A DNA stretch of 34,376 bases from Tepidisphaerales bacterium (GTDB taxonomy: Bacteria > Planctomycetota > Phycisphaerae > Tepidisphaerales > Tepidisphaeraceae): contig JBBRUM010000001.1 of NCBI GenBank assembly GCA_038247815.1, positions 1 through 34,376 of the forward strand. Direction: 5' to 3'. The translations under genes were made by a program, and so were the position numbers. The notes below the pieces were generated by a model. That model was not told the DNA's origin and did not search any database. It worked only from the letters and a program-made list of their open reading frames with translations. The first letter of the stretch is position 1. Every line of letters begins with the position of its first letter. Below are positions 1 to 34,376 of the stretch, piece by piece.

Positions 1-684
1 AGCTTCTACATTCCAACCACGCCCGACACGCTGTGCGGCGCCTGGATCGCCATCGACGACGTCGACGAGTACAATGGCGCGATGTGGTTCGCCAAGGGCA
101 GCGGCCACGAGCCGGTGTACCCCCCTTGCCCGGAAGTCGGCTATGGGTTCGGCGACAAACTCATCGGCGACATCCAGTACATCAAGGGCGTATCCGACGA
201 CCGCGACGAGCACAACCATCTCTCCCCCATCGCCGCCAACTACGACCAGTTGCTCGCCACGATGAGTGCCGGCGACGTCGCATTCTTCAACGGCCACGTC
301 CTTCACCGCAGCAAACGCAATATCACCAAGGACCGCTTCCGCCGGAGCTTCGTCGGGCACTATTGCAACGCCCGATCGTTTACGCAGTGGGGCGCTGACA
401 CGCAAGCCGGCAACGACCCCCACGCCGCGCCCACAATCGACGCCGTGACCAAATCGACCAACGCCAGCCACATCCTCGCCCGCGGCGACACCCACCTCCC
501 CTTCGCCCTCCCCCGATTCGGTACCCCCTGCGCCGCGTACCTCTCCCAAGCCGAACGCGCCAAACGCTGGGAATACGTCGCCCGAATGATCGCCCAAACG
601 GGCAACGGCCTCATGGGCTGCGCCATCGCCGACCCCACCGTAAAGCATGACCACGACGACGAGCCGAAAAGGGCGGGGTACTGA
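1..684 (+). CDS. Phytanoyl-CoA dioxygenase (PhyH)-family Fe(II)/2-oxoglutarate oxygenase, 5' end outside the window
   Basis: Frame 1 is open from base 1 (SFYIPTTPDTLCGAWIAIDDVDEYNGAMWF...) and runs into the listed 82..684 ORF. The AWIAIDDV..NG and FFNGHVLHRS..N motifs are typical of PhyH jelly-roll oxygenases. Stop TGA at 682-684. Confidence 0.7.
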   Translation, partial: SFYIPTTPDTLCGAWIAIDDVDEYNGAMWFAKGSGHEPVYPPCPEVGYGFGDKLIGDIQYIKGVSDDRDEHNHLSPIAANYDQLLATMSAGDVAFFNGHVLHRSKRNITKDRFRRSFVGHYCNARSFTQWGADTQAGNDPHAAPTIDAVTKSTNASHILARGDTHLPFALPRFGTPCAAYLSQAERAKRWEYVARMIAQTGNGLMGCAIADPTVKHDHDDEPKRAGY

Positions 685-711
685 GGCTCGGTCGTTGACT
701 CGGTCTACGCA

Positions 712-870
712 ACGGGGCACAGAGAGGGCAGAGGGCCGCGCCTACAGAGAAGGCGCGAGAGACAAATGCGAGTTCGGAAAAGCCAGGTCAGAGGTTCTTC
801 TGACACACGCAACTCGCCGTTGCTCTCCCCGCCTCGGTGAGCGAAGCCCTCCGCCTTCTCTGTGCCCCGT
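712..870. repeat. 25-nt imperfect inverted repeat (712-736 / 846-870) enclosing about 109 nt with nested hairpins; candidate structured RNA or REP/MITE-like element
   Basis: Hand pairing of the arms gives 23 Watson-Crick pairs, 1 G:T and 1 A/C mismatch over 25 positions. Inner hairpins: 737-757 (7 bp, loop ACAGAGA) and 768-817 (7 bp) containing 787-804 (6 bp). Only short mutually overlapping ORFs cover it. Confidence 0.5.
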
Positions 871-909
871 CGCCCCCCACGCTCGGAGGCTCCCACAAAC
901 GCACCCGCG

Positions 910-918
910 TGATATACT
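910..918 (+). promoter_or_regulatory. Extended -10-like box TGATATACT, 6 nt upstream of the gatB ATG
   Basis: TGnTATACT is read directly at 910-918. No good -35 box. The spacing would put the TSS at or next to the ATG at 925. Confidence 0.3.
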
Positions 919-924
919 CCCGAC

Positions 925-2388
925 ATGATTCGCAAATGCGTCAGCCACAAAGTGTTGGTGGGACTCGAGATCCACGTTCAGCTCGCCACCAAGAGCAAGA
1001 TGTTCACCGGGGCACTCAACGGGTTCGGCGGCGAGCCGAACTCGCAGGTCGACGAGGTCGTGCTCGGCTTGCCGGGGGTGTTGCCGGTGATGAACAAGAA
1101 GGCGGTCGAGTTTTCGATGATGGTGGGGCTAGCCCTGGGCTGCGAGATCGCCAAGCACACCAAATGGGACAGGAAGAGCTACTACTACCCCGATTTGCCG
1201 AAGAACTACCAGATTTCGCAGTATGACCTGCCGCTGTGCTTCGGGGGCCGGTTCGGCTTGGAGACGGAGGACGGGGTGAGGGAGATCCGCATCCGCCGCG
1301 CTCACCTTGAGGAAGACGCCGGAAAGCTCATGCACGAAGCCCCCGGCGGCTATCACATCGACTACTCCATCGTCGATCTCAACCGCGCCGGCACCCCCCT
1401 GCTCGAGATTGTCACCGAGCCGGACTTCGACTCGCCCAAAACCGTTTCCGCCTTCGCTCAGGAGCTCCAGAAGCTTGTGCAGTTTCTCGGCGTTTCCGAG
1501 GGCCAAATGCAAATGGGCCACATGCGATTCGAGCCGAACATCAACGTCCACATCACCGATCAGGACGGCAAAGTCCACAAAACCGCGATCACCGAAATCA
1601 AGAACCTCAACAGCTTCAGCGTGCTGGAGAAGGCGACGGCGTACGAGGTCGTGCGGCAGATCGCACAATGGGAGCAAACCGGCGACCTCGGCCGCAAGAG
1701 CACCTACGGCTGGGACGACGCCAAACAAGTCACCGTCCACCAACGCGACAAAGAAGAGGCCAACGACTACCGCTACTTCCCCGACCCCGACCTCGTTCCC
1801 GTCGAGGTCGGCGCGGAATGGCTTGCTGAGGTCAAAACGCGCGTCGGCGAACTCCCAGCCGCCCGTCGGCGAAGATACGTCGAGGTCCTCGGCCTTCCCC
1901 CGGCCGACGCCGTCATCCTCGCCGGAGACCGCGCCACCGGCGACTTCTACGAAGCCGCCCTCGCCGCCGGCGGCGAAGCCAAGCGCGTCAGCAACCTCAT
2001 CCTCAGCCACGGCCGCCGCCTCGCCAACGAGAAAGCCCGCCCCCTCGCCGACATCGGCATCGCCGCCGCACGATTCGCCGACGTCGCAAAATTGGTTGAC
2101 GCCGGCGCGATCACCGCCAGCAGCGCCGGCCCCCTCTTCGATAAACTCGCCCAAACAGACGCCAACCCCGCCGACCTCGCCCGGGAACTTGGCCTCGTCC
2201 TCAGCAACGACACCGCAGCCGTCGACACCGCCATCGACGCCCTCATCGCCGCCAACTCCAAACCCCTCCAAGACTTCCGCGGCGGCAAAGCCTCCGCCCT
2301 CGGTGCCCTCACCGGCATGGTGATGAAATCAGTCAGAGGCGCAAACCCGCAGGTGGTGCAGCAGAGGTTGAGGGAAAAGCTGGGCTGA
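925..2388 (+). CDS. gatB: Asp-tRNA(Asn)/Glu-tRNA(Gln) amidotransferase subunit B
   Basis: 487 aa. VGLEIHVQL, DLNRAGTPLLEIVTEPD and a C-terminal YqeY-like tail match the GatB layout. ATG start, TGA stop. Confidence 0.95.
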   Translation: MIRKCVSHKVLVGLEIHVQLATKSKMFTGALNGFGGEPNSQVDEVVLGLPGVLPVMNKKAVEFSMMVGLALGCEIAKHTKWDRKSYYYPDLPKNYQISQYDLPLCFGGRFGLETEDGVREIRIRRAHLEEDAGKLMHEAPGGYHIDYSIVDLNRAGTPLLEIVTEPDFDSPKTVSAFAQELQKLVQFLGVSEGQMQMGHMRFEPNINVHITDQDGKVHKTAITEIKNLNSFSVLEKATAYEVVRQIAQWEQTGDLGRKSTYGWDDAKQVTVHQRDKEEANDYRYFPDPDLVPVEVGAEWLAEVKTRVGELPAARRRRYVEVLGLPPADAVILAGDRATGDFYEAALAAGGEAKRVSNLILSHGRRLANEKARPLADIGIAAARFADVAKLVDAGAITASSAGPLFDKLAQTDANPADLARELGLVLSNDTAAVDTAIDALIAANSKPLQDFRGGKASALGALTGMVMKSVRGANPQVVQQRLREKLG

Positions 2389-2426
2389 GTCCGACCTAAC
2401 CTTCGCCCCGTTCAAGGTGAGGCCGG

Positions 2427-3893
2427 CTAGAACAGCTTGAGGTAAGGCAAATCCGATCGCCCCATCAGCGCCGTGTCGATGGCCTGCGCCGCTTGGCGGC
2501 CCTCCGAAATCGCCCAGACGACCAGCGACTGCCCGCGGCGCATGTCCCCGGCGGCGAAGACATCAGGGACACTGGTGGCGTAGTTCGCCCCGACCGCGAT
2601 GTTACCGCGTACGTCCAGCGCGAGACCCAGCTGCTCGACCATCCCCTCCTTCTCCGGCCCGGCGAATCCGATCGCCACAAGGCACAGGTCGCAGGGGATG
2701 TCGAACTCCGAATCCGGCGCCTCCACGGCCGTGCGACGGTCGAAGATGTTCTTGTACTCAAGCCGCGCGCAGCGGATCGCCTTCACGTTGCCGTGGCCGT
2801 CGTCGACGAAGTGCTTCGTGTGGATGGCCCACTCGCGGTTGCCGCCCTCCTCGTGCGCCGGCCAGGAATGCAGCTTCGCCGGCCAGTACGGCCAGGGGGC
2901 CATCTCAGCCGTGCGCTGCTCGGGCGGGCGGGGGTAAATATTGATCTGCGTCACCGAAGCCGCCTTCTGCCGGTGCGCGCTGCCCAGGCAGTCGGCTGCG
3001 GTGTCGCCGCCGCCGATGATCACGACGTTTTTCCCCTCGGCGTGGATGTGCTGTTGTTCGAAAATGACATCCCCGACGCTGCCGCCGAGGTTCTTCTTTG
3101 TCGGCTGGGGGAGATAGCTCATCGCCAGGTGAATGCCCTTGAGGTCCCTGCCGGGAATGTCGATGTCGCGCGCCTTGCACGCGCCGGCTGCCAGTAGAAC
3201 CGCGTCAAATTCGCGTCGCAGTTCGTCGACCGGCACGTTCACCCCGATGTTCGCGTGGCACTTGAACGTGATCCCCTCGGCTTCCATGAGCTTGATCCGC
3301 CGGTCCACCGTGCGCTTGTCCATTTTGAAATCCGGGATGCCGTACAGAAGCAATCCGCCCGGCCGGTCAGACCTCTCGAACACGGTCACCAAATGCCCGG
3401 CCCGGTTGAGCTGCTGCGCAGCCGCCAAACCCGTTGGCCCCGAGCCCACCACCGCCACCTTCTTCCCCGTACGCGAAGCCGGCGGCCGCGCCACGATCCA
3501 CCCCATCTCAAACCCCTTGTCCACGATCGCCTGCTCGATTGTTTTGATGGCCACCGGCTTGTCCGTGATCGCCAGTACGCACGCCTCCTCGCAGGGTGCC
3601 GGGCAGATCCGCCCCGTCCACTCCGGGAAGTTGTTCGTCGACAGCAGCGACTCCAGCGCCTCCCGCCACTGGCCCCGGTACACCAGGTCGTTCCAGTCCG
3701 GAATCTTGTTACCCAGGGGACACCCGTTGTTGCAAAAGGGGACGCCACAGTCCATGCACCGCGCGCCCTGCTCCTTCAGCGTCTTCTCCGACAGCGGAAG
3801 ATACACCTCCTCCCAGTCGAGAATGCGCAGCCCCACCGGGCGCCTCTTCGCGGTCTCGCGGGAGTATTCCTTGAATCCAGTCGGCTTACCCAT
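2427..3893 (-). CDS. gltD: Glutamate synthase (NADPH) small subunit
   Basis: 488 aa. MGKPTGFKEY N-terminus, CMDCGVPFC..GCP Fe-S cysteines, VVGSGPTGLAAA dinucleotide fold. Confidence 0.95.
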   Translation of the reverse strand: MGKPTGFKEYSRETAKRRPVGLRILDWEEVYLPLSEKTLKEQGARCMDCGVPFCNNGCPLGNKIPDWNDLVYRGQWREALESLLSTNNFPEWTGRICPAPCEEACVLAITDKPVAIKTIEQAIVDKGFEMGWIVARPPASRTGKKVAVVGSGPTGLAAAQQLNRAGHLVTVFERSDRPGGLLLYGIPDFKMDKRTVDRRIKLMEAEGITFKCHANIGVNVPVDELRREFDAVLLAAGACKARDIDIPGRDLKGIHLAMSYLPQPTKKNLGGSVGDVIFEQQHIHAEGKNVVIIGGGDTAADCLGSAHRQKAASVTQINIYPRPPEQRTAEMAPWPYWPAKLHSWPAHEEGGNREWAIHTKHFVDDGHGNVKAIRCARLEYKNIFDRRTAVEAPDSEFDIPCDLCLVAIGFAGPEKEGMVEQLGLALDVRGNIAVGANYATSVPDVFAAGDMRRGQSLVVWAISEGRQAAQAIDTALMGRSDLPYLKLF

Positions 3894-3910
3894 TATTCAA
3901 TTCCTTCAAC

Positions 3911-3939
3911 ACCGCAGAAGAACGCAGATCAACGCAGAT
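3911..3939. repeat. Distal arm of the inverted repeat bracketing the GxxExxY gene (tandem decamers ACCGCAGAAG-AACGCAGATC-AACGCAGAT)
   Basis: The reverse complement of 4314-4342 matches 3911-3939 at 25 of 29 positions (hand alignment; blocks of 8, 8 and 9 matches). Confidence 0.8.
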
Positions 3940-3951
3940 GGGGAAATCACG

Positions 3952-4347
3952 CTAAAAGTTACGGACAAATCGCTTCATTTCAACTTTCGGATTGGCAAAG
4001 TTCACCAGTAAACACACCTTGAGTCCGGACGCCTTCACGTAGTTGCAGCACTGGCCCGTGTGAACATCGTCGATGGCTTTTACAGTCTTGATCTTAACCA
4101 AGATCTCACCAGCTACCACAGGTTCCGCGAGATACTCGCCCATTGAAATCTCGTCATGGAAAATGTTGAACCTAGCCTGCTGTAACACCGCCAGACTCGC
4201 CTCTCGAAGTTCATCCGCCATCGAATTCTCGCACACTTTCTCCACAAAGCTGCACCCCAGCGTGTTGGACACCCTGAAGCTGCCCCCGACGATTGCTACC
4301 GTCAGCTCCGCCAATCTGCGTTCATCTGCGTGTATCTGCGGTTTCAT
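3952..4347 (-). CDS. GxxExxY-family PD-(D/E)XK-like small protein
   Basis: 131 aa. Its layout parallels the GxxExxY family: LGCSFVEKVCE (Tyr replaced by Cys), GEYLAE..., ILVKIKTVK, QCCNYVKASGLKVCLLVNF...KRFV. AGGAG lies 6 nt upstream of the ATG and overlaps the gltB stop codon. Confidence 0.8.
   Translation of the reverse strand: MKPQIHADERRLAELTVAIVGGSFRVSNTLGCSFVEKVCENSMADELREASLAVLQQARFNIFHDEISMGEYLAEPVVAGEILVKIKTVKAIDDVHTGQCCNYVKASGLKVCLLVNFANPKVEMKRFVRNF
4314..4342. repeat. Proximal arm of the inverted repeat, lying inside codons 3-12 of the GxxExxY gene
   Basis: ATCTGCGTTCATCTGCGTGTATCTGCGGT is the partner of 3911-3939. It encodes the PQIHADERRL N-terminus. Confidence 0.8.
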
Positions 4348-4355
4348 TTCTTCTC

Positions 4356-7300
4356 CTAAACCCCGACCTTCAGCTGCCCGGCTTCTTTGGCCCTGCGTTC
4401 GACCTCCGCCTGCTTCTCCAGTACGCGGCGGTAATCTTTCGGCATGACCTTCACGAACCAGCGCGATTCCCGCTCGAATTCATCGAGGATGTTCCTAGCC
4501 AGTGTCGAACCCGTGAACCGGTAGTGGTTGTCCAGCAGGCGGCGGAGTGTGTGCTCGTCGTCGGGCTGGTCTGGCTTGTCGAGGTCGACCATTTCGAGGT
4601 TGCAGAGTTTCGAGAACATGCCCCGGTCGTCGTAGACGTACGCGATCCCGCCGGACATCCCGGCCGCGAAGTTCCGCCCCGTGCCGCCGAGGATCACCAC
4701 GCGCCCGCCGGTCATGTATTCGCAGCCGTGGTCGCCGCACCCCTCGACCACCGCCGACGCGCCTGAGTTTCGCACGCAGAACCGCTCGCCCACCACCCCG
4801 CGCAGGTAAATCTCCCCCGACGTCGCGCCATACCCGATCACATTCCCCGCGATGATGTTCTCCTCCGGCCGGAACGTCGCCTCCCGCGCGGGATACACGA
4901 TCACCCTTCCGCCCGAGAGACCCTTTCCCACATAGTCGTTCGCGTCGCCCTCAAGTTCGAGCGTCACCCCGCGCGCAAGAAACGCCCCGAACGACTGCCC
5001 CGCGTGGCCGAGGAACTTGAACCGGATCAGGTCCTCGCCCGGCCCAGCCTGCGCCGGCTGAAGGCCCGCCTGCCCGTGCTTGGCCGCGATGCGCCCCGAG
5101 AGCATCGCCCCCACCGTGCGGTCAACGTTGGTGATCGCCAGCTCCGCCCGCACCGGCTTGCCTTTGTCGATCGCCGGCGCAGCCAGCTTGATCAGCTTGT
5201 TGTCCAGCGAATCCTTCAGTCCGTGGTCCTGCGCCATCACGCGCCGCGTCGCGGGTTTACGACGGCCCAGTCCCGCGGGGATCTCCGGCTGGGCGAGGAT
5301 CACCGACAGATCGAGGTGCTTGGCTTTCCAGTGCCCTGAGAGGTCTTCAATATCGAGCATGTCGCTCTTGCCCACCATGTCGTCCACCCGGCGAATCCCC
5401 AGCGACGCCATGATCTCCCTCAGCTCCTCGGCCACGAAGAACATGTAGTTGATCACGTGCTCCGGCTTGCCCTGGAACTTTTTCCGCAGCTCGGGGTCTT
5501 GCGTCGCGATCCCCACCGGGCAGGTGTTAAGGTGACACACCCGCATCATGATGCAGCCGGTGGCGATCAGCGGCGCCGTCGAAAACCCGACCTCCTCCGC
5601 CCCCAGCAAAAACGCGATCGCCACATCCCGCCCGGTCTTGATCTGCCCGTCGGTCTGCACCGTCACCCGCCCGCGCAGGTCGTTGAGCACCAGCGTCTGC
5701 TGCGTTTCCGCCAGCCCCAGCTCCCACGGCAACCCGCAGTATTTCAGGCTCGTCAGCGGCGCATTCCCCGTCCCCCCCCCGTCGCCCGAAACCAGGATAT
5801 GGTCGGCCTTCGCCTTCGCCACCCCCGCCGCCACCGTTCCCACTCCCACCTCCGACACCAGCTTCACCGAAATCCGCGCAGCCGGGTTGGCCACCTTCAA
5901 GTCGTGGATCAACTGCGCCAAGTCCTCGATCGAGTAAATGTCGTGGTGCGGCGGCGGCGAAATCAGCCCCACCCCCGGCGTCGAATACCTCAGCTTCCCG
6001 ATGTAGTCATCAACCTTGTTCCCAGCCAGTGCCCCGCCCTCTCCGGGCTTGGCCCCCTGCGCCATCTTGATCTGAATCTCATCCGCGTTCGTCAGATACT
6101 CTATGGTCACGCCGAACCGCCCCGAAGCCACCTGCTTGATCGCGCTCCGCCTCAGGTTCCCGTCCGCGTCGGGCTTGAACCGACGCGGATCCTCACCGCC
6201 CTCGCCCGTATTGCTCTTGCCGCCAATTCGGTTCATCGCAATCGCCAGCGTCTCGTGCGTCTCCGGCGACAGCGACCCCAGCGACATCGCCCCCGTGCAA
6301 AACCGTTTGACGATCTCCGTCGCCGGCTCGACCTCCGACAGCGGTACCGGCCCCTTTTCCGGCGCCCTGAACCGCATCAGCCCCCGCAGCGTGCACCGCG
6401 CAGTCGATTCGTCATTCACCAGCCGCGCAAAATCCCGGTACGTCGCCGCGCTCTCGATCCGCACCGCGTGCTGCAGCTTCGCGATCGTCTCCGGGTTGTA
6501 CTGGTGAAACTCCCCGTCCCGCCGCCATTGATACTGCCCCCCGTCGTCCAGCACGCCCCCCGACCCCTCGCCGTCCACCACGATCGGCGGATACCCCCGC
6601 CGATGACGCAGCAGCGACTCGGTGGCGATCACCTCAAGCCCAATCCCCCCGATCCGCGACGCCGTCCCGTTGAAGTACTGGTCGATCACGTCCCGGGCGA
6701 TCCCGATGGCTTCGAATATCTGCGCCCCCCGGTACGACTGCACCGTCGAAATCCCCATCTTCGACGCCACCTTCAAAATCGCCTTGTTCGCGGCTTTGAT
6801 GTAGTTCTTCTCGGCTTGCTCCAGCTCCAGCCCGTCCGGCAGCAGCGCCACCTTGTGCAGGTCCGCCAGCGTCTCAAACGCCAGGTACGGGTTCACCGCC
6901 CCGGCCCCGTATCCAATGAGCAAACAGAAGTGGTGCGCCTCCCGCGCCTCGCCCGTTTCCACCACCAGCCCCGCCTGCGTCCGCGTTCCCACACGCACCA
7001 GGTGATGGTGCACCGCAGCCGTCGCAAGCAACGACGGAATCGGCGCGTGCTCCGCGTCCACCCCGCGGTCCGAGAGAATCACAATCGTCACCCCCTCCTC
7101 CACCGCCTTCTCCGCCTGCATGCACAGCTCGTCCAGCGCACCCCGAAGCGCCCCCGGCCCCCCCGCCACCTCGAACAGCATCGGCAGCGTCCGCGACTTA
7201 AAGTCACCCGTCCGAACATCGCGCAACTTCTCCAGATCCTCGTTGGCCAGAATCGGGTACTTCAGCTTGATCAGGTGCGCCCCGCGCGGCTTCTCGTCCA

Positions 7301-9008
7301 GCAGGTTCCCCTCCCGCCCGAGGTACGTATACAGCGACGTCACCAGTTCCTCCCGCAGCGCATCCAGCGGAGGGTTGGTCACCTGCGCAAAGAGCTGCCG
7401 GAAGTAGTTGTACAAAAGCTGAGGCTTGTCCGAGAGGCACGCCAGCGGCGTGTCAGACCCCATCGACCCCACCGCCTCCTGCCCCGTCGCCGCCATCGGC
7501 GTCATGATCAGTCGCAGGTCTTCCACCGTGTACCCAAACGCGTGCTGCCGCACCAGCAAAGTCGCGTGATCCGGCTGTTTCACCTCAGCCGACTCCGGCA
7601 GGTCGTCCAGCTCCACCATGTATTCGTCGATCCATCGCTTCCACGGCCGCTTGTCCACCAAATCGCGCTTGATCTCCGCGTCGTCGATGATCCGGCCCTG
7701 CTCGGTGTCGATCATGAAGATCTTCCCCGGCTCAAGTCGCCACTTCCGCAGGATGTTCTCCTCCGGCACCGGCGTCACACCCACCTCCGACGCCATGATC
7801 ACCAGATCGTCCTTCGTCACGTAATACCGACTCGGCCGCAAGCCATTGCGATCCAGCACCGCCCCGATCTGCCGCCCGTTGGTGAACACAATGCTCGCCG
7901 GCCCGTCCCACGGCTCCATCAAGCACGCGTGGTACTCGTAGAACGCCCGCAAGTCCGGATCCATCAGCGGGTTGTTCTGCCACGCCTCGGGAATCAGCAT
8001 CAGCACCGCGTGTGGCAGCGTTCTCCCGTTCACGCACAAAAATTGCAGCGCATTGTCGAACGTCGCCGAGTCACTCCCCGACTCCGTCAAAATCGGAAAC
8101 AGCTTCGACAACTCCGACCCGAACACCTCCGACCTCAGCGACCCGTACCGCGCCCGCATCCAGTTGCGGTTGCCCCGCAGCGTATTGATCTCCCCGTTGT
8201 GCGCCACATATCTAAACGGATGCGCCAGCCGCCACGACGGAAATGTGTTCGTCGAAAACCGCGAATGAACCACCGCCAACGACGACTCAAAATCCGGGTC
8301 CGACAAGTCCAGGTAATACTGCCGCAGCTGCTCCGCCGTCAGCATCCCCTTGTACACAATCCGATTGCCCGAAATCGTCGAAATATAAAACGTGTCCCGC
8401 GTCGCCTGCGACACCTCCCCGTACTCGACGTGGTTCTCCGCCACCTGCCGAATCAAGTACAGACGCCGCTCGAAATCCGCCCGGTTGAAGAAGTGCTCGC
8501 CCATCCCCACGATCACCTGCCGTATCCTCGGCTCGCACTTCTTCGGCGACGGACCGATGAACTTGTTGTTCACCGGCACGTCCCGCCATCCCAGCACCAC
8601 AAACCCATTGTCGCGGATCGACCGCTCGATGATCGCCTCCGACTCGTGCCTCGCCGCGATTTCCTTCGGCAAAAAACACGTCGCCACCGCGTACTGCCCC
8701 AGCGGCGGCAGGTTGATCCCCAACTTCGCCGCCTCCCGACGGATAAACCGATCCGGCAACCGCACCAGAATCCCCGCCCCGTCCCCCGAGTCCGGCTCGC
8801 ACCCGCACGCCCCGCGATGGCTCATCCGTTCGAGCATCTCCAGCGCCTGCTGCACGATCTTGTGCGACGCCTGATTCTTAATGTGGCAGATAAACCCCAC
8901 CCCACACGCGTCCTTCTCGTTCGCCGGGTCGTACAACCCATGGGCAACGGGCATACCAGGGACGACACGGGGGGCGCGGTCTAGTTTGGCGAGTTCGCTG
9001 GGGGTCAT
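4356..9008 (-). CDS. gltB: Glutamate synthase large subunit
   Basis: Ntn-amidotransferase Cys in [14 protein letters not shown]/Fe-S central domains and a C-terminal GXGXG beta-helix domain. The start is placed at the ATG at 9008 (MTPSELAKL...). The ORF is open up to 9152, but that extension looks non-coding. Confidence 0.93.
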
Positions 9009-9381
9009 GGCGGTGGTTCTGGGCTGGGTCAGAAAGTAGAAAATAGTATGAGGGTTGTGAGGTACGAACGGTCCCGCGTCAACGTCAAAAACTCCGAAAC
9101 TCGTCTGAACAGTGGGCACCACAACCGAGGTCCCGATCATCGAGCACAACACACAAAGGATTGTAACTCTCTGCGGTCAGGAGATTTACCTTCTTCATGC
9201 GGCCCGGCCGCCCGGTATTTAGGCACTACGTTGCCATGTGCTTAAATGTCGGGCAATCAGACCCAGGGGCAATCGCTAATGCGGTCGCCCCAACCATAAT
9301 CATCAAACCGCGTTCCAAACCCCGACGTACAACCCGTAACGCTCAACTTTTTTTCGTTACAAAAGTATGGGCAAATCGCTT

Positions 9382-9410
9382 GTTGACCCCACATATGAAG
9401 GGGTTCATAC
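9382..9410 (+). promoter_or_regulatory. Putative sigma-70-type promoter (TTGACC-17 nt-CATACT) for the sigma-factor gene
   Basis: TTGACC at 9382-9387, a 17-nt spacer, and CATACT at 9405-9410, about 29 nt upstream of the ATG at 9439. Confidence 0.35.
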
Positions 9411-9438
9411 TACCCGGGGGTAAAAGAAAGGTCGTCCT

Positions 9439-11112
9439 ATGGCCGGATACCGCTTAGATTCAATCGCTGGCCTAGCCCGCCAGATCGAGTTCGCCCCCAC
9501 CGACGTCCGCACCGCTCAGCTCACCTCAGCCGAGGACCTTCTTCACGACCTCGATTCCAACAAAGCCTACCCGCTCGACTTCGTCACCTTCCGCATCACC
9601 GGCTTCCGCTCGCGATCCACCGTCCTCGAAGAACAGTCTCTCATCCCAGGCATCGCCCTCCAACACGACCTCGGCAAACTCATCGAAGAAGTCTCCGACA
9701 CACTCAACGTCGTCGCAGCCGATGTCGGCGAACCCGTTCTCACCATCGAAGACCTCACCGAAAAATTCAACGTCACCTCCAAAACCATCCAACGCTGGCG
9801 CCGCCGGGGACTACCCGCACGCAGGTTCGTCTTCGCAGCCGGTAAACGCCGCGTCGGCTTCCTCGTCCGAAGCGTCGAACGATTCGTCCAACTCCACAGC
9901 GACGAAGTCTCCCAAGCCACCAACTTCTCCCAACTCACCACCGACGAAATCGACGCCATCATCCGCCGCGCCCGACGACTCGCCACCTCCTGCCAGTGCT
10001 GCATGCACGAAATCGCGCGCCGCATCGCCAAGAAAATGCGCCGGTCCCACCTCACCGTCCTCCACACCATCCGCCGCCACGACACAGACCACCCCGCCTT
10101 GGCCATCTTCGCCCTCGCCGCCGCGCCCGTCCCCGAAACCGACCGCGCCCGGCTCATCCGCGGATTCAAAAAAGGCACCCCCCTCACCGTCCTCGCCAAA
10201 CGCGCCTGCAGGCCCCGCAGCGTCGTCTACCGCGTCATCCTCGAAGAACGCATCGACCGCCTCACCCACCGCAAACAAAAATTCATCGACGACCCCCTTT
10301 ACCACCAAAACGACGCGCCCGAGGTCATAAGCAACCTCATCACCGCCGAAGAACTCGCCGCCCCCCGACCCCGCGACGAACGCGTCCCCAAGGACCTCCC
10401 GGCATACTTCCAGTCCCTCTACCGCACCCCCCTTCTCACGCGCGGCCGGGAACGGGCACTGTTCCTCAAGTTCAACTACCACAAGTTCCAGTTCGTCACC
10501 GCCCGACGCGAGCTCGACGCCAACTACGCACGCTCCCGCGACGTTCAAAACCTCGAACGCCACCTCAAGCTCGCCACCCACACTAAAAACGACATCGTCA
10601 CAGCCAACCTCCGCTTGGTCGTCTCCGTCGCCCGCCGCCACGTCCGCCCCGGCGTCGACCTGATGGAACTCGTTTCCGACGGCAACATCACCATCATGCG
10701 CGCCGCCGAAAGCTTCGACTTCCACAAGGGCAACAAGTTCAGCACCTACGCCACCCTCGCCCTCATGAAAGGCTTCGCCCGCGCCGTCCCCCTCATGCTC
10801 GCCGCCAAACGCAAAGCCGGCGCCGGCGAAGAAATGCTCACCTCCGTCGCAGACCGAAACGCACTCTCCTCAACCCTCGCCGCAACCCACGACGAACTCC
10901 GCGGACTCCTCTCCAAACTCGAACCCTCCGAACGCGCCGTCCTCCTCGCCAACTACGGCGTCGACCACGCCAGCTCCTCCCTCCGAGGCATCCAACCCAC
11001 CCCCGACGACCTCGATGCCACCCACGGCCTCAGCCGTCAACGCATCCGCCAAATCGAACAACGCGCCATGGAAAAACTCCGCACCCTCATCTCTGCCCGC
11101 GACGACGCCTAG
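9439..11112 (+). CDS. Sigma-70 family RNA polymerase sigma factor with an N-terminal extension of about 320 aa carrying HTH modules
   Basis: Region 1.2-like YFQSLYRTPLLTRGRE, region 2 ANLRLVVSVARRH...LVSDGNITIMRAAESFDFHKGNKFSTYA, region 4 LSRQRIRQIEQRAMEKLR. The N-terminus contains an excisionase/MerR-like HTH, LTIEDLTEKFNVTSKTIQRWRRRGL. Confidence 0.85.
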   Translation: MAGYRLDSIAGLARQIEFAPTDVRTAQLTSAEDLLHDLDSNKAYPLDFVTFRITGFRSRSTVLEEQSLIPGIALQHDLGKLIEEVSDTLNVVAADVGEPVLTIEDLTEKFNVTSKTIQRWRRRGLPARRFVFAAGKRRVGFLVRSVERFVQLHSDEVSQATNFSQLTTDEIDAIIRRARRLATSCQCCMHEIARRIAKKMRRSHLTVLHTIRRHDTDHPALAIFALAAAPVPETDRARLIRGFKKGTPLTVLAKRACRPRSVVYRVILEERIDRLTHRKQKFIDDPLYHQNDAPEVISNLITAEELAAPRPRDERVPKDLPAYFQSLYRTPLLTRGRERALFLKFNYHKFQFVTARRELDANYARSRDVQNLERHLKLATHTKNDIVTANLRLVVSVARRHVRPGVDLMELVSDGNITIMRAAESFDFHKGNKFSTYATLALMKGFARAVPLMLAAKRKAGAGEEMLTSVADRNALSSTLAATHDELRGLLSKLEPSERAVLLANYGVDHASSSLRGIQPTPDDLDATHGLSRQRIRQIEQRAMEKLRTLISARDDA

Positions 11113-11203
11113 GCAATACGTCGCCGCCACAATAGCATTTTCTTGCATTCAACACGCAACGCCTTTCGTGGTACCATTCATATATATTACCTAGGAGGAC
11201 GCT

Positions 11204-12652
11204 TTGGTATATGCTGCTGGTTCAAAACGGCTTTGGACAACTCTTGTGATGGCCTTGGCCACGGCGGGTTGCATGGAGAAAAAAGTCAATCTTCCCCCCC
11301 AAGTCGCCACGCTCTCGCCCAACCTCACTCTCGCCACCACCCGCGCCGCCGCGCCCCCCACCGCATCAGGTGCCGCCACCACTCAACCGGTTGAGGTCTC
11401 CGCCGTCTCAGGTTTCAAGGGCAAGGACGACCTACTGACTCACCGCGTCGAGTCCAACGGAGGCTTGTATCGCGCGGTCGTTACCTACCGCACGAACAAC
11501 ATCAAGGGCTACTCCTTGAAGGTCAACGGCTTGGCGTACGCCGGGTTCTTCAACCCAAGTGGCGACGCCTTTGCCGAGCACGACCACGGTCTTGTCGAGC
11601 TGTCCAAGGGCGAGAACACGATCCAGATCGGCGGCGGCTGGGGGTATTACGAAATCGCCGGGCTCGAGCTCACCCCCGCTCGGGTCCCGCCGCCACCCGT
11701 GAGGCCCAAAGCTATTCCGGTCAACCCCGCCGCCACCACCGAAACCCGGGCGCTGCTCCGCAAGCTCACTGACAGCTACGGTAAACACACCTACACCGGC
11801 GTCTATTCCGACTCGGACGCGGCGTTCGTCAAGGAAAAAACCGGCCACGCCGTCGCCTGCCTCGGTGGCGACCTCATGGACTACTCCCCCTCCCGCGTCG
11901 AACGCGGAAGTGACGCCAAGGGCGAATCGGAAAAGCTCATCGCAGCCGCCAAGACCGGCAAGATGATCACCGTCAGTTGGCACTGGAACGCGCCCAAAGA
12001 CCTCCTCGACCGCGTCGATCTCGACGCCAACGGCCAGGAAATCAACAAACGCTGGTACAAGGGGTTCAACACCACCGCCACCACCTTCGACCTCGCCCAA
12101 GCCATGGCCGACGAAAACTCCGAGGATTATAAACTCCTCGTCCGAGACATCGACGTCATCGCCGTACAACTCAAAAAGTTCCAAAACGCCAAAGTCCCCG
12201 TCCTCTGGCGACCCCTCCACGAAGCCGAGGGCACGTGGTTCTGGTGGGGCGCAAAAGGCCCCCAAGCCTACGTCAAACTCTGGCGACTCCTCTACGACCG
12301 CCTCACCCACCACCACCAACTCAACAACCTCCTCTGGGTCTACACCGGCGGCCTGGACGCCAAGTGGTACCCCGGCGACGACGTCGTCGACATCGTCGGC
12401 GTCGACCTCTACCCGCCGGACTCGCGCGACCCCACCACCTCCGCGTGGGACACCGTACTGCGGCAATACGCGGGCAAAAAGATCCTCGCTCTCACCGAAG
12501 TCGGATTCGTCCCAGACATCGACCGGATGCGCCGCCACGGGGTCTACTGGGCGTACTTCAACACCTGGACCGGCGACCTCGGGCCACGCGGGCAAAAGGA
12601 TTCGGAACTCTCGGACCGACTCGGGTCTAAATGGTACCGCGGACTCAAGTAA
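11204..12652 (+). CDS. Glycoside hydrolase family 26 (beta-mannanase-like) lipoprotein with an N-terminal carbohydrate-binding-like module
   Basis: TTG start at 11204 preceded by AGGAGG (11193-11198). Lipobox LATAGC. GH26 signatures WHWNAP, WRPLHEAEGTWFWWG, LWVYT, LTEVGF. Confidence 0.85.
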   Translation: MVYAAGSKRLWTTLVMALATAGCMEKKVNLPPQVATLSPNLTLATTRAAAPPTASGAATTQPVEVSAVSGFKGKDDLLTHRVESNGGLYRAVVTYRTNNIKGYSLKVNGLAYAGFFNPSGDAFAEHDHGLVELSKGENTIQIGGGWGYYEIAGLELTPARVPPPPVRPKAIPVNPAATTETRALLRKLTDSYGKHTYTGVYSDSDAAFVKEKTGHAVACLGGDLMDYSPSRVERGSDAKGESEKLIAAAKTGKMITVSWHWNAPKDLLDRVDLDANGQEINKRWYKGFNTTATTFDLAQAMADENSEDYKLLVRDIDVIAVQLKKFQNAKVPVLWRPLHEAEGTWFWWGAKGPQAYVKLWRLLYDRLTHHHQLNNLLWVYTGGLDAKWYPGDDVVDIVGVDLYPPDSRDPTTSAWDTVLRQYAGKKILALTEVGFVPDIDRMRRHGVYWAYFNTWTGDLGPRGQKDSELSDRLGSKWYRGLK

Positions 12653-13748
12653 CCCCGACCTTCGCCCGGCGGGCACGACGCATCAGGGCAACCCCCGCAG
12701 CCAGTGGCAGCGCTAGAAACCCCGGCTCGGGGATCACCGGACGCGTCATCGCAAACGCCGGCGTGATCATTCGAAACTGTCCGTTCTCCGTTCCCGGCAC
12801 GAGCGGCGCAGCCGGGTCGCCTGAAATCGGGTCGAACGAACGAATGCCATTGGCCGTGGAGAACAGCCAGTTGCCGTTGGCCAGTTGCGCGATGCCCCGC
12901 GGGCCGAACGCGAGGTTGTAGTACAAGCGCTGGGAACCGTCGGCGTTGAACAAATAGATCCCGGCTGTGTTCAGCGTGAGCTCCAAGCTGAATGTGTTGG
13001 AAAACCCCGCCACCGCAAACCCGCCGTCTTCGATGGCGATGATCTGCTGCGCACCCGACAGCCCGAACGTGTCCTGCACCAGTGACGACGACGCCCCCGT
13101 GGCGAGATCCACCTCGAACACGTCCGGCGTGACCGGATTGCCCGCTCCTGAGTTCTGAAAGTTGCTCACCAAAAGCCGCGCCCCCTGAACGGCAATGTCC
13201 CACGGCGACGAGAACCGCGCCTCCTGGACCGTGAACCGCGCGAACACAGGCGACGTGCCTCCACCCGGAAGTGTTTCCACCCCAGCCGGCGACCCGTCAA
13301 GGTTGAACCGCTGGATGGTGTTCTGAGTCGAGAGATTGTTGGCGTTGTCACCCACCGCCACGTAGATCTGGTTTTCGTGCAGGGCGATCCCCCGTGCCTG
13401 CGTGAGATTTCCCAACACCGTCCGCAGCAGCACGCCGTCCATGCTGTACTCAAAAACCGCATTCCGTACCTGGTCGGAGAGGTAGTAGGTCCCGACGTTG
13501 CTCGGGATGATCTTGAAGGGGGTCGTGAGTGTGCCGTTGGCTGGGCCGATGAGCTGACTGTTCATCGGGCGACCATCGGTCCTGTCCAAGGCCCAAATGG
13601 TTCGCCGACCAGCGCCGGAACTGGAGATCGTCGATTGAGGCACAAGAAACGCTGCGACGCCGAGCGACGTCTGCGCTTGAACCGACTCGAAAACCGAGAA
13701 CAACCCAACCCCAGTCGCAACGAAAGCAGCATAACAACAAAAACGCAT
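12645..13748 (-). CDS. PEP-CTERM sorting-domain secreted protein
   Basis: C-terminus IPEPGFLALPLAAGVALMRRARR (PEP motif, TM helix and Arg cluster). Signal peptide MRFCCYAAFVATGVGLFSVFESVQAQ from the ATG at 13748. The ORF extension up to 13832 is discounted. Confidence 0.8.
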   Translation of the reverse strand: MRFCCYAAFVATGVGLFSVFESVQAQTSLGVAAFLVPQSTISSSGAGRRTIWALDRTDGRPMNSQLIGPANGTLTTPFKIIPSNVGTYYLSDQVRNAVFEYSMDGVLLRTVLGNLTQARGIALHENQIYVAVGDNANNLSTQNTIQRFNLDGSPAGVETLPGGGTSPVFARFTVQEARFSSPWDIAVQGARLLVSNFQNSGAGNPVTPDVFEVDLATGASSSLVQDTFGLSGAQQIIAIEDGGFAVAGFSNTFSLELTLNTAGIYLFNADGSQRLYYNLAFGPRGIAQLANGNWLFSTANGIRSFDPISGDPAAPLVPGTENGQFRMITPAFAMTRPVIPEPGFLALPLAAGVALMRRARRAKVGVT

Positions 13749-13845
13749 TGATTCGCCCTTCTCTTTCCAGACGTTATAGAACCTGCCAACTATACCCCAC
13801 GATTCGGCGGCGGAGTGTGTCAGGCCGGGCACAATCTGGTGGACA

Positions 13846-15147
13846 CTACTGCACGACGGCCGTGATCAGAGTGCGGTCGTCTTCGCCGCGGGGGGTGGTG
13901 GTAAACAAGCCCAGCTTTTCATTCACGGAGTTGATCATTTCCTGCGGATCACAGCCTCCGCTTAGCAGCGCTTCGTCAAGACGCGGGGCGTCGAACATGA
14001 CGCCGCGGGGATCGAAAGATTCGGTGATCCCGTCGGTGTACCACGCGAGGCGGTCGCCGGGGCGGAGTTGGAGCATACTCTGGGGGTAGCGCTCGTCCGG
14101 GCTGATCCCCAGGGGAAGGGCTTGAGCACCGTCAAGGGCGAGGGCGGTGGGCGAGCCGGCGCGGAAGAGGCGTGCCGCGGGGTGCCCGGCGGAGGACCAC
14201 GTGAGCGTGCGTGCGCGGTCGTCATAGATGGCGTAGACGCCGGTCACGAATGCGCCCGATGCCGAGGTCGGGGAGGCGCAGAGCTTCTGGTTGAGGTAAT
14301 GGAGGAGCAGGCCGGGAGGCTTGGGATGGCCGGGGTAGGAGTGCGCCAGAGCGTGGGTCACGGCCATGACGACGGCCGCGGGGGTGCCGTGTCCGGAGAC
14401 GTCGGCCATGAAGATTCCCCACTGGCGGCCGCCTTCATCCGAGGTTCCGAGGTCGAAAAAGTCGTAGTAGTCGCCCCCGGCGTTGCGGGAGGTTTGGTAG
14501 TGGGCGGCGAGCTTGAGGGTGGGGATGGGCGGAACCTCCTGCGGGAGCAGGGTCCGCTGGAGTTGCTCGACGACCTTAAGCTCGCGGTCGAGGGTGTTGT
14601 ACGCGTCTTGGAGGTCGCGGGAGAGGGCAAGATTGTTGACCGCCCGGCCGAAGAGGTTGGACATCCAGACGAGTTCGGGGAGGTCTTCGTCGTTGAAGGC
14701 GGTATCGGAGTGATAGAAGTGGCAGACCATGTTCAGGGAGACGCCTTGGTCGTAATGGGGGACGACGACAAGGCACTTGGCTGCGGGGTCGATGAACTCG
14801 CGGACGGGGTCGTCGGGGGCGATGACGAGTGGGCGGAGGATCTTGGGGAAGTTGCCGTAGATGAGCTCGGCCATCAGGCCGCCGCTGAGGACGGGGAGCT
14901 TGTTGCGGTCGCGCCAGGGGTCGAGGTTGGTCGGGAGTCGACTCGATCGCGTGATGCGGAACTCGGGGAAGGTGTGACCGCGGCGGGAGGCGGAAAGGAA
15001 GCCGTTGGATCGGAGGAATTCGGCCATCCGCTGGCCGTAGACCTGGGTCAGTTTCTCGGGGTCCTGCTGGACGGAGATTTCGCGCATCATTTCGACGACG
15101 CGTTCGAGGCGAACGGCGGGGTCTGGGTAGCGGTCGAGTCCGAACAT
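13846..15147 (-). CDS. SpoIIE/PP2C-family protein phosphatase with an N-terminal sensor-like region
   Basis: [37 protein letters not shown] motifs. The start is set at the ATG at 15147 (MFGLDRYPD...). The Pro-rich upstream extension overlaps the HlyD 3' end and is discounted. Confidence 0.85.
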   Translation of the reverse strand: MFGLDRYPDPAVRLERVVEMMREISVQQDPEKLTQVYGQRMAEFLRSNGFLSASRRGHTFPEFRITRSSRLPTNLDPWRDRNKLPVLSGGLMAELIYGNFPKILRPLVIAPDDPVREFIDPAAKCLVVVPHYDQGVSLNMVCHFYHSDTAFNDEDLPELVWMSNLFGRAVNNLALSRDLQDAYNTLDRELKVVEQLQRTLLPQEVPPIPTLKLAAHYQTSRNAGGDYYDFFDLGTSDEGGRQWGIFMADVSGHGTPAAVVMAVTHALAHSYPGHPKPPGLLLHYLNQKLCASPTSASGAFVTGVYAIYDDRARTLTWSSAGHPAARLFRAGSPTALALDGAQALPLGISPDERYPQSMLQLRPGDRLAWYTDGITESFDPRGVMFDAPRLDEALLSGGCDPQEMINSVNEKLGLFTTTPRGEDDRTLITAVVQ

Positions 15148-15193
15148 GCTGGGGGATGGTACCCGAGAGGTAAGTATTGCGCGCTGAGAGGGG

Positions 15194-16948
15194 TTATTTG
15201 GCGGGTAGCTTGGGGAAGGGTGCGGTCGAGGGGGACTGGGCGTCGGGGACGCGGATGTCGGGGGCAGGTGCCGCGACGTTGTCGGTGACGCTGGGCGCCG
15301 GGATGGCGGAGGAGGGCACGGGGGTGATGTTGGGTGGGCTTGCGCCACTCGGGCGACCGCCGGGGGCGTTGGGATTGCCCGGGCCACCGGCGTTGTTCGG
15401 GCCGTCGCCGCCGCGGCGGGAGGGGCGGGTTGTGACTTCTTCCACGATTCCGGATTTGGCGAGGAGTTCGCGGCCTTGGCCGGCTTGGAGGACGACGATT
15501 TGTTCTCCGGGTTCGAGACCTTCGCGGACTTCCACGTGTGTATCGCTGGCGAGTCCGAGTTTGATTTCCCGGGGTTTGGGTTGTTGGTCGGCGACGGGTT
15601 TGATGAAGACGTAGGACTTTTGTCCAGCGGAGTAGATGGTGCTGACGGGGATCGCGACGACGTCTTCGAGGCGTGCGATGAAGATTTCGGCTGCGGCGCC
15701 GACTCCGGGTTTGAGACTGGGGGGAGTTTCGTCGAGGTCGATTTCGACGGGATATTCCTTGAGGTCTGGGTTCCACCAGCGCTGTGAATTGTCGGCGAGG
15801 ACGGAGATTTTGGAGAGCACGCCGGTCACGGGTTTTCCGACTCCGGGGATGATGACGATGGCTTTCTGGCCTTCGCGCAAGCGGGCGACCTGTGCTTCCT
15901 GGATGCGGACGACGGCGCGCATTTTGGAGGTGTCTGGCAGGCGGAGGATCATCTGCCGTTCGCGGACCTGTGCGCCTTCTTGGATGGGTTGTTGTGCGTT
16001 GCGGTCGCCGGAGGTTGCGTAGACGACGAGGCCGTCTTCGGGGGCGATGATGGTGCTGGCTGCGAGTTGTTTTTGAAGGCGCTCGAGTTGGCGCTTTTTC
16101 ATTTCGAGTGTTTGCTCGCGGGAGGAAAGGTCTGTTTGGCGTTGGGTGAGGTTGGCCGTGTTTTCGCGTTGGACGCGGACAAGGCGGGCGTCGGCCTGGG
16201 CGAGGTTGCTGCGGAGGGAGGTGACGGCTTTTTTCTGGTCGAAGGTGGTGAGGTTTTTGAGGGCGGAGGAGGCGTCGTTGAGATCGTTGCGGGCTCGGAT
16301 GAGGTCGACTTCGCGGGCCTTGACGTCGGTGGGTGTGAGGAATCCGCGTGCGGCGAGTTCTTGGACTTGTCGGAAATCCTGCTCGCGGTTTTTGAGGTTG
16401 ATCTCGGCCATTTGGAGGGTGGCCTGGGAGGAGGTGAGCTGTTTGGGGAAGTCGCCTTCGGTGTATTTTTGGACGTCGATTTTGGAGTTTTCGAGGTTCA
16501 CCTCGGCGGCTTCGAGGTTGGTGGCGTTTTGTGATTTTTGGATTTCGAGCATTTCGCCGGCGTTGATGACGTCGGCTTCGGCGCGTTGGACTTCGAGGGA
16601 GGTGTCGTCAATTTTCAGGCGTGTTTGCGCGGAGTCGAGTACGACGAGTGTGTCGCCCTTTTTGACGCTCGAGCCTTCGCGGACGAGGGTTTGAATCGTG
16701 ACGGAGTTCTCGACTTCGGAGATGATGTCGATGTTGTTGACCGCTTGGAGCTCGCCGTCTTTCCGCACGGTGACATCGAGGTTTCGGGTGGTGACGGTGT
16801 GGAGAAACGTTGCAGCCGGGGATGCGGCGTTGTTTGAACGGAGGACCACCACGGCGACAACACCGGCGACGACCACGCCGACCGGGAGCACCCAGACGGC
16901 CTTGGAAAGGAGGGAGGCGGAGGACTTGGACTTGACGACTTGGTTCAT
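15194..16948 (-). CDS. HlyD-family efflux adaptor (membrane fusion protein) with a Pro/Gly/Ala-rich C-terminal tail
   Basis: N-terminal TM helix (AVWVLPVGVVVAGVVAVVVL), lipoyl-like VKKGDTLVVLD, a long coiled coil and beta-barrel domains. The last ~90 aa are low complexity. Start at the ATG at 16948. Confidence 0.85.
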   Translation of the reverse strand: MNQVVKSKSSASLLSKAVWVLPVGVVVAGVVAVVVLRSNNAASPAATFLHTVTTRNLDVTVRKDGELQAVNNIDIISEVENSVTIQTLVREGSSVKKGDTLVVLDSAQTRLKIDDTSLEVQRAEADVINAGEMLEIQKSQNATNLEAAEVNLENSKIDVQKYTEGDFPKQLTSSQATLQMAEINLKNREQDFRQVQELAARGFLTPTDVKAREVDLIRARNDLNDASSALKNLTTFDQKKAVTSLRSNLAQADARLVRVQRENTANLTQRQTDLSSREQTLEMKKRQLERLQKQLAASTIIAPEDGLVVYATSGDRNAQQPIQEGAQVRERQMILRLPDTSKMRAVVRIQEAQVARLREGQKAIVIIPGVGKPVTGVLSKISVLADNSQRWWNPDLKEYPVEIDLDETPPSLKPGVGAAAEIFIARLEDVVAIPVSTIYSAGQKSYVFIKPVADQQPKPREIKLGLASDTHVEVREGLEPGEQIVVLQAGQGRELLAKSGIVEEVTTRPSRRGGDGPNNAGGPGNPNAPGGRPSGASPPNITPVPSSAIPAPSVTDNVAAPAPDIRVPDAQSPSTAPFPKLPAK

Positions 16949-17183
16949 GGTGACTTTCGAGGGCGGGGAGCAAGCGTGCGAGGCGTTTGATAGTAGTGGT
17001 GCGGGGGTGATGTCGTTGAAGGATTGAGGGGGATTGGGGCGGGGGAACGTTTTAAGATGTGGGACATTCCGTCCCATTGCGGGACATTTGTAGGAATGTT
17101 GCGGGTTGGCTTGGGAGGTCGGGTCACCCCGCGCCGGGATGCAGGCGGAGGCACGGAGGGGGTCGGGCAGCGGAAGCGATGGA

Positions 17184-17212
17184 ATTGTACTGTATTTGTT
17201 AGGTCATGTCAA
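17184..17212 (-). promoter_or_regulatory. Near-consensus sigma-70 promoter TTGACA-17 nt-TACAAT pointing toward the HlyD/PP2C genes
   Basis: On the minus strand, TTGACA is at 17212-17207, the spacer is exactly 17 nt, and TACAAT is at 17189-17184. The predicted TSS is about 17177, roughly 230 nt upstream of the HlyD ATG. Confidence 0.55.
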
Positions 17213-17634
17213 GCTTGATTTTGCCCTTTCAAATACCTAACATACCTCCTCCTGATACTCGAGGATTCGTCTCCCCTCCGTCCACACTTTTCCCTCCGTT
17301 ATCTTGAAACTGCAAACGTGCATGCCCACCATCTCCCCCGAACCGCCCCCCCGGGAAAAATCTGCCCGACCCCGATATCTTAACCCCATCTTAGGCAACC
17401 ACTTATACCCTCCGACGTCCACCCAATTGCATTCAACTCAATCCATCAAAATGTAACAAAAAGTACCGCATTTCATTTTCAATTTCCCCCGCTAACTTGC
17501 GCGACCGTCCTCCGCTACTCCTCTTCACTGTGGAATTTCTCCGCGTCGTCATCCATGCTTGTCTCGACTTTCGACCTCCGGATTTGCTCCCCTCCCCTCT
17601 CGGCACGTCCCTCTGATCCTAAACTCACTCCCTC

Positions 17635-18696
17635 ATGAAACTAGCCATCATCCCCGGCGACGGTATCGGCAAAGAAGTCATCCCCCAGGGCTTACGGGTC
17701 TTGGCGCACCTCGGCAGAAAATACAACTTCTCGTACACGACCACCGATTACCCCTTCGGTGCCGAGCACTATCTTGAAACCGGAATCACCCTCCCAGACT
17801 CTGCGCTGAAAGAGATCGCGGCCCACGACGCCATCCTCTTCGGAGCCGTCGGCGCCGACCCCCGCGGCAGCGCCAAGATCCCCCAGGGCCTCATCGAGCA
17901 GGACATCCTCCTGCGCATGCGCTTCGAGCTGGATCAGTACATCAACCTCCGCCCCACCCGGCTCCTCCCCGGCGTGCCCACGCCGCTCGCCAACCAAGGA
18001 GCCGGCTTCGACTTCACCATCGTCCGTGAGAACACCGAGGGGCTTTACTGTGGTCAGGGCGGCTTTCTCTACAAAGACACCCCCCACGAGGTCGCCAACC
18101 AGATCGAGGTCACCACCCGCCGCGGCGTCGAGCGCGTCATCCGCTACGCCTTCGATTACGCCATCCAGTTCAACCGCAAAAAGGTGACGCTGGTTGCCAA
18201 GACAAACGTCCTCCGCTTCGCGCACAACCTCTGGATGCGCGCCTTCGAGGAGATCAAAAAGGATTACCCCGCGATTGCAACCGACTACCACCACGTTGAC
18301 GCCTGCACCATGTACATGGTCACCCGCCCAGCCGCCTACGACGTGATCGTCACCACCAACATGTTCGGCGACATCATCACCGACCTCGGCGCCGCCATCC
18401 AAGGCGGAATGGGCATGGCCGCCAGCGGCAACATCAACCCCACCCGCCAAACCGCCTCCATGTTCGAACCCGTCCACGGCAGCGCCCCCGACATCGCCGG
18501 AAAAGGCTTCGCCAACCCCATCGCCACCTTCCTCTCCGTCGCCATGATGCTCGAGTTCCTGAACCAAAAGCCCGCCGCCGCCTCCCTGAACTCCGCCATC
18601 GCCAAGCTCGTCGTCGACAAATCAAACCACCCCCGCGACCTCGGCGGCACCGCCACCACCGCCCAAGTCACCGACGCCACGCTCAACTTACTCTGA
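17635..18696 (+). CDS. leuB: 3-isopropylmalate dehydrogenase / tartrate dehydrogenase-family beta-decarboxylating dehydrogenase
   Basis: 353 aa. IIPGDGIGKEV, NLRP, RENTEGLY, NMFGDIITDL, HGSAPDIAGKGFANPIA. LeuB, TtuC and homoisocitrate dehydrogenase cannot be separated by eye, so the symbol is tentative. Confidence 0.8.
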   Translation: MKLAIIPGDGIGKEVIPQGLRVLAHLGRKYNFSYTTTDYPFGAEHYLETGITLPDSALKEIAAHDAILFGAVGADPRGSAKIPQGLIEQDILLRMRFELDQYINLRPTRLLPGVPTPLANQGAGFDFTIVRENTEGLYCGQGGFLYKDTPHEVANQIEVTTRRGVERVIRYAFDYAIQFNRKKVTLVAKTNVLRFAHNLWMRAFEEIKKDYPAIATDYHHVDACTMYMVTRPAAYDVIVTTNMFGDIITDLGAAIQGGMGMAASGNINPTRQTASMFEPVHGSAPDIAGKGFANPIATFLSVAMMLEFLNQKPAAASLNSAIAKLVVDKSNHPRDLGGTATTAQVTDATLNLL

Positions 18697-18728
18697 CCTC
18701 CAACCTGCACTCTTCACTCGAGCCTCAC

Positions 18729-18980
18729 ATGTTCCTAACCGTCGAAAAACGGGGAAACACCCTGGTCGTCTGAATCCCAACCGCCCTCGCCGCGAAGGTC
18801 AATCTCACCGAGGGCTGCCAAGTGACCACCGAACACGTCGACGACACCCTCGTCGTCCGGCCGGTCCGTCGCCATGGACGCGTTTGCTTAACCCTCCAGT
18901 TGCTGCTCGCAAAATGCAAACCGCATAATCGCCACGGCGAACTCGACCGGTCAGGACCCGTCGGCCGCGAAATCATCTGA
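18729..18980 (+). pseudogene. AbrB/MazE-family antitoxin gene interrupted by an in-frame TGA at codon 15
   Basis: MFLTVEKRGNTLVV*IPTALAAKVNLTEGCQVTTEHVDDTLVVRPVRR...KPHNRHGELDRSGPVGREII all lies in one frame. It aligns with the MazE pattern WGNS.AVRIP..L...L..G..V......G.L.I.P. The stop at 18771-18773 sits where the conserved Arg (CGA) is expected. Confidence 0.75.
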
Positions 18981-19023
18981 CGGATCAGTCAGCCCGGGCT
19001 ACCCGGCGGCCGAACAGCCCAGC

Positions 19024-19992
19024 CTACCCGTCCCTTTTCTTCTTCCGCCATAGCCCGTTGAAAATGTCGAACATCGCCCCCCCGATGTTCACCACGCTCA
19101 GCTCCGGTATCGGCAGCCCCCTCCCCCCCTTCAGATCTCCCGACCACACCCCCTTTGCCACACCCCGAATCACCCGAAACGGCGCGAGCAGCTTGTCCCG
19201 CGTCGAGGTCCGCTCAGCCGTACCGTTCGGCCTGAACAACAGCACCGTCACATCGTCCGAGTGCAGATTCCCCGGATGCTCAGCCGCCACCGCCAGCAGG
19301 AGCTTCGGAATCACCACCGCCGGATCGACCGTCCCCAATCCTTCCACGATCCGCACAAGTCCTTCCGTGCCCAATTGGCTCCCGTCGGCCGCGCTCGCCT
19401 CCATCAGCGAGTCGGTGTAGCACAGCACGATGTCCCCAGTCTGCAATTGGATGTCCAAATGCTCGTACTGGCTCATGTCCAGAATCCCCAGCGGCAGGTT
19501 CGCCGGTTCGTCGCCGTCCACCGTCTGCTCCAGCGCCGACCACCTCCCCTCCGCCGCCCGATACAACAGCGGAGCCGGGTGCCCCGCGTTGCACAGCGTC
19601 AGTTGCCGCGTCGGCGCGAAAAACGTCGTCACCAGCGCCGTCGCAAAAATCTCCGCCCGAGACATCTCCGTGAACCGTGCGTTCATCATCTTCACAAACT
19701 GCCCCTGGTCGAGGTAGTTCACAAACCGCCGCATGAGGTTCCGCAGATCCCGCCCGATCTCCTCCACCTCCGTCCCATGCCCCGACACGTCCGCCAGCAA
19801 CAGACGAACAATCCGTCCCGTCGCGCACGCCGACACGTAGTGCACGTCGCCCCCGCCTGCAGCCTGTTTGTACGGCTTGGAATACACCCAAGCGTCCAGC
19901 CCCGACATTGAAACGCTCGTGTCGACGGACGTATTGCCCCCCCAGACTTCCATGCACGTCATCCGCCCGGGGTCGCTCGACGTCGCGTCCAT
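19024..19992 (-). CDS. SpoIIE/PP2C-family protein phosphatase (stand-alone catalytic domain plus a short C-terminal tail)
   Basis: [50 protein letters not shown]. The start is set at the ATG at 19992. Confidence 0.85.
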
Positions 19993-20105
19993 CACGCCAA
20001 GTTTACCGCATCCCGCCCCTCGGGGGCGCAACCTATCCCGCCCTTGACGGAACATTCCCCAAACACGCGCGCCGCCCGAGACCTCCCGCGACCCGTCCGC
20101 GGCCA

Positions 20106-20111
20106 TATACT
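20106..20111 (+). promoter_or_regulatory. TATACT -10-like box 7 nt upstream of the trxB ATG
   Basis: Read directly from the sequence. No convincing -35 box. The geometry is the same as the gatB box. Confidence 0.25.
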
Positions 20112-20118
20112 TAACCAT

Positions 20119-21108
20119 ATGTCAGATTCGAAAAACATCGAAAAGCTCGTCATCATCGGCTCGGGCCCCGCCGGCTGGACCGCCGCCATCTACGCCGCCC
20201 GTGCCATGCTCCAGCCGGTCGTTTATGAAGGCGCCATCTCCGAGGAAAACCGCCTCCGCGGCACCCTCCCTCTCGGCCAGCTCAACCTCACCACAGAGGT
20301 CGAAAACTTCCCCGGCTTTCCCAAGGGCATCATGGGCCCCGAGCTCATGTCCGCCATGCGCGAGCAATCCGAGCACGCCGGCGCAAAAATCCTCACCGAA
20401 GACGTCGTCACCGTCGACCTCTCCAAGCGCCCTTTCGTCCTGACCGACTCTGCCGGCACGACCCTCTCGGCCCACGCGGTGATCATCGCCACCGGCGCCA
20501 GCGCCAACTACCTCGGCTTGCCGTCGGAGGAGAAGTACAAGAACCTCGGCGTCTCCGCGTGCGCCGTCTGCGACGGGGCGCTCCCGCGCTTCCGCGACCA
20601 GCCGCTGATCATCGTCGGCGGCGGCGACACCGCCTGCGAGGAGGGCAACTACCTCACCAAGTTCGCCAGCGTCGTCCACCTCGTCCACCGTCGCGACACC
20701 CTCCGCGCCTCCAAAATCATGGCCGAGCGCACGCTCAACAACCCCAAGATCCGTCCCGTTTGGAACTCCGTCGTCGAGGAAGTCCTCGGCAACGACTCCA
20801 CCGGTATGACCGGAGTCCGCGTGAAGAACCTCAAAACCGGCGAAATGCAAACCATCGACGCCGCCGGCATGTTCGTCGCCATCGGCCACACGCCCAACAT
20901 CGGCTTCCTCAAGGGCCAGCTCCCCACCGATCCCAACAAGTTCATCGTTCTGCCCAACCCCGCCAGCAGCTACACCAACATCGAGGGCGTCTTCGCCGCC
21001 GGCGACGTTCACGACAGCATCTACAAACAAGCCATCACCGCCGCCGGCAGCGGCTGCAAAGCCGCCCTCGACGCCGAACGCTGGCTGGCCTCCAAGGGAG
21101 TGCACTGA
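20119..21108 (+). CDS. trxB: Thioredoxin-disulfide reductase
   Basis: IIGSGPAG, redox [25 protein letters not shown]. The start is set at the ATG at 20119 ([19 protein letters not shown]). Confidence 0.95.
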
Positions 21109-21156
21109 CCTGCCCGTCGTGGGCGGGTGGTGGTCTTCGGACTTATCACGGGCAGG
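21109..21156 (+). terminator. Hairpin immediately after the trxB stop (9-bp stem CCTGCCCGT/ACGGGCAGG, 30-nt loop with an inner GTC-TTCG-GAC hairpin); no U-tract
   Basis: Stem pairs 21109-21117 with 21148-21156 (hand pairing). Terminator function is uncertain because no T-run follows. Confidence 0.3.
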
Positions 21157-21325
21157 GACACAGAGAAGGAAGACGGCTGCGCCCGCTGAGTGAGAGAGCG
21201 CAACGAGTATTGTGAATTGATGCACAGAAATTTCACCTGCGTCTGCTCTCCGTCCCCTAATCTCGCCAAGTCTCTCCCTCCCCTCTGACTTCCCCCGCGT
21301 AAAGCGTTCTTCTACCATCCCCCGA

Positions 21326-21748
21326 GTGCACTCTCCGCGCCCCAACTCGTTCCCACACTCCTCCCGCATGCACGGGCCGGAGTCGTTTCGCGCGGTGTAC
21401 GACCGCGGCGTACGCGAGTCAGCCGGGCCGTTCGTCGGCATAGCGGGTCGGACCGGTAGCGGGGGGGGCATGCGCCTCGGCATTTCCGCGCCCCGCAAAG
21501 TCGGAAACGCCGTCACGCGCAACCGCGTCAAACGCCGGCTCCGCGAAGCCTTCCGAACCCTCAAACACCTCCACACCCCCGGCGTCGATCTCGTCATCCT
21601 CATCCGACCCCACAAGCCCCTCCCCTCTGCCGACGTCCGCGCCAAGGTCGAACGCCTCCTGCAAAAATTCGCCGCCCGAACCGCCCTCACTCCCCTCCCC
21701 CACCTAAATCCGCCCACGGTGGAACCGCCGCCTCCCGCGCCCCAATGA
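21326..21748 (+). CDS. rnpA: Ribonuclease P protein component
   Basis: FRAVYDRG..., RLGISAPRKVGNAVTRNRVKRRLREAFR (RNR motif). GTG start at 21326; an alternative ATG is at 21368. Confidence 0.85.
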   Translation: MHSPRPNSFPHSSRMHGPESFRAVYDRGVRESAGPFVGIAGRTGSGGGMRLGISAPRKVGNAVTRNRVKRRLREAFRTLKHLHTPGVDLVILIRPHKPLPSADVRAKVERLLQKFAARTALTPLPHLNPPTVEPPPPAPQ

Positions 21749-21758
21749 TCCGCCCGCC

Positions 21759-22559
21759 ATGGTCGAACTCGCCAAAAAATGGACGGCTTCCAAGCCCTTC
21801 TGCGTCGTTGTCACCACCTGCATCCTGCTCAATGCGGCGCTGCTCGGTGTCGAAACCAGTCAAACCGTCATGGCCGCAGCGGGGACATATCTGAATGTCT
21901 TCAACTACATCTTCAAAGCCATCTTCCTCGTAGAAATCATCCTCCGACTCATCGCCTTCCACCCTAATTATCGCCGGTTCTTCAAAGACGGCTGGAACGT
22001 GTTCGATTTTGTGATCGTCGCAATCACCACCGTCCCCCTCGGCGGCGACTACGCCAACGTCGGCCGGGTGCTGAGGCTTCTCCGAGTGATCCGCCTCGTC
22101 ACCGTCTCCGACGAGCTTAAGCTCATCGTCAGCACTATGTTCCGCTCGATCCCCTCGATGGGGCACGTGATCTTGTTACTGTCGATGCTGTTGTACGTCT
22201 ATGGCGTCGCCGGCTTTTACATGTTCCACACCGTCGACCCCGAGAACTGGGGCACGCTCGGCCGCTCGCTGCTGAGTCTGTTTCAGGTCGTCACCCTCGA
22301 AGGCTGGCCGGACTTTCAGCGCAACGTGCTTCCCCAGCGGCCGTGGGCGTGGTTGTACTTCGCAACCTTCATCGTCATCGGCGTCTTCGTGGTGATCAAC
22401 CTCTTCATCGCCGTCGTCATGAACAACCTCGACAAAGCCAAGGAGGAGCAACGGGCCCTGGCGGACAGCAAGCTCCCCGGCGGCGACATCCTCGCCCGCC
22501 TCGAGCGACTCAAGACCGAGATCGACGAGATCGAGCGGTACATCCGCAACAAGGGATGA
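21759..22559 (+). CDS. Voltage-gated ion channel, single 6-TM domain (BacNav/NaChBac-like)
   Basis: S4 helix RVLRLLRVIRL has four Arg residues at every third position. Pore FQVVTLEGWPD. C-terminal coiled coil LARLERLKTEIDEIERYI. Confidence 0.85.
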   Translation: MVELAKKWTASKPFCVVVTTCILLNAALLGVETSQTVMAAAGTYLNVFNYIFKAIFLVEIILRLIAFHPNYRRFFKDGWNVFDFVIVAITTVPLGGDYANVGRVLRLLRVIRLVTVSDELKLIVSTMFRSIPSMGHVILLLSMLLYVYGVAGFYMFHTVDPENWGTLGRSLLSLFQVVTLEGWPDFQRNVLPQRPWAWLYFATFIVIGVFVVINLFIAVVMNNLDKAKEEQRALADSKLPGGDILARLERLKTEIDEIERYIRNKG

Positions 22560-22689
22560 GTTCACCGCCCTCCCCGTGGCAAGGGGTCGCAGACAATCGA
22601 TCTTGCGATTGCGTGGAGAGTTGCAAGGGAGGTTGCGCCTGCGATAATCCCGCCCCGTCCGCTACACTGCGGCGGAAGGAAACAAACCC

Positions 22690-23658
22690 ATGAAACGCGC
22701 AAAACTATCCATCATCGGTGCCGGAAACGTCGGGGCCACCTGTGCCCACTTCGCAGCCGGCAAGGAACTCGCCGACATCGTCCTGCTCGACATCCCCGAG
22801 CTTCCCGACCCCAAAGACCCCACCAAAAAGCTCCCCAACACCATGCCCGCCGGCAAGGCGCTGGACCTCTACGAGGCCACCCCCGTCATGGGCGTGGACA
22901 GTCGCATCACCGGCACGACCGACTACAAAGACACCGCCGACTCCGACGTGGTCATCGTCACCGCCGGCTTGCCGCGCAAGCCCGGCATGAGCCGCGACGA
23001 CCTGATCGCCATCAACACCGTCATCGTCCGCGAGGTCGCCGCCAAGGTCGCGCAGTATTCGCCCAACGCGGTGATGATCGTCGTCTCCAACCCGCTGGAC
23101 GCGATGGTTTACGTCGCGTGGAAAGCCTCGGGCTTCCCGGCGCACCGCGTGCTCGGGCAAGCCGGCGTCCTGGACACCGCGCGGTACCGCTCGTTTCTCG
23201 CGGCAGAGGTCGGCTGCTCGGTCGAGGACGTCCAAGCCTTGCTCCTCGGCGGCCACGGCGACGACATGGTGCCCCTCGCCCGATACACCTTCGCAGGCGG
23301 CATCCCCATCACCCAGCTCGTCAAACCCGAACGCCTCGAGGAGATCATCAAACGCGCCCGCAGCGGCGGGGCCGAGATCGTCAACCTCCTCCGCACCGGC
23401 AGCGCCTACTACGCCCCAGCCGCCGCCACCATCCAAATGGCCGAAGCCGTCATCAAAGACAAAAAACGCATCCTCCCCGTCGCCGCCTACTGCGACAAGG
23501 AATACGGAATCGGCGGATTCTTCGTCGGCGTCCCAGCCATCGTCGGCACGAAGGGCGTCGAAAAGATCATCGAAGTCGAACTCGACGCGAAGGAGAAGGA
23601 AGCCTTCGGCATCTCCGTGCAGCACGTGAAGGAATTGGTCGCGGCTGTGAAGATGTAG
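22690..23658 (+). CDS. mdh: Malate dehydrogenase (LDH-like MDH)
   Basis: [21 protein letters not shown] (MDH-type Arg), GGHGDDMVP. Confidence 0.95.
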
Positions 23659-23681
23659 CCGAAGTTTTTGAATAACGGACA

Positions 23682-23714
23682 AAAGGCGTGCCACACTTTT
23701 GGTGGCACGCCTTT
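23682..23714. terminator. Bidirectional intrinsic terminator between convergent mdh and rnr
   Basis: Perfect 13-bp stem AAAGGCGTGCCAC / GTGGCACGCCTTT with a 7-nt loop. It is flanked by T-rich sequence on the plus strand (TTTCTCGTTT) and A-rich sequence upstream (T-run on the minus strand). Confidence 0.75.
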
Positions 23715-23754
23715 CTCGTTTGGCTGCGGGACAGTCCGCCCCCAATCGTCGACG

Positions 23755-26307
23755 TTACCGGGACCTCTTGCGGTTGTCCTTCGCCTTGGGCGCTGCAGCT
23801 CGCTTTTGCGAACTGGAGGTTTTGTTCTTGTCGGAAGTGCCGCTCTTCGCGGGCGCAGGTGGCTGTTTCGCGGTGGGTCCGCCACTGCGCCGACCACCTC
23901 CGCCTCCGCCTCCGCGATGGCCGCCACCACCCCCACCACTGCGGGGTCCGCCGCCGCCGCGACTCTCGCCACCACCGCCACCACCGCCACCTCTGCGGCC
24001 GCCACCGCCGCCACCGCCGCCGCCGCCTCGATTCCCACCCCCGCCGTTGCCCCCGCCTCGGCGGGGGTTTTGGTGGTTGGGGACGATGGCGATCTCTTCG
24101 CGGGTTAGCCGGCTGGTGAGTTCGGTGATAGACAGCGAGAGCTCCCGCCGGGCGGGGTCGACGCGGACGACGCGGGTGATGCAGGCGTCGCCGATGCCGA
24201 TGCGCTTTCCCGTTCGCTGGCCGCGGATCAGGCCGGCTTTCTCGTCGACATCCCACCAGTCGTCCATCAGGTCCTCGTAGCGGATGAGCCCCTCGATGAG
24301 ATATTCGGTGATCTGCACGAAGATTCCGAAGTTGGTGATTCCCGTGACGACGCCGGAGAACTCCTCCCCGATCTTGCCGGCCAGGAGGGTGAGGAGCTTG
24401 ACCTGCCGGAGCTCGCGTTCGGCGGCTTCGGCGCGGCGCTCGGTGAAGGACATGTGGCGGCCCTGGGTGACGAGGTCGTCGAACGACGGTACGTCGTCGA
24501 GGTTGACCTTCCCGCGCTTCCCGCCGGCGCCTTCGCGGGCGGTGATGTAGGCCTTGAGAAGCCGGTGGATCATCAAGTCCGCGTACCGGCGGATGGGCGA
24601 AGTGAAGTGCGTGTAGTGGTCAGACGCCAGGGCGTAGTGCCCGTCTACCTGCGGGGAATACTCCGCACGCGTAAGCGACTTGAGCACCGCGAGGTTGATC
24701 GCGTAGGCCTCGGGTCGGCCGCGGGTGGCAACCACCAGCGCCTGGATCGCGTGGCGATCCAGCACCTTGGGCAGCTTGTGCCCGGCGACGGTGACGAATT
24801 TCGTCAGCCGCTCGGAGTCGCGCAGGTCGGGCTCGGGGTGGATTCGGCGGATAAAGGGGACATCCAGCGAGTGCAGCAGTCGGGCGACAGCTTCGTTGGC
24901 TTCGACCATGAACATTTCGATAAGCGTGTGCGTGAAGGACGTGTCCTCGCGCTCGGTGCCGACGACCTTGCCGTCTTCGTCGAGCGTGAGTTGCACCTCG
25001 GGGAGGTCCAGCACGAGCTGCCCAGCCGCCAGGCGGCGCTTTTGAATCCTTTTGGCGAGCTGGTTCATGTCCATCAGCAGCTCGATGACCTCCGGCGCGT
25101 AGTCCGAGCGTTTCTTGGCCCCGTCGGGGTGGAAGATCTCGTCCCTGCCGTCGATGAGGTCTTGGGCTTCGCGGTAGCGCAGACGTTTGGCGGAGGTGAT
25201 GAGCGTTTCGGCGAACTTCGCGCTGGCGGGTTTCGAGTCGCGATCGAGCGTGATGAACGCGCTTTTGCACAAACGCGGTACGCCCTCCTGCAGCGAACAA
25301 ACGCCGTTGCTCAGCACCTCGGGGAGCATGGGAATCACGAACCCCGGGAAGTAGGTTGAGTTTCCGCGCTGCTTGGCTTCGACGTCCAGCGCCGAACCTT
25401 CTGTGACGAAGTGAGACACATCGGCGATGTGCACGCCGAGTTCGGTGCGTCCGTCGGCGAGTTTGCGGAGGGAGATCGCGTCGTCGTAGTCCTTGGCGTC
25501 GTCGGGGTCGATGGTGACCACGAGCTGGTCGGAGAGGTCGATGCGGCGCTGGCGTTCGAACTCGGGGTCGAAGCTTGCGGTGGCGGCGTGGGCGGCGGCT
25601 TTGACCTCCTCGGGGAACTCGCCGGGGAGGTTGTGCTGGATGATGACGGACCTGAGGTCGACGTCTTTCTCGCCGGCTGCGCCGAGGACCTCGATGATGA
25701 CGCCGACGGCTTCGCCGGCGCCCTCGGGATACTCGGTGATCTCGACGACGACCTTCGTGCCGGCGCGGATGTGCCGCGAGCCTGCGTCGGGGGTGGAGAT
25801 CGGTGCGGTCAGCGCGTTGCCGTCCGGCAGGACGTACCAGCGGTTTTGCACCTTGGTGAGTTCGCCGACGAACCGCGAGTTGCCGCGCTCCATGACCTCG
25901 ATGATCCGGCCGGAGTAGAGCGCCTTGCCGTCGCGCTCGCCGCGTGAGGCGATGATGGCGCGGACCTTGTCGCCGTTGAGCGCGCCGTTGTTCTCGCCGG
26001 GCGGGATGAACAGGTCTTCCTTGGCCGTCGGGTCCGACGGCGTGACGAAGCCAAAGCCCCGCCGGTTGTGCGAATAGGTTCCGATGAACCCGTCCGACTT
26101 TTCGTGCGAACCGGGGAGCACGAGGCATCCCCGCTGGCCGAGCACGACGCGACCCTGGTCCATGAGCGCGCGGAGCGCGTCGCGGAAAGTCGAATAGGCG
26201 TCGTCGGTGTGAAGTTCGAGGTCTCGGGCGAGGTTGCGCGGCTTGGCCGGCTGGTAGCGCTCGCTCTTGAGGTGGGAAAGGATACGTGACTGAATGGATT
26301 CTGACAT
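23755..26307 (-). CDS. rnr: Ribonuclease R (RNase II/VacB family) with a Gly/Arg-rich C-terminal tail
   Basis: N-terminal HTH, cold-shock-like domains, RNB motif IDPDDAKDYDDA, S1 domain GVVTGITNFGIFVQI, then about 100 aa of RGG-like and Lys-rich low complexity. Confidence 0.95.
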   Translation of the reverse strand: MSESIQSRILSHLKSERYQPAKPRNLARDLELHTDDAYSTFRDALRALMDQGRVVLGQRGCLVLPGSHEKSDGFIGTYSHNRRGFGFVTPSDPTAKEDLFIPPGENNGALNGDKVRAIIASRGERDGKALYSGRIIEVMERGNSRFVGELTKVQNRWYVLPDGNALTAPISTPDAGSRHIRAGTKVVVEITEYPEGAGEAVGVIIEVLGAAGEKDVDLRSVIIQHNLPGEFPEEVKAAAHAATASFDPEFERQRRIDLSDQLVVTIDPDDAKDYDDAISLRKLADGRTELGVHIADVSHFVTEGSALDVEAKQRGNSTYFPGFVIPMLPEVLSNGVCSLQEGVPRLCKSAFITLDRDSKPASAKFAETLITSAKRLRYREAQDLIDGRDEIFHPDGAKKRSDYAPEVIELLMDMNQLAKRIQKRRLAAGQLVLDLPEVQLTLDEDGKVVGTEREDTSFTHTLIEMFMVEANEAVARLLHSLDVPFIRRIHPEPDLRDSERLTKFVTVAGHKLPKVLDRHAIQALVVATRGRPEAYAINLAVLKSLTRAEYSPQVDGHYALASDHYTHFTSPIRRYADLMIHRLLKAYITAREGAGGKRGKVNLDDVPSFDDLVTQGRHMSFTERRAEAAERELRQVKLLTLLAGKIGEEFSGVVTGITNFGIFVQITEYLIEGLIRYEDLMDDWWDVDEKAGLIRGQRTGKRIGIGDACITRVVRVDPARRELSLSITELTSRLTREEIAIVPNHQNPRRGGGNGGGGNRGGGGGGGGGGRRGGGGGGGGESRGGGGPRSGGGGGGHRGGGGGGGRRSGGPTAKQPPAPAKSGTSDKNKTSSSQKRAAAPKAKDNRKRSR

Positions 26308-26587
26308 TCTGGGATCAATCTAACCGCGGAGGCGCGTAAATCGCGGCGGAAAAACAAAAGTTGCGCTGCAAAGCCCGCCCGCCGGGAACAGTTCCACGAT
26401 CGGGCGTTTGCGTCTCAGACGGCTTTGGTATGTGCTTGAAAAGGGTAGGAGCTTTGGGATAAAAGGGGAAACCAACGGGTTGATTCGGCCAGCCGGGTCA
26501 GGCCGGGCAGCCAAGGCGAGTGGAATTATGTCGTGAACACAGGCAAAGAGTGGTGGTGGGTGGGGAGGGGGTGAGACGAACCTGAGT

Positions 26588-26866
26588 TTACCGTCCGCCG
26601 GCGATCGCCGGGACGATGGAGATTTCGTCGCCATCTTTCAGGGGGGTCTCAAGATTCTTCAGGAAACGGACATCCTCGTCGTTGAGGTAGATGTTGACAT
26701 ATCGGTTCAATTGGCCCGGGGCTTTGAATAGCCTTGCTTCGATCCCGGCCGCCTTGCCCTTTAGCGATTCCAACGCCTCGCCTACCGTACCGCCGGCGGT
26801 TTCAATCGCGGCGGCTCCGTTGGTAAACATGCGAAGGGGGGACGGAATTCGGATCTTGATGGCCAT
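26588..26866 (-). CDS. CysO/MoaD/ThiS-family ubiquitin-like sulfur-carrier protein, C-terminus ...AIAGG-R
   Basis: 92 aa. IPSPLRMFTNG...VNIYLNDEDVRF...DGDEISIVPAIAGGR matches the CysO/MoaD beta-grasp pattern as I recall it. The start is set at the ATG at 26866. Confidence 0.85.
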   Translation of the reverse strand: MAIKIRIPSPLRMFTNGAAAIETAGGTVGEALESLKGKAAGIEARLFKAPGQLNRYVNIYLNDEDVRFLKNLETPLKDGDEISIVPAIAGGR

Positions 26867-26898
26867 TTTCTTACTTACTCTCCTCGGAAACATGCTAG

Positions 26899-27918
26899 TC
26901 ACCTTCGCTGCCCGGGGCTGCGCTGGCGACTCGTCAATTCGGTGATCAGGGCTTGCACGGTGTTGTCCCACGATTCCACACGCTCGCGCCTGCGGTCCCA
27001 GACCAGCCCCGACCCGTCCGCTCTCAGGCGAAACGGGTACTCATCGGATTCTACGCCGCGAAGTCGCTGAAGGTTCTGCACCACCAGTTGCAGCTCGTTC
27101 GCCGGGGCCGACACTGACCACGATCGGATGTCCGCCAGCGCGTTGTCACGCATCGCCTCCGACCGCCACCCCAGCTTCGCCCGCGCCGCAATCTCCTCGA
27201 ACGTCAGCACGTACTTCCCAGCCGACATCGGCAACCGCTCGATCAGCGCCTCCCGATACGAAAACACCGGCCTGTTGCTCTCAAACGCCTTGTCCGTCAC
27301 GTCGCGGAGCTTGTCGTTGGCTTGGTCTTCCGACCCCGGCCGAAGGCGACTGCCCATCGACTCGATCTCCGACCGTGTCCGCGGTTCCACAGCCGGGTTG
27401 ACCACGCCCGCCGGGGCGCGTTGGTACAGCGCCGCCAAACGCTGCACCGATTTCTCGTCCAGCGTCGCGGGCAACGCCGATAGCAATTGCCACTTCACGT
27501 ACGCGTCCGCCCGCGGGTTAGGCGAGTGCTTCGTGTCCAGCGCCCGCCACAACTGGTCCGCCGTCGGCTGAAGGTCGGCTTTTAGGAAAAAGTCGGGCCG
27601 GTTTCGCGCGAGCGTGCGGTTGGGTCCCTGCGACTCGTCGAACTCCTCGAGCAGCGCCTTCACCGACGCCGGAATCGGATTGGGGGCAGCCACCTCCGCC
27701 CCGCGGCGGGGGGCCTGAACGCGCGCATTTCGCGTCGCCGCAAGTCTCTCGGCCGGCACCGGACGGGTCGTAAGGGCGTCTGCGTTCCCCGGTCGACTGG
27801 CTGGCAGCGTCGTCGGCGTAGCGGTACCGTCCGGCCCCGCCTCCACCTGCCGAGCGCACACCCCCACCCCGCCCCCCAACACCGCCACCGCAAACACTTT
27901 CCAGCACACCATACTCAT
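26899..27918 (-). CDS. Hypothetical secreted protein (signal peptide, no recognisable domain)
   Basis: 339 aa. N-terminal hydrophobic signal MSMVCWKVFAVAVLGGGVGVCA. GAGAGAGG lies upstream of the ATG. Codon usage and GC3 look like those of the neighbouring genes. Confidence 0.6.
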   Translation of the reverse strand: MSMVCWKVFAVAVLGGGVGVCARQVEAGPDGTATPTTLPASRPGNADALTTRPVPAERLAATRNARVQAPRRGAEVAAPNPIPASVKALLEEFDESQGPNRTLARNRPDFFLKADLQPTADQLWRALDTKHSPNPRADAYVKWQLLSALPATLDEKSVQRLAALYQRAPAGVVNPAVEPRTRSEIESMGSRLRPGSEDQANDKLRDVTDKAFESNRPVFSYREALIERLPMSAGKYVLTFEEIAARAKLGWRSEAMRDNALADIRSWSVSAPANELQLVVQNLQRLRGVESDEYPFRLRADGSGLVWDRRRERVESWDNTVQALITELTSRQRSPGQRR

Positions 27919-27970
27919 CCCTCTCTCGCCAACGATCTTACATCAGATCGGCAATCGAGCGGCCCCCCGT

Positions 27971-29302
27971 TCATTGCTCGCCCGACGCGATGTGCGCCTG
28001 CACAGCCGAGAGCTTGGCGTCAATCACCTCCGGAAACGGCAACGCCCCGTTGACCGCTTCCAACGTCTTCAGCCCGTTTCCGGTAATACACAGCACAATC
28101 GCCTCGTCCTTGGGGATTTTCCCCTGCCCGAGCAGCTTCCGCAGCGCCGCCAGCGTCGTTCCTCCCGCCGGTTCCGTAAAAATCCCCTCCGTCCGGGCGA
28201 GCAAACCAATCGCGTCCACAATCTCATCGTCCGTCACCGATTCGCCGCCCCCGCCCGTCCGAGCCGCCACCCGCGCCACGTCGAACCCGTCCGCCGGGTT
28301 GCCGATCGCTATCGACCGGGCGATGGTGTTCGGCTTCTGTGGCGTGATCTCGTCGGTCCCATTGCGGATCGCGTCAATCACCGGATCGCACCCCGCCGCC
28401 TGCGCGCCCCAGAACCTGCACCCCGTGTCCTCCACCAGCCCAATCTCCACCAGCTCCCTAAACGCCTTGTCGATCTTCGGCAGAATCGTTCCCCCCGCCA
28501 CCGGACACACGATGTGCTTCGGCAATCTCCACCCGAGCTGCTCCGCGATCTCAAACCCGAACGTCTTCGCCCCCTCCGTGTAATACGGCCGAAGGTTTAC
28601 GTTCACAATCGCCCACCCGTAGTGGTCCGCCACCTGCGTACACAGCCGGTTCACATCGTCATACGTCCCCCGCACCCGCACCACCTTCGGCCCAAACACC
28701 AGCGACCCCAGCACCTTCCCCTGCTCCAAATCGTGCGGAATAAACACCACGCACTTCAGCCCCGCAGCCGCCGCATGCGCCGCCACCGAGTTCGCCAGGT
28801 TCCCCGTCGACGCACACCCCACCGTGTCAAACCCGAACTCCACCGCCTTCGACAACGCCACCGACACCACCCGCTCCTTGTACGACCACGTCGGGTAGTT
28901 CGCGGAATCGTCCTTGATGAACAGCTCGCTGCACCCGAGGTACTTGGCCAGCCGGTTCGCCCGCCGCAGCGGAGTCAGTCCCGAATCGAACCCCGTCACC
29001 GGCGTGGCCACGGGGAGCAGATCCTTGTACCGCCACAGGTTCCGTGGCCCGGCTTCGATCGACTCCCGCGTGACGTAACTCCGCAGCAGCTCGTAGTCGT
29101 ACTCCACCTCCAACGGCCCGAAGCACTCCGGGCACACGTGCAGCGCCTCGGCCGGGGTGCGATGACCACACTCCTTGCACTTCAAGCCAACAACGGCCGT
29201 CGCCGGTTTAAAACGGGTTGACCGCGCCACCACATCAGCGGCAGCCGGCGTCGGGATCTTCGCGGTAACAGCAATAACTGACGAGGAAAGAGTCGCAGAC
29301 AC
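27971..29302 (-). CDS. Threonine synthase homologue (fold-type II PLP enzyme) with an N-terminal Cys4 zinc ribbon; possibly MetM-like
   Basis: 443 aa. CKECGH...CPECFG zinc ribbon, PLP-lysine motif PTWSYKERV, GNLANS, AGGT. GTG start at 29302 with GGAGG about 7 nt upstream. Confidence 0.9.
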   Translation of the reverse strand: MSATLSSSVIAVTAKIPTPAAADVVARSTRFKPATAVVGLKCKECGHRTPAEALHVCPECFGPLEVEYDYELLRSYVTRESIEAGPRNLWRYKDLLPVATPVTGFDSGLTPLRRANRLAKYLGCSELFIKDDSANYPTWSYKERVVSVALSKAVEFGFDTVGCASTGNLANSVAAHAAAAGLKCVVFIPHDLEQGKVLGSLVFGPKVVRVRGTYDDVNRLCTQVADHYGWAIVNVNLRPYYTEGAKTFGFEIAEQLGWRLPKHIVCPVAGGTILPKIDKAFRELVEIGLVEDTGCRFWGAQAAGCDPVIDAIRNGTDEITPQKPNTIARSIAIGNPADGFDVARVAARTGGGGESVTDDEIVDAIGLLARTEGIFTEPAGGTTLAALRKLLGQGKIPKDEAIVLCITGNGLKTLEAVNGALPFPEVIDAKLSAVQAHIASGEQ

Positions 29303-29330
29303 GAAAGGCCTCCGGGGTGGGTCCCAGTTG

Positions 29331-29359
29331 CGAAAACGCCTCTTCCGTTAGGAAGAGGC
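29331..29359 (-). terminator. Intrinsic terminator forming the expression platform of the SAM riboswitch
   Basis: The minus-strand RNA reads GCCUCUUCC-UAAC-GGAAGAGGC followed by GUUUUC. This is a 9-bp stem (29338-29359) about 30 nt upstream of the GTG start. Confidence 0.6.
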
Positions 29360-29432
29360 CGCAGGGAACGTCCCACACGGATCCCACCGATTTCTCGGTG
29401 AGGTGATCGCCAAATCCGGCGACTCACCCTCA

Positions 29433-29572
29433 TCCTTATCTTCCCCACTCGCATCAGCCCTTTCGGGAAATTGCGGCGGGAGGGAGTTAGCACCTTCGAC
29501 CCGGGGGGTTTCCCCGGACTGGGTTGCTGTGGTGTCTGCGGGCCCTAGACCCTCGACCACTCTGGATAAGAA
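29433..29572 (-). promoter_or_regulatory. SAM-I (S-box) riboswitch aptamer
   Basis: The minus-strand RNA reads UUCUUAUCCAGAGUGGUCGAGGGUCUAGGGCCCGCAGACACCACAGCAACC...GGUGCUAACUCC...GAAGAUAAGGA. It matches the conserved S-box core (CUUAUC.AGAG.GG..GAGGG...GGCCC...GA..CC..GCAACC ... GGUGCUAA.UCC ... AGAUAAG) with P1 CUUAUC/GAUAAG. Confidence 0.85.
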
Positions 29573-29594
29573 GGCATCTTCAATTGTCGAACAC

Positions 29595-29623
29595 ATTGTT
29601 CATATGAGATCCCGGTCAGTCAA
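29595..29623 (-). promoter_or_regulatory. Putative promoter of the riboswitch transcript (TTGACT-17 nt-AACAAT)
   Basis: On the minus strand, TTGACT is at 29623-29618, the spacer is 17 nt, and AACAAT is at 29600-29595, about 20 nt upstream of the P1 stem. Confidence 0.35.
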
Positions 29624-29722
29624 GTCCCAATCCCGCACTTTTGCCGGTTCGTCTCATCCCGCACCCTGCTCCCGCGGCCGGACTGTTCCGCCCATCTCTC
29701 GTACCCTCTCCCGCTCTTGCCT

Positions 29723-29786
29723 CCGACCGGTAGGGCGTCCGACCGGTAGGCCGCCCGACCGGTAGGGCCTCCGACCGGTAGGGGGG
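29723..29786. repeat. Four tandem 16-bp units CCGACCGGTAGG+NNNN (12-bp quasi-palindrome around ACCGGT)
   Basis: The units start at 29723, 29739, 29755 and 29771. The 12-nt core is identical in all four and only the 4-nt linker varies (GCGT, CCGC, GCCT, GGGG). Confidence 0.9.
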
Positions 29787-29824
29787 CGAACGCTGGAACA
29801 ACGTCAGCTTAGGGTGACTCTCAC

Positions 29825-30310
29825 ATGGTTATCGGCGTCCTCTCCGACACACACGACCGCGTCCCCGAAACCCGGGCAGCCGTTGCCCTGCTCCTCCGCC
29901 ACGGCGCCAAAGCCCTCATCCACTGCGGCGACCTCACCGGCCAGGACGTCGTCGATTGCCTCGTCGGCGAAGTCCCCGCCTACTTCGTCTTCGGCAACAA
30001 CGACTGGGACCGCGACGGCCTCGCCCGGTACGCCGCCGATCTCGGCGTGACCTGCCTGGGCACCTACGGAGTAATCGACCTCGGGGGCAGGAAGATCGGC
30101 GTCGCCCACGGCGATGTTCTCCGCCCGTTGACCGAACTCGAAGACACCCCCGACCTGCGGTACCTCCTCTCCGGCCACACCCATGTCTCCGACGACGAAT
30201 CCGACGGACTCCTCCGCCGCGTCAACCCCGGCGCCCTGCACCGCACCCGCCAAAAGAGTGTCTGCACCATCGACCTAGCAGCCGACGCCGTGCGTTTTCA
30301 CCTTCTATGA
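29825..30310 (+). CDS. YfcE/MJ0936-family metallophosphoesterase
   Basis: VLSDTHD, HCGDL, FGNND, AHGD, SGHTH motifs in the canonical order. Confidence 0.85.
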   Translation: MVIGVLSDTHDRVPETRAAVALLLRHGAKALIHCGDLTGQDVVDCLVGEVPAYFVFGNNDWDRDGLARYAADLGVTCLGTYGVIDLGGRKIGVAHGDVLRPLTELEDTPDLRYLLSGHTHVSDDESDGLLRRVNPGALHRTRQKSVCTIDLAADAVRFHLL

Positions 30311-30343
30311 CCTTTGCGGCAAAGTGCTTCCTCCCGGCGTACG

Positions 30344-30862
30344 ATGCCGGCGAAGATGGACGAAAAGACCGAAATCGTAATCAGTATCCGCCGTTGGCAG
30401 CCGCGCGACGCAGCCGTCTGCAGGGTCCTTTACCGTGAAGGTCTCATCGGCGGAGTCATCGCCGAAAGCGACACCGGTGTCGACATTGACGACATCGCAA
30501 CCGCCTATATACAAATCCCCGGTAACCACTTCTGGGTCGCCGAAAACTCCGACGCGGAAGTCGTCGGAATGATCGGCGTCCAACACCACGAGGCGGGCGT
30601 CGGCGAAATCCGCCGACTTCGCGTCCGACAAGATTTGCGCCGCAAAGGCATTGGCAGCAAACTTCTCGAAACCGCCATCCGATTCTGCAACGACAACGGC
30701 CATCTCAAGATCATGCTCGACACGTTCATCGACCGCGATCCGGCCATCAAGCTCTTTGAGAAGTTCAACTTCCGACACCAGCGCACCCGCACCGTCAACG
30801 GCAAGGAGTTCCTCTACTTCTACCTCGACATCTACGGAGGGCAGGAGCGAAAGCGTGGCTGA
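30344..30862 (+). CDS. GNAT-family N-acetyltransferase
   Basis: RLRVRQDLRRKGIGSKLLE acetyl-CoA-binding motif. The start is ambiguous (ATG at 30344 or 30356; the ORF is open from a TTG at 30314). Confidence 0.85.
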   Translation: MPAKMDEKTEIVISIRRWQPRDAAVCRVLYREGLIGGVIAESDTGVDIDDIATAYIQIPGNHFWVAENSDAEVVGMIGVQHHEAGVGEIRRLRVRQDLRRKGIGSKLLETAIRFCNDNGHLKIMLDTFIDRDPAIKLFEKFNFRHQRTRTVNGKEFLYFYLDIYGGQERKRG

Positions 30863-31446
30863 GCCCCCGCGAGCACAAGGGCAAGCTTGGCGCTTACGTC
30901 AAAGACCGGGCCACGTGGCGAAAGTGGTTGGAGAAAATCGGCAAAACTAGCAAGGGCGTCTGGCTGGTGTACTACAAGAGGCAGTCCGGCAAGCCCCGCG
31001 TGTCGTACGACGAGTCGTTGGAGGACGCTGCGCTTCGGGTGGATCGATCCGGTGGTCAACTTATTTGACGACCAGTGCTCCGTGCAGTGGTTCGCACCCC
31101 GCAAGCCCAGGGGAACGTGGTCTGAGCTCAACAAGAAGCGCGTCGCCGACCTCATCGCCAACGGCCTGATGCGGCCCGAAGGCCAAGTTAACGTCGATTC
31201 TGCCCTCGTCGACGGCCGCTGGGAAGGCCTCGACGCCCACGAACGCCTCGAAGTCCCCCCCGACCTCGCCGCCGCACTGAACGCGTCCAAAGCCCGCGCC
31301 AACTGGGACAGTTCTCCCCCTCCAGTGGTAAGGAAAATCTCACTTGGATCGGCACGGCCCAGAAACCCGACACCCGAGACGCCCGGATCGAAAAAACCGC
31401 CCGAATGGCCACTAAGAACGTCCGTGCCCAGTTCGACCGCGAGTGA
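30859..31446 (+). pseudogene. YdeI/OmpD-associated (bacteriocin-protection) family gene with two frameshifts and no canonical start codon
   Basis: The family-like sequence is split over frames: VKDRATWRKWLEKIGKTSKGVWLVYYKRQSGKPRVSYDESLEDA (frame 1), FGWID...FAPRKPRGTWSELNKKRVADLIANGLMRPEG...PPDLAAALNASKARANWD (frame 2), FSPSSGKENLTWIGTAQKPDTRDARIEKTARM...DRE* (frame 1). The shifts lie near 31027-31033 and 31307-31311. Confidence 0.7.
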
Positions 31447-31467
31447 CGGGGTATACACTCCGGCCGC

Positions 31468-32433
31468 ATGACTTGGACCCCGGAAAAAATCTCTGAACTC
31501 GCCACCGGATACTGGGCGTCGCAGGCCCTCCTCGCCGCCGTCGAGGTCGGACTCTTCGAAGCCCTCCCCGCCCCAGCCACCGAAGCGTGCGCCCGCGCCG
31601 GAATCGACCCACGCGTCGGCGAGATGCTCCTTGACGCACTCGTCGCCATCGGCTTGGTCGTGCGAAACGGCGACACCTACGCCGTCGAGCCCTCGGCCGC
31701 ACCCTCGCTCTCCGCCCGCTCCCCCGTCTCCATGGTCGGGGCACTGCGGTTCAACTCCGCCATGTACGCCATATGGGGAAAGCTCGGCGATGCCGTCAAG
31801 ACCGGCCAGCCCGTCGTCCCCCCCGGTGGACACCTCGGAGCCGACCCCTCCCGCACCCGCGGGTTCGTCATGGGAATGCACTCCCGCGCACTGGCGTTGC
31901 TCCCCCCCGTCGCCGCCGCCATCGACCTCGGTAACGCCACCACACTCTTGGACGTCGGCAGTGGCGCGGGCACCCTGGGCAGAATGCTCGCCGAGAAAAA
32001 CCCCGATCTCCGCGTCACCCTCCTCGACCTTCCCGCCGTCACCGATGTCGCACGCGAGCTTACCGCCGCCCACCCCACAGCCGCCCGCGTCACCCACCTT
32101 GCAGCCAACTACCTCACGGCGCCCCTCCCCTCCCCCTACGACGCCGTCCTCCACTGCGGTGCCCTCCACCAGCACTCCGCCGCCGACGCAACCGCCCTCA
32201 TCGCCCGCCTCACCGCCGCCACCCACCCCGGCGGCCGTGTCGTCGTCGTCGATCTCCTCGCCGGACCCGCGTTCTCCATGCTCTTCGGACTCAACATGGC
32301 CCTGATCTCGCCCCAATCCCGGATGCACTCCCCAGCCGAGGTGCGTCAATACTTCCTCGCCGCCGGCCTCGACGACGTGCGGGATCACAGCGTCGGGGCG
32401 CTGTACCATCTGGTCAGCGGGGTCCGACGGTAA
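31468..32433 (+). CDS. Class I SAM-dependent O-methyltransferase (dimerisation domain plus Methyltransf_2-like)
   Basis: LLDVGSGAGTLGRMLAEKNPDLRVTLLDLP SAM-binding motif, preceded by a winged-helix dimerisation region. Confidence 0.85.
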   Translation: MTWTPEKISELATGYWASQALLAAVEVGLFEALPAPATEACARAGIDPRVGEMLLDALVAIGLVVRNGDTYAVEPSAAPSLSARSPVSMVGALRFNSAMYAIWGKLGDAVKTGQPVVPPGGHLGADPSRTRGFVMGMHSRALALLPPVAAAIDLGNATTLLDVGSGAGTLGRMLAEKNPDLRVTLLDLPAVTDVARELTAAHPTAARVTHLAANYLTAPLPSPYDAVLHCGALHQHSAADATALIARLTAATHPGGRVVVVDLLAGPAFSMLFGLNMALISPQSRMHSPAEVRQYFLAAGLDDVRDHSVGALYHLVSGVRR

Positions 32434-32448
32434 CTGGCGGAGACGACG

Positions 32449-32919
32449 ATGACGCGATGGATGAGTGTGCTTGCGATAGTCCTTACCGGCTGTGCGGGAA
32501 ACACGGGAACCGACTCTCCTTCCCGGCCGGTCGCGCAACCCGGCGACACGCCCGCCACCCAACCCGGATCGACCACCCAAATGACCCCCGACGAATTCAG
32601 CGACCGGCAGTGGCAAAACCGACTCCTTGTCATCTTCGCTGACGAGGAATCCGACCTGCGACTCGACGAGCAGCGGCGGGAGATGGGGCCGATGATCGCC
32701 CAAATGCGCGACCGTGACGTCATGATGGTCGAAATCGTCGGCCAAGATCCGCTGCGTGAAACCCTCGGCGTGGGCAACGAAGGGTTCCACGTCGTGCTAG
32801 TCGGCAAGGACGGCGGCGTGAAGCTCCGCTCGGAAGCTCCCGTCCGCGGCGCGCGAATCGTTTCGCTGATCGACTCCATGCCCATGCGGCAAGACGAAGT
32901 CAAACGGCGCGGCTCGTAG
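32449..32919 (+). CDS. DUF4174-domain lipoprotein
   Basis: Lipobox LTGC. RLLVIFAD...RDV...VVLVGKDGGVKLRSEAPV....LIDSMPMRQDE matches the DUF4174 pattern. Confidence 0.8.
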   Translation: MTRWMSVLAIVLTGCAGNTGTDSPSRPVAQPGDTPATQPGSTTQMTPDEFSDRQWQNRLLVIFADEESDLRLDEQRREMGPMIAQMRDRDVMMVEIVGQDPLRETLGVGNEGFHVVLVGKDGGVKLRSEAPVRGARIVSLIDSMPMRQDEVKRRGS

Positions 32920-32927
32920 GAACAATG

Positions 32928-33890
32928 CTACTGCCCCTGGTAGGGGATGTTCCCGAACCCGATCCCCGTCGACGGCTGGTTGAAATTGCTATTGGGACCC
33001 GTGTTGAAAAACGAGTTGTTAAACCCGTTGATCGGGAACCCATAGGAGATAAACGGCGAATTGATCACATACGGTCGGCGCAGCGAAATCCACTGCACGT
33101 AATACGCGTAATCCAGAAGCAGGTCGGCGGTGCGGGCGGTTTGGTTCGCGTAGACCGTGGCGGCTGCGGTGTCTTCCCGCGCTTCGCGAACGGTCCGCCG
33201 CGCACTGGCCAGTTCCGGCCCCGTCCGCAGGCGCAGTTCGAAGTCCCGTCGCATCGCGTCGACCCGGGCGTTGGCTGTCACCAGCGCCGTCCGCGACTCG
33301 CGCACAGACTTGTCACCCGTCAGCGCCTGCGTCTCCAACCCGCCCAGTCTCTGTGACAGCGATAGCCGGTGCGCGAGCAGGGCATCCAACCGCGTCGCAT
33401 CCTCCGGCGAAACACTCGTGTTCGGCGGCCGAGACGCGATCCGCGCACGGTGCAACTCGATCAACCGCGACGAGTCTGCAACCAAAAGCCGTGTCTGCCG
33501 CGCCTCGGGGTCCGAATCCAACGCGGTCAGTGTGGCGGTTCGCGCCGCGTCAAAGGTGGCGTACGCCCGCTGACGCTCAACCAGCGACTGCAAATACCCA
33601 GCCGAGTTCTCGAACAGCATCCGCTGAATCCGCACGAAATCGTTAAGCTCGTCCCGCGTGTTCTCCAGCCGAACCCGCGATCCTGCCGCAGCGGCCCGCG
33701 CCGGGGCCACCAACGTGAAAGGATCGATCGCCGATGGCACGGCTTGAGTCGCCGCCTGTTGAGTCCCAGCAGGTATCGACGGCTGAGCAGGCGAAATGGT
33801 CTGCGCGGACAATCCATCGGGTAGCACCGCCGTCGCCAAAGCGGCGACAATCACAGCGGTCGAGGTGCGCTGGAGGAGGGAATCAAACAT
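32928..33890 (-). CDS. Hypothetical secreted protein: helical/coiled-coil core with an Asn/Gly/Phe-rich C-terminal tail
   Basis: 320 aa. Signal peptide ...AALATAVLPDGLSAQ, an Arg/Ala/Leu-rich helical middle, and the C-terminus FISYGFPINGFNNSFFNTGPNSNFNQPSTGIGFGNIPYQGQ. Confidence 0.6.
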   Translation of the reverse strand: MFDSLLQRTSTAVIVAALATAVLPDGLSAQTISPAQPSIPAGTQQAATQAVPSAIDPFTLVAPARAAAAGSRVRLENTRDELNDFVRIQRMLFENSAGYLQSLVERQRAYATFDAARTATLTALDSDPEARQTRLLVADSSRLIELHRARIASRPPNTSVSPEDATRLDALLAHRLSLSQRLGGLETQALTGDKSVRESRTALVTANARVDAMRRDFELRLRTGPELASARRTVREAREDTAAATVYANQTARTADLLLDYAYYVQWISLRRPYVINSPFISYGFPINGFNNSFFNTGPNSNFNQPSTGIGFGNIPYQGQ

Positions 33891-33985
33891 GGGTTTCTCT
33901 AGTATCTGTACGGATGTGGGAACGCCCGGTTGCGGTCAAAGTCGTCGCGGACCGGCGGTTACAACAGTTAAGACCCCCCACCCAG

Positions 33986-34228
33986 TCAGGGGTTAGGACA
34001 TCGGACGCGAACAGGGTCAGTACGGGCAAGGTTAAAAACCGAAGGAATTTGACATTTGATACACTCGCCGACGCCCTCGCAGATGCAAAACTTTGCGTCC
34101 ATGCCGAGTAATCCCGCCAGCTTGCTCAAAAAGGCAACTGGATCGCCAGCTAAGCACTCGGCCACCTCGCCTACTGGATCAACTCCGGTTTCGACTGATA
34201 CGAGCTCAAACCGGGGTTCTTTCTCCAA
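33986..34228 (-). CDS. Small hypothetical ORF in a lower-GC segment (uncertain)
   Basis: 80 codons from a TTG start. No recognisable family and no clear RBS. Listed only because no other frame explains this segment. Confidence 0.2.
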   Translation of the reverse strand: MEKEPRFELVSVETGVDPVGEVAECLAGDPVAFLSKLAGLLGMDAKFCICEGVGECIKCQIPSVFNLARTDPVRVRCPNP

Positions 34229-34376
34229 CTTATCGGACCCCTGCTCAACCGCATGACGCTCAGAGGTGCCAGCCCTGCAATGCGCCTGTCCGGGGTCGAA
34301 GGAGGCACCTACGGCATCGAAGCTCTAGACTCCCGCGAAGGCCTCTGCCCATTCCATTTCGCTGCACTCAGACTCG

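Follow-up and report, generated by a model that had tools for sequence, protein, structure and literature searches.

The minus strand of a 34,376-nucleotide stretch of DNA from a Tepidisphaerales bacterium (the whole stretch analyzed, hereafter the window) probably carries a SAM-repressed operon for a MetM/MetO-type thiocarboxylate route to homocysteine. In this member of the Planctomycetota, a SAM-I riboswitch and a terminator-like hairpin precede a gene for a ThrC-family PLP enzyme, which is followed by an uncharacterised ORF and by a gene for a small sulfur carrier (Table 1), and the arrangement is conserved in related loci. We infer that the substrate of the enzyme is O-phosphohomoserine, its product homocysteine and its sulfur donor the carrier.

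Table 1. Features of the putative operon and its leader, in window coordinates
Feature	Position	Strand	Details
Promoter-like site TTGACT-17 nt-AACAAT	29595..29623	(-)	9/12 consensus matches
SAM-I (S-box) riboswitch aptamer	29433..29572	(-)	RF00162; P1 = UUCUUAUC / GAUAAGGA
Linker, P1 to terminator, with two extra hairpins	29360..29432	(-)	nascent-transcript folding
Terminator-like hairpin GCCUCUUCC-UAAC-GGAAGAGGC then GUUUUCG	29331..29359	(-)	9 bp, dG -15.7 kcal/mol; stem-loop 29359-29338, GUUUUCG 29337-29331
Zinc-ribbon ThrC-family PLP enzyme, 443 aa (candidate MetM)	27971..29302	(-)	PF00291 E 8e-69; TIGR00260 266 bits
Uncharacterised ORF, 339 aa	26899..27918	(-)	between enzyme and carrier genes
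CysO/MetO-like ThiS/MoaD sulfur carrier, 92 aa	26588..26866	(-)	PF02597 E 6.6e-15

An Rfam covariance-model scan of the entire 34-kb window gave a single match, to RF00162 (SAM-I), at 63.1 bits (E 1.4e-12) relative to a gathering score of 44.4 bits. The alignment spans model positions 1-108, which corresponds to the full four-helix aptamer, here with enlarged P3 and P4 loops. The original prediction had recognized an S-box core in this leader and had proposed a search with RF00162; all of the core strings it quoted were found, and the match is full-length and above the gathering score. We compared 80 related Tepidisphaerales/Phycisphaerae loci. The S-box core motif was present upstream of the orthologous gene in 74 of them, and Rfam detected SAM-I in 17/17 scanned loci with upstream DNA. 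Riboswitches were thus found in every one of the 78 loci whose upstream DNA was long enough (74 from the core motif and a further 4 with Rfam). Judged from its sequence, the window element is a genuine SAM-I riboswitch and is predicted to bind SAM.

The promoter-like site, identified by consensus match alone, is the only one on the minus strand in 26300-29900, and its position would place the transcript start approximately 10-20 nt upstream of the aptamer. At the other end of the leader, the U-run following the hairpin ends 30 nt from the GTG start codon at 29302. In nascent-transcript folding, the 5' part of the linker (AGGAUGAGGG) was able to pair with the terminator 5' arm to form an antiterminator. 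Pairing of the P1 3' region with the terminator 5' arm had a free energy of -15.3 to -17.2 kcal/mol, compared with approximately -9 kcal/mol for shuffled arms. Across the leaders of relatives, the terminator 5' arm (CCUCUUCUUAUC) repeats the sequence of the P1 5' strand, and the mean antiterminator duplex was -11.8 kcal/mol versus -6.0 kcal/mol for shuffled arms. A homologous hairpin with five or more T in the next 9 nt was found in 64 of 75 of these leaders; the window tail, with 4 T, is weaker. Both the 9-bp hairpin with GUUUUC about 30 nt before the GTG and the S-box-type terminator/antiterminator logic had been proposed originally, and the sequence supports both: the hairpin is there, as is its complementarity to the P1 3' region.

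The switching mode of the window leader is uncertain because the run has only 4 U, the terminator sits 75 nt beyond P1 and its fold is favored over the antiterminator fold by 12 kcal/mol; termination as the actual read-out of this leader is a tentative reading. The same features would fit a real riboswitch in a lineage without termination control, acting on translation or RNA stability, or constitutively off or leaky. The 4-U tail explains why a generic terminator scan did not report the hairpin, and the linker, at ~75 nt in the window and ~92 nt in its closest relative (L001), is about three times the length found in most relatives (20-35 nt). In an actinomycete module from Nonomuraea, 14 nt separate the end of the aptamer from the start codon, which implies translational control there. 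We consider loss of termination control improbable in the window. Both the window and L001 keep the hairpin, still complementary to the P1 3' region, and the Shine-Dalgarno sequence lies 17 nt past the U-run and is unpaired with the aptamer in predicted folds. Moreover, short U-runs often suffice for termination in GC-rich bacteria.

GGAGG precedes the start codon of the enzyme gene at a spacing of 6 nt. The first ~30 residues of the protein are weakly conserved; it has an N-terminal four-Cys ribbon (CKEC...CPEC) and a PALP fold, and its PLP lysine, conserved in SYKERV, occupies the same alignment column as that of solved ThrCs. Threonine synthase models take the first six places among the NCBIfam matches: TIGR00260 was passed (cut-off 167.1 bits) and PRK08197 was just missed (300.7 bits versus a cut-off of 303). 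The database names of relatives, among the entries seen, are all "threonine synthase." Taken at face value, these matches and names would mean that the gene encodes the threonine synthase of the organism, or an enzyme with both threonine and homocysteine synthase activity, with the riboswitch balancing the branches at the O-phosphohomoserine node.

Several observations make this reading quite unlikely. Four aligned solved ThrCs all share the motifs STGNT, N-SVNPxR, GNAGN and KDRG, which we take, from the T. thermophilus structures, to lie around the substrate-phosphate and PLP-phosphate sites. The window protein lacks this canonical set; it and the whole carrier-linked clade have STGNL for STGNT, NVNLRPYY for N-SVNPxR, AGGT/ASGS for GNAGN and KERV/KDRV for KDRG. 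Its identity to solved ThrCs is 35-39%, versus 52% to the Nonomuraea riboswitch-linked paralogue. Repression of threonine synthesis at high SAM would act in the wrong direction for branch balance, and tight, conserved linkage to a Gly-Gly carrier would be useless for threonine synthesis. No hom or thrB gene was found in the 34-kb window. In Nonomuraea, the module coexists with a separate canonical thrC, which is 64.6% identical to M. tuberculosis ThrC and adjoins a GHMP-kinase gene (a thrC-thrB pair). A cyanobacterial MetM homologue with an adjacent metO-like gene was reported to have both threonine synthase and threonine deaminase activity, which favors a threonine-making enzyme; by published figures, B. 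subtilis ThrC shares 33% identity with MetM, and a cyanobacterial homologue 51.6%. According to the GapMind preprint (2026), MetM frequently carries a mistaken threonine synthase annotation, and ThrC models capture MetM too. These data support a ThrC subfamily that is consistently carrier-linked and clearly apart from solved threonine synthases, and the "threonine synthase" label on the relatives is most likely wrong.

The carrier gene begins at a conserved MAIKIRIP at 26866, the long ORF call (start at 26971) being too long. Its start lies 1105 nt past the thrC-like stop on the same strand, in agreement with the co-oriented CysO-like gene originally placed about 1.1 kb downstream. The best solved relatives of the product are 4n6e_B, a ThiS/MoaD protein (E 1.5e-22), and M. 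tuberculosis CysO, 3dwg_C (E 5.8e-21); by homology it is clearly CysO-like. Its C-terminus, AIAGG-R, has one Arg beyond the Gly-Gly. Among relatives, 40 of 61 carriers end at GG and the others have short, variable extensions past it, tails that would fit a protease-processed carrier. The carrier of the Wolinella succinogenes HcyS system reportedly has an extra C-terminal residue that is cut by a JAMM-type protease, like the GG-R found here.

A role for the pair in making cysteine, or some other thiol amino acid, from O-phosphoserine, as a ThrC-fold analogue of M. tuberculosis CysM/CysO, is very unlikely: CysO is among the closest solved relatives of the carrier, ThrC-family enzymes that use O-phosphoserine exist (e.g., cysteate synthase), and SAM-I riboswitches control cysteine-related genes too in some bacteria, but the cysteate synthase model scored 63.7 bits on the enzyme against a cut-off of 324.9, no cysteine synthase model is among the 25 listed of 49 matching NCBIfam families, which places the enzyme outside the CysK/CysM subfamily on those families, the NIL domain linked to the pair in relatives points to methionine, and the one SAM-riboswitch-controlled ThrC-homologue/carrier pair known to have been characterised yields homocysteine.

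A MetM/MetO-type pair also accords with the layout of the locus. The three genes are separated by gaps of 52 and 32 nt, and a terminator scan found no terminator-like site on the minus strand between them. Of the 80 related loci, 61 have the carrier gene downstream on the same strand, directly adjacent (7-150 nt) in approximately 30 of them. Neither an E1 nor a JAMM gene was found in the 34-kb window or, in the four relatives examined, at distances up to 10 kb; genes for E1 and JAMM proteases are unlinked in other carrier systems too. In Nonomuraea, SAM-I is followed by the zinc-ribbon ThrC homologue (52% identity) and then by a carrier of 91 aa that ends in GG (43% identity). The putative orthology to S. 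albulus MetM/MetO rests on this intermediate, whose architecture is equal. The conserved arrangement together with the Nonomuraea module leaves the functional reading well supported by inference.

The 339-aa ORF matched no Pfam or NCBIfam family. It has an N-terminal hydrophobic, signal-like segment, then an all-helical domain, and shows a conserved motif, RADAYVKWQLLS. Only 10 homologues, all hypothetical, were present among 5.8 billion proteins. An AlphaFold2 model (pLDDT 79.6) had no fold match in the PDB (best E 0.058). In 19/80 loci the gene immediately preceding that for the carrier encodes a homologue. This is the ORF that the original prediction regarded as an unrelated insertion between the pair, and the comparison agrees: it is a lineage-specific insertion, predicted to be exported.

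In 50/80 of the relatives' loci a NIL-domain gene follows the carrier gene; it is absent from the window. Elsewhere, the NIL domain is associated with the transport of methionine and the synthesis of homocysteine. We tentatively raise the possibility that the Tepidisphaerales MetM/MetO route is a three-part system whose third member is a small, standalone NIL protein encoded after the carrier, for example a methionine/homocysteine-sensing partner or a sulfur-relay adaptor. If so, the window lineage would have lost or moved the NIL gene and gained an exported helical protein in its riboswitch-controlled operon. The accounts consulted for Streptomyces mention no NIL partner, and the Nonomuraea locus lacks one.

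We propose the following model for the window operon. Transcription would start near 29590 on the minus strand. When SAM is bound, P1 would be held closed, the hairpin at 29359-29338 would form and transcription would stop before the coding region. When SAM is scarce, the P1 3' strand and the bases following it would pair with the hairpin 5' arm, allowing read-through into the three closely spaced genes. The ThrC-like PLP enzyme would replace the phosphate of O-phosphohomoserine with sulfur, instead of adding water to give threonine, and so produce homocysteine. The sulfur would come from the small carrier, whose C-terminus would bear it as a thiocarboxylate; the Arg after Gly-Gly would be removed, and the carrier end adenylated and sulfurated, by enzymes encoded elsewhere. 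In Streptomyces, carrier maturation involves a MoeZ-type E1 and a Mec-type JAMM protease. The 339-aa ORF product is most likely an exported passenger with no part in the chemistry.

This kind of system, MetM/MetO with a SAM riboswitch, is already known. The original prediction held riboswitch control of such a pair to be undescribed, a claim of novelty that is unsupported: PMC12172450, citing Hasebe et al. 2024, states that S. albulus metM has an upstream SAM riboswitch, and the Nonomuraea module is alike. What is new is Planctomycetota as the phylum, the transcription-terminator platform, the inserted lineage-specific ORF with its predicted export, and, in relatives though not in the window, the conserved NIL-domain gene after the carrier. 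Finding the riboswitch with MetM/MetO here does not overturn current understanding. It would carry a methionine pathway, described for actinomycetes in 2024, over to an entire order of Planctomycetota from soil and peat, mostly uncultured, which bears on predicting whether Tepidisphaerales need external methionine, and it would correct the "threonine synthase" annotation in the database entries seen. The approximately 80 leaders form a clean comparative set in which one aptamer is coupled to two platforms, a terminator in one phylum and apparently the start codon in the other; the NIL gene of the relatives offers a lead, open to testing, on an accessory pathway component.

Among known systems, the window operon most resembles S. 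albulus MetM/MetO, described in 2024 (Hasebe et al., AEM 90:e01247-24, as cited in PMC12172450), which converts O-phosphohomoserine to homocysteine and requires MoeZ and Mec (GapMind 2026 preprint). Both comprise a ThrC homologue and a small Gly-Gly carrier with a SAM riboswitch upstream of the enzyme gene, and both enzymes are routinely annotated as threonine synthase; the S. albulus carrier needs maturation by a protease, which the Arg after GG in the window would fit. Unlike that system, the window host belongs to the Planctomycetota rather than the Actinomycetota, an unrelated, predicted exported ORF lies between the pair, and relatives add a NIL-domain gene. The platforms also differ, with a transcription terminator in Planctomycetota and an aptamer abutting the start codon in Nonomuraea.

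Similar to M. tuberculosis CysM/CysO (with MoeZ and Mec), the window pair would combine a fold-type II PLP enzyme, a thiocarboxylated ThiS/MoaD-type sulfide donor and a phosphorylated hydroxy-amino acid. In contrast to CysM, the window enzyme belongs to the ThrC rather than the CysK/CysM branch, its regulator is a SAM riboswitch and its probable substrate is O-phosphohomoserine. In Wolinella succinogenes HcyS/HcyD/HcyF with MetY (Krishnamoorthy and Begley 2011, as cited in PMC5764234), a protein thiocarboxylate is likewise the sulfur donor for homocysteine, whereas the condensing enzyme there is an O-acetylhomoserine sulfhydrylase of fold type I acting on O-acetylhomoserine. Finally, the leader shares its aptamer family with the S-box leaders of Bacillus methionine genes, in which, as here, the terminator 5' arm copies the P1 5' strand, so that the P1 3' strand can form the antiterminator; it differs from them in host phylum, in the genes controlled, and in its long linker and short U-run.

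The leader of the thrC-like gene contains a SAM-I riboswitch. A Rfam scan matched it to the full RF00162 model (63.1 bits, where the gathering threshold is 44.4; E 1.4e-12), and no other Rfam family was found anywhere in the window. The original prediction had read the riboswitch from S-box core strings and called for this search; all of the quoted strings lie within the aptamer, the coordinates and distances given for the leader elements were correct, and the feature is real and was correctly read. Folding of the window leader favoured the terminator state by 12 kcal/mol. The only weakness of the leader is its U-run of four U's, and a generic terminator scan did not report the hairpin. Beyond the riboswitch promoter, the divergent intergenic region that separates it from a metallophosphoesterase gene holds a short tandem repeat, the core of which (CCTACCGGTCGG) occurs in four exact copies against 0.27 expected; the repeat was absent from all 89 fetched loci.

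Features of the module in the window and of selected related loci (L numbers; positions within each locus)
Feature	Position	Strand	Remark
16-bp repeat unit	29722-29783		3.9 copies
Sigma-70-like site	29623-29595	-	TTGACT-17-AACAAT; promoter consensus match
SAM-I aptamer (RF00162)	29433-29572	-	
P1 helix		-	UUCUUAUC / GAUAAGGA, pairing strands
Linker, P1 to terminator hairpin		-	73 nt; two small hairpins
Terminator-like hairpin, 9 bp	29359-29338	-	GCCUCUUCC-UAAC-GGAAGAGGC; dG -15.7 kcal/mol
Segment after hairpin		-	GUUUUCG, then GGAGG, then GTG start at 29302
ThrC-like enzyme, 443 aa	29302-27971	-	PALP fold, PF00291 E 8e-69
Inserted ORF, 339 aa	27918-26899	-	52 nt past enzyme gene
ThiS/MoaD-family carrier, 92 aa	26866-26588	-	32 nt past inserted ORF
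RNase R gene	23755-26307	-	downstream of carrier; long Gly/Arg-rich tail at end (GGGNGGGGNRGGGGGGGGGGRRGGGG...)
Palindrome, L010	about 5935-6030		terminator to start codon; also in L024, L049, L051, L061
Enzyme-carrier spacer, L002	1547-5455		
Enzyme-carrier spacer, L022	7188-12578		
Enzyme-carrier spacer, L086	11263-14581		
NIL-domain gene, L044	7738-7992		
NIL-domain gene, L062	7622-7858		
NIL-domain gene, L086	15687-15944		
SAM-I aptamer, L081 (Nonomuraea)	4843-4998		ends 14 nt ahead of MetM-like start codon

The enzyme has an N-terminal ribbon of four cysteines. With 266 bits it exceeds the cut-off of the NCBIfam thrC model TIGR00260 (167), it falls narrowly below that of PRK08197, and its best solved relatives are bacterial threonine synthases (35-39% identity). 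The carrier is closest among solved structures to a ThiS/MoaD protein (4n6e_B, E 1.5e-22) and to M. tuberculosis CysO (3dwg_C, E 5.8e-21), and its C-terminus, AIAGG-R, extends one residue past Gly-Gly. Because a minus-strand scan between the enzyme, the inserted ORF and the carrier returned no terminator-like site, co-transcription of the three genes seems plausible from the sequence. The window otherwise encodes RNase R, glutamate synthase, GatB and further unrelated functions, and within its 34 kb there is no gene resembling a MoeZ-type activating enzyme (E1) or a Mec-type JAMM protease. In four further genomes, flanks of up to 10 kb around the enzyme gene likewise held no additional thrC, no met genes and no gene for an E1 or a JAMM protease.

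Scanning one genome per species yielded 80 related loci whose enzyme orthologues have 66-80% identity; every locus belongs to the Tepidisphaerales or to another group of Phycisphaerae. Rfam detected the riboswitch in all 11 loci scanned first, and a strict core motif found it in 74 of the 80. Four of the six loci missed by the motif were positive by Rfam and the remaining two are cut off upstream, so that the riboswitch is present at all 78 loci with enough upstream DNA. In 61/80 loci a co-oriented carrier gene is found downstream, separated from the enzyme gene by 7-150 nt in about 30 of them and by 600-5400 nt with assorted ORFs in the others. Conservation of the riboswitch and the downstream carrier gives riboswitch, enzyme, carrier as the predicted ancestral order, with the spacer as a site of insertion. 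This spacer is an insertion hot spot, 0.6-5.4 kb long in relatives and occupied by diverse ORFs; among them are genes for DUF4058, DUF4304, membrane and secreted proteins and one HNH-like ORF. Forty carriers stop exactly at Gly-Gly and about twenty have short variable tails beyond it, like that of the window; such tails would be expected of a protease-trimmed carrier. RNase R follows the module in 19/80 relatives, a shared synteny.

Of 75 leaders, 64 have a hairpin 20-35 nt past P1 with five or more T's among the nine bases that follow it. The terminator 5' arm in the relatives' leaders, CCUCUUCUUAUC, copies the 5' strand of P1, so the 3' strand of P1 is able to pair with this arm instead. The resulting antiterminator duplex averaged -11.8 kcal/mol in these leaders, compared with -6.0 kcal/mol for shuffled arms. 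The relatives' platform thus has the classical S-box layout of terminator and antiterminator. Both the hairpin and its complementarity to P1 are kept in the window and in L001, its closest relative (-15.3 kcal/mol, compared with about -9 for shuffled arms); in these two the linker is longer and the U-run weaker than in the other leaders. Given the retained hairpin and complementarity and a fold favouring the terminator, termination is likely the read-out of the window leader as well, though with less certainty than in the relatives. Many relatives also carry a long, near-perfect palindrome between terminator and start codon, made of short G/T-rich repeats (AGTGGAGAGTGGACAGT...ACTGTCCACTCTCCACT, for example) and REP- or MITE-like in appearance; it is absent from the window.

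The ORF inserted between enzyme and carrier matched nothing in Pfam or NCBIfam. Its family comprises ten proteins among 5.8 billion searched, all hypothetical and confined to this lineage; the motif RADAYVKWQLLS is conserved throughout, and the N-termini read as hydrophobic and signal-like. The AlphaFold2 model is all-helical and confident (mean pLDDT 79.6) and has no match among solved folds (best E 0.058, TM below 0.3). The family occurs in 19/80 loci and in each of them immediately precedes the carrier gene, also where the enzyme is several kb away. We read the ORF as an old passenger insertion. A role as a stand-in for an E1, a JAMM protease or the NIL protein described below was rejected because of its signal-like N-terminus and unrelated helical fold.

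The most novel lead to emerge is a gene that follows directly on the carrier gene in 50/80 relatives and in 40 of these starts less than 300 nt from the carrier end. It encodes a standalone NIL-domain protein (PF09383, 48 bits; about 82-85 aa, ending ..VEPIEKSV.EG). At one locus, L080, the NIL domain is apparently fused to the carrier. A six-frame profile search of the window found no such gene (best E 0.66), and it is also absent at L001 and at the Nonomuraea locus. Elsewhere, the NIL domain is found in the methionine importer MetN (a weak PDB match), and the DUF39 pathway to homocysteine includes a NIL-ferredoxin protein. The NIL gene thus lends further support to a role of the module in methionine metabolism.

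An actinomycete carries the same kind of module. In Nonomuraea gerenzanensis, a SAM-I riboswitch (68.7 bits) directly precedes a zinc-ribbon ThrC homologue with 52% identity to the window enzyme, followed by a 91-aa carrier with 43% identity to that of the window. A canonical thrC lies 9 Mb away on the same chromosome, adjoining a GHMP-kinase gene; its product shares 64.6% identity with M. tuberculosis ThrC. The riboswitch-linked copy is therefore an extra paralogue in this actinomycete and not the housekeeping enzyme. Although PLSDB lists the 11.85-Mb record (NZ_LT559118) as a plasmid, it is evidently the chromosome; it has hardly any annotation. The short distance from aptamer to start codon implies that control of the Nonomuraea version may be translational, not transcriptional. 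With this paralogue as protein query, the best 120 matches were Streptosporangiales only; an exhaustive representative search with cluster look-up returned mostly metagenome proteins and one Micromonosporaceae entry.

The zinc ribbon alone is not diagnostic of MetM, since ribbon-bearing ThrC homologues with 35-39% identity occur in haloarchaea and Chloroflexota without an adjoining carrier gene. In an alignment of the carrier-linked clade with four solved ThrCs, four segments differed: STGNL in the clade versus STGNT, NVNLRPYY versus N-SVNPxR, AGGT/ASGS versus GNAGN, and KERV/KDRV versus KDRG. From T. thermophilus structures, we take these segments to lie around the phosphate groups of the substrate and of PLP.

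GapMind 2026 describes a Streptomyces albulus pathway in which MetM, a ThrC homologue, converts O-phosphohomoserine to homocysteine with the thiocarboxylated carrier MetO as sulfur donor. For that carrier to mature, a ligase, MoeZ, and a hydrolase, Mec, are needed as well, and MetM is frequently misannotated as threonine synthase. The best explanation of the window module is that it is probably a SAM-repressed operon of this MetM/MetO type, which lends support to the homocysteine function first proposed for it. The main rival, that the enzyme is the cell's threonine synthase or is bifunctional, draws on a cyanobacterial homologue reported in PMC12172450 to make threonine; it is improbable here, since it conflicts with the direction of regulation, with the linkage to a carrier gene and with the comparison to Nonomuraea.

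The original prediction had also supposed that pairs of this kind had not been described under riboswitch control. The literature does not support this, because PMC12172450 places a SAM riboswitch upstream of S. albulus metM. This kind of system was already described in 2024, and what is new here is the phylum together with some local peculiarities. S. albulus metM and the window and Nonomuraea modules are alike in having a SAM riboswitch upstream of a ThrC homologue. The latter two further share SAM-I, the zinc-ribbon ThrC homologue and the carrier in the same order; the Nonomuraea carrier ends at Gly-Gly, and that of the window has an extra Arg.
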